This document shows positions 1-60,788 of a stretch of 60,788 nt of DNA, piece by piece; within the stretch, counting starts at the first letter, position 1, and each line of letters starts with the position of its first letter. Both the position numbers and the translations under genes were made by a program. The notes under the pieces were generated by a model. The model did no database searches, was not told the DNA's origin, and saw nothing but the letters and a program-made list of their open reading frames with translations. Source of the stretch: an uncultured Planctomycetales bacterium (lineage in GTDB: Bacteria > Planctomycetota > Planctomycetia > Pirellulales > Thermoguttaceae); NCBI GenBank assembly GCA_946541595.1, contig CAMNJU010000001.1:1-60788 (forward strand). The letters are read 5' to 3'.

Positions 1-1117
1 TAGCAGACGCAGGCGTCAATTCGTCGCCGCCACATTCCAGCAAACGGACGTTTGCATGCCATTTCGGAACGGTCGTCAGGATATTGAGCGCTTCAGGCGA
101 AAAAGAAGGAGCAATAATAGCTTCAACAAAAAGGCCCGGTTGTGCAAGGTAATTTGCCGAGGCCTCGTCAACACGCCGATTCACCCCCAAAATGGACCCA
201 AAGGCGCTCAAAGGATCGCCTTCCATTCCCTTACGGACAGCTTCGCTAATCGTCTCGGCGACTGCGGCTCCACACGGATTATTATGCTTCAAAACTGCAA
301 CAGCAGGTCGGTCGAAAGAACGCGCCATAGTCAGCGCAGCGTCGAGGTCAAGAATGTTGTTGTACGAAAGTTCCTTCCCATTGAGCTGCCGGGCGGAAAC
401 AGCGGAAGGACCGTCGTACTTCGGATCGACGTACAGCGCGGCACGTTGATGAGGATTTTCGCCATAACGCAGTTCCGACGACAATTTCAATGCGGACGAA
501 ATCGTATTCGGGAAAACGGCGGCTCCATCGTGCTCCGCGAAATAACGGGCAATCGCGGCGTCATAAGATGCGGTATGCGCGAAAGCGTCACGAGCAAGAC
601 TACGTCGCATCTGCAACGAGAGAGCGCCATTCTGCTGGATCTGCTCAAGGACCGGCGCGTATTGTCCGGCGTTTGTCACGATCCCCACAAAGCGGTGATT
701 CTTCGCGGCGGCGCGAACCATCGTCGGTCCGCCAATGTCGATATTTTCGATCGCCTCCGCGTCCGTAACGCTGGGTTTAGCTATCGTCGCTTCAAAGGGG
801 TAAAGGTTTACGACCACTAATTCAAACGGCTCGATCCCAAACTCAGAAGCGGATTTCATATCGGCTGCGTCGTCACGACGGCAGAGGATACCCCCATGAA
901 CTTTCGGATGAAGGGTCTTAAGTCTTCCGCTCATCATTTCGGGAAAACCTGTGTAGTCCGTAACGTCGGTAACAGGCACGCCGTTCGTCTCAAGATGCCG
1001 CTTCGTCCCGCCAGTACTGAAAATTTGCACGCCCGCAGCAACAAGGCCTTTCGCAAAATCGGTAAGTCCCATCTTGTCGCTAACGCTAATCAAAGCTCGC
1101 TTAACTTGCGGATCCAT
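1..1117 (-). CDS. purH: Bifunctional AICAR transformylase/IMP cyclohydrolase PurH. The N-terminal 372 codons are present and the C-terminus lies beyond the left window edge.
   Basis: Absent from the ORF track because it runs off the window edge. The reverse complement from the ATG at 1117-1115 is open to base 2. It reads MDPQVKRALISVSDKMGLTDFAKGLVAAGVQIFSTGGTKRHL...TGFPEMMSGRLKTLHPKVHGGIL...RYGENPHQ...LKHNNPCGAA, the typical PurH MGS-like plus AICARFT region. Confidence 0.9.
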   Translation of the reverse strand, partial: MDPQVKRALISVSDKMGLTDFAKGLVAAGVQIFSTGGTKRHLETNGVPVTDVTDYTGFPEMMSGRLKTLHPKVHGGILCRRDDAADMKSASEFGIEPFELVVVNLYPFEATIAKPSVTDAEAIENIDIGGPTMVRAAAKNHRFVGIVTNAGQYAPVLEQIQQNGALSLQMRRSLARDAFAHTASYDAAIARYFAEHDGAAVFPNTISSALKLSSELRYGENPHQRAALYVDPKYDGPSAVSARQLNGKELSYNNILDLDAALTMARSFDRPAVAVLKHNNPCGAAVAETISEAVRKGMEGDPLSAFGSILGVNRRVDEASANYLAQPGLFVEAIIAPSFSPEALNILTTVPKWHANVRLLECGGDELTPASA

Positions 1118-1285
1118 AAAACGCCTTTCATTAGTATGCAACTGCGCGTTGCCAAAACAATTACCTAACCTCAGCAGTCCTATCGAAGGAACGCCGACCA
1201 AGACCGAAAAAGTCTCGGACGAAAACCAGTGTTAATTGTCCATTACCAAGGCAAACGGTCAAGCCCCCCTCGGAATCCCAAAGGG

Positions 1286-1723
1286 TTATCTAGCCTGTTT
1301 GACGAACCCCCGCGAGCGAGCCACACAAATCACGCGTCCATGTTCGTCGCGAATTATCGCGTCTCCCAAGGCAGTAGTTCTAGTTCGACACGTTTCCTTC
1401 GCTTCCGCAACGATCCTCCCAGAAGTAACGGGGCGACAATAAGAGATCGAAACGTCAAGGGATAAGACCGAGTCTTCGTTATAGTTCGAGGCCGCCGCAA
1501 GGGCGTAATCAGCGAGGGAAAAGAGAACGCCGCCCTGACAGATACCAACCCCGTTCATATGTTCAGGCTTGATAACAAGCTCTGCCTTCGCATGCCCGAC
1601 GCCAACCTCGAGAAGTTTAATCCCAATCAACTGGCAAATGAACTTATCCGCCAGCATTCGCTCAATCTGCTTCCGATGCTCGGCATTCTGTAGACAAATA
1701 CCTGTATCTTTTCCTTCGGTCAT
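1286..1723 (-). CDS. PaaI/4HBT-type hotdog-fold thioesterase
   Basis: 145-aa ORF with the core ...HMNGVGICQGGVLFSLADYALAAA... typical of PaaI-family thioesterases. It sits 12 nt from the upstream gene. Confidence 0.75.
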   Translation of the reverse strand: MTEGKDTGICLQNAEHRKQIERMLADKFICQLIGIKLLEVGVGHAKAELVIKPEHMNGVGICQGGVLFSLADYALAAASNYNEDSVLSLDVSISYCRPVTSGRIVAEAKETCRTRTTALGDAIIRDEHGRVICVARSRGFVKQAR

Positions 1724-1735
1724 AGAAAACGCCTT

Positions 1736-2314
1736 CTATCGATCTAGACGGATATGATTCGTGGCGACAAACACGTTGCTATGCTGAATACGGACGGTAA
1801 ACCCTACCTGTTCGCCCATCGCTTCTAAGTCGTACTGAATATTTTGAAGATCAAGTTTAGGATCGATTTCAACTTCGCCAATCAACAGGAATTCGCCTTC
1901 TTGCGTGATATTCCCGTACAAGTCGACGATATTGATTTCTTTATCGCACAGATAGCGTGTAAATTGCGCAACAATCCCTTCGCAATCCTTACCAAAGGCC
2001 GTAATAACGTAGACGTTCGAATTAGTCCTCGCCAAGGAAGCGCACTTTTGGGCGGGAAACAGCACTGCTTGGCAACCTTCAAGGCCAGGCTCGTTGATAA
2101 TCGTTTCCCTTAACTCATTAGAGTCTTTCTGTTCAGGCATGGAAAAGGTCATAATCAACGTAAAATACCCGTCCAATACGGTTTGACTGCATGACTCAAT
2201 ATTGCCATGCAATTTTTCAATAGCGGAACTGACGCCTGCGACGATACCCGGTCTATCCACCGCCGTCACGTTAATAACGTATCCATAAGTCATTTTATTT
2301 CCTATCAATGTCAT
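1736..2314 (-). CDS. Tandem ACT-domain protein (GcvR-like)
   Basis: Two ACT-like units, YVINVTAVDRPGIVAGVSSAI... and YVITAFGKDCEGIVAQFTRYL.... The track start at 2317 is a TTG. ATG codons occur at 2314 and 2293, so the start is uncertain by up to 8 codons. Confidence 0.7.
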   Translation of the reverse strand: MTLIGNKMTYGYVINVTAVDRPGIVAGVSSAIEKLHGNIESCSQTVLDGYFTLIMTFSMPEQKDSNELRETIINEPGLEGCQAVLFPAQKCASLARTNSNVYVITAFGKDCEGIVAQFTRYLCDKEINIVDLYGNITQEGEFLLIGEVEIDPKLDLQNIQYDLEAMGEQVGFTVRIQHSNVFVATNHIRLDR

Positions 2315-2375
2315 CAAAACAATTTAAACGTCTTACCGCTGTAAGCGTGCTCAAATTCGGTTCTATGCCAGTAGG

Positions 2376-4373
2376 CTACTGTTCTCGTACGCTGAATTCA
2401 AGCTTCCACCGGCGCGATCCGCCGATCTCCTCGCACCAGATTTCAAGCGATCCTAATTCAGTAACTACAGAACGAAATCGCACAGAAACATATTCGACTC
2501 CGTCTTGTTCCGCCTCTGCCGGGTTAGCCTCAGACAAATCATTCGCGTCTGCAAGGGGATCTGTCAGCGCCGTCTCAATCGGAGTTGTCTCTTGAAGATC
2601 GGAGGTCTCATCTGATTCAAACCAGTCAAGGGTCGTCCCGGGTTTGTCTTTCGGCCTAGAGGTAGACGAAAAGAACCGGAATAGGGCCGGTTCGCCCACG
2701 ACTAACTCAAATTCGTCGGAAGGGACAACACATTCTGTTCCTTCCTCCATGCCGAACGGAGCGACACATAACGCCTTCAAGGGACGTTCTACGCCGGGAA
2801 TAGCCAGCCCCGAGGATTCAATTCCGATATAGTATGAACGGGCAGACGCTGCGCGAATACGCATTCCACCAGTCTTTTTTACAGCCGCGTAGTATGCCGC
2901 GCCATACGAAACCGCGAGATCTAGGTTGGCGTCGGGATGCATATTTCGCGGCGGAGAGTCTGGAAACCACGCGTTCATCTGTTCTTGGAAACGAAGTTCC
3001 AACGCCTTGGATTTAAAAACGCCGCCGTTCAATAAAAAGTGGGTGGGAGATACGGTTGATCCGTCGCCAATACGACCGCTTACAAACTTAGCAAGATGCC
3101 GTGTTACCGTTGAGTCAATTTCGTAGGGTAATCCTGTCTCGCGAAGTCCCAAACGGGATCTGGTTTTCGGTCTATCGTCAAGTGAACAAATCGGAAAGAA
3201 CCCATCCAAAACGATGGAAACCGCATCCTTCTTGGGAAAGTCGACAGAAACGGAATCGCCAACAAGGCGACTTGAACGCCCCAAAACCGTAATTTTGTAG
3301 GTTGAATTCTCATCGTTCCCATCGCTAAGCAATTTCTCTTTTGCAAAACGGCACTGTCGCTGCAATGCGCTCGACTGCCACGGATTCAAAGAGATTCCCT
3401 GTTCGGCAAAAAGTTCCGAAGCACGATAGGCAATTGCGAGGTCAATATTATCGCCACCCAACAGTAGGCGATTTCCGACGGCTAGACGGTCCAGAACTAA
3501 ATTTCCGTCTTCCTCTTCCACTTTGACAAGCGAGAAATCGCTCGTCCCGCCGCCCACGTCGCACACAAGAATGACGTCGCCAACCTTTAATTCGCTACGC
3601 CACCCGTCGCCTTTTTGAGCAAGCCACGCATACAGGGCCGCTTGCGGTTCCTCAAGAAAGAGCAGCGTCGCAGGATTTAAACCGGCGTCGATTGCAGCTT
3701 CGTGCGTCAATTTCCGAGCGCTCTCGTCAAAAGAAGCAGGTATGGTCAAAACGACCTGCTGATCAAAAATCGGAGAATCAGGAAAAGCGTTATTCCAAGC
3801 TGAAACCAAGTGAGCAAGATACCGTCTCGTCGCCTCAACTGGCGAAACTTTGTAACTCCCGCTTGGACTGCCATAGGGTAAAATAGGCGCGTGCCTATCG
3901 ACCTTAGAATTTGTCAACCAAGATTTAGCAGATGCGACAGTCTGTTCGGGAAAGGTTGCCGCACGCGCGCTGGCAAGCTCGCCAACCACATATAACGCGT
4001 TGGGATTGGTCATTCCGCTCGGATTATCGCCCTTCTTTCCACCTGATTTACCAAGCCCCAAAATTCGTTTAAAGAAACTCTTGCCGGCAGAAGCCTCTTT
4101 CAAGTCTGGTTTGTTATCCCCAACGCCGTCAGAAGTCCCCTCTTCCGCGTCGAAATCCAAGGAATCCCAAGGAAGTTTCCAATCAGAAAGCGAACGTTCT
4201 TCTTCCGAACCGACGTATAAAAAGGAGGGCAACGTTTGTCTGCGCTCAATAGTAGAAGGAGCGACAAACTGGGGTATTTCAAAAATCGTAGGTTTAGAAT
4301 TGACGTCGTCTAAACAACAATAGGCCAATTCAGAGTTCGTTGTTCCAAGGTCAATTCCAATAGCGTATTTCAT
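2376..4373 (-). CDS. Non-canonical Hsp70-family (actin-like ATPase) protein with an atypical C-terminal domain
   Basis: Phosphate-1 motif IGIDLGTTNS and phosphate-2 motif VCDVGGGTSDFSLV are present. The start is placed at ATG 4373 (MKYAIGIDLG), not at the longer track ORF start. The C-terminal ~200 aa does not look like a DnaK substrate-binding domain. Confidence 0.8.
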   Translation of the reverse strand: MKYAIGIDLGTTNSELAYCCLDDVNSKPTIFEIPQFVAPSTIERRQTLPSFLYVGSEEERSLSDWKLPWDSLDFDAEEGTSDGVGDNKPDLKEASAGKSFFKRILGLGKSGGKKGDNPSGMTNPNALYVVGELASARAATFPEQTVASAKSWLTNSKVDRHAPILPYGSPSGSYKVSPVEATRRYLAHLVSAWNNAFPDSPIFDQQVVLTIPASFDESARKLTHEAAIDAGLNPATLLFLEEPQAALYAWLAQKGDGWRSELKVGDVILVCDVGGGTSDFSLVKVEEEDGNLVLDRLAVGNRLLLGGDNIDLAIAYRASELFAEQGISLNPWQSSALQRQCRFAKEKLLSDGNDENSTYKITVLGRSSRLVGDSVSVDFPKKDAVSIVLDGFFPICSLDDRPKTRSRLGLRETGLPYEIDSTVTRHLAKFVSGRIGDGSTVSPTHFLLNGGVFKSKALELRFQEQMNAWFPDSPPRNMHPDANLDLAVSYGAAYYAAVKKTGGMRIRAASARSYYIGIESSGLAIPGVERPLKALCVAPFGMEEGTECVVPSDEFELVVGEPALFRFFSSTSRPKDKPGTTLDWFESDETSDLQETTPIETALTDPLADANDLSEANPAEAEQDGVEYVSVRFRSVVTELGSLEIWCEEIGGSRRWKLEFSVREQ

Positions 4374-4690
4374 CGGCAATCCCGAACAGGCATAACTTAA
4401 AAACGTCTGACACAGACGCATAGCAAATACGCGATCATTATCTTTATTCTCGTCACGCCGTATTAGGTTAAAAAAACGCAAGCGAGAATCGCGTCAAACA
4501 AACCGACGCGCATTATACCTCTTTTTATTAAAAGTATAAGTAGGTCGTCTGATTACCATATCCCACATTCCCCTCGCCACGTTATCTTGAAAGACGCCGG
4601 CAAATACGAGTATCTGGAGCGCTGAGGAAGGAAAAGGACATTGCCCGCTAAAGTAAAAATACTTTAAGCAGGCAAACGTCCGGGAAGCCG

Positions 4691-7012
4691 TCATTTCACT
4701 TCCAGCTCGCTGAATTCCTCCGGCAACCATTCCGGCAAATCCTTAATGGAGTCCCGCGCCTGTTGTGAAGTAGGAACGCCCCATTTTTCGAAGAATGGAC
4801 CAAGATTTACTCCTGCATTTCGTGAAAGCCGAACCATCCATTGATCGCGCTTCTCCTGATCGTTTCGCGGAAGTTCGTCAGGAGACGCCTTGCGATACTC
4901 TGAAATAGCGCGAATAAACGGCTCCCAGCCAAATTCATTCTTGAGTTGAACGGTCATATTCAACGCCAAAAACGGATTCTTTTTCCAATCTTCAAAGCTA
5001 GCCCCAGAAGCCAGATACTTTTTCAGCATCCTTAGCCGATTCTCTTTAGACAGCTCCCTTCTCGCTTGGTCAGGAGACAAACCGCAAAGCCTTTCCATCA
5101 CGTACAGAGTAAAGTAATTGACGGTAACTTCAACCGAACCGCCAAAAGTCCACATAGGCGACTGATGGTTATGCCCAAACTCGTGAAAGAATCCCCAATC
5201 CCCCTGCGAAGACAGACGTTCGTTATCAACCAAGGTTTTCTCAACGTCCATATGGGTCATGACAGGATAACCGCTATGCATGTACCCAGCAGATATTTCT
5301 CGGTCGCATGTAATACGCTCAGGACGTTCCCGATAATAAGGTCCGGACGCAAACTCGTCTTCAAGCCTGATAATTCTGTCCCAAGTTTCCATTAGAGCTT
5401 GCGGATTGTCCAGATTTCGAATAACGCGTGACGGTACCGTCACAATCACCTCGTCTCCCTGAAGCTCAGCCCAAGGCGCGGGGTTGTTTCTCAATTCTTT
5501 CCATTCGTCCAAACTAGTTATATCGCGAACAAAATAGGGCGCGGCGACGCCTCCAGAAATCTCAAATTCAACAAGTCCTAGACCAGCGGATCCAATCCCC
5601 CGAGGAACAACTATGTAAATAAGTCCTCCAAAAGGATTGGCAATTTTAGTTTCTGACGAGGAAATAGGTCTTTCAAGCGTAATTTCAGGATAACGCGCCC
5701 ACTCTTTCAAATTGACAAGCGAATCCGAGTGGGTTCCAATTCGTACTTTGAATTGCTTGGGAAACTTTGCAAAAAGTTTTGGATCAACTCGAACGGTAAC
5801 TATCTCGCCAGGAGCGGCGTACAACCCCGTTGAACACCAATCGGGAGTCGCCGTTTTTACTGGGACTTTTACCGATTGTAATCGAACGGCGTCTTCCGGA
5901 ACGGCTCCCGGAAAATCATTTCCCGCGGCAAAAGCCAACGTTCCTTCCGCCTCGTCTACAAACTGGGGATTATGAATGAATTCCTCCAGCTGAATTGAAA
6001 TCGCTAAGCGAGAAGATAGATCGTCGGACGAAATCGGCTTTTCAGAAGTCGGAATAATATCGCCGGCTACTTTTTGAACAAGAGAATCGTAAATCGCCCG
6101 TCGTTTTTCGGGAAGATAACGGTATATCAATACAAGGGTCGCTGTAAGCTGTCGACGCTCTGACTGTTCAAGCTCTGAAAGGGCGCTTTGAACGTCTACC
6201 TGAGAAGACTCCTCTACAAACTTCAAAGAGTTCCCCCCATCCGAATACTTTGAAACTGTATCGTATGGCTTCGTCATATATCCGGCTTGCGACGTAACGT
6301 CTAACATTCCATGAGTCCACGCTAATGGTACGTCGTATTTGGCAAAATTACGATTGCCAGGATGATCTAGCGGCAAAGATTTACCGGGATTAAGCTGACT
6401 CCATCCCCAGCCAAGACCGCAAGTAATAAAACCCGCGCCATTTTGAACTGCCTTGAAAAGCTGGTCGTACTCGTTGTCATTTAGCGCGACCGCGCCAGAA
6501 ACAAAAACGTCAAATTCTGAATTGAGCGACGATACCGACTTTGCGTCAAATCCTTGCTGTTTAAGAAATTCAGCTGTTTTTGAATCACGCCAAACCGCTA
6601 CGCGAACCGTCGAAGCCGTATTGGAGTCTTTAAGATTCTTGCCAGCAGCCCAAAAGATACAGTTATCAAAAAATTTTGTCGCTGAATCAGTAGCGCTAAT
6701 CGCGCCAACTCCGCAATAATCAGTATGTCCGAATGCAAGAACGCGTCCTTTGGAAACATAGGCAGCGGCAACGACAGGTTCGTAAATTGAATCGTCGCTC
6801 ATGGTTCCCCATATGACCGGAAACGCTCCGTCGCCCATTGTCGCAACAGGCCCCGGCGCGCCGCGCTGAGGAAGAGCGTCGACGCCTTCTGTCAGAAAAG
6901 CGACGTCATCGGAAAAAGCGGCGACATTCTCCTGAGCGTAAAGATTAGCGGCGACACAGACAGCCACCACAAAGAAAAATGCGTTCCAGTATCTCAGACA
7001 AACCCATTTCAT
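4691..7012 (-). CDS. Secreted M60-like (enhancin/TCAF-like) zinc metallopeptidase
   Basis: HEXXH motif in FFHEFGHNHQ within an M60-like region. The start at ATG 7012 gives a signal peptide MKWVCLRYWNAFFFVVAVCVAANLYAQ. There is a long N-terminal accessory region. Confidence 0.7.
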   Translation of the reverse strand: MKWVCLRYWNAFFFVVAVCVAANLYAQENVAAFSDDVAFLTEGVDALPQRGAPGPVATMGDGAFPVIWGTMSDDSIYEPVVAAAYVSKGRVLAFGHTDYCGVGAISATDSATKFFDNCIFWAAGKNLKDSNTASTVRVAVWRDSKTAEFLKQQGFDAKSVSSLNSEFDVFVSGAVALNDNEYDQLFKAVQNGAGFITCGLGWGWSQLNPGKSLPLDHPGNRNFAKYDVPLAWTHGMLDVTSQAGYMTKPYDTVSKYSDGGNSLKFVEESSQVDVQSALSELEQSERRQLTATLVLIYRYLPEKRRAIYDSLVQKVAGDIIPTSEKPISSDDLSSRLAISIQLEEFIHNPQFVDEAEGTLAFAAGNDFPGAVPEDAVRLQSVKVPVKTATPDWCSTGLYAAPGEIVTVRVDPKLFAKFPKQFKVRIGTHSDSLVNLKEWARYPEITLERPISSSETKIANPFGGLIYIVVPRGIGSAGLGLVEFEISGGVAAPYFVRDITSLDEWKELRNNPAPWAELQGDEVIVTVPSRVIRNLDNPQALMETWDRIIRLEDEFASGPYYRERPERITCDREISAGYMHSGYPVMTHMDVEKTLVDNERLSSQGDWGFFHEFGHNHQSPMWTFGGSVEVTVNYFTLYVMERLCGLSPDQARRELSKENRLRMLKKYLASGASFEDWKKNPFLALNMTVQLKNEFGWEPFIRAISEYRKASPDELPRNDQEKRDQWMVRLSRNAGVNLGPFFEKWGVPTSQQARDSIKDLPEWLPEEFSELEVK

Positions 7013-7115
7013 CTCAATTTGTCCTTTCAATCTCCGTATTAAGGAAAGAAAGTCTCTCCCTATCGCTACGAATATCAAATCAATTATCAACTTATATTAT
7101 ACCGCGTCGCAAGTT

Positions 7116-7772
7116 TCAATCCTCAGAAAAGGTTCCTACGACGTCAGAGTGAGAATCGAACCCAGTGAGATATTCGATGATTTCAGGCGCGTCGTCAGTA
7201 AACTCATAGAAATAGTGAGTGCGAATATGCTGAAGCATAAACCTTTTCTGTGCGCCGGTCAAAGCAACGGGGCCGGAAGTCTTTTCCAGAATATCAGCTT
7301 CCCCTCCGCGAACGATGGTCTGTAAAACGCCACGCCCTGCCAATTTCCTAATGCGCAATCCCATCAGGCGCCGTCCGGCGTCGGTTTGAACAACATTTCC
7401 CTCTACTAACGCAAACGTTCCAATATCGGGCAATTTGTCAGGAGCGCGTTTTACGGCTTCAAACCCGTTGCCAACGTTAACAAACCAACCTTCGGCGCCC
7501 TTCCAATAGGCAATTTCACGGTCTGTACCAAGGATAACGTAAAGATTGTTCGGACGGAGCCTCCGAATCTTCAGCGGTTCAGGCGCGGTTATATCCACTT
7601 TCGGCGAATCGGCTTCCGAAACCGCGTTAGCGGGAACGTCGGCGCCCGCTGTCGGCTCAGGCTCGATCAAAATAGGGTTATGGCATTTCGGACAGCGTCG
7701 TGTTTGACCGCGCAACTCGTCTTTGGCGTCAATCTTACTGCCGCAACTTTTGCATACGATACGTATAGACAT
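7116..7772 (-). CDS. Hypothetical protein with an N-terminal zinc ribbon
   Basis: CKSCGSKI...CPKCHNPI (CxxC-N17-CxxC) lies at the N-terminus. ATG 7772 is preceded by AAAGGAA. The remaining sequence has no motif I recognise. Confidence 0.6.
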   Translation of the reverse strand: MSIRIVCKSCGSKIDAKDELRGQTRRCPKCHNPILIEPEPTAGADVPANAVSEADSPKVDITAPEPLKIRRLRPNNLYVILGTDREIAYWKGAEGWFVNVGNGFEAVKRAPDKLPDIGTFALVEGNVVQTDAGRRLMGLRIRKLAGRGVLQTIVRGGEADILEKTSGPVALTGAQKRFMLQHIRTHYFYEFTDDAPEIIEYLTGFDSHSDVVGTFSED

Positions 7773-8012
7773 ACTCAATTCCTTTCGCGTCGAAATAAAA
7801 CAAGCGCAATACGATTATGGGCCCTCAACAGCGCAGTCAATCTGTCGGAGTAACAAACACGCTCCTCCGAGAAATCCACAGGCGCACCCCTATTCTAGCA
7901 TATTTTACGCGACGTTTCCAAACATAAGGTTATTTTCTGGCAAAAAAACATATTCAGCGGAAAAAAGACGTCGCAATACCGCTTCCGGATATCAAAATAC
8001 GCCAATTCTCTT

Positions 8013-8414
8013 TCATAGTCTTGATATCCTCTTTCGTACTTGCCATACTGAAGCAAGAAGAACGTTATGCGTCAGTCTGGATACACAAAAAAACATTACG
8101 AAACGGCGAATGAGATGATTATTCCATATTACTGTGAAGATTATCCGGAAGAAAGGCCTGAGCCTAGCGACGTCCCCAGCAAAAATGCAAAGGGGCAAGC
8201 TCGAGGCGAATGTAAAATAAACAAACTCAATGACGCTAAGTCTCAAAAGATAACGCAACAGGGAGATGGAAATAGTGTTGTAGCTAAGGAAAAAGAAAGC
8301 GACAAGGAGCAAATTCAAGGGGAGTCTACCTTTCCGGAGAAGAAAAGAAAGTCCGATTATACTGATTAGTCCCCCAAAAGGAAAAGAAAAATCCATTTCT
8401 ACCGACCATCCCAT
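8013..8414 (-). CDS. Possible small membrane protein. Coding status is doubtful.
   Basis: 133-aa ORF with an ATG start and 3-4 hydrophobic stretches, in an A-rich 765-bp gap. A 100-aa Lys/Glu-rich ORF overlaps it on the opposite strand (8067..8369). The composition could produce either ORF by chance. Confidence 0.25.
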   Translation of the reverse strand: MGWSVEMDFSFPFGGLISIIGLSFLLRKGRLPLNLLLVAFFFLSYNTISISLLRYLLRLSVIEFVYFTFASSLPLCIFAGDVARLRPFFRIIFTVIWNNHLIRRFVMFFCVSRLTHNVLLASVWQVRKRISRL

Positions 8415-8543
8415 TTTACAATCAATCGTTTTTCACTATAATTGTGGAAAGTCGAGGCGATTGTCTTTTCCACGCCTGCCGGCGTACTAAGGCGGCAATC
8501 GCTCTGCGACTCAATATTTTCGATATACGAAAGGCCTGTTATT

Positions 8544-9428
8544 ATGATGAACCGTCGTTCTTTCCTTCAGACCAGTCTTTGCGCCGCTACGGTCGCTTCG
8601 ATTAGTCCTTTCAGCGCGTCCGCTATCGCTGAGTACAAGAAATATGAAAAGCGCATCCCGATCGGGCTCGAACTTTATTCGTTACGCGACGTCCTTAATC
8701 ACGACACTTTCCCCAAGTTCATGAAACAAGTCGCAGAAATGGGATATGAATGCGTTGAGTTTGCCGGTTACCACGGATACAGCGGCAAAGAAATCAAGAA
8801 AATTCTTGACGACGTGGGGCTCAAGGCTACCAGTACACATATCGGTTTAAACCAAATCAAAGGCGACGAACTCAAGAAGAGCGCTGATTTCGCCACAGAG
8901 GCTGGCTTTAATTTCCTGATCGTCCCCGGCGGTCTTGAAGGTCGTATTCGCGAAAGCCACGAATCCAACAAGAAGTGTGCCGAAGAAATGAGCGCGTGCG
9001 CTGAAGAAGCCGGCAAGTTGGGTATGTTTGTTGGGTTCCACGGGCATACTGGCGACTATCTCAACATTAATGGCACGGAAGATTCCGCGTGGACCACTTT
9101 CTTCAACAATTGCGACAAGCGAGTTATCGCCCAAGTCGACGTAGGGTGGTGCAATAACGCCCATCGCAACGGAGCCAAGCTTACCGCCGCCGAGACTCTG
9201 TGCGCCCTTCCCGGCCGCGGACGCGTTCTGCATATCAAGTCGAACGGCGACGTTCACGGATGCGTCGTAGGCGATTCGGACGACACTGTCGATTGGGCTT
9301 CCGTCTTTGAAGCCGCGCATGAAAAGGCCGGCACGGAATACTTCATTGTCGAACAGGAGCAGTGGAAGAAGACTTCCGTGGATTCCGCCCGTGAATGCCT
9401 TGAAAACCTCAAGAAGATGGGGTGGTGA
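8544..9428 (+). CDS. Sugar phosphate isomerase/epimerase (xylose isomerase-like TIM barrel) with a Tat signal
   Basis: The start at ATG 8544 gives MMNRRSFLQTSLCAATVASISPFSASA, a twin-arginine signal. The body (IGLELYSLRD...GYECVEFAG...VGFHGH...) fits the AP-endonuclease-2/xylose-isomerase-like fold. Confidence 0.75.
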   Translation: MMNRRSFLQTSLCAATVASISPFSASAIAEYKKYEKRIPIGLELYSLRDVLNHDTFPKFMKQVAEMGYECVEFAGYHGYSGKEIKKILDDVGLKATSTHIGLNQIKGDELKKSADFATEAGFNFLIVPGGLEGRIRESHESNKKCAEEMSACAEEAGKLGMFVGFHGHTGDYLNINGTEDSAWTTFFNNCDKRVIAQVDVGWCNNAHRNGAKLTAAETLCALPGRGRVLHIKSNGDVHGCVVGDSDDTVDWASVFEAAHEKAGTEYFIVEQEQWKKTSVDSARECLENLKKMGW

Positions 9429-9487
9429 TTTTTTAGGTAAATTTGTGCGTCTTTTGAAGTTTTCTTCTGCGCACGATAAATGTTTTG

Positions 9488-9545
9488 GCGCCGTCTTTTC
9501 ATCTTCCCTATGAGGAGCTGTCTCGACGGCGCTTTCTTTTTCTAG
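9488..9545 (+). terminator. Possible rho-independent terminator
   Basis: GCGCCGTC (9488-9495) pairs with GACGGCGC (9525-9532) and is followed by TTTCTTTTTC. The 29-nt loop makes this weak. Confidence 0.4.
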
Positions 9546-9897
9546 TCACACTTCATTATTACAGCTCTTTATATCTAGTCATTGCAAAATCAAAGGGGAA
9601 TATTAAAGAGTTGGTCTTGATTATGAGTACAATGGATGGAAATCATCCGATCCTATTGTGAAAAACGCTGTATATCTCTTAGTATTTGAAAAGCTGACAG
9701 AAAAAAAGATTTCCATGTCATATTTTATCTGAATTCATCATTTGCCTAGGAAACGATTGTCTAATTCAAAAGGAACTTTTAAGACAGTTAGCCCCTCTAA
9801 GCAGAGGCGGCGTTTTGATTGTTACTTCCTCAAAATTATTGTTTGCCGTACAGTTCGTCCAATAAACTGCTTCATTTGATAGCTCGAGAGGTTTAAA

Positions 9898-11376
9898 ATG
9901 ACGCCCACTTCACTTGCTGCCCAAAAACAAACTCTCAACAAAGCGACGGCACGACTTCTTATTCTGTATTGTTTTGTTTTTCTGAATGCCTCGCAACTCC
10001 ATGCCAAGATATCGCTCCCCCACGTTTTCGGAGACAATATGATTCTTCAATGTTCAGCTAAAATCCCAATTTGGGGTACGGGAGCCCCGGGAGAAGAGGT
10101 TACGGTTGAGATCAATGGTCAAACTCAAACTACGATTGTCGACTCTTCTGGGAAATGGCGTTTGGATATTCCCCCGCAAGAGGCGGGCGGTCCATTTGAA
10201 CTCGAAATTTCGGGTACTAATAAACTAGTTTACAAGGATGTGTACTTCGGAGAAGTCTGGATATGCGCGGGCCAATCTAACATGAGTTTTCCTTTAAAGA
10301 GAGCCAAAGACGCGAAAAGTACAATCGAAAGCGCTCGTTTCTCTCGAATACGCTTTCTAACGGTTCCAGCTCAAAGCTCCGAGGATCCTTTGACCGACTT
10401 TGACGGACAGTGGCAGATTTGTTCCCCTGAAAATGTGGGTGAGCTTTCAGCAGTCGCCTATTTCTTCGGTCGCAATATTCACGAATCTCTCAAAAAACCT
10501 GTCGGACTCATAGTCCTTGCATGGGGCGGTTCCACTTGTGAAGCGTGGATTGATCGTTCTACCCTTGCTAAGTTTCCGGAGTTAAAACCGTTGACCGAAT
10601 CGGATAGACTTGCTCAAACAATAGAGTCTCAGAAAGCTGGTTTTTTACATGACGGTATGTTGCGTCCGATATGTCCGTTCGCAATAAAGGGCGTTATTTG
10701 GTATCAGGGCGAATCTAACGCAAGTCGAGCATGGCAATATCGCACACTATTCCCGCTCCTAATTGCCAACTGGCGCGAAAATTGGGAGCAGGGAGACTTT
10801 CCCTTTTATTACGTGCAACTTCCTAACTTCATGAAAACAAAAGACAAACCTAGCGCGAGCGCTTGGGCAGAACTGCGAGAGGCTCAACACAAAACCCTAT
10901 CTATAAGGAACGTAGGCGAGATTGTCGCCATCGACCTTGGCGAAGCTAATAATCTCCACCCCAAAGATAAAGAACCGATTGGAGACCGACTGGCTCGTCT
11001 CGCGCTCGCTAAAACCTACCGAAAAGACCTTCCCTATTCCGGACCTCAGTTTGAGTCAATGAAAATAGTAGACAACAAAGCGGTTTTAACGTTTACTCAC
11101 ACAGATAAAGGATTGTGCGTCTCTTCCAAGAGCGACGGTCCAACGCAAGAGCTCACAGGGTTTGCGATTGCTGGTAAGGACCAAAAGTTTTACTGGGCAA
11201 ACGCCTCGATTGAAAACAATCAAGTCGTCGTTTCGGCTCCCGAAGTCCCGGCGCCAGTCGCGGTCCGTTACGCTTGGGCCGACAATCCAAATTGCAATCT
11301 CGCCAACGGCGTAGGGTTGCCCGCGAGTCCTTTTCGAACTGACGACTGGGTTGGCGTTACTGTTGACGCGTTTTAA
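9898..11376 (+). CDS. Sialate O-acetylesterase-like (SASA/DUF303) carbohydrate esterase, secreted
   Basis: Motif VWICAGQSNM, a later WYQGESN motif and an N-terminal hydrophobic signal. GAGG lies 7 nt upstream of the ATG. Confidence 0.8.
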   Translation: MTPTSLAAQKQTLNKATARLLILYCFVFLNASQLHAKISLPHVFGDNMILQCSAKIPIWGTGAPGEEVTVEINGQTQTTIVDSSGKWRLDIPPQEAGGPFELEISGTNKLVYKDVYFGEVWICAGQSNMSFPLKRAKDAKSTIESARFSRIRFLTVPAQSSEDPLTDFDGQWQICSPENVGELSAVAYFFGRNIHESLKKPVGLIVLAWGGSTCEAWIDRSTLAKFPELKPLTESDRLAQTIESQKAGFLHDGMLRPICPFAIKGVIWYQGESNASRAWQYRTLFPLLIANWRENWEQGDFPFYYVQLPNFMKTKDKPSASAWAELREAQHKTLSIRNVGEIVAIDLGEANNLHPKDKEPIGDRLARLALAKTYRKDLPYSGPQFESMKIVDNKAVLTFTHTDKGLCVSSKSDGPTQELTGFAIAGKDQKFYWANASIENNQVVVSAPEVPAPVAVRYAWADNPNCNLANGVGLPASPFRTDDWVGVTVDAF

Positions 11377-11440
11377 TTATTTGAGATAATCACGGAAACG
11401 GAACGTTAATAACTGTCCATTCCTATTTCAGAATCCAACT

Positions 11441-12727
11441 ATGTCGATTGAATCCCGCGGTTCGTTTTTCCATTTCGCAGCTAAGTTCGTTCTGTGCGGA
11501 CTTAGTTTGACGATCGCTTTTCTTTTTCCTATTGGGTCAGGCGACGTTTCTACCGATTCCGAGCAAGTCTCCTCACTAAACGCGTCTAACGTTCTTTTGG
11601 CGAGTCAACCGTCAAAGAATAGCTTTAAACAAAACGGAATGAATTTTTTAGCGCCTGTCTCAATGGAACTTGCCGGCGTTGAATTGCTTCCCTTTTTGGA
11701 ACGCTATTCTCAACTGTACGAGTTTCCGTTTTTCATTGATCGACGTGTCGATCCTTCGATTCTTCTTTTTGGTTCATTTACAGACGTTACGCTAATTACC
11801 GCTTTGGACCAAATGTTTGCCGAAGTCGATCTGAGTTACTGTATTGTTGACAACGTATTCCTGTACGTAGGTCCAAAAGAAGCCGCCGGTGAAGCTTTGC
11901 TTCTCTTTAATATTAAACGGGAAGAGATTGTCGAAAGTTTTCCACGTCAAATTGGCGAGAAATTAAACGCTAGAATTAGTTTTGAATTCAAGCAATATGA
12001 GGAACCGCGGAATTCTTTTTCCTCCCTTGCTAAACGCGCGCGCCTTAAATTTAGCGGTTTTGACAAAACGCCCTTTGACCGTTGGCGAGGCGCTTCGTTC
12101 GACGACGTAGTGGTCGCTGATCTGCTCACAATTATGGGGCTTGGTTTTAACGTAGATTATCGTTACGACGCCGCCACGGGGACAATTAAACCGACAGCTT
12201 TAAATCGTGAACAAAAAGCTGTCCGTTACTATGAGCGCGTCTACGGATTGCAAATTGACAAAGAAAAATACAAGAATTGTTCCTTTGTCGAAACGACGTT
12301 TAACGGCGAGCCCGCGATCAGAGTCGCTGGGATTTTTAGAGAACTCGCGTCCGTAGAATATGAATATGCTCTTATTCGCAGTAAGGCGTGGAGCGAACTT
12401 GCGCGGCAGGCGCAGGATCCTAATATGACGTCTAAAACGCCCCGTTCGAAAAGGGTCAAGGATTCGCCTGAAAAGTCGTCGCATATTGAAGTTTCAGGCG
12501 CCATTACGAATAAGACGCTGCGTGATCTGTTCTCTTATTTGAAAAAGAACTCAAAAATAACTTGCGAACTTGATCCTTCGTTTGAAACAAAGGGAATCAC
12601 CTTAGATACGCGTATTACGTGCGAATTTAACCAATCCGACGTTAAAGAGATCGCCTCAATTATCTCCGTTCAAATCGGAGCTGTCGCCAAGGTTGAAGGG
12701 GCAAGGATAACCTTTTCCCCTAAATAA
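11441..12727 (+). CDS. Hypothetical membrane-anchored or secreted protein
   Basis: 428-aa ORF with an ATG start and an N-terminal hydrophobic segment FAAKFVLCGLSLTIAFLFPIG. No catalytic motif recognised. Confidence 0.6.
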   Translation: MSIESRGSFFHFAAKFVLCGLSLTIAFLFPIGSGDVSTDSEQVSSLNASNVLLASQPSKNSFKQNGMNFLAPVSMELAGVELLPFLERYSQLYEFPFFIDRRVDPSILLFGSFTDVTLITALDQMFAEVDLSYCIVDNVFLYVGPKEAAGEALLLFNIKREEIVESFPRQIGEKLNARISFEFKQYEEPRNSFSSLAKRARLKFSGFDKTPFDRWRGASFDDVVVADLLTIMGLGFNVDYRYDAATGTIKPTALNREQKAVRYYERVYGLQIDKEKYKNCSFVETTFNGEPAIRVAGIFRELASVEYEYALIRSKAWSELARQAQDPNMTSKTPRSKRVKDSPEKSSHIEVSGAITNKTLRDLFSYLKKNSKITCELDPSFETKGITLDTRITCEFNQSDVKEIASIISVQIGAVAKVEGARITFSPK

Positions 12728-12745
12728 CGCCCATATCTTGTTCTC

Positions 12746-12768
12746 AACTGGGGCAAAACGCCCCAGTT
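12746..12768. terminator. Hairpin between convergent genes (putative bidirectional terminator)
   Basis: AACTGGGGC / GCCCCAGTT form a 9-bp perfect stem with a 5-nt loop, located between the stop at 12727 (+) and the stop at 12796 (-). Confidence 0.55.
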
Positions 12769-12795
12769 CTCGCATTTCTACGCCGGAAGATTAAG

Positions 12796-13665
12796 TCACG
12801 TTACAGAACGGTTGTTTTTTCCCGAAACGAATCCTTCCAAGTCTAACGAAACGAAATTAAAACCAACTTTTCTCAATTCAACTACAAGATTGCGGCGCGT
12901 TTCCTGCGAGAGAACGCCGGAAATGCAGGCCTCAGGGATTTCGATTCGTACAGAATTCAACGCGTCAACTCGCGCGCGACACGTTTCAACGTTCAGGATT
13001 TTCTTAATGGCCAGCTCCGCCGCTTCTACTTGCCGCAATATGGCGTTGTCCAGCTTCAAATAGTATCCAATACGCGTCGCTAGACAGGGATTTGAAGGTT
13101 TCTGAGCGACGGAAAGACCCCAATAGGAAGCAAGAGAACGTATCTCAGCCTTCGAAATGTTCAACTCGGCAAACGGACTCCGCACCCCAACTTCACGAGC
13201 GGCGCGAGAGCCTGGACGAAAGTCGTTTTTATCGTCGGCATTCGAACCGTCAATAACGAGAATCTCTTGATTGATTTTTGAACGAAACTCTTCGTTGGCT
13301 ACGGTTTTAATGGCCTCAAAACGTACTTTTTTGCACCAATAGCAACGTAGAGGAGAATTCTCTACAAAGCGTTGATCTTCAAATTCTTTCGATTGAAGGA
13401 CCCTAAGTTCAATTCCAATTTCCTGAGCAATTCTCCGGGCATCTGTGCGCTCAATAGCGGTTGTAGTGTAGCTTTCAGCAAAATAGCCAATAGGCTTCAG
13501 TCTTTTTAACTCTGGATATTGTTCATAAGCATAGGAAAGGGCCTTTGCAAGGGTCGCGCTATCAACGCCCCCTGAAAAAGCGACAACGCATGTCTCGTTC
13601 TTTAGCCACGCGATAAGCGCGTTTAATTTTTCTTCCAGCGCAGATGCAAGTTTAACTTTTTCCAT
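12796..13665 (-). CDS. larE: LarE, PP-loop ATP-dependent sulfur transferase for nickel-pincer cofactor synthesis
   Basis: PP-loop VAFSGGVDSATLA, RCYWCKK, DGSNADDKNDFRPG and KPSNPCLATR (Cys at the position of the LarE sulfur-donor cysteine). The track start at 13677 is a TTG, so ATG 13665 is used. Confidence 0.8.
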   Translation of the reverse strand: MEKVKLASALEEKLNALIAWLKNETCVVAFSGGVDSATLAKALSYAYEQYPELKRLKPIGYFAESYTTTAIERTDARRIAQEIGIELRVLQSKEFEDQRFVENSPLRCYWCKKVRFEAIKTVANEEFRSKINQEILVIDGSNADDKNDFRPGSRAAREVGVRSPFAELNISKAEIRSLASYWGLSVAQKPSNPCLATRIGYYLKLDNAILRQVEAAELAIKKILNVETCRARVDALNSVRIEIPEACISGVLSQETRRNLVVELRKVGFNFVSLDLEGFVSGKNNRSVT

Positions 13666-13859
13666 AACATTCCCCAAAGCAAAACAAAACAGTTTCCTTA
13701 GTGTTTACAACGCAATAGTTTCCACATTGTAACATATTGCAAAAGAAATAACAACATAAACTTTTGAGTACTTATATGAAATACTTTTACTACGGCAGGC
13801 GTCCAATTCAAAACTTCATCGTTTGGACAAATACTTAATTAAAATATACGTAAGTAACG

Positions 13860-14891
13860 CTACGCGAAATAACTAATTATAATCGACGTCAAAAGACAAA
13901 TTGCAAACATGGTTAAAAGGTTGCGCGACAAGTACCATCGGAACATAAACCAACTGATCCCTGCTTTGCAAATTCGGTCCCAACATTCCATTGGACCGTG
14001 CCACCGTTTTCTTTCAACCGGTTTATCAGGATCTCGTAGATAGAGCTTCATGGATAAAAACAGTTCCAAGGCGACGGGAACTGTAACCATAACTAAAAGG
14101 GAAACCGGTGAAAGAGCCTTGAGAATAACGCCGGCAACCACTGAAAGATAGCATGTCGCCAAAAGTAAACCGCAAAAAGCGACTGCGCGGCGCTGATTTC
14201 CCCAAAGCGCTGCAAACGTAAACTTGCCAGCGCGTTTATCAGCCTCAAGATCTAATATGGAATGGACGTACAGAATGTTGGCCACTAGAATTCCCATCGG
14301 AATCGATAAAAAAACTACGCTCGAATCCAACTGTCCGCATAAAGAATAAGAAACTCCGCTCATCAGAACGGGACCAAACAGCGCGCCAACCACCAATTCG
14401 CCCAAGTAATGGTAACTCAGCCGTATAGGGGGAGCCGAATAGAAAAAAGCGAGAAATGCCCCTACTGTAAAACAGACAAGAATTGGAATTCCGCGACAGA
14501 GATATATGACCGTCCCGCAAGCGGTCGCAATGAGACAAAAGAGAATAGCCACGCACAAAAGCTGCTTAGGAGTCGCCATTCCGGCGTCAAGATAGGCGCA
14601 CTTAAGCGAGCGAGCTCTCATACCTCCGTCAACCATTTCCTTACGTTTTTGAACTGAATGTGAGGTATAATCAAAATAATCGTCTAAGAGATTGACGCCG
14701 GAATGAGCCAGAATAACGCCCAATACAGCTAAGCCTCCCAGCACAAAATCCAAGCAGGTTAGTTCATACTCGTCTTTTCCGGCAACTACTGCAAAAGCAA
14801 GAATCGCCGGCAAAAAACTCTGCGCATAGCTCTGATAACGAGCGCATTTAACCCAGAATAACGCTTTGTCTAACGCTTTAGAGAAAGTCAT
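13860..14891 (-). CDS. UbiA-family prenyltransferase (MenA-like)
   Basis: Polytopic membrane protein with an Asp-rich NLLDDYFDY motif and a second DLEADKRAGK motif, typical of UbiA/MenA enzymes. Confidence 0.65.
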   Translation of the reverse strand: MTFSKALDKALFWVKCARYQSYAQSFLPAILAFAVVAGKDEYELTCLDFVLGGLAVLGVILAHSGVNLLDDYFDYTSHSVQKRKEMVDGGMRARSLKCAYLDAGMATPKQLLCVAILFCLIATACGTVIYLCRGIPILVCFTVGAFLAFFYSAPPIRLSYHYLGELVVGALFGPVLMSGVSYSLCGQLDSSVVFLSIPMGILVANILYVHSILDLEADKRAGKFTFAALWGNQRRAVAFCGLLLATCYLSVVAGVILKALSPVSLLVMVTVPVALELFLSMKLYLRDPDKPVERKRWHGPMECWDRICKAGISWFMFRWYLSRNLLTMFAICLLTSIIISYFA

Positions 14892-14982
14892 TTAACCTTT
14901 TTATCCATTGTGCCGTTTCTGAAAAAATATATTCGCTTATAAACGGAAATCGTCCTCGGCAAGTTAAATCTCTTCGGCTATT

Positions 14983-16131
14983 TTAAAGCGTCAAGGTTTC
15001 GAAACCGGCGGGAGTCGCTTGCGCGCCCCACACGCCATAGGGGCTTCCACCAGAAATCACTTCCAACTTCTGAAGATCGCCGCAATCTATAGTCTCTGAG
15101 GTAAAACGAACGGAACCGTCTGTAAAAAGCACGTTCACGCCGCCTGAATGAAAGCTCTGTGCGCCTCCGCAGATTGTTCCCCGATAGGAACATACAGGGG
15201 CGTTCGGCGGAACATTTGCTATAAACAGTGACTGAGCGACGACGCCGTCGTAGAAAAAATTATTACGCGCGTACGGGGTCGTGCTTGACAGTATTCGCGG
15301 ATTGGCGGCGGAGCGCCCTTTATCAACACATTCGCTTGGCTTAATTGAACCGTCGACCCCAAGCGAACTTATTTCTACGACGCCCCCCTTAACACGGTCG
15401 TCGTAAGCTCCTACGGCAACAACGCTTTCAGCGCCTGCTATCGTATTGCTTGTCCCGTCGACACAATCGGCCAATCTCTTTGGTTTTAAAGGTCGAAAGA
15501 GCCCGCGGCCGTCCGTCGATTCAATTTTTCCGGCTGAGTCTGGAATCGCGGCGTCGCCAGCACAAAAAGAAAAATTCAGCCGTGAAGCGACGGGCCAAGT
15601 AGCAGGCTTTCCTTCTCCGTTAGGATCTGAGGGACAAACAAGGGTAGAAATTGCACCGTCGTTCCATGCTTCCCTGCCTTGAATTACGCCGGTAAATCCG
15701 TCGATCCTCCCGTGCCTCATATCGTCCATAAACGCGGTGTAACGCGGTCCCTGCTCAATGTACGGCAAGAGAAAGATTCGCCCACTGTAGTATCCGCCCA
15801 TATAACCAGGAATTCCACAGACCTCGCTGAGGCAACCGGCTGGCAATTCGCCTTGAACGTCATGAATATTATGAAGAGCCAATCCGACCTGTTTGAGGTT
15901 GTTCGAACAGGACATGCGTCTCGCCGCTTCACGGGCTGCCTGAACTGCTGGTAAAAGAAGCCCAATCAAAATTCCGATAATAGCAACGACCACCAAAAGT
16001 TCAACAAGGGTAAAACCTTTTTGTTTGGAAGCCAAATAATCGTCTAAATAACGCTCTGTTTTTTCCAAGAACTTCAGATTCTTGAACTGTCTATATCTTC
16101 TGAACGAAAATAACTTCGTTAAATTGCTCAT
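14983..16131 (-). CDS. DUF1559 / H-X9-DG prepilin-like protein with an N-terminal cleavage/methylation motif
   Basis: KGFTLVELLVVVAIIGILIGLLLPAVQAAREAARRMSCSNNLKQVGLALHN is the hallmark N-terminus. C-terminal ...HSGGVNVLFTDGSVRF.... The ATG at 16131 gives a 38-aa leader, and a TTG at 16035 would give the usual short leader. Confidence 0.85.
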   Translation of the reverse strand: MSNLTKLFSFRRYRQFKNLKFLEKTERYLDDYLASKQKGFTLVELLVVVAIIGILIGLLLPAVQAAREAARRMSCSNNLKQVGLALHNIHDVQGELPAGCLSEVCGIPGYMGGYYSGRIFLLPYIEQGPRYTAFMDDMRHGRIDGFTGVIQGREAWNDGAISTLVCPSDPNGEGKPATWPVASRLNFSFCAGDAAIPDSAGKIESTDGRGLFRPLKPKRLADCVDGTSNTIAGAESVVAVGAYDDRVKGGVVEISSLGVDGSIKPSECVDKGRSAANPRILSSTTPYARNNFFYDGVVAQSLFIANVPPNAPVCSYRGTICGGAQSFHSGGVNVLFTDGSVRFTSETIDCGDLQKLEVISGGSPYGVWGAQATPAGFETLTL

Positions 16132-16315
16132 CACGTCGTTCCTAAATTATCAGCAAAAAAAAGCGAAAACAATGTCCTTAGCTGAGAATCAACCAATGGA
16201 GGACGTCGGAAATTCTAGCCTCAACCGCTCAATCGGTCAAGCGGCGAGACGTAGCAAATTGGCAATGTTCTTTACATTTAGATTCCAAATCCAGCAAGTA
16301 TAAGTACAAGCGCAT

Positions 16316-16365
16316 AAAAGAAAAAGGCCGCATATTGGTCAGAACAAGCGTTGCAAATATGCGGC
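16316..16365 (-). terminator. Rho-independent terminator downstream of rhaM
   Basis: GCCGCATATT (16327-16336) and AATATGCGGC (16356-16365) form a 10-bp stem. On the minus strand it is followed by CCTTTTTCTTTT. Confidence 0.7.
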
Positions 16366-16393
16366 TGAAAAAAACGACGGTCAGCGCTTGCGA

Positions 16394-16699
16394 CTATTCC
16401 AACCAGAAGGCCTCTTCCAACGATTCGGGAATATCGTTTTCACCAAGGTAGATCAGCGGACGCATATAATCCTCCCACCGTCTGCGAACTTCGCTTGCCT
16501 CCAGAGTTTGAATTAACTTATCTGGATCGTCCACTTCGTAGTAAGCAAAGATATCCGTTCCGGAAAGCCAAATCGAATAGTTCCGATACCCAGCCTTGTG
16601 AAGCAATTCCTTCATTTCGGGCCAGATTTCCCGGTGTCTCTTGAGATACTCCTCACGCATTGACGCGTCTTTTAAAATCCAGCGTTGTGCTACTCGCAT
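16394..16699 (-). CDS. rhaM: L-rhamnose mutarotase
   Basis: 101 aa reading MRVAQRWILKDASMREEYLKRHREIWPEMKELLHKAGYRNYSIW...IFAYYEVDD, which matches the RhaM family in size and motifs. GGAG precedes the ATG. Confidence 0.8.
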   Translation of the reverse strand: MRVAQRWILKDASMREEYLKRHREIWPEMKELLHKAGYRNYSIWLSGTDIFAYYEVDDPDKLIQTLEASEVRRRWEDYMRPLIYLGENDIPESLEEAFWLE

Positions 16700-16765
16700 T
16701 ATTTAATCTCCTTCTAATAAGTTATCGGGACTTATCAAACAGTCGGGAATAAACTGAGCAAAAAA

Positions 16766-19700
16766 CTAATCGCGCGTTCTTCGCATCTGGTAGTCGCCCC
16801 ACAGCGGAACGTTCAAATCAATCCAGCATTTGATCGCCTGCTCCTCTTCTGGGGCAAGAGCTGTTTCCTTATGGTTTTCGTCTTTTAATATCTCCCAAAG
16901 TTTGCTTTGGAACGTACCGAAAGAGTACGGAGCTGCTTTCGTCGTCTTTCCGGCGCCCCAAGTGTAATCAAAGTAATGGACGTCGCCGCTCTGAATCAAC
17001 GAACGGTATGACGCAGGAATTTTGTTTTCGTCACGCACGCTTGTCAAGTCTATCTGTTTAGGATTCTCAGACGCGGTTTCAGAAGTGTGACAATCAACGC
17101 ATTTTTTATCCAAAACCGGTTGAACGGTTTTCTCATACCAGAACGGCCCTACGCCCCACGGAGGAGCTGTTAATGTTTGGGAATTTTTTCCAGACGCAAG
17201 AGTAAGTCCTCCTTCTGGCGCGCTCAGTCGACTTTCGTGACAACCGATACAAGATCGGCGTTCGCCCGGCTGAAGTTGTACGACAGAACGCATTCTCTGA
17301 ATCTCGTTATAGTTCTCGTCCAATAATTCGAAGAAGAGTACTTTTCCGGCCGGCACGACAAAATCAACGCTCCCGTCTTTCTCTATTTCAACGGTCCCAA
17401 GCACGCCCTTTGCAACATAGGACGACCAGCCGAAGGCGCCTTGCAACACGTCGACGGGAGAAGCGTAATACTCCATAAAGGGCTCATGATCAGCCTGATA
17501 GGTTCCATCGTCCATCAGAGCCAACGGCGTAGGCATTTCCTGACAGACTCTCAGATACTTAGCCGTGCCTGGTTTTACATGGCCTTCTAGTCCCCTATAT
17601 ACGTTAGCGACGGAAAACCTGCCCATGCCTTGCGACAACAACTCCGGTTCGGGAGGATTGCCTGTAACCGGCGGCGTCTCACGAGGTCCAAAAGGCTGAG
17701 GACAAACCGTATCGATCGCCTTGTCTATTGTCAGAAGTTCCCGATTGCCAAAACGGTCAAGTAGATAAACGCCAAATCGATCCGCCGCGGCATGAGAGAC
17801 TAAAAACACGTCGCGACTAACCGGAACAGGTTCTCTAAAAGTTTCGGTCCGCGCCCAATAACCGGGCCATGGAACTTCAGGGGTTATGGACATAATCGCA
17901 GCAGGATCATGTGGTCCCTTCGACAAATCGATGAGAGCTACAGGACCGTTCAGATCGCCAAAGTGCGAGATCATTACGCAGCAAACGTCTTCTGAATCGG
18001 GAACGCGACGGCCGTTTGCGTAACCTTGAGGCAAATTAATAGTGTTTCCAAAGACCAGCTCTGGCGAAGTTCCGTCTGCGCGAATCGTCCAAAGCGTGTG
18101 TCCGTAATCTGCGCCTTTATCGACGTACTCAGAACGCGTCCAGAGAATACGTCCGTCGTTCGCAACAGAAGGAGCAAACTCCGAAAGATTAGCAAAGGAC
18201 AATGGTTTAATTTCTCCGCCTTCTTTGTTCATGCGATACAGAACAAAAGCCTGCGGTCGCCAACAAATGAACTTCTTCTTACACCGAGTGGAGATAAAGG
18301 CTAAACCTCCGTCCGGCAATTCGGTAGGCCAAAAATCATGAAACGGTCCGTCGGCGCTAATACGACGCGTTTTCCCAGTAGTAAGATCCAATTCATGAAT
18401 ACGGAAATACTCGTTTTGGCTCTCCCTCTTTGCATAATAAATCTTAGTCGCGTCGAAACTTGCAGAAGGATTACGTATAACGCCGTCGCCCGCTCTGACA
18501 ATTTCACGCGTCGTCGCCTTCTCAGGAGCTAAACGGCCGTTTTCTCGGGGAATATCAATTAAGACGACGGCTCCGCCAGGATTCCACGTCGAGTCAAACA
18601 AATCGCTGTAATTATGAGACGGCCAAAACGGATTACGCTTATTAGCGAGAATATGTTCCACTGGCGTTAGATCTTCGTTTGAAAGGAAGAAATCCCGCTT
18701 TAAAAGCCGTACCTTCCAAAATAACTCGCGTTCCGCTAAGTTGAGTTTCTCATTATTCTCGGCGGATAAGGCGTTTTCAGAGCTACGTCGAGAAGTGGAC
18801 AACTCCCGATACTTCTTCCATAAATCACGGAATTCTCTCTTTGTCTTACTGTTAGAATCTGACTCGTCTATTCCCTCCGTTTCAAGCTCGTCGAAGAAGC
18901 GCGACAAATCTTCATGTTCATCGGGCATATGAAGATTCGCGACGACTTTTGCAAGGTCGGCATATCGAGGATTCGCAACGCCAGGAATCGAGGCGCGCTT
19001 CAGAAAATCACGTACGTCGCGTTCTTCGTCTGGATTGGCGTCGGCGCGTTCAAGAGCGTCTTTCAACTGACAAAACGGACGATAGCACGGATCGTACCTG
19101 AATGCATTTAGACGGAAAGTTTGTTCAGTTTTCTCGTCAATAGCTTCCCATTCTACCTCTGGACCAACTTGCCCAAAAACTCCTTTAAGAGTTTTTGAAG
19201 TCGGACTGTCTGGAAGAAGTTGAATTCTTTCAGAATCAGAAATAAGGTTAACGGCGCGTCCGCCGGTAGCGGTTAAAGTTAGACAAAAACTGTCTTCTTC
19301 GTTTAAATCACGAGAAAATGACGCGCTGAAATCGGCGGGCCGAAAATGGATTGGCCGTCCGCCGGGCAGCACGTTATTCCCGCCAATCCCCAGAGCGACA
19401 TAAACGCCCCGCGTGGAATATTCGGGCAAAAAATCAAGAGGCACCATAGCATACAAGACGCCGTCGCTTCCTCTCCATTCCCCCTGAAGTTCAACTTCCA
19501 CGCCAGCTTCACGCCCGTCTATCGCGTCAATCTGAACCCAAACAACCTTATTTTCTCGCACGGCTATAAAACCGCGTACAGGCAAATTCTCAGTAGAAAC
19601 AAGCGCGCGATTCTCAGACAGAAAACGGTTTCCCTCAATCTTCAGACAGAGAAAAGAATCGGTTAACGCCACAGAAACAGTCTGCTCTACGAGCGGTCCC

Positions 19701-20668
19701 AGAACAAAATTACCGGGCGCAAACACTCGAACAGTTTCGGAGGAAGCCTTGCGCCAAAACTCGTCGTCTGAAAAATTGCCATTCTCTATGGTCGGCAAAG
19801 GAACAATAGATTCCGGCTTATGCAGCGGCTCAACAAATTCAGGATAATGACGCTGAATTAACCATGGTTCACAATCTGCATATCCCGCAATCTTGAGAAG
19901 GGCGTTTTCTTCGGCAAGAAAGGCGTCCTGAAGGAGATGTTCATATTCCGTTACTTCGCCGCCAATAGAGCGATCGACGTTTTTACGAATCCAATCGTTC
20001 CTCGGACTTGGCGGAACATTTGACAACCATGAAGAACCGTAACCGGTTAATCCGCCTTCCGAAACGTCTTCCGTAACGCCGTGAATCGACGCCTGAACGG
20101 TCCAGTTCACTCCGTCCTTTGACGTTTCAACATTGACGTCGAGAGGAACTCTGTCTTTGTATACGCCTAAACGATCGCGCGAATAGACGACGGAGCCTAC
20201 GACAACTGGTTCTTCCCATTCGATCGAAATCCATTGCGGAGCGTCACGAGTCGCTGGATTACCGGCCACCCAAGAAGCTGCGTTACCCAATTTCCCATCG
20301 GCAATATTGTCGATTTTGTGGATCGCATAACCGGAAATACAGGAAGACGCGTCAATTCGCTTTAAACCTTTCTGCGTCAAATTAACGTCGTTCGAACTCT
20401 CCGAGGAATAAACAAACAACTCGTCTATAGCAGGATCGCCGCCTTGCGAGGAGAAAACGTTAAAGCGCAAAAACCTTACTTCTGTGGGCTCAAAAGAGAG
20501 AACGTTCGGTTTTTCGGCAAAGACGCGCTTAAAGATTGCGTTTTTAGATTGAACAGGTTTTTCTTCCCCTTCGCTGGCAGTACAGGAATCGCCTTGGAAA
20601 ACAGAGGCCGAAACGGTAACGAGGACGCTGAGAAGGACAAGCGTCAACTTCGAAACGTATGTCTCCAT
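16766..20668 (-). CDS. Large secreted protein with discoidin-like (F5/8 type C) region(s), a TolB/PD40-like beta-propeller and a C-terminal region with two CXXCH motifs
   Basis: The start at ATG 20668 gives the signal peptide METYVSKLTLVLLSVLVTVSASVFQG. Discoidin-like stretch ...DGKLGNAASWVAG...QWISIEWEEPVVVGSVVYS.... Propeller-like DGGLAFIS..., NDGRILWTRSEY.... CIGCH lies at 17237-17251 and CVDCH at 17087-17101. Confidence 0.7.
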   Translation of the reverse strand: METYVSKLTLVLLSVLVTVSASVFQGDSCTASEGEEKPVQSKNAIFKRVFAEKPNVLSFEPTEVRFLRFNVFSSQGGDPAIDELFVYSSESSNDVNLTQKGLKRIDASSCISGYAIHKIDNIADGKLGNAASWVAGNPATRDAPQWISIEWEEPVVVGSVVYSRDRLGVYKDRVPLDVNVETSKDGVNWTVQASIHGVTEDVSEGGLTGYGSSWLSNVPPSPRNDWIRKNVDRSIGGEVTEYEHLLQDAFLAEENALLKIAGYADCEPWLIQRHYPEFVEPLHKPESIVPLPTIENGNFSDDEFWRKASSETVRVFAPGNFVLGPLVEQTVSVALTDSFLCLKIEGNRFLSENRALVSTENLPVRGFIAVRENKVVWVQIDAIDGREAGVEVELQGEWRGSDGVLYAMVPLDFLPEYSTRGVYVALGIGGNNVLPGGRPIHFRPADFSASFSRDLNEEDSFCLTLTATGGRAVNLISDSERIQLLPDSPTSKTLKGVFGQVGPEVEWEAIDEKTEQTFRLNAFRYDPCYRPFCQLKDALERADANPDEERDVRDFLKRASIPGVANPRYADLAKVVANLHMPDEHEDLSRFFDELETEGIDESDSNSKTKREFRDLWKKYRELSTSRRSSENALSAENNEKLNLAERELFWKVRLLKRDFFLSNEDLTPVEHILANKRNPFWPSHNYSDLFDSTWNPGGAVVLIDIPRENGRLAPEKATTREIVRAGDGVIRNPSASFDATKIYYAKRESQNEYFRIHELDLTTGKTRRISADGPFHDFWPTELPDGGLAFISTRCKKKFICWRPQAFVLYRMNKEGGEIKPLSFANLSEFAPSVANDGRILWTRSEYVDKGADYGHTLWTIRADGTSPELVFGNTINLPQGYANGRRVPDSEDVCCVMISHFGDLNGPVALIDLSKGPHDPAAIMSITPEVPWPGYWARTETFREPVPVSRDVFLVSHAAADRFGVYLLDRFGNRELLTIDKAIDTVCPQPFGPRETPPVTGNPPEPELLSQGMGRFSVANVYRGLEGHVKPGTAKYLRVCQEMPTPLALMDDGTYQADHEPFMEYYASPVDVLQGAFGWSSYVAKGVLGTVEIEKDGSVDFVVPAGKVLFFELLDENYNEIQRMRSVVQLQPGERRSCIGCHESRLSAPEGGLTLASGKNSQTLTAPPWGVGPFWYEKTVQPVLDKKCVDCHTSETASENPKQIDLTSVRDENKIPASYRSLIQSGDVHYFDYTWGAGKTTKAAPYSFGTFQSKLWEILKDENHKETALAPEEEQAIKCWIDLNVPLWGDYQMRRTRD

Positions 20669-20798
20669 CTTTGACCACCGTTTAAAATAATTGCCGTATA
20701 GCATCACTTCCAACGCCTTTATAACATGATAAATTTCAAAAGGCCACAATGTAACAGGCCTCCGCAAAAGGGAAAAATACAATGCAAGCAAAGCCGTT

Positions 20799-23249
20799 TT
20801 ATTCAGGTAAAAGAACCAGCGTACCTGTCCAAGTCTCTGCTGGAACAACCCAAACATCTCCTGCTTTTAGCGTTTTTTCGTATAACGATAAAGGAGTTTT
20901 ACCTGAGTCTGTATACCTTGCGGCAACGTCAGTCTTTTTAACAGCGTCGGAATTCGACGGTTCCCCTCCGATCAAGACCTCTAACTTAACGTCTCGTTTT
21001 GCTCTGACAACAACGTCTCTTGCAACGCCTCCAGACGTCTGCAGATACATGCGCCCGTCAATCTCAGGCAGGACGTCAATCCAAGTATAGTCTCTATTGG
21101 CATACGCCTTCTCACCATTCTTTAAAGTTGCAATTTGTAGCGGCGATTCTATAGAAAGAGCGCCAGAATCAAAACGAACCATTCCCATCTGCCCGACGTC
21201 CCAGTCGCTATGCTTATAATAGAAATGTCCGTCTTCGGCTCCAATAAAAGGATCGAGAACTCCGTCGTTGTTAAAATCGACTACCGTCGGACTTGTGCTA
21301 TGTCCCCTAATCGGCCGAGGATCAACTTCACCAGCTAAAACAAAAAACGAAAGACCGTTATCGGTTTTAGTCTGGAGATAAAGATCGGCGTTGAGACCGT
21401 TCGCCAGAATATCCAGTTTGCCGTCTCTGTTATAATCGCAAAAACATATCTTTCGTCTGCCGCTCGCTCCCGCACGACCTGCTGTTAGACGCAAAGGGAC
21501 GCCTGCCTCGTCTAAAAAAATCCGCTTGGGCGGGGAAAGTTTCAATTCATTCCGCTCGTCTTTATAGCGTTCAAACAAGGCTAAATACCCCTCTGTATCC
21601 AGCATAGCAAGGTCAGTGAGACCGTCTTGATTCCAGTCAATTGCGACAGGGGTCGTCCGCCACTGAGTAAGCAGCTCTTTTCCTTTTGGAATACGCCAGC
21701 CCCATGCAAGTTTGGGCGGCTCTCCATCCCACTCGACTTCCACAGCCCTCGGTTGAGAAAGTTTGGGTTTTCCCTTAACGCCAATGTTTTTATACCAAAA
21801 GACGTTTCCCAAGATTGAATTCACAAGAATATCTTTAAGTCCGTCTCCGTCCCAATCAGCAACAGATAAAGTAGTATACCCCCATTTGGGCTCGCAAGGA
21901 CCTTGAATTGATCCGTTAGGCCCCGCCATAATCCGAATTGGCAAAGCGCCGTCACGACGTTTTTCAACCAAAGAAGCCTTTTCCGGAATCAACGCCTGCG
22001 CAGCCGCCAGCGTCGTATCGTCGGGCTCGCTGCTCAAGGCAACCGGACTAGCCCATTTCGGAGGATCAACGCCAGGTCCGCTAAGATTTTCAAAATAAAA
22101 GATATATCCTGCGCTATTGCCGCAAATGACGTCCCAATCTCCATCGTCGTCCCAATCGACTCCCCAAGGAGTTGACAACGCCCCGCATTTGAGCGCGTCT
22201 GGGACCTGTTTAAAATAGAAGGGGGCCTCGAAGAGAGGTTTATTACCGTTCATACGGCCGGTGTTGACAAATAACGCGACCCGTCCGTCTTCATCGCCAA
22301 GAAGCACGTCAAGTTTTCCGTCTTTATCCCAGTCGTAAGCGACAATAGTCGGCATTGCCAAATCGCATGCTGCGCGGCTTCCGTCTTCCAGAAAGACTGG
22401 CTCGAACGGTTTATACTTCGGCTCGTTTCGACTGCCGACATTTTCTGAATACTGAATTGTATCGCGAAATTCGATTCCTACGATATCTAAATCGCCATCG
22501 CCGTCCCAATCGGCAAAGTTGGGCGAAGGCCAGCCGAAGGTTTCGAGATTATCGCCGTTGACGTCCTTAAGCATGGTCGGAGCGTCGTATTTCGGCTCAG
22601 CGTTGGTTCCTACATTACGCAACACATAGATATTGCCGCGAAGAGGACCGTTTTGCCAAACGCCATGACTGTCGTAGGCGTCGTCCCAGCCATAGTCCGT
22701 CCAGTCGTCCGAACCGACGACAATATCCGTTAAGCCGTCGCCGTCAAAATCAACGAGGCGCCACATGTTTCCGCGAACCTTGTTTCGATGAACGTTCGCA
22801 GGGAGATTCTCGTCTCCGTTTTTAAGCGGTTTCGGTTTTTCCACTCCGGATTTTGTAAAGTCGGGATACTCGTTTCCTGGAGTCAAAACCCGCAACTGCC
22901 CGTCTACCCAACTCGGCTGAACGTTAATCACGCCTTTACTCAGTCTCTTGGCTTTTTCAAACGTCGGATTCAGTAGATCGTCTCCACTGTTTCGAAAATA
23001 CCATACGCCGTTGTAAGGAACGTCTTCACAACTTATTATCAAATCAACAAAGCCGTCAGAATCTACGTCCGTTGGAACGATCCATGACCAAAGCCCAACG
23101 GCAAGAAAAGCGTCGGCGTCAGGATTATTGACTTCAACTCGCTTAAGTCCGCCGTCGTCTGCGTACGTGAAATAGGCTAGTGAAAACGTCGCAACAGCCG
23201 TAAAAGAGAGAAACGCCTTAAGTAAGCGCTTATCGTTCTTCCTGTTCAT
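20799..23249 (-). CDS. FG-GAP/VCBS repeat protein, secreted
   Basis: Repeated DxDGDG-type motifs: DFDGDGLTDIVVGSDD, DWDGDGDLDIVG, DWDKDGKLDVLLGDEDG, DWDDDGDWDVICG, DWDGDGLKDILV, DYNRDGKLDIL. The start at ATG 23249 gives an N-terminal hydrophobic signal. Confidence 0.8.
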   Translation of the reverse strand: MNRKNDKRLLKAFLSFTAVATFSLAYFTYADDGGLKRVEVNNPDADAFLAVGLWSWIVPTDVDSDGFVDLIISCEDVPYNGVWYFRNSGDDLLNPTFEKAKRLSKGVINVQPSWVDGQLRVLTPGNEYPDFTKSGVEKPKPLKNGDENLPANVHRNKVRGNMWRLVDFDGDGLTDIVVGSDDWTDYGWDDAYDSHGVWQNGPLRGNIYVLRNVGTNAEPKYDAPTMLKDVNGDNLETFGWPSPNFADWDGDGDLDIVGIEFRDTIQYSENVGSRNEPKYKPFEPVFLEDGSRAACDLAMPTIVAYDWDKDGKLDVLLGDEDGRVALFVNTGRMNGNKPLFEAPFYFKQVPDALKCGALSTPWGVDWDDDGDWDVICGNSAGYIFYFENLSGPGVDPPKWASPVALSSEPDDTTLAAAQALIPEKASLVEKRRDGALPIRIMAGPNGSIQGPCEPKWGYTTLSVADWDGDGLKDILVNSILGNVFWYKNIGVKGKPKLSQPRAVEVEWDGEPPKLAWGWRIPKGKELLTQWRTTPVAIDWNQDGLTDLAMLDTEGYLALFERYKDERNELKLSPPKRIFLDEAGVPLRLTAGRAGASGRRKICFCDYNRDGKLDILANGLNADLYLQTKTDNGLSFFVLAGEVDPRPIRGHSTSPTVVDFNNDGVLDPFIGAEDGHFYYKHSDWDVGQMGMVRFDSGALSIESPLQIATLKNGEKAYANRDYTWIDVLPEIDGRMYLQTSGGVARDVVVRAKRDVKLEVLIGGEPSNSDAVKKTDVAARYTDSGKTPLSLYEKTLKAGDVWVVPAETWTGTLVLLPE

Positions 23250-23569
23250 TGAATCTACTTCCCGATCAAGCAAAGCCTACCAATAAATCAACGCCTCATT
23301 GAAAACAAGGGGCCCATGACTAAGTATAAAAGGCAAAGAAAGAAAAAGCAAGCGACTGATATTTTAGTCGTCATTTTTCCAAAGCCCCGTGTTACAGAAT
23401 TCTCAAAATACCCATTTCGTCATACAAAAGATAAAAACATGTCTGGACCTTAATCGGATATTTTGTTAATATACGGAGAGTTTTTTAGCGCGATAGAAAA
23501 AGGAATCCCGCAGAGCAAGCGAGTTCCGAAACGCGCTGTATCGGAAGGTAATTTGGAAGCGATTTATAA

Positions 23570-26500
23570 ATGAGCAGTTTAACTCGAATTAGTTTAACGC
23601 TTGTCTTAGCGCTTTCCTTTTTGGGCTTACACGGAGTCGTTCTGGCTCAGTCTGAAAGCGTTAGCTCGACTTCCAGCGAGACAACTTTTGCTCCAATCCT
23701 TTCCAACGTGGAAGGACGCGCCCCTTTTCAGCCGGGCCTCATGCGTGTCGACGTCTCGCTTTCCTCCTCCACTCCGACGTCATGGGATGGAGAATTTCGG
23801 CTTTCTCGGGGCGAATTTGCCGATCTAGTTCCACTCGGTTCAAACGCAACGAGTCCAACCGAATTTCTTTTTTCTGACTCAACACAAAGCCGTCTCACTC
23901 TCTCCACTCGGGCTCCAACAACGTTCTGTGGCGTGGAAACTACTATCTTTGCGCCACGCGACGCCAGACTTGACGTCAAACTTCGAAATCGCCAGAGCGG
24001 TAAAACGTTTGCTCAAACAATTTTTGTCGACCGTCTACTTGATTCAGCGGCGAGAATTCAGCTAGATAATCAAGGGAACGGTTTGGAAGTCGTACGAACG
24101 ACAGCCGACGATTTGCCGATTCGAATTACCCGTATTTCAGGGGCTGATTCGCAGTACTCCTTAAACTCCCGTGAAACGACCGTCTTTCAACCTACGGATA
24201 AAATCATATTAGAAACGCTCCCAAGACTTTCGTCAGTAAAATTACCTGATGAAATGGTTCTCACAGCGACTGCCAGAACTGCCGACTCTCAAGAGCCGTT
24301 CTGGTCTGAAAGTCGCAACGTAACCTTGGTCGAACTGCAGCATGCAGCGATCATAGCGGGCGATAAAAGCGCTCCTCTCGACGTTTTCGAGTTTATGTTT
24401 CCTGTTCCCGTCAAAGACGGGGTCTTTGAAATTGTTCTGGAGCTCACGAGCAAGACGTCCGATCCCCTTAAAACAACTTTTGTCCTTCCCTCCACGACAA
24501 AAAAACGGACTTCTCCTACGACATACGCACGCCGTGTCGTTCAAGGCGTTGTCGTTACAAGAAACACTGACAAGGCGGAACGAGTCTCGGGAGACTCCGC
24601 TTCACTCGACAGCCTTCGCGCCGACCTTTTGGAAACAATCGATCCCACAAACCCATCGTGGTTTAAAAATTATTCCAAACGTTCTATCATTCCTTTTCGC
24701 AAGCCCAATTCCAAAAACGGTAAGAAACTCTTTACGAGCGCCGAGGAGACGAACCTGGAATACGATGAGACAATCGTCTCGTCTCCGTTGAAAACTTTCG
24801 CGTCAGTCACGCCTTCCAGCCCCTCAAAAGACGACCAAGAAGCGCAAGAGGAACGCATCTTCCTTGCTCAGGAATCTAACGAACACGCGTCTAGCGTGTC
24901 GTCAGTCCCACTGGGGAAAAACCTTCTCGGACTTGTCCCTTCGGTAAGCGGCAAAGGTAAAGCCAATGAACTCGCCGCCGCTGCAAACGAAAGGATCGAC
25001 TTCCTTAAACGGTGGGAATCAGATCATTTTCAGACTTTCGTACGAACTCTTGACAACAGTGATTGGGGGATTAAATCAGATCTATGGGAGAAAGCTCTCA
25101 GCAGCGGCTCTTCACGTCCTTTCAACGAGAACGAGTTAGCCCAATACGCAACTACTCAGTCTCGCTTTATGAGGTTGGCGCCAAATCGACAGAACTCCGA
25201 TCTTTCTAACGTTAACGACGAAAAAGTTTCATGGGAAGCTTATCCAATCCCAATCGAAACAGTCGGTATTCCTTACATTCTGGAAATTGAGTATCCCGCA
25301 AACTTTCCCCAAAAACTTGGCATAAGCATTCTGGAGCAGAACGCGTTAGGCGCCTTGTTCCCAACGGCGATTGACGTAGGTCTAACAGTAAGCAAGGACG
25401 AGTTGGCAGATCGTGCAAATAATGAGATTGCACGGTTTACAACCCTATTTTGGCCACAAACAAACAATCCTATAATTCTGCTCTCTAACTGTTCCGACAA
25501 AACCGCCGCTGCGTACGGCCAAATTAGAATCTATCGCGCAGCGCCGGTAAACGCGAACGCCAGCGTTAGAAAACAAGGAAGAACTTTCGGAACGGCCTTG
25601 ACGACTCCTGACTTATGCGGCCAGTTTTCAGCCGCACGAAAATCTTCGCAGTTTGGCGTTACCGGAGCGGAAGACTGGAATACGTTTGAAGACTCGCTTT
25701 CGAGAGCCTTGTATTACCTTTCCGCCGCAAACATTGACTCAATGGTTTTGTCAGTCGTCAGCAACGGATCAACGTTATATCCAAGCAAGCGTTTGAATCC
25801 GTCGCCAGCGTACGACAGAGGCGTCTTTCTGCCAAGTGGAGGAGATCCGGTACGAAAAGACGTTCTAACGCTGGCAATGACTCGTTTTGAAACCCAAAGA
25901 AAACGCCTAATTCCACTTGTCCAACTCAACGCAACCGTTCCAGCTCTTGAGTACAAGTTGAATGCGCTCAATTCAAGTACCGCGACGCCTGAAAGCCGGG
26001 CGGCGTTTGAAGGAATTGAATGGATCGGCGCAGACCGTCGAAAATTAGTTGATTCGCGTCGTAAAGAGGACGGTTCCGGTCCATATTATAACGTCCTTCA
26101 TCCGGAAGTTGAAAAAGAGGTTTTAGCGATTGTTCGTGAGATTGTCGCTCAATGTTCCTCTTTCGACAGTTTCGACGGTCTGGCTCTCGACGTTGGCGCC
26201 AGCGGTTGGTTGGCATTGCCTGACGACATATATTACGGGATGGACGACGAAACAATCGCACGTTTTGTTCGTGAATCGAATTTGCAAGAGTCGCTGTCAC
26301 GAAAGGGCGACAGGCGCGTTCAGGAACTTTTGTTAGCAAAAGGAAACGAACGTTACCGAGCCCGAGCGCTCTTTATCCATGACGTGTGCCTTAACGAATG
26401 GCTTGAGTGGCGAGCCGAGGCGCTTTACAGTTTTTACGCGCGAGTTCGTCTTACTATCGCGGAAGCGCGTCCGGACGTTAGATTGTATCTCGTTGCAACA

Positions 26501-28477
26501 AATGCTCTTGACGGTCCCGTTTGTCGTTCTATGCTTTATCCTTCGCTTACTAACCCCAGAAAAGTGCGAGAGGCGCTTCGCTTGGTGGGGTTAGATCCTG
26601 TTTGGTTTGGGCCAGAACCGAAAAGACGACCTTCCGCAGTTATATCGCAAGTTGGATATGACACGGTCAAAACAAGAAAAGTAACCGATAATTCCATCAC
26701 CCTTTTACGTCCGGAGATTGTCGCAGGAACCGTTTCTCCCCTTCCAAACGTCCTGCAAGACGGAATGAAGGACCCTGAGACCGTCTCGCTTTTCGCGAGA
26801 ACTCAGGCGTATCCCGGCGCATTCTTTTTCCACCAATCCCAGCAAATGCCTCTTTACGATTTTGACAGAGTCAGTCCCGTTCATCCGACTGTCGCCGAAC
26901 TCCAAACGAAGGCCATGCCAGCAGGCTATGAAAACAAGCGTCGGTTTGCCCGCGCTTTGGCGTTAGAGGACGTCTTGTGTTTCTTCGACGGGGGCGCTAG
27001 TCTCCCGATGGGGCAGGAAGAAACGTTATACGACTGGATAAATGTCTATAAAAATCTTCCAAACGCCGTTTTTAGAACTTGGTCGCCCAAATCGGAAGCT
27101 AACAGCGTCGTCGATCAAGATTCTTCAAATGGCGACTCTCCGGAAGAAAAGACAATCCAACCTCTTGTTGTAAGATATTATCGAACCGAAAAAGAAACAT
27201 GGATATATTTTTTAAATGCGGCGCCGTTCCATTTGGGAGTAAAACTTGCGCTAAAACGAAAATCGAATGCGCGCTTTGAAGTATTTGCCGGCGATCGCTA
27301 TGACAAGCCAAACGCCTTTGGCGAATCGCTTGATTGGAACTTTACGGCAGCGCCGTACGACCTCGCCGCCATCTGCGTAGATGATCCTAACGTAACTTTC
27401 GACTCAATTGAGGTTTCTCGACCTTCTGAAATTTGTGGTCCTGAAGGACGTTTGCAAAGCGCCGTTCAAGATTTTGTGGATCGCGCGCTAGTATCGCGTT
27501 CCGGGGTTGCGGTACCGTTACGAAACGGCAGTTTCGAAGAATCTCTCACGCCGTCTGACGGAGCTCAAACTGATGAACAATCGGCTCAGTTAACTTTGGA
27601 GGAAAATCGGGACTCAGAATCTGTCGAAACCGATAGGGCGAATCTGTTTAGCGTCGACGTCTCAAGGGTAAAAATCTTCCCAAAAAGGCATGACGATGAA
27701 AAGACGCCTAAGTCGGAAACCGAGACTGTTGTCAATCCGCCTTTTGATCCCACTCGCATACCGGGCTGGCGAACCTTTGGTCCAAACGACGTGGACGTCA
27801 GGTTAGACCAGAACGTTGCGCACGACGGACACGCGAGCCTGCGCGTCACTTCCCAGAAAAATACAGGCGGAGTCATTTGCCAACCGTTTGATTCGCCTAC
27901 CACAGGGCGTATCTTCGCGCAAATCTATGTTGGCGTCCCCGACAACGTTCAAGAGATCCCGCTGAACGTTTGTCTTGTCGGGAAATACAACGGCTTACCC
28001 TTCAATCGGAGAATATATGTGGGCAAGACGGCCTTAAAACAATCGCAAAAAATGAATGACGCCGATTCGGATAATGGAGTTGTTTGGGTTCGTGAAGTCG
28101 TCTCATTCGACGGTCTTCCTCTTGAAGGTCTCGACGACATTTCACTTCGCTTTGAACTTTGCGGAGCCGGAACTGTTTGGCTTGATCAAATCCGAATCTA
28201 CAAACTGGCCTTTGCCGACGTGGAACAGACGGAGCTAATGAAGCTAATCAATATGGCGGAATATAGAGCATCGAAAGACAGAACTTTCGACGTCCTTGTC
28301 ATGCTTGACAGCTACTGGGCTAAAATGTTAAAGGAACAGATTGCAGACGACTCGCCATTGCTTGAATCAAGACCTCGGCGTCCTTCCTCGGTAACTCTCG
28401 CGCCCGATGAAGAAACTGGTAATACTAAAACCCCAGGCTTTTTTGATCGGACAATAAACAAGATAAAATTCTGGTAA
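23570..28477 (+). CDS. Giant (1635 aa) secreted protein of unknown function
   Basis: One uninterrupted ORF with an ATG start and the signal peptide MSSLTRISLTLVLALSFLGLHGVVLAQS. There is weak resemblance to GHL10/DUF187-type TIM-barrel proteins around nt 26080-26280 (YYNVLHPEVEKEVLAIVREIV...FDGLALDVG) and a jelly-roll/CBM-like C-terminal part. Neither was verified. Confidence 0.75.
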   Translation: MSSLTRISLTLVLALSFLGLHGVVLAQSESVSSTSSETTFAPILSNVEGRAPFQPGLMRVDVSLSSSTPTSWDGEFRLSRGEFADLVPLGSNATSPTEFLFSDSTQSRLTLSTRAPTTFCGVETTIFAPRDARLDVKLRNRQSGKTFAQTIFVDRLLDSAARIQLDNQGNGLEVVRTTADDLPIRITRISGADSQYSLNSRETTVFQPTDKIILETLPRLSSVKLPDEMVLTATARTADSQEPFWSESRNVTLVELQHAAIIAGDKSAPLDVFEFMFPVPVKDGVFEIVLELTSKTSDPLKTTFVLPSTTKKRTSPTTYARRVVQGVVVTRNTDKAERVSGDSASLDSLRADLLETIDPTNPSWFKNYSKRSIIPFRKPNSKNGKKLFTSAEETNLEYDETIVSSPLKTFASVTPSSPSKDDQEAQEERIFLAQESNEHASSVSSVPLGKNLLGLVPSVSGKGKANELAAAANERIDFLKRWESDHFQTFVRTLDNSDWGIKSDLWEKALSSGSSRPFNENELAQYATTQSRFMRLAPNRQNSDLSNVNDEKVSWEAYPIPIETVGIPYILEIEYPANFPQKLGISILEQNALGALFPTAIDVGLTVSKDELADRANNEIARFTTLFWPQTNNPIILLSNCSDKTAAAYGQIRIYRAAPVNANASVRKQGRTFGTALTTPDLCGQFSAARKSSQFGVTGAEDWNTFEDSLSRALYYLSAANIDSMVLSVVSNGSTLYPSKRLNPSPAYDRGVFLPSGGDPVRKDVLTLAMTRFETQRKRLIPLVQLNATVPALEYKLNALNSSTATPESRAAFEGIEWIGADRRKLVDSRRKEDGSGPYYNVLHPEVEKEVLAIVREIVAQCSSFDSFDGLALDVGASGWLALPDDIYYGMDDETIARFVRESNLQESLSRKGDRRVQELLLAKGNERYRARALFIHDVCLNEWLEWRAEALYSFYARVRLTIAEARPDVRLYLVATNALDGPVCRSMLYPSLTNPRKVREALRLVGLDPVWFGPEPKRRPSAVISQVGYDTVKTRKVTDNSITLLRPEIVAGTVSPLPNVLQDGMKDPETVSLFARTQAYPGAFFFHQSQQMPLYDFDRVSPVHPTVAELQTKAMPAGYENKRRFARALALEDVLCFFDGGASLPMGQEETLYDWINVYKNLPNAVFRTWSPKSEANSVVDQDSSNGDSPEEKTIQPLVVRYYRTEKETWIYFLNAAPFHLGVKLALKRKSNARFEVFAGDRYDKPNAFGESLDWNFTAAPYDLAAICVDDPNVTFDSIEVSRPSEICGPEGRLQSAVQDFVDRALVSRSGVAVPLRNGSFEESLTPSDGAQTDEQSAQLTLEENRDSESVETDRANLFSVDVSRVKIFPKRHDDEKTPKSETETVVNPPFDPTRIPGWRTFGPNDVDVRLDQNVAHDGHASLRVTSQKNTGGVICQPFDSPTTGRIFAQIYVGVPDNVQEIPLNVCLVGKYNGLPFNRRIYVGKTALKQSQKMNDADSDNGVVWVREVVSFDGLPLEGLDDISLRFELCGAGTVWLDQIRIYKLAFADVEQTELMKLINMAEYRASKDRTFDVLVMLDSYWAKMLKEQIADDSPLLESRPRRPSSVTLAPDEETGNTKTPGFFDRTINKIKFW

Positions 28478-28483
28478 CGTCAA

Positions 28484-28540
28484 AAAAACGAGTCTCTCTA
28501 CTTTCATTTTATCTACGGAGAGACTCGTTTTTGGTTTTTC
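28484..28540. terminator. Bidirectional rho-independent terminator
   Basis: AAAAACGAGTCTCTC (28484-28498) pairs with GAGAGACTCGTTTTT (28518-28532). An A-run precedes the hairpin and a T-run follows it. It lies between convergent stops at 28477 (+) and 28592 (-). Confidence 0.75.
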
Positions 28541-28591
28541 TGAACTCAAAAGTGTCGTTCTTAACGATATTGTAAAGCGTCGCAACAGGCG

Positions 28592-29605
28592 CTATTCTGA
28601 ACGCAAAATCCCAAGAGCAGCGTCGCCAGAATAGAGAGTCTCACCCTGTTCAGACTTTAAAACAAGGGGACAGGATGAAATGTCAACGTTTGATTTTCCA
28701 AAACGTTCGCTAAAACAATCGCGTATTAGTCTTTCAAGAACGCGCGCTTCGAAGCCGGGAGTATGACCGGACAGCATTACAAAGCAATACTCGTTCTTTA
28801 AAATACTCAGAATATTGCGCAGCAGAGGCTCTAAATCCCGAGATATCCGCCAAACTTCGCCATGCGATCCGTGTCCGTAACTCGGAGGATCAAGAATTAC
28901 GCCGTCGTAATATGAATTTCGTTTGACTTCCCTTTTAACAAATTTCGTCGAATCGTCGACAATCCAACGTATCTTGTCAAAAGCGTTCTGTGAATACGCT
29001 TCAAGCGAAAGTTCTGCGTTTCGCCTTGCTTGCGCTACGACGTTACGCGCCGCGTCAAGATGAGTAACCTCTGCTCCGGCGCTTGCGGCGGCAAGCGTAC
29101 TGCCGCCCGTATACGCAAAGAGATTTAAAACACGCAAAGGACGGCTAAGTCGTTGCGTTCCCTCTTGGCAGAGTTCGATAATACGATCCCAATTTTTTGC
29201 CTGTTCCGGAAAGACTCCAACATGCCCAAACGGCGAACCCTTTAATTCCAATACGAAACGATTCGCATAGGTTATCGTCCAAGGCTTACTAGAAATTCGA
29301 TCGGCGTCTCCTCCCAATCCTAATACACGATCGTCTTCTTTGCAAGAGAAATAGGATCTGCCCACGTCAGAATGAGGAAACCAAACGCCTCGAAATCCTA
29401 ACGCCGTTATATCGTTTTTATAATTCTTCCGACATTCGTTCTTGCGCTCGACAAACCGTGCGTCGGCGTTCCGCCAAATACTCTCATCCTTTGGCGAAAT
29501 TCCGTGTGCGCTCGGACAGAACCGATCAAGCGTCAGTTCTCCGAAACGCTCTAAACGCCGGCCGTTTCCAAAATCAAGAAGGGAATATTGGTCTTGTGAA
29601 AACAT
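28592..29605 (-). CDS. Class I SAM-dependent methyltransferase (RlmI/RlmK-like, PF10672-type)
   Basis: SAM-binding LNLFAYTGGSTLAAASAGA-EVTHLDAA and the catalytic-region motif GVILDPPSYG. ATG start. Confidence 0.7.
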   Translation of the reverse strand: MFSQDQYSLLDFGNGRRLERFGELTLDRFCPSAHGISPKDESIWRNADARFVERKNECRKNYKNDITALGFRGVWFPHSDVGRSYFSCKEDDRVLGLGGDADRISSKPWTITYANRFVLELKGSPFGHVGVFPEQAKNWDRIIELCQEGTQRLSRPLRVLNLFAYTGGSTLAAASAGAEVTHLDAARNVVAQARRNAELSLEAYSQNAFDKIRWIVDDSTKFVKREVKRNSYYDGVILDPPSYGHGSHGEVWRISRDLEPLLRNILSILKNEYCFVMLSGHTPGFEARVLERLIRDCFSERFGKSNVDISSCPLVLKSEQGETLYSGDAALGILRSE

Positions 29606-29760
29606 TGGTTATCTATATGTCCTTTTACTGCGCTTTTGAGCGAAAACTAAGGCGCTTGCCATTATAAGCGGCGCAATTAATTTGAGTATGGGGTAAATTA
29701 TCAAAATGGCGCGCAATCACCCTGGACTTGAAAAGTTAATAATAAAAAGCAAAAAGGACC

Positions 29761-29788
29761 TTGTCATAATTGGAAACGGTATTAGAAT
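29761..29788 (+). promoter_or_regulatory. Sigma-70-like promoter for the tRNA-Pro pair
   Basis: TTGTCA (29761-29766), a 16-nt spacer and TAGAAT (29783-29788). The first tRNA starts 12 nt downstream. Confidence 0.55.
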
Positions 29789-29800
29789 AGTGAAACCAAT

Positions 29801-29876
29801 CGGGGCATGGCGCAGTCTGGTTTAGCGCGTTTGACTGGGGGTCAAAAGGTCGCTGGTTCGAATCCAGTTGCCCCGA
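29801..29876 (+). tRNA. tRNA-Pro (anticodon GGG), copy 1
   Basis: 76-nt cloverleaf. Acceptor CGGGGCA/TGCCCCG, D-arm GCGC...GCGC, anticodon stem TTTGA/TCAAA with loop CTGGGGG (anticodon GGG), T-arm GCTGG-TTCGAAT-CCAGT, discriminator A. No CCA is encoded. Confidence 0.9.
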
Positions 29877-29914
29877 CTTAAGATTCGGTTTTAACCGCAT
29901 CGCACCATATTTTC

Positions 29915-29990
29915 CGGGGCATGGCGCAGTCTGGTTTAGCGCGTTTGACTGGGGGTCAAAAGGTCGCTGGTTCGAATCCAGTTGCCCCGA
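29915..29990 (+). tRNA. tRNA-Pro (anticodon GGG), copy 2, identical to copy 1
   Basis: The same 76 nt as 29801-29876, base for base, after a 38-nt spacer. Confidence 0.9.
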
Positions 29991-29998
29991 CTTTAAAA

Positions 29999-30030
29999 CC
30001 TCGTTTTTCTAAACGGGGTTTTTCTTTTTC
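29999..30030. terminator. Rho-independent terminator after the tRNA pair. It may also serve the convergent gene ending at 30049.
   Basis: CCTCGTTT (29999-30006) pairs with AAACGGGG (30011-30018), giving 8 bp including one G-U. The loop is TTCT and the hairpin is followed by TTTTTCTTTTTC. Confidence 0.7.
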
Positions 30031-30048
30031 TTGGCTCCTTCTCCAAGT

Positions 30049-32886
30049 TCAGTCAATGTTTCTCTCTATTTTCTGATATGACTCAATCAAAAGTTCACGA
30101 ATTGCTTCGACTGAGAAGTCGTCTTCCGATTTGAACCTCAAATAAACAGAGTCAAATTCCCCGTCTTTTTCCGCCAAAGCTATTTCAGGTTCAAAACCTA
30201 TCCCGTCAATTCGCTCTTGCGAAACTTCCCCCTTGGGGAAATTAACTTGCAGACATAAAAAATCGCTATTCTTAGTGAATAATTGAACCCACGGATACTT
30301 TCCTCCTGCGATTGTATAAGGGACGGAAGTTCTGTTCGTCCAAACGCTCGCGGCGTTTCGTCCCACCTTCTCAACGACTTCTAAGACAGATTCAAGCAAC
30401 TGCGTCGGCCAAAGCGCCTTATCGCTTGAACCGTAAAAACCATTTTGAGACGTATGCCACTTTCGTCCCTGCGTCTTCCAAGGCGTTAAATCGACGTCGT
30501 TTTCTTTACCGGAGTCAATAACGTCTGAAAAACGCTCAACTGCGAGATTGATGAAATTCCAAAACTCCGGTCGGTCTATTTCAGACAAAGAATAGACCTT
30601 CAGCTCTATTTCTTGCCAAGGACCAAAATTCTCAAATTTGACTCTCGGAAGCGTTCCGTATAAAGGAATCTCTTCAATCTCTTTGAGGGGACACAGAGCA
30701 AGCTTTCGAGTGAGTAACCCACGGTCAAACGTGTTTTTAGCGGTACGGAATTTTAGGCGCAGCAACCATTCTTCATTTGTGACAGCTCGCATAAACCACG
30801 CGCTTGTTTTCGATTCCGCGTGGATCTCGACAACACTGCGATTCATCCAATTGGCGTCGGCAAAAATTGGAAAATCTTCTAAACGGTCAACAATTGCGCT
30901 AAGAGCACGCCCTTCCCATTTGCAAGTTTCTCCGGAACGGGTAGTTCTAAACTGTGTGTGCCATCTTTTGCCGTCAACCTCCCACGGCTGTTCAAGACTG
31001 TCCGACTGAACTTCGTTCGATATCGAATCGTAAGTTACCGTACGATTTCTCTTAAGATTCTCCCAATAAGCCCGTGCAGACAAAACGGCTCGTTCTTCAA
31101 AAATGGCGTTCTTGAAAACAGGTATCAACGCCTCGCCAGTATAACTGCGAGGGGCGTTTTTACGAAATACAGGCGAAGTCTGCCATTGAGCTGCATAACT
31201 GAGGAGCTGTTCCGGAACTCCCGCAAAAACAAGTCTTCCTCCTTCTAGTCCAGCTTCTGGTCCAATCTCGATAATCCAATCCGCATTTTTAACAACGTCT
31301 AAATTATGCTCGACAACGATGACGGTATTTCCCAGATCAACGAGACGGTGTAGAACTTCCAAGAGTTTACGAACGTCTTCAAAGTGCAGTCCAGTGGTAG
31401 GCTCGTCGAGAATATAAAGAGTACGTCCAGTGTCAATCTGAGATAACTCCGCAGCTAATTTAATACGCTGTGCTTCGCCGCCAGAAAGAGTCGTCGCGGG
31501 CTGTCCCAAAGGTAAATAATCAAGCCCGACGTCGCAAAGAGTACGCAAAATTGCCGCGAGCGGCGGAATATGCTCAAAAAATTTCAAAGCGTCGCCACAA
31601 GTCAACTCCAAGACGTCCGCTATTGATTTACCTCGATATTTGACTTGGAGCGTCTCCTGATCATACCGTTTTCCTCCACACGCGTCGCATACGATCAGGA
31701 CGTCCGGCAAAAAATGCATTTCCACCTTGATCATTCCCGCGCCTTCACACTTATCGCAACGACCGCCCGGAACATTAAAACTAAATCGACTTGCAGAGTA
31801 ACCACGCAATTTGGCTTCGGGAAGTTGCGCAAAAAGTTGTCGAATTAAATCAAAAAGCCCCGTAAAAGTCGCGGCGTTGGACGTCGGGGTTAAGCCAATA
31901 GGCGCTTGATCAACTTTGACAACCTTGTTGATCCGATCAAAACCGATCACGCTGTCGCATGCTCCGCACGATATTTGAGAGTGGTTTAAAACGCGGGCAA
32001 GATACCGATACAACACGTCCTCAACCAAAGAACTCTTTCCGCTTCCGCTCACGCCTGTAACAACTGTAAACGCAGACAGAGGAAAGGGAACGTCAATAGA
32101 TTTCAAATTATGCTGGCGAGCTCCCTGAACAACTATCCAACCCGATTCCCAGTAAGGAAGGTCGTCGAGGGAACTGACGTCATGGGTTATTGACGCCGCT
32201 GTCTGTTTTGTTTTTTGACGCCGTGCACGACGTTTTTTCTCTTCATCGGAAACCTCGAAATCGTGAATTCGAGTATAAATTTCCGATACGTCTTCCAGCC
32301 AATTCTGGGCATTAATCGCGGAGGTGTCCTTTAACGCCGTTTCCTTGGCGCTTGCGCTAACAACTTTCTCGGACTTTCCTGAATTATTTTTCGGAGACTT
32401 CTTTCTCGACTTAACGGTTTGAGAATCCCTCTCTAATTCACTGTTTTTTTCGACTTTAGTTCTACGAATCGACCGTTTTCTTTGCGTTACGGACTCCGTC
32501 TCCAAGTCGCTTTCTATTGTCGTCTTGTCTTCAGCAAAAACCGCTGAGTTTGATTTTTTGGCACGAATTGACGCTTTTTTCTCACCGGTTCTTTTGTCTT
32601 CTGTACACTTATCCGAAGAAGATTTACGGGAAACACGTTTAGAACCTTTTATACTTGACTTCGCCGAAGTCGGCTCTTTACCGTAGGTAGTTCCCATTTC
32701 GGGATCGTCAAAAAGACTGGGTTGGTTATTACCAACTGCACGATCTGTCTTCTTGCACGAAGACGATTTCACACGCTTTGCCCCCTTTTCATCACCGCCC
32801 GTTAGCCCCTGCGATTTTTCAGGCGTTGCGTCTGAGTCTTGTAAAACTTCCGACGTTTCCGTCTTCCGTAAAGCGCGTTTTTTCAT
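30049..32886 (-). CDS. UvrA-like half protein: a Lys/Ser-rich N-terminal tail, a UvrA NBD-II-type ABC module and a duplicated C-terminal domain of unknown function
   Basis: aa 248-590 match the second half of UvrA ([37 protein letters not shown]; VDQAPIG...; [17 protein letters not shown]...CDACGGKRY; [15 protein letters not shown]; [16 protein letters not shown]; [10 protein letters not shown]). aa 1-240 are low complexity and basic. aa 591-945 have no UvrA counterpart. Confidence 0.85.
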
Positions 32887-33009
32887 AGCATGTCCAATCC
32901 GTTATTTCTAACGTCGCTTTAATAAAGCAACTTTCCGTATCGGGAAAAAATAAAAGTCGTACAAAACAATTTGCCAGACGGCGACAAAAGTTCCAGTTAT
33001 CAACGCTAA

Positions 33010-36000
33010 TCAGAGCAAAATCCGACGGTTTACAGGAATAGGAATCCCCTTCTTGCCAGATAAATATGGACCGGTTGTCGAATTAGCGTTTTGTTTAACC
33101 TCGTCTACGGTTCCCGACGCGACTACCAATCCTCCCTGTGCGCCCGCACGAGGGCCAAAGTCTATTACATTGTCGGCGCTTTCAATCACTTCTTGATCGT
33201 GCTCGACGACAATAACGGTGTTTCCAAGGTCACGCAATTTTTTCAACGCGGCAATAAGTCGACAGTTATCGCGATTATGAAGTCCAATCGTGGGCTCGTC
33301 CAAAACGTATAACACGCCAACAAGCCCACTGCCAATCTGCGCAGCCAGACGAATACGTTGCGCTTCTCCGCCGGAGAGAGACGGTGTTGGACGCGACAGG
33401 GTCAAGTAATCGAGACCAACGTCCGATAAAAAACGCAGCCGCGAAATGATTTCCTCAAATAAATCCCCAGCAATCGCCTTTTCAAGTTCGGTAAATTGCA
33501 GGTTTTCGAAGAAAGCCACAAGTTCCCCAATCGGCGTTCTGCAAATTTGATCAAGAGTTAGGTCGTGAAAACGAACGGCAGAAACGTCGTCACGCAGCCG
33601 ACTCCCCAAACATGCCGAGCATTCATGCTCGTCAATTTGATATTCCAACCTCCCTCGATAGTATGGAACCAAACGTCCAGCCTCCTCAGTCGCAGAGTAA
33701 ACGCCTTTAAATTGGAACTGAAAAACAACCCTGTTTGCGCTTGCTCTGGTCCAATCTAAAGCTCCTTCTGCCCGATCGTTCGGACTCTCGGCAACGCGAG
33801 CTGCTTCTAAATCACATTCAAGAACCTGAATCCAACGTTCGCCGGTTCCGTTGAAAACAAATCTGCGGAATCTCGCGTCAAGACGGTCAAAGGGGACGTC
33901 AAGAGGAGTTCCTGTTTCACGCGCAAATGCGCGCATCATAGCGGTTGTCGTAGGAGTTCTGAAATCGGACCAAATCGAAACTGCGCCTTCTGCAAGCGTT
34001 AATTTCGGATCCCTAATAAAATTGTGAGGATTAGCTCCGGAATGTACCCCCAACCCCTCGCAGTGCGGGCACCAACCTAAAGGACTATTAAAGGAAAAAT
34101 GGCGAGGCGTAAGCGCTTCAAAAGCTCGCCCGCATTTCTCGCAAGATAGCTTTTGACTCATAGTCTGAACGATCCAATCACGTTCAGGTCTTCGATCGTC
34201 GGCAATTATCAATCTAACGACGCCTTTTCCCCATTCCAACGCGGTCTCAACGCTGCCAGCTACGCGTCCCCTGCGGTTGCGCTCCGCCTTTTCGTCTGAA
34301 CTAATCTTTAGTTGGAAACGGTCGACAATGACGTCTACTTCAACAAGCGATTTGCGGCTTATTTCAGGAGGTTCGTCTAACGAATATGTCGTTCCGTTTA
34401 CGCGCACACGGGAAAACCCCTGTGCACGTAAACGTTCCCATAACTTCGGATAGTCTTCCCCAGAATCTAACGAAAGCGGCGCTGTCAGTAATGCGCGCGC
34501 TCCGGTATTTTGAAGCATAATCCGTGCGACGATTTGATCCGTAGTTTGCGCCCCGATCGGCAAACCGCAATCTGGACAATAAGGAGTTCCCAATCGAGCA
34601 AAAACTACGCGTAAGTAATCGTGAACTTCCGTAACGGTTCCAACTGTCGAACGCGGAGATTTGCTCGTCGATTTCTGCTCAATTGCAATAGAAGGTGAAA
34701 TCCCTATCGTTTTTTCTACTTTCGGCTTCTGAATTTGTCCTAAAAACTGTCGTGCATAGCTAGAAAGACTTTCGACATAGCGTCTTCTTCCTTCTGCGTA
34801 AGCCACGTCGATCGCCAAAGACGATTTACCGCTTCCGCTCGGTCCGCAACAAACGGTCAACTTATTGCGTGGAATTTCTACTGAAATGTTCTGCAAATTA
34901 TGTTCCTGAGCGCCTCGAATAATAATAGGACCTTCAACGTCGGATTCAGCGAAAAGATCGGTCGTTTTATCCTCGGACGAAGCTAATTTCTGGACCAATT
35001 TAGCCCGATCACGATTCAGGAATTCCTTCAAGGCCACGCCGGTATGCGAATTCGGATTAGCAGCAATATCTTCCGGGGAACCTTCGGCAACTATTTGTCC
35101 ACCGGCTTCCCCCCCTTCCGGGCCTAAATCAATGACCCAATCCGCCATTTTGATAACGTCTAAATTGTGCTCGACAATGAGTACCGTATTGCCCGCGTCG
35201 GCAAAACTGCGAAGCACTTTCAAGAGGAGACGAACATCGGCAAAATGTAATCCAGTCGTTGGTTCGTCGAGAAGATACATGGTCTTACCAGAACTCTTTT
35301 TGACGAGTTCTTTTGCTAATTTGACACGCTGCGCCTCGCCGCCTGAGAGCGTCGGAGACGGTTGACCAAGCTTCATATAACCAAGACCGACTTCATAAAG
35401 AGTTTGTAATTTTTCACGAATCTTTGGAATATTCTCGAAATGCTTCAGAGCCGACTCAACGTCGAGTTCCAAGACTTGATCAATCGATAAACCCTTATAC
35501 TTTACAGCGATTGTCTCTTGATTAAACCTACGGCCTCCGCAAACAGGACAAGTCGCCCAGACGTCGGAAAGAAAATCCATTTCGAGACGAGTTGAACCGT
35601 TTCCCTCGCAAGCTTCGCAGCGGCCGCCCGGCACGTTAAAACTGAACCGACCGGGCGTAAAACCTTTTGCGCGAGCCTCCGGAGTTTCTGCATAGAGCTT
35701 TCGTATTTCGTCAAACAACTTTATGTATGTCGCCGAATTCGATCGGGGCGTACGTCCAATCGGAGATTGATCTATCGAAATCAATTTATTTAAGTATTCA
35801 ACACCCTCTATTGATTTATAATGTCCCGGTCTACCGTTAGCCCTATTTAATTCCCGCGCAAGAATTTCCTTCAAGACGTCGTTGACAAAAGAACTTTTTC
35901 CGCTTCCGCTCACTCCCGTAATACAAACGACCCCACCCAGGGGTATTTTCACGTCGATATTCTTCAAATTGTGATGGGTAACGCCGTGAACCACGAGCCA

Positions 36001-38358
36001 TCTCCCATCTGGCTTTTTGCGCTCGGCAGGGATCTCAATCGATTCATCGCCAACTAAATATTTCGCTGTTAGACTGTTATCTCGTTGAGAGGTCAGCACG
36101 TCGGAAACAGCGCCAGAAGCTACGACACGCCCGCCATGAACGCCGGGTCCCGGACCAAAATCCACCAAGTAGTCCGAAGCCAACATCGTATCTTCGTCAT
36201 GTTCGACCACGAGAACGGAGTTACCCAGATCCCTAAGTTTGTACAGAGTATTAATTAAACGCTCGTTATCCCGTGGGTGTAGGCCAATCGACGGCTCGTC
36301 CAAAACGTACATGACGCCAACTAGTCCGCCTCCTATTTGCCCCGCCAATCTAATACGTTGCATTTCGCCGCCGGACAGCGAAGGCGCTGAACGACCGAGC
36401 GAAAGATAATTCAAGCCGACATTTAGGAGAAAACCAAGTCGCCCGCGAATTTCCTTCACAAGATCCTTCGCAATGACTCGCGCAGAGTCAGAAAGATTCA
36501 GGTCGCTGAAAAACTCAAGCAAATCGGAAATTGGCAAGTTCGACAGTTCAGGAAGGGAGTAGGACTTCTTCTCGGCAAAAAGAGGCGCCTTAGAATTTGT
36601 CTCTATCCTGAATGAACGCGCCTGTTCGTTTAAACGCAATCCATGACAGTATTCGCAAGGAACGGTATTCATATAACGATCCATTGCGGCCAACTGCATC
36701 TTATTGGTCGTCTCCTGATACTGCTTGAGCATTTTAGGAATGATCCCTTCAAAGGTGCCGCCCCACTTATGCCCATTAGCCCCCTCATTGTAGGAATAGG
36801 TAATCTTCATATCGCCCGTTCCCCAGAGTAAGCCGCGTTTTACCCGTTCGTCAAGTTCCTCCCAAGCAGTCTCTAAAACATAATTCTTATCGAGGGAATA
36901 TCGTTTTTCCAAAGCGTCTGCCACGCCTTGGTAAATATGCTGATTCCAACGTCCCAACTCCTGCCACTTCCCAACTGGAACAATGCAACCCTGTTGAAAG
37001 GATTTTTTCCCATCAGGAATCAACAGCGCTGGATCGAAGGTATGAACGAAGCCCAAACCTTGACAGTGAGGACACATACCCTGCATATTGTTAAAGCTGA
37101 ACATTTGCGGGGTAGGACGCTCAAAACTCAAATTGCAATGAGAACACGCATAGTCGGCGCTAAAATACAGCTCGTCGCTAATCGCCGTCTCGAAATTAGC
37201 CTCCTGCGCAGTCTGTTCTCCCGCGGAGTCTGTTTTTTGAACAGTGGAATCATCGTTCAGATTGCTTTCCGGAGAGTCTTCTTGCCCAAGACTATTCGTG
37301 ACGTTCCTTTTCTGACTGTTTTTAGATTTGGCGCGCTTGCCATTAACTGCGTCTCCCTGTTTAGCAGACGGCTTCGTATTGTCGGCGCTATCGACAAAAT
37401 TGTCGGTCTCACTCTCCAAAGTGTCATTTAAACCATTTGGAGTCGCCTTTTTTTCTACGTTTGAAACCATCTGTGGAACGGCTTCAGTTTCGTCGCCAGC
37501 GTCGCTGGCGACATTGCCGAAATTAAAAGTTTGTTGCTCGGTTTCCCCGTCGTACCTCGCGTCAGTTATAGAACTGTCAGAGTCAAGAGAACCGTCCTCA
37601 CTTTGACTTTCAACAGGAAAACGAAGACGGTCGTTCAAAGGATTCCGGTCAAGGAGAACAATTACCTGCCCCTTCCCTAACTGGAGAGCTAAGTCGACTG
37701 CTTCGGTTAGACGTCGGTATGTCGAATCCGACTGCTTTAAATGGTCGATTACGACGTCAACCGAATGCCGCGCTTGACGATCAAGATTAATCTCGTCGTC
37801 CACGGAAAGAAATATGCCGTCAATTCTGACCTTTCGAAACCCTCTTCTTCTAAGCCTGTTCAGAAGTTCGACACAGCGACCTTTTTGATTACGAATCAAA
37901 GGAGCAAGTATCTGAAAGGAAACGCCAGAAGGAATAATTCGAAGGCGTTCCAATATCTGCGAACGCGTCTGGGCAAAAATCTTGCGACCGCACTTAGGAC
38001 AATATCCAGTGGCAACGCGAGCGTAAAGGACGCGTAAATAGTCGGAGATTTCAGTAATCGTCCCTACGGTAGAACGAACGTTCTGTCCGGCGGTCTTTTG
38101 AGAAATTGAGATTGCGGGACTCAATCCCAAAACTTGGTCGACGTCAGGCCTGGGAAGTTGGCCCAAAAATTGCCGGGCGTAACTTGAAAGACTCTCTACA
38201 TACCGCCGCTGTCCTTCAGCATACAACGTGTCAAACGCAAAAGAACTCTTCCCGCTCCCGCTCACGCCGGTAAAGCATACAAAACGATTCCGAGGAAGCC
38301 GCAAATAAACGTCGTCCAAATTATGCTCGCGAGCGCCACGTACAATAATATCAGACAT
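33010..38358 (-). CDS. uvrA: UvrA-family protein with three ABC modules: one complete UvrA (NBD-I + NBD-II) fused to a second NBD-I
   Basis: Walker A motifs at aa 31-39, 815-823 and 1172-1180. Signatures LSGGEMQR (661), LSGGEAQR (1004) and LSGGEAQR (1661). All UvrA zinc CxxC pairs are present in units 1 and 3. The protein ends ...TTGPYLSGKKGIPIPVNRRILL, which is the inter-NBD linker of canonical UvrA. Confidence 0.9.
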   Translation of the reverse strand: MSDIIVRGAREHNLDDVYLRLPRNRFVCFTGVSGSGKSSFAFDTLYAEGQRRYVESLSSYARQFLGQLPRPDVDQVLGLSPAISISQKTAGQNVRSTVGTITEISDYLRVLYARVATGYCPKCGRKIFAQTRSQILERLRIIPSGVSFQILAPLIRNQKGRCVELLNRLRRRGFRKVRIDGIFLSVDDEINLDRQARHSVDVVIDHLKQSDSTYRRLTEAVDLALQLGKGQVIVLLDRNPLNDRLRFPVESQSEDGSLDSDSSITDARYDGETEQQTFNFGNVASDAGDETEAVPQMVSNVEKKATPNGLNDTLESETDNFVDSADNTKPSAKQGDAVNGKRAKSKNSQKRNVTNSLGQEDSPESNLNDDSTVQKTDSAGEQTAQEANFETAISDELYFSADYACSHCNLSFERPTPQMFSFNNMQGMCPHCQGLGFVHTFDPALLIPDGKKSFQQGCIVPVGKWQELGRWNQHIYQGVADALEKRYSLDKNYVLETAWEELDERVKRGLLWGTGDMKITYSYNEGANGHKWGGTFEGIIPKMLKQYQETTNKMQLAAMDRYMNTVPCEYCHGLRLNEQARSFRIETNSKAPLFAEKKSYSLPELSNLPISDLLEFFSDLNLSDSARVIAKDLVKEIRGRLGFLLNVGLNYLSLGRSAPSLSGGEMQRIRLAGQIGGGLVGVMYVLDEPSIGLHPRDNERLINTLYKLRDLGNSVLVVEHDEDTMLASDYLVDFGPGPGVHGGRVVASGAVSDVLTSQRDNSLTAKYLVGDESIEIPAERKKPDGRWLVVHGVTHHNLKNIDVKIPLGGVVCITGVSGSGKSSFVNDVLKEILARELNRANGRPGHYKSIEGVEYLNKLISIDQSPIGRTPRSNSATYIKLFDEIRKLYAETPEARAKGFTPGRFSFNVPGGRCEACEGNGSTRLEMDFLSDVWATCPVCGGRRFNQETIAVKYKGLSIDQVLELDVESALKHFENIPKIREKLQTLYEVGLGYMKLGQPSPTLSGGEAQRVKLAKELVKKSSGKTMYLLDEPTTGLHFADVRLLLKVLRSFADAGNTVLIVEHNLDVIKMADWVIDLGPEGGEAGGQIVAEGSPEDIAANPNSHTGVALKEFLNRDRAKLVQKLASSEDKTTDLFAESDVEGPIIIRGAQEHNLQNISVEIPRNKLTVCCGPSGSGKSSLAIDVAYAEGRRRYVESLSSYARQFLGQIQKPKVEKTIGISPSIAIEQKSTSKSPRSTVGTVTEVHDYLRVVFARLGTPYCPDCGLPIGAQTTDQIVARIMLQNTGARALLTAPLSLDSGEDYPKLWERLRAQGFSRVRVNGTTYSLDEPPEISRKSLVEVDVIVDRFQLKISSDEKAERNRRGRVAGSVETALEWGKGVVRLIIADDRRPERDWIVQTMSQKLSCEKCGRAFEALTPRHFSFNSPLGWCPHCEGLGVHSGANPHNFIRDPKLTLAEGAVSIWSDFRTPTTTAMMRAFARETGTPLDVPFDRLDARFRRFVFNGTGERWIQVLECDLEAARVAESPNDRAEGALDWTRASANRVVFQFQFKGVYSATEEAGRLVPYYRGRLEYQIDEHECSACLGSRLRDDVSAVRFHDLTLDQICRTPIGELVAFFENLQFTELEKAIAGDLFEEIISRLRFLSDVGLDYLTLSRPTPSLSGGEAQRIRLAAQIGSGLVGVLYVLDEPTIGLHNRDNCRLIAALKKLRDLGNTVIVVEHDQEVIESADNVIDFGPRAGAQGGLVVASGTVDEVKQNANSTTGPYLSGKKGIPIPVNRRILL

Positions 38359-38389
38359 ATATCAAGGCCAAATATTCAAAAAACATAAA

Positions 38390-38409
38390 GTTTACAATCC
38401 GTTGTAAAC
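38390..38409. promoter_or_regulatory. Perfect palindrome (candidate operator) 31 nt upstream of the 1782-aa uvrA-like ORF
   Basis: GTTTACAA-TCCG-TTGTAAAC, with 8-bp perfect arms and a 4-nt spacer. Confidence 0.35.
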
Positions 38410-39213
38410 TTCGCTCTTTCAGTTTTAAAACGACGTCAAAAACACTGGAAAGACGCCTGAAAGGTCAGATTCAAGAGTCTGAAGAGCGCCATGTCAGGCA
38501 GGCAAAGCGCTCGCTTTTGCCTCGCGTAAGAAACAAACGCCATGAGAACTATTCTCTCTTCCTTTTCGACCGTCGTCGTGAGTCGCAATTTCATTTACGC
38601 ACCTCTAGAAATTACTCCTAACAACCAGTGAAGTCTATTCGGTCCGCAGGCCTTTCCGCCAAAGAAACGGAAAACGCGCGGAACGTCGTTCAACGCGTTA
38701 GAAGAACGAACTCCCTTCCGATGAACTGCAGAACAAAATTATAATGGATGTTTACTGAAGTTCAACTGTAAAATCATACAAACCAGTTCGATTTTCAATT
38801 TCTCATAGAATTTATCCCCCATTACACAAACACGATCTTTCAATGGGTATTTCGCTCCCCACTGACTCAAATTTCGCAATAGCCTCTTGAACGGAGAGAA
38901 AAACGACGCCACTACACATATGCCTATCTCTAAATTTCACTTTTTAACGGCTGCGACACGTGGCAATGCGTCAGAAATACCTCAAAGGGGCGAAAACAGA
39001 CTCCCGTATATTCGTCTCTTCACGGGCTCCTCCCCCCTAGATGAAAAACAGATCTAATCTACTATTAATACTTTGAGGGTTAATTTCGCGCGAAGCTTTC
39101 GTCGAGCTCGAAAGTTACTCTTTCGTCTCTGTCTTTGCGTCAAATTTGCTGAGTAATCGACGACTTGGATTGTTGTTCTGCTTTAACCGTCAATTATCAA
39201 TCAGGACTGTCAC

Positions 39214-42200
39214 ATGAAACGATTCGAACTAAACGAAAACGAGAAAGCTCTCATATGCAGTATCTTGGGGTATTTAAATTTTTCCTCGGGGTGCCGCGAC
39301 GTACAGTTCGTCAAAACATGGGACGATCTCTACAAAGATTTCTCTGAACGCGGTTCGACGGAAATATGGCGAGATTCCGTCGACGCTCTAAAGGAAGAAC
39401 TACCCCGCCTAGAAGCGGCCGGGGGCGCCTTTGTCGACTCAACCCAAGCTAAAAAAGCGCTCGAGCTTATCGATGAGTCTTTGGAAGCGTATCGAGAATT
39501 TCACAAAGACGTGTTATTTTCGCTTGATAATTCGTATCTATTCAACTCGTTCTTCATGAGCAGATTGTGCGACGTTATTACCCGAAACGCCCCCTTAACG
39601 CCGGACAAGGCAAAAATCGACAAAATCATTGTTCAATTAAACGACTATCTCGGTTACCGTCCTATTCCCGTTCTCGAGGGGGGGGAAAAACATGAACCGA
39701 ACAAGCATGAATGGATATCTCCACTTCCGATCTACATTGAAGGCGTAGGAACAGCGTTCGGCAAATATCAAAACGTTGTAGAGATAGCGCTCGAAATATT
39801 GAAAGATACTGATTCGTCCATTCTTAGCGACGCTTCGTTCATACCGGAAAAACTCCGAGAACTTGCGGTTGATACGCGGGCATACGATTACGATCACCCC
39901 GTTAATAGGCGGTTAAACTATAGTTTTGGAACTTGGGACGATCGTTGTATCGACAAAGAGGGGTATTTCCGTCGGTTCATCCTTCAGCGTGCGACCCTTG
40001 ACGCAATTATGAGCCGCGTCCAGAAAGAAGAAGACCCCGTTTTACGTAAAGAGTACGAATACGAGGCTGCTGCGATTCTGGCGGGAACTATGCTTATGGG
40101 CTCGGCCGTAAGCGGCGGACATGTTCAAGCGCACGACTCCTCTGTAACGCTGTCTTCGCTTACGCCTATTATTGCCCTTTTTCGAGACGAATTTTACGAA
40201 AAGTTGCTCGCTAAAACGCCAGAGCCCATAAAAACAAGGTTAGAAGAGGAAAAACGCCAGTTCTTCCAACCGTTTGCGGGAAGCCGCCAGTACCTCAACC
40301 AGTATCTTGCCCAAAAACGCGCAGATCAACTTCAACGCTTTTCACTGGCAAGGACGTACGCGCGTATGGGCTACTTTGAAGCGTCTAGACGTCAAACCGA
40401 AGTAATAGAAACCTCGGCTTCTAGGCTCCTTTCGCAAATTGATTGCTATATTACGCGATCTCATTTATCCGCCGATTCAGGCGCGCTTGAAGACGCCGCG
40501 GCTTGCATGCCTAAAATTGAAGAGCTTTTGCGCCGCGGACTTGCGTGCGGAGCGTTCCCGGATCCTTGGTTTATTTTAGGATTCGACGCGCAGTTTAACC
40601 TTTTCCCAACGGTAGAAGACGGCGTACATGATCATCGACTCGACGGGTTGATTGATCTTTTGAACGATATCTTCGACTTATACAGCCGTCTTCAAAAAGA
40701 GGCCGCGGCAGCGGGCAAAACAGAATTACGCTTGGAACTGTCTGACCAAATGAGCAGCCTCGCAGATTGGTGGGATCAGTTTGGGAGTACGGAAGTATCG
40801 TCTGTAGACGGTTTTTCCGGACAAGACGCTTGGGAATCCGCCGCCGAAGTATCAAGCGCGCTTGCCGTCTGGAGTCAAGCGGGCAAGGCGATCGGCGACG
40901 TCGCTTTTTGGAAACGGCATGTCAACCGTTTCAAGACGCCCAAGGCCTTTGTGCTTCTTTGCGAGGCGTTACTTGATAAGAACGACTTGATTTCCACTTC
41001 GTCGCTACTCATCTACTGGTTGAACCAATCAAGTTCCATTCCTCTCGTTGAAGGAGATTACTCTTTTCATTCTGTCGTCTTTGATTGGATGGAAAAGTCA
41101 TGGTCCAGCTCCGAAGAATTGGAATCGCCTTCTTTATTACGCAGAAAACGATCCGAATCCACCCGTCAATGGTCTGTTGAAGAATACCTAAAACGCTGGG
41201 GAACAACGACCAAATTTATGGATTTCTTCGGTGAAAACGCCGATTCCTACTGGTCAATTCCTTCGATAAATCTTCCCAAAGAAAGATTCGATCGCAAAAT
41301 TTTGCTGAAAACAGACAATCCTGTTATTGCCGAGTTGACTCGTCGTCTTCTTCTTTCGGTAAGATACTCTGGAAAGACTGCTACCGGCGTTCCGAAGATT
41401 TCTCTCAAAGCGTCGTTCAGAGACGATGCGAGATCTGTCGATGAAGAAGCTTTGTTCTCACCAGAGGAATTCAAAAAGTTTTATACTGATAATCAGAAGG
41501 TTTTCCCAAAGTATTTAACTTTTCAGGCCTTTATGCAGATCGTACTGAACGAAGTGCCTATGTCGCCACACAAATTGGCTTTCTACCGTAAGGAGATATT
41601 TGGCGATATAAATAAGTCTTTTTCCGTTTCTAATCCGACCTTCTCTGTTGGCAATCCCGACAAAAGCGGATCGGATATTGATAAAAATGAGGACTCCAAG
41701 AATAATCTTCTAAGCAAATTGAACGAGGAGTTACAAAGCCAGGACGTTGATTCTCTTGACGATTTTATCGAACGACTTCTTTCAAAAATGGACGATGGAA
41801 AATCGAAAGAAGGCGACCTCTCCGTCAATACCAACGTTGGAAACGAACATGCGTTAATCGTTCGGATCGACGATTGGGAATCAGATTCGATAGATTCAGA
41901 CGACTATGAAGAAGAATTCGACGAAGACGCCAAAAACGAATCTGTCGAGCATACAATTACCGGTGGGGATTCCAGATTCAGCGCCGCTTATGAACACATG
42001 AGCTATCATGACACCGCAGACGACGGAGTTGACGACGATATTGCGGGGGGTAAATCAAAATTTCAAGAGGGCGGAAACGACCTTGAATTTGGGCAAGAAA
42101 CTGACCGAATCTCTGAACGTTTGACTTTTATTATATCAACGGTCAAGTTATGGAAATTTGCAGCTGGACGCTCACCCCAACTCACGCTGCTTGAAAACGG

Positions 42201-43929
42201 CTCCTTGGACGACGACGTTTTAAGTGAATCAAGACTTCGTTTAGAAGAATGGCGTGACCAAGCGCTAAAATTTGAAACAGGCCTGTATGAACTCCTCGAT
42301 CAGGCGGCGCGACTGCGAATTCCACGTCCGTCTGGCACAACGGAGTCTCTGGTCGAATACGATCAGATTCGAGGAACAAAAGAAATTCTTCTCGACCGTA
42401 TCATATGGACAATTGTCGAAGTTGAAGACGTTATTGTCTTTCTTAAAGCCACGTTGCGCGATGAAACGACGGAAAAGTATGCTAAACCGTGGAAATCAGC
42501 CGTGCTAGAAACGTTTAGCGCGATATTCAGGAGGGACGTTAAACGAGTTCGGCTTCTTTGGCCGCAACTTCTTAGCAAATTGGAAACTGAGACGTTGCTT
42601 TACATTCCAACTTCACGCGGAGGAGACGCGAAGGCTATTGTCGAACGCCGCCGTTTGCAGCAGGTCGTTCTTAGTCTGCTCCGTTATACGCCGCGACTTG
42701 GGCTCCTTCGTGAAACGTTTCAGTTGATTTCCTGCGTGCAAAAGATGGAGCAGATCAGACTTTCGTCGCCGGGATCAATTACGGAATACGACAGACTTGT
42801 AGAAACCGCTACGCGCAGCATTACCGAATCGCTTTCGGAATCCTCTAAAAAATGGCGTGTCGACAGATCTCTTCCCGATTATAAAACGCGGGATCATATG
42901 CTGGTCGATTACTTGGCCGACGCGATAGAAATTATTTTAAAACATTGGTTGTCTCATAGTCAGCAGATAAGAGTTTCTTCGGTAGAAGCGCTCTCTTCGC
43001 CGCAACGCTGGAAGATAGTCAAGAGTTTTATCCAGAATTACGGTTCCGGTCTGTTCACGCAAGAATTTCTCTCGTTCCGGAGTCTTCGCGCTATTTTGCA
43101 TCAGGGAACTCATAATTATCTTTCCTCGTTGATCTCTTTGAAGAAGAGCGGGTACGACTTAGAGATCGGCGATCGGCTCGTTACCGCAATTGTCGACGGC
43201 AAGGAAAATTTAGATAACGTCGCCGCAACGCTCGAAATTATTATCGAATGCGTTGCGGAGAATTATATGGAATACGTCGACTACAACAGCACGACGATTC
43301 AATCAGACCGCGGCGAGAATCTTTATATCCTTCTTGACTTTTTCCGTACCCTTTGCAACTACGAAAGAACTTCTTGGAATCTCAAACCGATCTATTGGAT
43401 TCACGATTCGCTGATTCGTTCAGAACGCCCCGAAGCCGCTCGACTTTGGAAAGAAGACATAAAACAGAAAAGCTCCGGTCTTGCGGAAAACGGATTACGC
43501 GAATATGCCGAGCTTTGTCAAAAATATGGCGTTCGCTTACAGTGCGTCTATCAACGTCTTTCTGAACGCTTCGTTCGGCCGCTGGATATAGCTCAGATGT
43601 GCGGTCTAGTTTTTGATTCAATCTCGGCCGTTCGAAAAGAAGGAGAAAATAATCCTATCTTTGAAGAACTTTCCAAGGAAGTGGAGTCGTTTGCGTCGTC
43701 TCCGTCAGGAAATGGATTTGAACTCCCGGAATGGCTTACTACGCTTCAAGACGAGGTCGTTCTTTCCCGAGTTGACAGTAAGGAAGAACGCAGGGAAAAC
43801 GATTCAAAAGAGGATCCCTTTGAATCTATTCCCTTTTTGCCTATCGAACGCTTATCGCGTTCTGAAATCGAAGAACAGCTTCACTCGACGGTCTCGGAAC
43901 TTAAAGGTCAGTCTCATAAGAGAAGATAA
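39214..43929 (+). CDS. Giant (1571 aa) cytoplasmic protein of unknown function, predicted to be mostly alpha-helical
   Basis: One uninterrupted ORF with an ATG start, no signal peptide and no TM segment. There is an acidic low-complexity stretch around aa 830-960. No catalytic motif recognised. Confidence 0.75.
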   Translation: MKRFELNENEKALICSILGYLNFSSGCRDVQFVKTWDDLYKDFSERGSTEIWRDSVDALKEELPRLEAAGGAFVDSTQAKKALELIDESLEAYREFHKDVLFSLDNSYLFNSFFMSRLCDVITRNAPLTPDKAKIDKIIVQLNDYLGYRPIPVLEGGEKHEPNKHEWISPLPIYIEGVGTAFGKYQNVVEIALEILKDTDSSILSDASFIPEKLRELAVDTRAYDYDHPVNRRLNYSFGTWDDRCIDKEGYFRRFILQRATLDAIMSRVQKEEDPVLRKEYEYEAAAILAGTMLMGSAVSGGHVQAHDSSVTLSSLTPIIALFRDEFYEKLLAKTPEPIKTRLEEEKRQFFQPFAGSRQYLNQYLAQKRADQLQRFSLARTYARMGYFEASRRQTEVIETSASRLLSQIDCYITRSHLSADSGALEDAAACMPKIEELLRRGLACGAFPDPWFILGFDAQFNLFPTVEDGVHDHRLDGLIDLLNDIFDLYSRLQKEAAAAGKTELRLELSDQMSSLADWWDQFGSTEVSSVDGFSGQDAWESAAEVSSALAVWSQAGKAIGDVAFWKRHVNRFKTPKAFVLLCEALLDKNDLISTSSLLIYWLNQSSSIPLVEGDYSFHSVVFDWMEKSWSSSEELESPSLLRRKRSESTRQWSVEEYLKRWGTTTKFMDFFGENADSYWSIPSINLPKERFDRKILLKTDNPVIAELTRRLLLSVRYSGKTATGVPKISLKASFRDDARSVDEEALFSPEEFKKFYTDNQKVFPKYLTFQAFMQIVLNEVPMSPHKLAFYRKEIFGDINKSFSVSNPTFSVGNPDKSGSDIDKNEDSKNNLLSKLNEELQSQDVDSLDDFIERLLSKMDDGKSKEGDLSVNTNVGNEHALIVRIDDWESDSIDSDDYEEEFDEDAKNESVEHTITGGDSRFSAAYEHMSYHDTADDGVDDDIAGGKSKFQEGGNDLEFGQETDRISERLTFIISTVKLWKFAAGRSPQLTLLENGSLDDDVLSESRLRLEEWRDQALKFETGLYELLDQAARLRIPRPSGTTESLVEYDQIRGTKEILLDRIIWTIVEVEDVIVFLKATLRDETTEKYAKPWKSAVLETFSAIFRRDVKRVRLLWPQLLSKLETETLLYIPTSRGGDAKAIVERRRLQQVVLSLLRYTPRLGLLRETFQLISCVQKMEQIRLSSPGSITEYDRLVETATRSITESLSESSKKWRVDRSLPDYKTRDHMLVDYLADAIEIILKHWLSHSQQIRVSSVEALSSPQRWKIVKSFIQNYGSGLFTQEFLSFRSLRAILHQGTHNYLSSLISLKKSGYDLEIGDRLVTAIVDGKENLDNVAATLEIIIECVAENYMEYVDYNSTTIQSDRGENLYILLDFFRTLCNYERTSWNLKPIYWIHDSLIRSERPEAARLWKEDIKQKSSGLAENGLREYAELCQKYGVRLQCVYQRLSERFVRPLDIAQMCGLVFDSISAVRKEGENNPIFEELSKEVESFASSPSGNGFELPEWLTTLQDEVVLSRVDSKEERRENDSKEDPFESIPFLPIERLSRSEIEEQLHSTVSELKGQSHKRR

Positions 43930-44006
43930 TTCGCTTCGGCCGTGCGTTTTACCGTTTCCATTATTTGAAAGAATCAAACGGAACATGTAATCTTCCGAGG
44001 AAAACT

Positions 44007-44771
44007 ATGGGCGATTCCAACATGAAAGATTTCACTCCAAATGAATTAAATCGAAGGCTTGAAGAGCAGTACACCGAAATAGCGCGCCTCGCTGGCGGTC
44101 TTGCTCACGAAGTTAAAAATCCGCTCTCTACAATTCGCCTGAATATGGGATTGCTTGAAGAAGACGTCGAAGAACTTGAAGAGACCCCGCAGCAAAAGAG
44201 AGTTTTGAAAAGAATCGAAACGGTTAAACGCGAAACTTTGAGACTTGAAGATTTACTCAACGAGTTTCTCAGTTTTACCAGAGCGCATAACCTCGAGTTA
44301 AACGCCGCTGACGCCAATTCGGAGCTAAAGGAGATTATAGAATTTTTCAGACCTCAGGCGACAGAAGCGAACGTAGCCATCAGGGAATATTACTCAAGCG
44401 ACCTTCCGACAATACGAATCGATAAACGTTCTTTTGATCGGGCGATACTCAATCTCCTGCTCAACGGCCTTCAGGCGATCAAAGGCAAGGAGGACTCAGA
44501 ACAAGGCGAAATCCTCGTGCGAACTCGACCTTGCGGTTCAGAAGTAGCTATTGACCTCATCGACTCTGGAGGCGGAATGAGCGACGAAACGCTTCAAAAA
44601 ATCTTTGAGCCGTTTTTCTCGACCAAAGTTGGAGGAACCGGTTTGGGGCTTCCGACCGTACGCAAGGTTATTGAAGGACATGGAGGAAGAATAGCGATAC
44701 AGAGCGAAATTGGTAGAGGCACCCAGTTTACGCTTACGTTTCCGGCAATACCGAGAATCTCGGATAAATAG
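44007..44771 (+). CDS. Soluble histidine kinase core (HisKA + HATPase_c) with no sensor or TM domain
   Basis: H-box LAGGLAHEVKNPLSTI, N-box ILNLLLNGLQA, G1 DSGGGM, G2 GGTGLGLPTVRKVIEGHGG. ATG 44007 is preceded by GAGGA at -11, and the track start at 43965 is a TTG. Confidence 0.85.
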   Translation: MGDSNMKDFTPNELNRRLEEQYTEIARLAGGLAHEVKNPLSTIRLNMGLLEEDVEELEETPQQKRVLKRIETVKRETLRLEDLLNEFLSFTRAHNLELNAADANSELKEIIEFFRPQATEANVAIREYYSSDLPTIRIDKRSFDRAILNLLLNGLQAIKGKEDSEQGEILVRTRPCGSEVAIDLIDSGGGMSDETLQKIFEPFFSTKVGGTGLGLPTVRKVIEGHGGRIAIQSEIGRGTQFTLTFPAIPRISDK

Positions 44772-44850
44772 GAGCTTTGACTCGAGTTAAATCGTATGCT
44801 GCGGCGCAATTCACCGAGTGGAGATAAGATTTTGGTACTTTAAAATCTAA

Positions 44851-45774
44851 TTAGAAAACGACGGGAACGCTCAATGCGTCGGCAAGTCTGCGCATATATT
44901 CGGCCCGCGGTATTTCTATTCCCCCTAAACTCTTAGTATGAGAGTTTAAAATCTGCAAATCAAACAATCGAAACCCTTTCTTTTTTAGCCGCAACAGTAG
45001 ATTAAAAAGAGCGACCTTAGAGGCGTCAGTTTCTATACTAAACATCGATTCGCCGTCAAAGAAACCGTTGACGGCTACTCCGTACACGCCTCCTACCAAA
45101 CGGAGATTGTTTTCTTGACCATCCACTTCGTTCTGCCGCTCGGCAACGTCGGTTCTTTTCCAGCATTCAACGCTATGAGCGAAACCAAGTTCAAACAGCT
45201 TGCAGTAACCTTGATAAAACTCACGCGTAATCCAAGTCCCCTCCCGTTTGCGAGAACCGGCCAACGCACAGCCGAGCATGACCTCTGGAAACGCTTGATC
45301 GAACGTCACTAAGAACTTACCGCTTTTCATTGTTCTCTGCAAACGTCGGGGAATGTGGACGTCGTCTAACTCAAAGACGGCTCTGGGATCAGGGGCCCAC
45401 CATGCTAATACAGAATTGGCGTCCTTCAGACTTTCCAAATCTCCAGGAGTCTTCCCTTCCCACTCAACGTCGTACAAAGGCAATGTTTGTCCCGTTAGAA
45501 TATTGGAAGCTCCGGGAAAGTCTGATTCTGGATATTTCTCAAAACTCTCAGAATCTTCATTATAATAAGAGTCGTCTTCGCCGAATATTACGCCCAACTC
45601 TACGGGCCATGGGAAAATACCGTGGATCAACGCGTCTAAAACCGAATCAGGAACGACTTCTCCGCCTATGGCAAGCAGTCCTTCTTCCGACGACAGTTCA
45701 ACGTCCGGAAAAAAATTAGATGGAGGAATTGGCTCGTCCGAATGAAAATATGACAAAGCGTCGCCTCTATACAA
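44851..45774 (-). CDS. aat: Leucyl/phenylalanyl-tRNA--protein transferase
   Basis: GLLAIGGEV...HGIFPWP...WWAPDPRAVF...EGTWITREF...GFAHSVECW...LVGGVYGVAVNGFFDGESMF...SHTKSLGGIEIPR. The only in-frame start upstream of the conserved N-terminus is TTG 45774. Confidence 0.8.
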   Translation of the reverse strand: MYRGDALSYFHSDEPIPPSNFFPDVELSSEEGLLAIGGEVVPDSVLDALIHGIFPWPVELGVIFGEDDSYYNEDSESFEKYPESDFPGASNILTGQTLPLYDVEWEGKTPGDLESLKDANSVLAWWAPDPRAVFELDDVHIPRRLQRTMKSGKFLVTFDQAFPEVMLGCALAGSRKREGTWITREFYQGYCKLFELGFAHSVECWKRTDVAERQNEVDGQENNLRLVGGVYGVAVNGFFDGESMFSIETDASKVALFNLLLRLKKKGFRLFDLQILNSHTKSLGGIEIPRAEYMRRLADALSVPVVF

Positions 45775-45794
45775 GAGTACCCAATCGAGCGATA

Positions 45795-45853
45795 AAAAGA
45801 TACAAAGATATAGAAGACCAAGAGCGTCACCCGATAAACGTAACGCTCTTGGT
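45795..45853 (-). terminator. Rho-independent terminator downstream of the M20 peptidase gene
   Basis: ACCAAGAGCGT (45817-45827) and ACGCTCTTGGT (45843-45853) form an 11-bp perfect stem. The minus strand continues CTTCTATATCTTTGTATCTTTTT. Confidence 0.55.
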
Positions 45854-45886
45854 TGTTCTCAAACCAACGTATATGTAAAATACGCG

Positions 45887-47272
45887 TCAGTCAAGCCGAA
45901 TCTTACCGAATTCTTCCCAAAGGGCCGCGCTCGTTTGGATGGCGTCAAAGAAAGATTCTAGGTTAAACTTTTCGTTTGGCGAATGGATGCCGTCGTCGTC
46001 AAGTCCAAAGCCCACCAGAACGGTTTCAGCATCCAGTTCTTTGCGTAACTTGGCAACAATCGGAATCGAACCGCCGTCGCGAACAAAGAGCGGTTTTCTT
46101 CCAAAAACGCGTTCGAGGACGTCGCTCGCGGCGACAATAAATTTTCCGTCCAACGGAGCGACCATTCCGCCAGATCCTTGCGAATACGTCAATGACATCT
46201 TAATGCCAGGAGGAAGGATTGATTCCAAGTAACTCTGGACGTTCGCGCGAATCTTTTCGGGATCCTGATTCGGAACGGTCCGAAAAGTAAACTTAGCAGA
46301 AGCCCAACTCGGAATAATCGTCTTCCCGCCTTCCCCTTGGTATCCGCTCGTCAAACCGTTCACGTCGAAAGCCGGCCTGGCCCCGCGCCGCTCAAGCGTC
46401 GTATATTCGGGCTCGCCAAATTCGGCGTCGATCCCAATCTGCGACTTGTTGTCGTCGGGATCAAACGGATTGCGCGCAAAAGCTTCCCGTTCAAGATCAG
46501 AGAGTTCCTCAACGTCGTCGTAAAAATGCGGAATTTGGATTTTACCGTTCTCGTCGATAATCGATCCGATCATTTTGGACAGCGCGATTGCGGGATTGTA
46601 AACGGAACCTCCGTAAATGCCTGAATGGAGATCCCGATTCGGCCCCGTCAGTTTGAGTTCGAATCCCATTACGCCGCGCAAACCATATGTAATGGCAGGA
46701 ATTCTAGGACCAGCGGCCGACGTATCGCTAACGACGAGAGCGTCGCAAGCAAGCAACTTGCGATTCTCTTCATAATTCAAAAATTCAGAAAGCGAATCGC
46801 TGCCGACTTCTTCCTCGCCTTCCAAAATAAACTTGATTTGAATGGGAAAAGAACCATGAAGAGCTAAATACGTCTGAAGACCGCAAAGATGAGCCGACCA
46901 TTGTCCCTTATCGTCGTTCGCTCCACGGCAATATACTTTATCGTCTCGAATCAAAGGCTCAAAGGGATTCTTCGAAAACCACTCCGAGAAGGGTTCGGCA
47001 GGCTGCACGTCGTAATGACCATATATCATGACGGTTGGTGCGTTAGGAATTTTGGCCGACTCGGCATAGACCAACGGATTGCCGTTGGTTTGAATAGACT
47101 TGGCAGTCATCCCAAGTTTATCCCGAAGGAAGGCAACGAGCCAATCTGCCATTTTCTGCATATCGGCTTTATGCTCTTTCTGTGCGCTTACACTGGGAAT
47201 TCTCAACGCCTCAAACCATTGGTCCAGAAATTTCTCTTTATTTTCCGCAATATAGTTTAGGATCTTTTCCAT
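45887..47272 (-). CDS. M20-family dipeptidase
   Basis: IYGHYDVQPAEP, RGANDDKGQ and EGEEEVGS are metal-ligand motifs of M20 dipeptidases. ATG 47272 is preceded by AAGGAA. Confidence 0.8.
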   Translation of the reverse strand: MEKILNYIAENKEKFLDQWFEALRIPSVSAQKEHKADMQKMADWLVAFLRDKLGMTAKSIQTNGNPLVYAESAKIPNAPTVMIYGHYDVQPAEPFSEWFSKNPFEPLIRDDKVYCRGANDDKGQWSAHLCGLQTYLALHGSFPIQIKFILEGEEEVGSDSLSEFLNYEENRKLLACDALVVSDTSAAGPRIPAITYGLRGVMGFELKLTGPNRDLHSGIYGGSVYNPAIALSKMIGSIIDENGKIQIPHFYDDVEELSDLEREAFARNPFDPDDNKSQIGIDAEFGEPEYTTLERRGARPAFDVNGLTSGYQGEGGKTIIPSWASAKFTFRTVPNQDPEKIRANVQSYLESILPPGIKMSLTYSQGSGGMVAPLDGKFIVAASDVLERVFGRKPLFVRDGGSIPIVAKLRKELDAETVLVGFGLDDDGIHSPNEKFNLESFFDAIQTSAALWEEFGKIRLD

Positions 47273-47471
47273 TCTTAATTCCTTTAGTAACAGGGGAATC
47301 AATACTGTCTGGTCCCCGTTCAAACGCAATGATAAAGTTGTACCAGACTGTGAGAACGGTATGTCAAGCTTAGAATTAACGCCATAACCTTCCCCCAAGC
47401 CGTTCAAATAAAATAAACGTCCGGTTGAACGTTAGCGATTCACGCCCTTCAAAAAGCGTTCTCGCAATCCA

Positions 47472-47822
47472 TTACCCCGGCGGCCAAGAAAAATCGCGAC
47501 CGCCAATAAGATGAAAATGAAGGTGAGGGACCGTTTGACATGCGCAAGGACCACAATTAGAAACGACTCTGTACCCGTTCTCTGCAATTCCCAGATCTGC
47601 GGCAAGTTTCTTAATCACGCAAAAAATATGTCCTATCAGATCCGCGTTGTCTTCCGAAACGTCGTTTACAGAACGGAGCTCCGTCGTTTTGGGAATAACG
47701 AGCACATGAACCGGCGCCTGAGGAGAAACGTCGTAAAAAGCGAGACACTGTTCGTCCTCATAGACAACGTTAGCAGGAATCTCCTTGTCAATAATTTTCT
47801 TAAAAATAGTCTTTTCTGCCAT
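47472..47822 (-). CDS. HIT-family (HINT-like) nucleotide hydrolase
   Basis: 116 aa with the histidine triad VPHLHFHLIGG. Confidence 0.85.
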   Translation of the reverse strand: MAEKTIFKKIIDKEIPANVVYEDEQCLAFYDVSPQAPVHVLVIPKTTELRSVNDVSEDNADLIGHIFCVIKKLAADLGIAENGYRVVSNCGPCACQTVPHLHFHLIGGRDFSWPPG

Positions 47823-48119
47823 GAAATTTTTCCTTTCTTAGCGGCGTTTCTATCCGAACTAAATAATCGGTAGTTTTAGCTGCATTGAGGCTGAATTCGC
47901 TTTTAATATACAACTGTTAAACACAAAAAACAACGAGAAAAACACAAGAAGACGGAATTTGAAGAGAAAAACTCTCCATTCTGCCTCAGAAGAAAGAGGA
48001 GCAAATCGGAGTCGATAAACGTATTAGAAATACAAGACTCGAAAAGCAGTAATTCTCTACCGAAGCAAGCTTCAGCTCTTTAAAACCGTAATTTCGCAGT
48101 TTTACTGATGAACGGAGCG

Positions 48120-49532
48120 TCAGTTATTTGACGTGTAATCGGTCAATCGTTTTGCAGCTTCCCTGACTCCCAACGAAATGCGGCCAACTTTAGTTTGCGT
48201 CACTTCCTGTCCCACGCCTTTTGAATACAGAATCGGTTTGTCAAGTATGGCAAAAAACCCCAAAAGCGCAACGGCAACAGAGTCAAATGAATCTTCCAAG
48301 AACGAACCGTATTCGTTCAATAAGTGAACGGAACGAGGCGCCAGGCCGGCAGCCAGCTTACTAAACAGCAAACCGTTTTGCTTTGCTCCCCCGGTCAGAA
48401 CAACGTCGTATGCTTGCTCGCTAAACTCGGCTTCATTTTCCCGAATACTTTCGACGACCCTATCTGCAATCCAATTCACTGCGGTACAAAGCGCGTCGAC
48501 AGAAGAAATCTTTAAATCGAAGTTAACTAACCGTTCAATATAGAAAGACTCGTTAAATATCTTCGATGAAGGAGAAATAAAATACTTTGCCGTCGTTTCC
48601 CCTTGATTCATGAGATTACGACTTTCATTACGCCAACGTTCCAATACTTCGTTTATACAACGCCCTTGAACCGAAAGCTTTCCTCCCAAGTCAATCTCCG
48701 CTTCTCCTTTAGTCGCCTGTTTCGTCAGCAAATCCAAAAGAAAACCGCAAGAAACTACCTCGTTGAAAATCAACCGTTTCCAAGAATCGGACGAGGAATT
48801 TTTATGGGAGGGAATATAATACCATCGCGCAGTTTCTCCTAAATCAACGATCAGCTTTCCGCGTTCTGAATTCGAAAGCAGAGTCCAGTACGGGGATATC
48901 AGATAATTTTGACGCGCCGTAGGTTCGTCGAGGTCAATAAGAGAATCCACAACGTTCAAACCCGTTTTCTTTGACAGCAAATAGCCGTCGCTCATTTCCA
49001 AGAATAGAGTGCGTTCTTCACTCAATCCAGTAGGAATCCAAATCCCCGGATCGCTCACGACAACGGCGATAATTTCATCTCTTTGAACCTTAACTTCACG
49101 TAATAATTCGTTGATTGCCTCTTCTTCAAGGGCCGTTATTAACCCCCGTATTTCTGAGAATCGAACTAAACTCGAAGAGACGGTTCCCTGCTCGTTTTCA
49201 GCGGCTTTAGAAGAAAAACAGTTCTTTGACTGCCAACGCCCTATTTCCCTGTCGCCAGAGTTCTTTCCTAATGCTTGCGTTCTCGTTGAAAACAGCTCGC
49301 TTTCAATTCTCAACGTCTGTTTGAGCTCTTCATATGCACGAGTAATTTCATAAGGCAGATCAAAAGAAACGCTTGTAGCCAAAACGATAGGAGAACCGTC
49401 TTTAGAGCTGTTTGTTCCTATAAGCGAAGCTTCAAGTTTTCGGACTCCTGAAGAGATATTAATGCCAATAAACCAATACGAAGCATTAGCAGATGAATCG
49501 CCGCGTTTAAAAGACAGATTTTTTATTTTCAT
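48120..49532 (-). CDS. Divergent actin-fold (ASKHA) protein, AnmK-like (anhydro-N-acetylmuramic acid kinase family)
   Basis: The overall order resembles AnmK: N-terminal FIGINISSG (cf. GxMSGTSxDG), central LIVDLGETA (cf. NIGGIAN) and C-terminal VVLTGGAKQNGLL. The motifs are degenerate, so the call is tentative. The start is ATG 49532, or GTG 49550. Confidence 0.4.
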   Translation of the reverse strand: MKIKNLSFKRGDSSANASYWFIGINISSGVRKLEASLIGTNSSKDGSPIVLATSVSFDLPYEITRAYEELKQTLRIESELFSTRTQALGKNSGDREIGRWQSKNCFSSKAAENEQGTVSSSLVRFSEIRGLITALEEEAINELLREVKVQRDEIIAVVVSDPGIWIPTGLSEERTLFLEMSDGYLLSKKTGLNVVDSLIDLDEPTARQNYLISPYWTLLSNSERGKLIVDLGETARWYYIPSHKNSSSDSWKRLIFNEVVSCGFLLDLLTKQATKGEAEIDLGGKLSVQGRCINEVLERWRNESRNLMNQGETTAKYFISPSSKIFNESFYIERLVNFDLKISSVDALCTAVNWIADRVVESIRENEAEFSEQAYDVVLTGGAKQNGLLFSKLAAGLAPRSVHLLNEYGSFLEDSFDSVAVALLGFFAILDKPILYSKGVGQEVTQTKVGRISLGVREAAKRLTDYTSNN

Positions 49533-49709
49533 GGTCCAGCTCACTCCCACCTGACTAACGACTGCGATTTCAATTCTAAAAGTCTTTCGACGTATCTGTT
49601 TCGTTAGGACGTCGCATTTGATCGAACGGCAAGTAACAAAGGCCGTTTAATAAAACACTCTTTTAAGTGAATTCCAATCCTAAAACTAAAAAGACTTCTG
49701 ATTCTTAAC

Positions 49710-49758
49710 TAAAAAGCGTTCTTACCGTTTGCTTTATCTAAACAACCGATAAGAACGC
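49710..49758 (-). terminator. Rho-independent terminator downstream of the GATase-like gene
   Basis: GCGTTCTTACCG (49716-49727) and CGATAAGAACGC (49747-49758) form a stem with one mismatch. The minus strand continues with TTTTT. Confidence 0.55.
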
Positions 49759-49809
49759 AATGACAAAAAATACCAATCTGTCTTCATCTTTCCGTATCAA
49801 GGAAAAGAA

Positions 49810-50568
49810 TCAAGCCCACGCGTTCATTTTACTTTCCTTGAAAGCGGCAACTCCCTTAATAAACTCGCTAAAAATACGTTGGTCAAGATTTGTCGCAGAC
49901 GCAGCCTCTGGATGAAATTGAACGCCAAGAGCGAACCAGTCGTCGCGAGTCGACTCAATCGCTTCAATGACATGATCGCCAGAACAACGAGCCGAAACAA
50001 TGAAGTCAGGAGCAACGTCGTCAACGGCCATATGATGACGACTATTTACGCGAATGTCATTGTTATTCTTACCGTAAACCTGTTCCAGCAACGTTTTCTT
50101 TTCAACGTAGATCGGATGGCGCAAATCAGGATCTGTATTATCTCTATGCGGCATGGCGTTGGGAATGTCTTCCGGAATATGTAAGAAAAGCGAACCGCCT
50201 TGAGAAACGTTCAAGAGCTGCATGCCAGAACCAATACCAAGGACAGGCTTACGTTGGAAGGCAATTTCGTCCATCAGGCGTCGGTCAAAGCGTTCTCGGC
50301 GGGGATCCATCGTACGAACAAAACGATGAAGCATAAAACCGTCGTTTCGCGGATCAAGATCACCGCCGCCAACCATTACGCAGCCATCGATCCGATCGAC
50401 CGTCGCAGTAATGAGATCAATATCGTCGGTAGTGGGAATAAGGACGGGAATTCCACCCGCTGCAACAACAGAATCCACGTACTCAGAAAACAAATAACAA
50501 ACGCTGGGGACAGATCCGTACGACGGCTTGTATTCAACATTCAGACCGATAATAGGCTTGGAATTCAT
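49810..50568 (-). CDS. Class I glutamine amidotransferase-like / peptidase C26 (PuuD-like) protein lacking the nucleophile cysteine
   Basis: PIIGLN...GGIPVLIP...DGCVMVGGGDLDP...PVLGIGSGMQLLNV...GVQFHPE. The G-I-C-x-G-x-Q motif reads G-I-G-S-G-M-Q here. Confidence 0.7.
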   Translation of the reverse strand: MNSKPIIGLNVEYKPSYGSVPSVCYLFSEYVDSVVAAGGIPVLIPTTDDIDLITATVDRIDGCVMVGGGDLDPRNDGFMLHRFVRTMDPRRERFDRRLMDEIAFQRKPVLGIGSGMQLLNVSQGGSLFLHIPEDIPNAMPHRDNTDPDLRHPIYVEKKTLLEQVYGKNNNDIRVNSRHHMAVDDVAPDFIVSARCSGDHVIEAIESTRDDWFALGVQFHPEAASATNLDQRIFSEFIKGVAAFKESKMNAWA

Positions 50569-50864
50569 TGAGACAATTTCCTAAAATACGCTTCAACAAG
50601 CAACTCCCATTCAACGTCAGTTCAATTACGGCGTCAGGGTAATAAAACACTAAAAGCCGTAGGACTGCGTCTTTATAGCAAACGCCGAGAATACAACGTC
50701 TTTCGGACGCTTCACCAGACTTTTCGCCAAAAGTCTAGATTAAAAAACGGCGATGCTTGGAAGTCCTATTCCACAATTTGCGCAACAAACGCCTCATGTG
50801 AAAATCCGTCTCCAAACGACGTCACGATGGAAACGCGGTCTGCGACGCTAAACCGTTCGCCTCG

Positions 50865-50899
50865 CCAAAAGCTCACGGCAAAAGCTGATTCGCAAAAGC
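50865..50899. repeat. Three direct copies of (C/G)CAAAAGC spaced 13 and 14 nt apart, in an ORF-free region
   Basis: CCAAAAGC at 50865-50872, GCAAAAGC at 50878-50885 and GCAAAAGC at 50892-50899. A related CCAAAAGT lies in a hairpin at 50717-50736. Confidence 0.5.
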
Positions 50900-51221
50900 C
50901 TGTTAAATAATAAATTTCAAATCGTCACTTTGAAATTCAAAATGCAAGCACGCGTAAATGTTAGTGATTTTTTAGGGGATATCAAGTAAAAAATGCCAAA
51001 ATCGTTTATTTAGGCAAAACTTTATTAAAGAACGCTACATCTAGTGGTCAAGCTTTAAACAGTCAAAAGAACGAACGCCTATTATTAACATATAAAGTCA
51101 AAAACAGGCGTTCAAAATACATAGGGAGAGACAAAAACAAACAGGTATTCTTTGACACAAAATTAAATAGGATAAACACCTTACATTTGTGAAACACACA
51201 GATGCCAATGCCCAATTGTAG

Positions 51222-51683
51222 TTACGACTCTACCGTTTGACTCTCAATCCAAGCCTCTAATTCGGCCCAATCAACAGGCGGAAGATCAGCGCGTTCCGGT
51301 CTAAGTTTTGACGCTCCCTTAATATACACATGTCTAATTTCAGCCGCAGTCTTCGTCGTGTTCCAATTAACAAGAATCCGAATGCATTTTCTAAGCGAAC
51401 CGGGAACATCCAATTCATGGCCACACATAAGGGCTACGTCGGTCCATTGCAACTGTCGCGCGGCAAGCGCAGGAAACGCTGCGTTTAAATCGACCGTAGT
51501 CGTAAATATCGCGCTTGACACGTCTTCTGGCTTGATTCCGTTAAAACGAATCATCAAAGCCAAAAGCTCGCGCGTACCCTTGAGTATTTCCTCTGGAGTG
51601 TTGTTTTCAATCGTCGTCGCCCCACGTATTCCACGGCAAACTAACACGGCGTTATTCTGAACTTTTACTTGTTCCTCATTCAT
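51222..51683 (-). CDS. aroH: AroH-type chorismate mutase
   Basis: [14 protein letters not shown]...[15 protein letters not shown]...[13 protein letters not shown] 51683 is preceded by GAGG, and the track start at 51701 is a GTG. About 35 extra C-terminal residues relative to the usual ~120-aa AroH. Confidence 0.8.
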
Positions 51684-51988
51684 TTTGACCTCATACGACA
51701 CGGTCTGTTAAAATAAAGCAAAAAGGGTATTCCAAAGCTAAAACGGTAATTCGAGAGACTTTCTCCCTTCAACTGGCAAGATTATATTTAATTCCCATAA
51801 ACGAGCAAGGGGCGCGCAAGTTGCTCGTTAAGGACAGTCTTACTCCAAAATGACATTTTTTTCGGAAGCTTTTCGTACGGTATACGGTCTTGGCGAAAAC
51901 GGCAAAAGATGTACAATTCCGACAGTTTTTTACCTAATCGCACCCATTGCAGAAGCGTAACTTTGAAAAGAGACAAGGAGAAACGTTC

Positions 51989-52636
51989 ATGGAAATTATC
52001 TTTGATATGGACGGAGTCTTAATTAACAGCAATGCGGCTCATCTTGCCAGTTGGAAGAAGATAGCGGCGCAGGACGGCGTGTCCTTTTCAGACGAAGTCT
52101 TTTGGAAGACGTTTGGCATGACGTCGGAATACATCGTTGAAAAGTATTGGGGAGATACGACGTTAACTAATGAACAAATCTCCGCGATTGTCAATCGAAA
52201 AGAGACGGCTTTTCGAGAAAGCGTCAAGAAGTTTGTACAACCAATCGAAGGGGCTGTAGACTTTGTACTTTTCCTTCACCAAAAAGGCTATAAGATGGCG
52301 GTAGGGTCGTCTGCCCCGCGTATTAACGTCGAATACGTTCTCGATTGGTTGGAAATCCGTGATTGTTTTAACGAATGCATCGTCGCAGGCGACGAGGTGA
52401 AACAAGGAAAACCCGCCCCTGATATTTTCCTAACGGCCGCTAGGAAATTGAATGCGACGCCTAAAAACTGCATCGTAATCGACGATTCGAGAAGCGGAGT
52501 CAACGCGGGAAAGAACGCCGGAATGACGACGATCGGTTTTTTCAGCGCGGGACATTCACAGGTCGAATATGAAAACGCCGACTATGTCGTTCATTCTTTT
52601 GAAGAGATCAAAAAGATTCTTCACTTAGACAAGTAG
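51989..52636 (+). CDS. HAD-superfamily hydrolase (beta-phosphoglucomutase-like)
   Basis: Motif I IIFDMDGVLINS, motif II VGSSAP, motif III/IV KQGKPAPDIF...VIDDSRSGVNAGKNAG. ATG 51989 is preceded by AAGGAG. Confidence 0.8.
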   Translation: MEIIFDMDGVLINSNAAHLASWKKIAAQDGVSFSDEVFWKTFGMTSEYIVEKYWGDTTLTNEQISAIVNRKETAFRESVKKFVQPIEGAVDFVLFLHQKGYKMAVGSSAPRINVEYVLDWLEIRDCFNECIVAGDEVKQGKPAPDIFLTAARKLNATPKNCIVIDDSRSGVNAGKNAGMTTIGFFSAGHSQVEYENADYVVHSFEEIKKILHLDK

Positions 52637-52660
52637 TTCTTATTGCAAAAGTATTATATT

Positions 52661-52703
52661 GCGCGTGAAATCTCGTTCGGAACTCGAGTAAGATTTCACG
52701 CGC
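52661..52703. terminator. 13-bp perfect inverted repeat between convergent genes (putative terminator)
   Basis: GCGCGTGAAATCT (52661-52673) pairs with AGATTTCACGCGC (52691-52703) across a 17-nt loop. The flanking U-tracts are weak. Confidence 0.45.
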
Positions 52704-52720
52704 GTAGATTATCATTCAGT

Positions 52721-53713
52721 TTAGCAAAGCTTATCCCCAACTTTAATCGGATATCCACGTAGGAAAACCTCGGGACTCATCGGTTTTTTCCCAGCCGGTT
52801 GAATAGCAAGAGCTCGTAACGCGCCATTTCCTGTTTTAATCCAGAAGTTTGTCTTTGTCACCAATAAAACGCTTCCGCATGGAACGTCTTCGTACTGTTC
52901 CGGAACCCAGACAGGCGCCGCGCCATCTTGATCGAAGCTGGAAAAAGGCCCCAAAATAAGCCGTGTTGACGTCGATTTATGAGAATCCGCGCTAATCCAA
53001 TCCGAATAGACTCGAGGCCATGGCTGAAATGCGCGATAAAGATCAATGATCGACTCGGACGAAGAGGACCAGTCGATATGCCCCTCCTCTTTTTTAATTT
53101 TAGGGGCTTTAGAAACCCCAGACGCGTCTTGAACCAAAGGTTCGACTGAACCTGACTCAATTCTATCAAGCGATTCAACCACAAGGCGCGCGCCCATCTG
53201 GGCAAGCGTCGCCTCAATTTCAACAGCCGTGTCTTCCAGAGAAGGCACATAAGAAGTCGTGGCGACAACGGGACCTGCGTCGACTTTAGGTTCAATAAAA
53301 ATAACGCTTACTCCTAACTCTCGCTCGCCGGCCTGAATAGCTCGGTTAATCGGAGCGGCGCCACGATATTTCGGAAGCAAAGATCCATGTAAGTTAATCC
53401 CCCCCAACCGAGTCGACTCGATAACCTCTTTTGCAAGGATTCTGCCGTAATCGCAAATAAAGAATAAGTCGGCGTTAAAACTCTTTATCAATTCAACCCC
53501 TTCGGGCGAATTGATATTCTCGGGAGAATACACGGGAGTCTCCGGCAAATACTCCTCAACGGCGGCTCGCACGGGCGGGATACCGGCCTTACTGCCGGAA
53601 CGTTTTGTTCTTAACGGCATAACAATAGCCGCAACAACTTCGTGTCGAGAGTCCTTTAACGCACACAAAGTAGGTATTGCGAAACCGCCGTTGGCAATTG
53701 CTACTATTCTCAT
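52721..53713 (-). CDS. fmt: Methionyl-tRNA formyltransferase
   Basis: The start at ATG 53713 gives MRIVAIANGGFAIPTL. Also NLHGSLLPKYRGAAPINRAI and a C-terminal Fmt domain. Confidence 0.85.
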   Translation of the reverse strand: MRIVAIANGGFAIPTLCALKDSRHEVVAAIVMPLRTKRSGSKAGIPPVRAAVEEYLPETPVYSPENINSPEGVELIKSFNADLFFICDYGRILAKEVIESTRLGGINLHGSLLPKYRGAAPINRAIQAGERELGVSVIFIEPKVDAGPVVATTSYVPSLEDTAVEIEATLAQMGARLVVESLDRIESGSVEPLVQDASGVSKAPKIKKEEGHIDWSSSSESIIDLYRAFQPWPRVYSDWISADSHKSTSTRLILGPFSSFDQDGAAPVWVPEQYEDVPCGSVLLVTKTNFWIKTGNGALRALAIQPAGKKPMSPEVFLRGYPIKVGDKLC

Positions 53714-53821
53714 TTCTCTTCTATTCGTCGAAAACCGTTTATTGAAATCTCTGCCGTATCGCAAACTCTAGGCGCGCATGCCGTCGCCATCCGTACAGAT
53801 CATGACGCCGTATTACCAAAC

Positions 53822-54766
53822 TTACGATGAAACAGCGATTTGATCGCACAACGCCGAAGCGCACTGAATACAAACTGTAAACGTCGCGCCAAAGAAAACG
53901 CAAAGGCCAAAAGTCTGCCGACGGTACTTATGTTTTAAAAAGGCGGAAAGAGCTATTAAAGCAACGATCCCAGGAAGAGCGAGGACATATCCGGAACAAA
54001 CGCCCCAAACAGCGCCCAAAACAAGAAATTCAGCGCGTTCTTGTCGACCGTAAAGCTTCCAACAAAGTAAAACGCCAAGAATTCCTAACGATGCGCTAAA
54101 AGTGAGCGTTCGACAATACTCAGATATCCTCTCAACGTCGTTGATTAAAAAAACTACCAACGAGCCCGCCAGTAAAACAAAGACTGAAGCCCACACTAGA
54201 GACTTTGGAGAAGCGCCTCTGTCCCATTCGACAAATCCCAATGTCAACGACAAATCAATTATCAAAAGCCAAACGATTGCTAAGGCCGAAGTTGAACTAA
54301 GAAGATTCAAAAACTCGTCGTTAGCGACAGCTTCTTCGAAAAACTTACTTTCGCCCGCCCCGTCAGCCGCCCCTAAACGTTTTTCAACGGCGCTATTCCA
54401 CGCTTTATTCCAATTCGAATAATCTTCCCAGTAAAACGCTTGCGACTTTCCTCCCGTCCAGTTGCCAAAAAGAAGAGCCCAGGCAATCACTAACGCAATA
54501 AAACAACTCAGACTCTCGACCAATGGATACCGCCCGCTGATGGGTTCATGACAGTCGCGGCATTTACCTCTAAGAATGAACCAACTAATAATTGGAATAT
54601 TATCAAACCAACGAACCGGCGAATTGCACTTTGGACAATGAGAAGGCGGAGTCGTCAAACTCATTTTTTCTGGAACACGCCAAACGACGACATTCAAAAA
54701 ACTACCAATTGCGGCGCCGATGGCCGCCAAAAGAAAAACAAATATGACCAAAAGAACGGTCGTCAT
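53822..54766 (-). CDS. Prepilin peptidase (A24)-like membrane protein, divergent
   Basis: The N-terminal part is typical: GSFLNVVVWRVP...CPKCNSPVRWFDNIPIISWFILRGKCRDCHEPISGRYPLVE. The C-terminal membrane domain has no recognisable GxGD(F/V)K motif. Confidence 0.65.
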   Translation of the reverse strand: MTTVLLVIFVFLLAAIGAAIGSFLNVVVWRVPEKMSLTTPPSHCPKCNSPVRWFDNIPIISWFILRGKCRDCHEPISGRYPLVESLSCFIALVIAWALLFGNWTGGKSQAFYWEDYSNWNKAWNSAVEKRLGAADGAGESKFFEEAVANDEFLNLLSSTSALAIVWLLIIDLSLTLGFVEWDRGASPKSLVWASVFVLLAGSLVVFLINDVERISEYCRTLTFSASLGILGVLLCWKLYGRQERAEFLVLGAVWGVCSGYVLALPGIVALIALSAFLKHKYRRQTFGLCVFFGATFTVCIQCASALCDQIAVSS

Positions 54767-54814
54767 TGTCTAGCTCCTATTTCACCCAAATTCTTTGCAA
54801 CTCTCTAACTAGGC

Positions 54815-55708
54815 TTATTTTCCTTCCCTGGGTTCCACATTAAAAACATACATAACGGGCCAACACTTTCCCGTAACATATAATCTACGTTTAGATTGAT
54901 CAAACGCCAAGCCGTTCAGAACGTATTCGTCCGTCGATTTTAGTCCATCTGGAACAAACTCGGAGAAATTTAAGGCTCCGCCAATGAGAAGTCCTGTTGA
55001 AGGATCAATTCTCACAACGTAGTCCTCTTGATATACGTTCGCCCAAATCTCCCCGTTCACAATCTCAAGCTCATTGATATTTTTAACGGTTCGACGCTTG
55101 CCGCTCTGAGTAAAATAATGAACTTCAACAGACCGCAATTGCCGAAAATTATTGGGATCAATGAAACGTAATCTCGACGAACCGTCGCTCATTACCAAAT
55201 TGACGCCGTCATATGCAAGCCCCCATCCCTGCCCTTGATAACGGAACTCGTCAATTTGTTTAAACGTCTTTTTATCGTAAACCAAACAGGCGCGTTCAAG
55301 CCACGTCAACATATACAGGCGATCGCCAATACAGGCTAGACCTTCGGCAAAATACTGTCTGGGAACGTCGACATGTTTGAGAACTTTCCCCGTATCCGCT
55401 TCGACTTTACGCAAAAGAGAAAGACCGTATTTTCCTCCGCTTTCGTACAGGACGTCCTTTCCAAGATCCTGGTCAAATTCGTATAACAAGCCCTGAGTAT
55501 AAGAATCCTTTTTGCGCGAATACTTAAACGCTAACGTAAGATTGTATGCATCAGGAAACGTATTCTTCTCCGGCGCTTCTGCAAACGCGGTTAATAAGTT
55601 CAAATCGCTTGCTTCAAAAACGGCAAAAGCGCTCAAAGCGTTTTTCAAAAGCCTACGCCGGGTCGAAAAAAGAGCGTTCGAATAATCTGTGCTAAAAAAG
55701 GACTTCAT
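54815..55708 (-). CDS. Glutaminyl-peptide cyclotransferase (beta-propeller, PF05096-type), exported
   Basis: YTQGLLYE...LYESGGKYGLSLLRKVEADTGKV...FAEGLA...LYMLTWLERACLVYD...GWGLAYDG...INELEIVNGEIWANVYQ...VLNGLAFD. ATG 55708 gives a leader containing STRRRLLKNAL. Confidence 0.8.
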   Translation of the reverse strand: MKSFFSTDYSNALFSTRRRLLKNALSAFAVFEASDLNLLTAFAEAPEKNTFPDAYNLTLAFKYSRKKDSYTQGLLYEFDQDLGKDVLYESGGKYGLSLLRKVEADTGKVLKHVDVPRQYFAEGLACIGDRLYMLTWLERACLVYDKKTFKQIDEFRYQGQGWGLAYDGVNLVMSDGSSRLRFIDPNNFRQLRSVEVHYFTQSGKRRTVKNINELEIVNGEIWANVYQEDYVVRIDPSTGLLIGGALNFSEFVPDGLKSTDEYVLNGLAFDQSKRRLYVTGKCWPVMYVFNVEPREGK

Positions 55709-55805
55709 TATAATCTCTGTTTTCCTGTCCAAACGAACTGACCGTGCACGACTGCAGGTTGTAAAACGCAAGATTTCTCACATTCCCAAAGGTAAAACCG
55801 CTGAA

Positions 55806-58800
55806 TTACGAGTGGAACAGAATTTCTTTCAGGCACTGCCCAGTCGCGTTATCCGAAATTTTTGCAATATCTTCCGGGGTTCCAGCTGCGAGAATCTGAC
55901 CTCCGTTGACGCCGCCCTCGGGTCCAAGGTCAATAATCCAATCAGCAACCTTCATAACGTCTAAAGAGTGCTCTATAACAACGACGGTATTCCCTAAATC
56001 AACAAGCCGATTTAAAACGGAAAGCAGATTTTCAACGTCGAGCGGATGAAGACCTACGGTAGGTTCGTCAAGCACATACAACGTATTGCCAGTGGAAACG
56101 CTAGCCAATTCAGTGGCCAATTTAATGCGTTGCGCCTCGCCGCCAGACAAAGACGTCGCGCTTTGCCCTAACTGCAAATACCCTAATCCAACTTCTTGAA
56201 AACTCTTAATATAACGGGTAACGGCAGAGTGATTAGCAAAGAATTCTGCGGCTTCGTCAAAGGACATATCCAAAACGTCGGCTATCGATTTACCGTGATA
56301 TTTGACCTCCAAAGTCGTTCGGTTAAACCGTTTCCCTTCACATTCAGGACACGTGACATACATATCCGGTAAAATCGAAGATTCAATCCGATGGTACCCC
56401 AACCCCTGACAGGCTTCGCAACGCCCCCCTGCAATATTAAAACTAAAACGCCCAGCTTTGTAACCGCGGTATTTAGCCTCTTGGGAATGTGAAAAAATCT
56501 TGCGAATCTCGTCAAAAACGCCAGAGTACGTAGCGGGATTACTACGGGGAGACCGTCCGAGTGGAGACTGATCGACAACAACCAACTTATCAATCCGACT
56601 CGCCCCGCGAATACTCTTCAATTTCCATTCGCAGTCACTCGTCGACACGGTATTCCGCAAGCGTTTCTGTAACGCCGGAGCAAGCGTATCGTTAACCAGC
56701 GAGCTCTTCCCTGAACCGCTTACGCCAGTAACGCAGGTAAAAAGTCCCAAAGGAAACGAGACGGAAATATCTTTCAAGTTGTTAGTTTGCACGCCTTCCA
56801 ACGTTAACGACCGCGTCTTGCTCGCCTTGCGACGCTTCGAAGGAATCTTAATCGATTTTTTTCCACACAAATACTGTCCGGTGGGAGAAACGCCCTGTTC
56901 TTCAATTTGGCGCGGCGTCCCCACGGCAACGATCTCACCTCCGGTACTGCCGGCGCCAGGACCAACGTCGATCATCCAATCCGAATAGCGAATAGCCTTT
57001 TCGTTATGCTCTACAAGAATAACCGAATTGTTGCGTTCGCGCAAAGCGTCGACTACGCCAAGCAAACGGTCTACATCGCGAGGATGAAGCCCCACAGTCG
57101 GCTCGTCCAAAATGTAACAGACTCCAGACAGTGTATTGCCAAGGGCGGTAGTCAGCCGAACGCGCTGCAACTCGCCCCCGCTAAGAGTTTCAGCAGGACG
57201 GTCAAGCGTGAGGTACTCAAGTTTCAGGGACTTCATTGTAGCCAGACGGCGTATGATTTGCTCCACAAGCGGCTCGGCAATAGAGCTCTTCAAATCGTCG
57301 AAGCGGAGTTGGCCAAACCAGTCCTCTGCCTCAGAAACGGTCATTTTCAACGCCTCGGGTAAAGTCTTATCGCCAACGGTAACGGTCCTAGCTTCGCGTC
57401 TAATGCGGGTCCCTCCGCATTCACTGCAGACTACCAAACCTCGAAAACTGGCAAGGTACTCCCTTTCCCGATCGCTCTTAGTTTCGGCGCAGACTTGTTC
57501 CAGCATGGGCGCCAACCCTTGAAAAAAGCCCTCTGGTTCAACTTCTTCGCTTGGCGCTGAATTTTTATCGGCCGAATTCACGACTTTTAGGGCTACGTCT
57601 TCTGCTTCGTCTTCCTGTTGCTCCCAGTCTGATTCGCCAGCTGAATCGAAGATTGAAGAATTATCTGAATCTTGCTCGTCGTCAGTTCCATTATCAACGT
57701 TTGAATCTAACGGTTCGTCAGTCTCGGCTAACTGGAAAGAATGTTCCTTGTTCACCTGAAACGATTCAACTTCGTTATCGTCAAAAGCTGCGTCGTCCTC
57801 GTCTTTGTGGACGTCGGTCCCAAAAAAGAAAAGACGTTTGGTTTCTTCATCCCATGTGGAAAGAGGCGCGGTAAATTTCTGAGGCTCAATCTTTTGAAAT
57901 TTTGTCAAAAGTGCGTTTAATTTGCGCTGCGTAGTCAAGGAAAGTGTCTTTCCCAGAGCCAACGCGCCGTTTTCGAGGGAAACGTCCGCATTCGAAATCA
58001 GAAGCTCAGGATCAAAAGCCGCGACCTTTCCGATTCCGTGACAGGAACGACACGCGCCATATGGACTGTTGAAACTGAACGTGCGCGGTTCAAGTTCAAC
58101 GTAGCTCACAGAACACTTTGGACACGAATAATGCGAACTGAACAGCATCTCCTTCCAAACACTTCTAGTTGTGCCTTGGAACGTTTTCTGCCGTTCTTTT
58201 TCGTAAAGGCAACAAACCAAGCCCTCTCCATTTTTCAAAGTCGTCTGTAAAGATTCATACAGTCTTTTCTCAATTCCTTCACGGAGGACAAGCCTATCAA
58301 CAACGACTTCGATGGAGTGTTCGACTTTCGGATTCAACTCGGGAGGAGAGTCAAGGTCTACGATAAGACCGTCGACTCGCGCCCGAGTAAATCCCCCTTT
58401 AAGAAGTCGTCGAAAGACGTCTCGGTGAGCGCCAAGTTTTTCACGGACTATTGGAGCCAGCAACATAAAACGGGAACCTTCCGGCAAGCTCTCAATAATC
58501 TGCTGTATTTCTTCCACAGATTGACGCTGAATAGGACGCCCGCATTTATAGCAATGGGCAACGCCAACTCGGGCATAGAGAATGCGCAAAAAATCAAAGA
58601 TTTCTGTTACCGTGGCAACCAAACTAAGCGGATTAGGATCGGCAGGACGTTGATCAAGCGCAATGGTCGGCTGCAATCCAGAAACGCCTACGACGTCCGG
58701 ACGTGTCAAACGTCGCAAAAACTGACGTGAGTACGTAGGCAAACTCTCCATGTATTGCCGTTGGCCTTCGACAAAAATCGTATCAAACGCAAGAGAACTC

Positions 58801-59048
58801 TTTCCGCTCCCGCTGGGACCGGTGATAACGGTTGTTTTATTCAGAGGAACGTCAACGTTTACATTCTTTAAATTATGGGTTTTGGCGCCGATCACCCGCA
58901 AATGGGAGGAATTGCTCGATTCAAACTCCGAACCGGATTTCAAGGACGACGCAACGCCGTTTTGACATTCAGCGTTTTTCTCGGACTCGCACTCGGAAAA
59001 CATTTCTACGCTAGGCGTTGAAACTGCTTCTTGACGGGCTTCTTTCAT
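55806..59048 (-). CDS. uvrA: Full-length UvrA (NBD-I + NBD-II) with an N-terminal extension and an acidic insertion
   Basis: Walker A GPSGSGKSS (aa 77-85). Zinc pairs C166/C169...C309/C312 and C333/C336...C541/C544. LSGGELQR, a second module [29 protein letters not shown]...[24 protein letters not shown] and VVVIEHSLDV. AAGGAGG precedes the ATG. Confidence 0.9.
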   Translation of the reverse strand: MKEARQEAVSTPSVEMFSECESEKNAECQNGVASSLKSGSEFESSNSSHLRVIGAKTHNLKNVNVDVPLNKTTVITGPSGSGKSSLAFDTIFVEGQRQYMESLPTYSRQFLRRLTRPDVVGVSGLQPTIALDQRPADPNPLSLVATVTEIFDFLRILYARVGVAHCYKCGRPIQRQSVEEIQQIIESLPEGSRFMLLAPIVREKLGAHRDVFRRLLKGGFTRARVDGLIVDLDSPPELNPKVEHSIEVVVDRLVLREGIEKRLYESLQTTLKNGEGLVCCLYEKERQKTFQGTTRSVWKEMLFSSHYSCPKCSVSYVELEPRTFSFNSPYGACRSCHGIGKVAAFDPELLISNADVSLENGALALGKTLSLTTQRKLNALLTKFQKIEPQKFTAPLSTWDEETKRLFFFGTDVHKDEDDAAFDDNEVESFQVNKEHSFQLAETDEPLDSNVDNGTDDEQDSDNSSIFDSAGESDWEQQEDEAEDVALKVVNSADKNSAPSEEVEPEGFFQGLAPMLEQVCAETKSDREREYLASFRGLVVCSECGGTRIRREARTVTVGDKTLPEALKMTVSEAEDWFGQLRFDDLKSSIAEPLVEQIIRRLATMKSLKLEYLTLDRPAETLSGGELQRVRLTTALGNTLSGVCYILDEPTVGLHPRDVDRLLGVVDALRERNNSVILVEHNEKAIRYSDWMIDVGPGAGSTGGEIVAVGTPRQIEEQGVSPTGQYLCGKKSIKIPSKRRKASKTRSLTLEGVQTNNLKDISVSFPLGLFTCVTGVSGSGKSSLVNDTLAPALQKRLRNTVSTSDCEWKLKSIRGASRIDKLVVVDQSPLGRSPRSNPATYSGVFDEIRKIFSHSQEAKYRGYKAGRFSFNIAGGRCEACQGLGYHRIESSILPDMYVTCPECEGKRFNRTTLEVKYHGKSIADVLDMSFDEAAEFFANHSAVTRYIKSFQEVGLGYLQLGQSATSLSGGEAQRIKLATELASVSTGNTLYVLDEPTVGLHPLDVENLLSVLNRLVDLGNTVVVIEHSLDVMKVADWIIDLGPEGGVNGGQILAAGTPEDIAKISDNATGQCLKEILFHS

Positions 59049-59070
59049 TTGCTTCCTCCTTTAATTGGCT

Positions 59071-59107
59071 TTCCTTTCGGAAAACGTTTATAAACAGTTC
59101 AAAGGAA
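59071..59107. promoter_or_regulatory. Imperfect 37-nt palindrome centred on GTTTATAAAC, just upstream of the 1080-aa uvrA
   Basis: TTCCTTT (59071-59077) pairs with AAAGGAA (59101-59107). The core GTTTATAAAC (59086-59095) is a perfect 10-bp palindrome. It lies 23-59 nt upstream of the ATG at 59048. Confidence 0.35.
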
Positions 59108-59218
59108 TATGAATCGCGAACATTCCTACAAATTAACACGGGGCGCCGACGCCAACATTCAATTTACATCGTATCGCTTATGTCTGCGTAAAAGGGAAAA
59201 ACGCAAAACGGCTTCTGC

Positions 59219-60700
59219 TTATTTTAAACTGTTGTAAGCCAGAAGTGTCTCGCGATACACATGTTCAAAAGTAAGATTGTTGGCTTCGGCAACGGCAACA
59301 ACGTCGTCAAACTCAGGCGCTACCGTTAAAATAGCGCCATGTCGAGTCTCTCCAACCTTAACTCGTATTGAGCCCCATTCGGTCTGAACGTCCTGCCAAC
59401 GCCGAAAAAGAGAATATCTTCGTTTAGGCGTTTCGCGAACGCCAAAGGTGCCCGAATGTCTAAAAAACGCGTCAAGAGCTTCTTGGCGTTCACTCTCAGA
59501 TACGAGAGCGCAAAAACGGCTGGCAGGTCGTCCTTTCTTCATTTGAATAGGCTCAAACCAAACGTCCAGGGCGCCAATTCTAAAGAGCGCTGCGGCCGCA
59601 GTTGCCAAACGTTCGCCGGTCGCGTCGTCTATATTCGTTTCCAACTCGTAAAGTGTTTCAGCGACATAGGGGCAAGAATCCCCATTCGTTTGAGTATCCG
59701 TTTCATATAGAGTCGCTCGCAGCAAATTGGGCCGAGTAGCCATTTCGCGAGTTCCGAATGAATTCACCGAGGCTGTAATTCGCGCTCCGTTCGGTATCGC
59801 AACTCTATTCCAAACTGCGAATAACGACGTGGCAGTCGGAGTAAGCATCTCGCATTTTTCGACGTCATACGATACCGGCAAACCATAATCGCGAAGCAGG
59901 ATCGCCACGGCCGGCGCCGGCAAAGGATAAACGCCATGTGCGCAACGGAAAGTCCCTTCGCCTACGGGCAACGGCGAAAGAGAGATCCCGTCAACGTTCA
60001 ACATTCTCAGAGCCAACGCGCAACCAACGGTATCAATAATTGAATCCGTGGCTCCAACTTCATGAAAATGAACGTCTTCTATCAGAGTTTGGTGAGCTTC
60101 TGCTTCTGCGGCGGCCAACGCTTTAAACGCCGCAAGAGCGTCGTTTTTTGCGTCTTCTCGCAAATCGCTGTTTTCCAGCAAGTTTCTAATATCCGCATAG
60201 GTCCTCCCATGAACATGAGAATGACCGACATGCCCATAACTTTCGTGATTTGAATCGTCGGAAAGATCGTGACAATGCCCGTATTTACGGTCATGATCGC
60301 CCTCGTGACAATGACAGTTTTCCAGAGCGCCGTCATGCTCGTCGTGGTCGTGGCAATGCCCGTGCGCATGGTCATGCTCGCCACTGTGACAATGGCGAAC
60401 CTCCTCTGAACAGTCAAATTCCGCATCGTGGTCATGCCAATGAGCGTGCGAATGCCTTTGAGAGCCGTCATGAGAATGTGCATGGGCATGACGGTGACCA
60501 TGTTCATGTATATCAACAGTCAAATAGACGCCGGAAGCCCCAAAAGAAGTTTTTTCTCCAACTCGTAGGTGAAAATGTTCAGGTATCAGCTTTTGGATTT
60601 CTATTTCCAAAAGCTTGGGATCGACGCCTAGTCCGACCAACGCGCCCAAAATCATATCGCCTGACGCGCCGCCCACGCTATCAAAACGCAGTATTCTCAT
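59219..60700 (-). CDS. larC: LarC (DUF111) nickel insertion protein for the nickel-pincer cofactor, with an expanded His/Cys-rich insert
   Basis: N-terminus MRILRFDSVGGASGDMILGALVGLGVD, then ...FHEVGATDSIIDTVG... and a C-terminal LarC domain. AAGGTG precedes the ATG. Confidence 0.85.
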   Translation of the reverse strand: MRILRFDSVGGASGDMILGALVGLGVDPKLLEIEIQKLIPEHFHLRVGEKTSFGASGVYLTVDIHEHGHRHAHAHSHDGSQRHSHAHWHDHDAEFDCSEEVRHCHSGEHDHAHGHCHDHDEHDGALENCHCHEGDHDRKYGHCHDLSDDSNHESYGHVGHSHVHGRTYADIRNLLENSDLREDAKNDALAAFKALAAAEAEAHQTLIEDVHFHEVGATDSIIDTVGCALALRMLNVDGISLSPLPVGEGTFRCAHGVYPLPAPAVAILLRDYGLPVSYDVEKCEMLTPTATSLFAVWNRVAIPNGARITASVNSFGTREMATRPNLLRATLYETDTQTNGDSCPYVAETLYELETNIDDATGERLATAAAALFRIGALDVWFEPIQMKKGRPASRFCALVSESERQEALDAFFRHSGTFGVRETPKRRYSLFRRWQDVQTEWGSIRVKVGETRHGAILTVAPEFDDVVAVAEANNLTFEHVYRETLLAYNSLK

Positions 60701-60788
60701 TCAAATTCACCTTTTATACCCAACACTCAATATCATGATTCATTTCTGAGCTCGTTCTTTTGCGATTGTTTCAACATATTTGCGAAAA

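Follow-up and report, generated by a model that had tools for sequence, protein, structure and literature searches.

A tandem UvrA gene split within its second unit in a clade of Thermoguttaceae

Canonical UvrA has a length of about 940 aa and acts as a homodimer. In ABC systems whose NBDs are separate polypeptides, composite ATP sites are formed between the separately encoded NBDs. Neither the UvrB-binding domain nor the first zinc finger is present in class II UvrA proteins (PMC9328131), and a double-length UvrA of 1786 aa is on record in Chlamydia (ct333; PMC6686042). In a UvrA monomer both halves contribute to each of the composite ATP sites, the dimer interface is formed via ATP-binding domain I and most of the DNA contacts are made by signature domain II (PMC12796330). 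Our search of the literature on tandem, fused or 'class III' UvrA and on planctomycete UvrA found no description of the planctomycete tandem family.

Here we analyse two adjacent genes, referred to as ORF_A and ORF_B, in a window of 60,788 nucleotides (the whole stretch of DNA under study) from an uncultured Planctomycetales bacterium of the Thermoguttaceae. Together they encode one complete UvrA unit, a second unit that is divided between them and a further C-terminal domain (CTD).

Layout of the locus and its modules

The features of the locus are listed below. All dN/dS values, here and in the following, were computed against a relative with 91.5% nucleotide identity.

33010-38358, minus strand: ORF_A, 1782 aa, complete UvrA unit 1 and NBD-I of unit 2
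36049-38358, minus strand: unit 1 NBD-I (aa 1-770), with Walker A, zinc modules 1 and 2, signature LSGGEMQR, Walker B and H-loop
37174-37656, minus strand: acidic low-complexity insert of unit 1 (aa 235-395), after the UvrB-binding domain
35014-36048, minus strand: unit 1 NBD-II (aa 771-1115), with zinc module 3
34930-35013, minus strand: inter-unit linker (aa 1116-1143), dN/dS 0.77 over 28 codons
33013-34929, minus strand: unit 2 NBD-I' (aa 1144-1782), with Walker A GPSGSGKSS, two zinc modules, signature, Walker B and H-loop
33010-33012, minus strand: ORF_A stop codon TGA
32887-33009, minus strand: spacer of 123 nt between ORF_A and ORF_B at the fission point
30049-32886, minus strand: ORF_B, 945 aa, basic tail, NBD-II of unit 2 and CTD
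32146-32886, minus strand: basic low-complexity N-terminal tail of ORF_B (aa 1-247)
31186-32145, minus strand: unit 2 NBD-II' (aa 248-567), with Walker A, zinc module 3, signature LSGGEAQR, Walker B and H-loop VVEHN
30052-31185, minus strand: CTD (aa 568-945, 378 aa), two alpha/beta repeats, each starting PW..G..WH

The first 1115 residues of ORF_A correspond to a full UvrA and matched the solved UvrA structures at E=0. The NBD-I of this unit also holds the UvrB-binding domain and the DNA-binding insertion domain. NBD-I' has its own UvrB-binding domain (PF17760, E 1.3e-25, full model length) and a partial match to the DNA-binding insertion (PF17755, E 2.8e-11, model positions 5-72 of 110), and each of the two models accordingly matches two stretches of ORF_A. 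ORF_A passed the cut-offs of both class I UvrA equivalogs, with 1959.7 bits for NF001503 (cut-off 1147) and 1909.3 bits for TIGR00630 (cut-off 729.8). ORF_A ends in ...YLSGKKGIPIPVNRRILL, with NRRILL as the final residues before the TGA. Past its basic tail ORF_B takes up the sequence with the start of an NBD-II (aa 250-286), and its residues 248-567 align to positions 610-923 of TIGR00630 (E 6e-153). On its own ORF_B reached 511 bits against the class I models, which is under both cut-offs (1147 and 729.8) as expected for half a unit. Unit 2 has its full set of ABC motifs only when residues 1144-1782 of ORF_A are taken together with residues 248-567 of ORF_B. There are ten CxxC pairs in ORF_A and two in ORF_B, the latter belonging to zinc module 3, and the locus has the three zinc modules of class I UvrA. 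Between the two units the NBD-I copies share 37-46% identity and the NBD-II copies 57%.

The original prediction, made from the DNA letters and their open reading frames, had described two co-directional ORFs 123 bp apart with a break in the middle of the second of exactly two UvrA units. The ORFs and their sequences are as described, with ORF_B downstream of ORF_A on the same minus strand and 123 nt between them, and the domain searches and alignments to solved UvrA bear out the layout of 1.5 units plus 0.5 unit. The count of exactly two units does not hold, as ORF_B adds the conserved CTD of 378 aa (aa 568-945). Unit 1 also carries the acidic insert of 161 aa.

The acidic insert has a net charge of -18 and a pI of 4.2 and falls opposite a gap in the alignment to solved UvrA. 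It was acidic in all 16 ORF_A-like proteins scored, its dN/dS is 0.37 and its indel is in frame. The ORF_B tail shows the opposite charge (net +14, pI 9.6, K+R 22%, S+T 23%), without a match in Pfam, and evolves with a dN/dS of 0.33 and indels in frame. For the CTD we found neither a Pfam match nor a PDB sequence match at E<=10. Its structure was predicted with a pLDDT of 89.9, and it is flexibly tethered (pTM 0.54 with pLDDT 85). Foldseek returned the T3SS chaperone Spa15 and the T4 MotA C-terminal domain, both as weak matches at domain level (TM 0.4-0.5), and we assigned no fold. The CTD is specific to planctomycete tandem UvrA and has a dN/dS of 0.10. It had been overlooked in the original prediction.

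Conservation of the split and selection on both halves

A search of related genomes showed that the split is common to a clade of Thermoguttaceae MAGs, comprising 26 ORF_A-like clusters with a bootstrap of 100/100. Distances within the clade reach 0.50 substitutions per site and thus the split is old. The ORF_A-like proteins terminated three residues past NRR in 26/26 cases, a position kept down to 63% identity. In the five loci examined the ORF_A-like and ORF_B-like genes always adjoin; each locus has a TGA, and 89-139 nt of spacer lie between the genes. The spacer of the window together with the ORF_A stop codon is identical to that of the relative L006 at 118 of 126 positions. A contig scan was dominated by the generic ABC pattern DEPTTGLHF and returned four loci, all of them fused and from other orders. 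A single fission is only partly borne out on the NBD-II'+CTD half, since in the tree of this half two deep ORF_B-like proteins (P0071 and P0120) group with four fused relatives, apart from the other 29.

The locus is neither decay nor an assembly error. The exact ORF_A protein (1782 aa) is present on 32 contigs from different sources, and therefore the split is not an artefact; the same break was observed in four other assemblies. An assembly or sequencing error that interrupts a gene which is in truth continuous would also have to account for three in-frame stops between ORF_A and ORF_B. In one long-read metagenome we did encounter fused genes with single error-like frameshifts; for the window, however, we regard such an error as vanishingly improbable.

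The three in-frame stops (TGA, TAG and TAA, two of them in the spacer beyond the ORF_A stop) also bear on the possibility that readthrough of the stop codon or programmed frameshifting yields a single polypeptide. With 123 nt, equal to 41 codons, the spacer leaves ORF_B in frame with ORF_A, which would suit such recoding. In the relatives, however, the frame of the second gene varies (0, +1 or +2) and several stops intervene. Folded as RNA, the spacer is no more structured than shuffled controls (z = -0.06), so that recoding appears highly improbable. A scan of the spacer (32887-33009) for promoters and terminators likewise gave no promoter-like or terminator-like site above background.

The original prediction had also judged that the locus shows no obvious decay, and this is confirmed on two counts. 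No member of the clade has lost Walker A, signature, Walker B, H-loop or zinc cysteines in either half, the 31 ORF_B-like proteins included. The dN/dS on the folded modules is 0.007-0.10 (NBD-I' 0.029, NBD-II' 0.018), and downstream of the stop it is 0.018-0.10. All coding indels relative to the compared relative are multiples of three, and the evolutionary rates in the split clade are only 4-15% above those of the fused sister group. If the stop had recently inactivated unit 2 and left ORF_B as a decaying remnant, we would have to set aside these intact motifs, the low dN/dS, the in-frame indels and a stop position kept over 26 clusters. The close relative L006 does have a nonsense codon elsewhere in ORF_A, but overall we rate recent pseudogenisation as very improbable.

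Origin of the split and its possible consequences

Single proteins of 2300-2625 aa, annotated as 'excinuclease ABC subunit UvrA', are collinear to ORF_A plus ORF_B and were found in Pirellulales, other Thermoguttaceae, Planctomycetaceae and Phycisphaerales. Their identity to the window is 55-65% for ORF_A, 64-71% for NBD-II' and 36-46% for the CTD. Novelty of the architecture as a whole, as implied by the original prediction, is not supported, as the tandem UvrA is the normal planctomycete form and a double-length UvrA is already on record in Chlamydia. Judged by sequence comparison, the split is a derived state and the part specific to the window is a fission of the tandem gene that is restricted to one clade. 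Matches of ~1400-1650 aa had suggested a '0.5 + 1.5' split elsewhere; these are fragments, because many of the contigs are about gene-sized, several are marked 'partial' and the two loci inspected (L001 and L002) each show a single frameshift in unit 1.

Where the ORF_A-like proteins terminate, the closest fused relatives read on NRR-ILCDLD... The unit 2 linker of the fused forms is variable, with 5-83 aa and a median of 46.5; of the four closest fused relatives, three (P0138, P0139 and P0141) have linkers of 57-72 aa. ORF_B retains the LPxWxxG end of this linker. The tail is thus what remains of the unit 2 linker, in expanded form: this end is common to ORF_B and the fused proteins, and the length varies among relatives (22-255 aa in ORF_B-like proteins). 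Among the fused sister proteins, P0140, P0141 and P0138 already have the acidic insert and a basic linker, and we therefore rejected the idea that insert and basic tail arose together with the fission.

We consider it likely, with a probability of roughly three in four, that the locus reflects a gene fission, now fixed, of the planctomycete tandem UvrA, with the two genes probably co-transcribed and their products probably reassembling into a pseudo-dimer. In this reading the ancestor was one polypeptide of five modules, consisting of UvrA unit 1, unit 2 and the family-specific CTD. In one clade of Thermoguttaceae a stop and a new start then arose within the linker that joins NBD-I' to NBD-II', which is variable and disordered, and the fission itself was probably near neutral. 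The most reasonable reading is that unit 2 is completed in trans, because the ATP sites of UvrA are composite between NBD-I and NBD-II (PMC12796330). The products would probably reassemble by the normal NBD-I/NBD-II interface. In unit 2 the proximal ATP site would then unite an ATP-binding domain from ORF_A and a signature domain from ORF_B, and the reverse combination would form the distal site. Such a complex would restore the ancestral covalent, asymmetric UvrA pseudo-dimer and would sense damage in nucleotide excision repair, each unit having its own UvrB-binding domain.

The fission explanation leaves the growth of the tail after the split unaccounted for, and this growth hints at an added role. 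From linkers of 57-72 aa in the three fused relatives above, the tail has reached 87-255 aa in all scored ORF_B-like proteins but one (P0120, 22 aa); every tail of at least 87 aa is basic (pI 9.4-10.2). Such growth would fit a sub-functionalisation, in which ORF_B has become a separately dosed or regulated accessory subunit that joins ORF_A only on DNA or after damage, with DNA or partner contacts given by the basic tail and the CTD, and in which the complex differs functionally from the fused ancestor. The clade-wide acidic insert in unit 1, the slightly raised rates of NBD-II' and CTD and the flexible tether of the CTD also point in this direction. However, the acidic insert and a basic linker occur already in fused sister proteins, the genes are still adjacent with short spacers and no terminator-like site, and both proteins are required for both ATP sites of unit 2 (PMC12796330). 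We thus regard sub-functionalisation as unlikely. An adaptive fission would go further and give a two-component sensor: a constitutive core of 1.5 units (ORF_A) would become a competent four-site ATPase only once ORF_B docks, and docking or DNA targeting would be set by the expanded basic disordered tail, possibly together with the acidic insert beside the unit 1 UvrB-binding domain, and by the duplicated CTD. We rate this as improbable; if true, assembly would be a regulated step of a kind that is not known from nucleotide excision repair in bacteria.

The protomers of the UvrA homodimer behave differently after lesion engagement, and this asymmetry is hard to study from one gene. In planctomycetes two diverged copies of UvrA are naturally joined into a covalent heterodimer that also has an extra domain, and the split clade adds a natural cut exactly at the NBD-I/NBD-II boundary of one copy. 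In this system single ATP sites, UvrB-binding domains and the CTD can be mutated or omitted separately. The locus is also a clean, datable case of gene fission in a disordered linker with both products under strong constraint. For annotation, the named ORF_B-like proteins are listed as 'hypothetical protein' or 'ATP-binding cassette domain-containing protein', yet they represent half a UvrA unit.

Comparison with known systems

The planctomycete tandem UvrA (e.g. P0138-P0141, P0149 and P0171) shares with the window proteins all five modules and their order, the CTD, the variable unit 2 linker and an insert at the equivalent site of unit 1. The modules are collinear between the two, but the tandem UvrA is one polypeptide; in the window the gene is cut after NRRILL, and the linker remnant has become a basic tail of 247 aa that opens the second gene. 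The chlamydial UvrA (ct333; NCBIfam NF001885/PRK00635) is also double-length and comes from the same PVC superphylum, but it is a single ORF of 1786 aa. The NF001885 model matches ORF_A, but by profile score ORF_A is not an equivalog, as NF001885 gave 983 bits for ORF_A and 303 for ORF_B at a cut-off of 3054. With canonical class I UvrA (E. coli, G. stearothermophilus 2R6F, T. maritima 3PIH and M. tuberculosis 3ZQJ) unit 1 is a complete match, and unit 2 assembled from ORF_A and ORF_B has every class I module; the window differs in joining two diverged copies in one chain, adding the CTD and splitting the second copy. Class II UvrA proteins (UvrA2, DrrC and Ecm16) are likewise UvrA paralogues with two NBDs, but both units of the window have the UvrB-binding domain and the first zinc finger and thus fall outside this class. 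Finally, in ABC systems with separate NBDs the separation is the rule, whereas in the window a normally covalent pair has been parted, with one half still attached to a complete UvrA.

The two genes and their surroundings

Two minus-strand genes encode the two UvrA units, and their coordinates, the spacer and the end and start sequences were confirmed as the original prediction had given them. Primes denote modules of unit 2 and CTD the C-terminal domain.

33010-38358, minus: ORF_A, 1782 aa
37174-37656, minus: acidic insert in unit 1, ORF_A aa 235-395 (161 aa), net charge -18
Within ORF_A, ~28 aa: linker between unit 1 and unit 2
ORF_A aa 1144-1782: second NBD-I (NBD-I')
32887-33009: spacer between ORF_A and ORF_B, 123 nt
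30049-32886, minus: ORF_B, 945 aa
32146-32886, minus: K/R/S-rich tail, ORF_B aa 1-247
ORF_B aa 248-567: NBD-II', matching TIGR00630 positions 610-923 (E 6e-153)
30052-31185, minus: CTD, ORF_B aa 568-945 (~380 aa), internally duplicated
29801-29877 and 29915-29991, plus: two identical tRNA-Pro(GGG) genes in tandem, immediately downstream of ORF_B and in convergent orientation to it
29995-30022, plus: terminator-like hairpin after the tRNA pair
39214-43929, plus: giant flanking ORF, 1571 aa
23570-28477, plus: giant flanking ORF, 1635 aa

Residues 1-1115 of ORF_A form a complete class I UvrA, which scored 1959.7 bits against NF001503 (cut-off 1147 bits) and matched solved UvrA structures at E=0; in the alignment the acidic insert falls opposite a gap in those structures. 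NBD-I' has a separate set of Walker A, signature, Walker B and H-loop motifs and two zinc modules. Its identity to unit 1 NBD-I is 37-46%, and it holds a full UvrB-binding domain (PF17760, E 1.3e-25) together with a partial DNA-binding insertion (PF17755). ORF_A ends in ...YLSGKKGIPIPVNRRILL, followed by TGA. In ORF_B the basic tail (aa 1-247), for which a Pfam search gave no match, precedes a stretch (aa 250-286) ending in GVSGSGKSS, and NBD-II' shows 57% identity to the NBD-II of unit 1.

For the two giant flanking ORFs, Pfam returned either nothing or a weak GHL10 match below the cut-off. Synteny with the relative L006, which also has the tRNA pair, includes the 1635-aa ORF; in another assembly (L003) an ORF of 1667 aa close to the locus resembles it.

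Fused relatives and the age of the split

The search with ORF_A yielded two kinds of protein: ORF_A-like proteins of 1673-1782 aa, which are 63-77% identical to ORF_A and end after NBD-I', and fused proteins of 2300-2625 aa with the order unit 1 NBD-I, unit 1 NBD-II, NBD-I', NBD-II', CTD. Where named, the latter are called 'excinuclease ABC subunit UvrA' and come from Pirellulales, Thermoguttaceae or Planctomycetaceae. As loci from Planctomycetaceae and Phycisphaerales keep all modules in one frame, the fused tandem UvrA is the widespread and presumably ancestral state. With ORF_B we retrieved 30 ORF_B-like proteins (710-1022 aa) consisting of a variable tail, NBD-II' and CTD, the named ones from Thermoguttaceae or Planctomycetia MAGs; a 31st candidate, P0119, was identified as a fused-protein fragment. 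Four tandem UvrA-like proteins of ~1600-1650 aa (P0085, P0106, P0110, P0111) have no UvrB-binding domain in either unit and no CTD, which suggests a class II-like form that has been duplicated. Fused tandem uvrA genes on two multi-megabase contigs from a single metagenome (ERZ25039595; L001 5666-12650, L002 6404-12893) each have one frameshift, in unit 1, probably an indel error; such fragments are listed in protein databases as 'UvrA' entries of 1400-1650 aa.

The split is genuine and old, and it has been maintained. An artefact is contradicted by the identical 1782-aa ORF_A protein on 32 contigs (Logan and ENA) and by the same break in four other assemblies, in each of which ORF_A-like and ORF_B-like genes are adjacent and NRRxxx is followed by TGA. 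Spacers there measure 89-139 nt (for L004 with the upstream ATG taken as start). The second gene lies in relative frame 0, +1 or +2 with several stops between the genes, which contradicts recoding. In 26/26 ORF_A-like proteins the exact C-terminus lies three residues past NRR.

Neighbour-joining trees were built from simple corrected distances. On NBD-I' the 26 ORF_A-like proteins form one clade (100/100 bootstrap) with a mean internal distance of 0.35 and a maximum of 0.50, and the nearest fused proteins (P0138-P0141) stand at 0.53-0.57. Distances to the other fused proteins are only 4-15% larger from the split clade than from its fused sister group. On NBD-II'+CTD, 29 of 31 ORF_B-like proteins share a clade and the remaining two (P0071, P0120) group with the four fused relatives, all of these together receiving 99/100 support. 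The simplest reading is one fission event, though this is less clear on the NBD-II'+CTD half, where P0071 and P0120 stand apart. Across both families, no member has lost any of the ATPase motifs or zinc cysteines.

The stretch between ...P.ERK(K) and W-L-x-x-x-G is only a few residues long in canonical UvrA and in unit 1. Its counterpart in unit 2 of fused proteins is a linker spanning 5-83 aa (median 46.5), and in three of the four closest relatives (P0138, P0139, P0141) it spans 57-72 aa, starting with NRR-ILC(D/E)LD and ending with LPxWxPG. In the split clade ORF_A terminates at NRR plus three residues, and the ORF_B tail (87-255 aa in all scored relatives but P0120, with 22 aa) closes with LPxWxxG, as the fused linker does. 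Since that linker is already long and shares its start and end with the split genes, the cut landed in an already existing disordered insertion.

Selection on the pair and possible reassembly

We compared the locus with L006 (91.5% nucleotide identity over 10.3 kb). The dN/dS ratio was 0.007-0.044 for unit 1, 0.029 for NBD-I', 0.018 for NBD-II', 0.10 for the CTD and 0.33-0.37 for the ORF_B tail and acidic insert. All coding indels were multiples of three in low-complexity regions; across the spacer and ORF_A stop codon 118/126 positions were identical, with all three stops retained. The low dN/dS, in-frame indels and conserved motifs contradict a pseudogene. In L006 itself a nonsense codon (TCG to TAG) interrupts unit 1 NBD-II at the position matching window 35742 (ORF_A codon 873). 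The rest of that gene is under strong purifying selection, and the codon may reflect a sequencing error, variation within the population or an inactivation that happened very recently.

In E. coli UvrA a protease-sensitive hinge joins NBD-I and NBD-II, and Myles and Sancar reportedly studied the two fragments separately in 1991. Both ATP sites in each UvrA monomer are composite, the distal one combining ATP-binding domain II with signature domain I; the dimer interface uses ATP-binding domain I, and most contacts to DNA come from signature domain II (PMC12796330). As the sites are composite, neither ATP site of unit 2 exists without both ORF_A and ORF_B. From the strict conservation of catalytic motifs on both sides we infer that the two products reassemble, into a complex that would restore the ancestral UvrA pseudo-dimer, covalent and asymmetric. 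The spacer contains neither a terminator-like nor a promoter-like site, which fits co-transcription without proving it.

The serious alternative is that the split gained a regulatory or accessory meaning, as the expanded basic tail, acidic insert and flexible CTD might suggest. However, the insert and the basic linker are present in the fused sisters and thus predate the fission, which makes this unlikely beside reassembly. The insert adjoins the UvrB-binding domain of unit 1 and has a net charge of -9 to -23 in all scored ORF_A-like proteins; the ORF_B tail has a pI of 9.4-10.2 in every relative with a tail of at least 87 aa. Insert and tail are oppositely charged and might contact each other electrostatically, but both are older than the fission.

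The C-terminal domain and known UvrA types

The CTD is a conserved domain that was absent from the original prediction. It is made up of two alpha/beta repeats that both start with PW..G..WH, and its AlphaFold2 model has pLDDT 89.9. Pfam and a PDB sequence search gave no match and Foldseek only weak resemblances. When modelled with NBD-II', each domain was confident and their mutual arrangement was not (pLDDT 85, pTM 0.54). A profile search of 1.84 billion proteins found 623 representative clusters, with NBD-II upstream of the CTD wherever upstream sequence was present; the sole exception was P0390, with ~150 unexplained upstream residues. Barring P0390, the domain occurs only at the C-terminal end of tandem UvrA from planctomycetes. 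Both this domain and the tandem architecture merit follow-up at least as much as the split.

The pair behaved as UvrA in every sequence test applied and belongs, as a split form, to the planctomycete tandem UvrA group. Against NF001885 it scored 983 bits (cut-off 3054), so it is no equivalog of the double-length UvrA of chlamydiae (ct333, 1786 aa; PMC6686042); nor is it class II, since the UvrB-binding domain is retained in both units. Our literature search turned up nothing published on how tandem UvrA functions or on the split described here. Tandem UvrA is already annotated, though uncharacterised; its fission at this locus is real and conserved.
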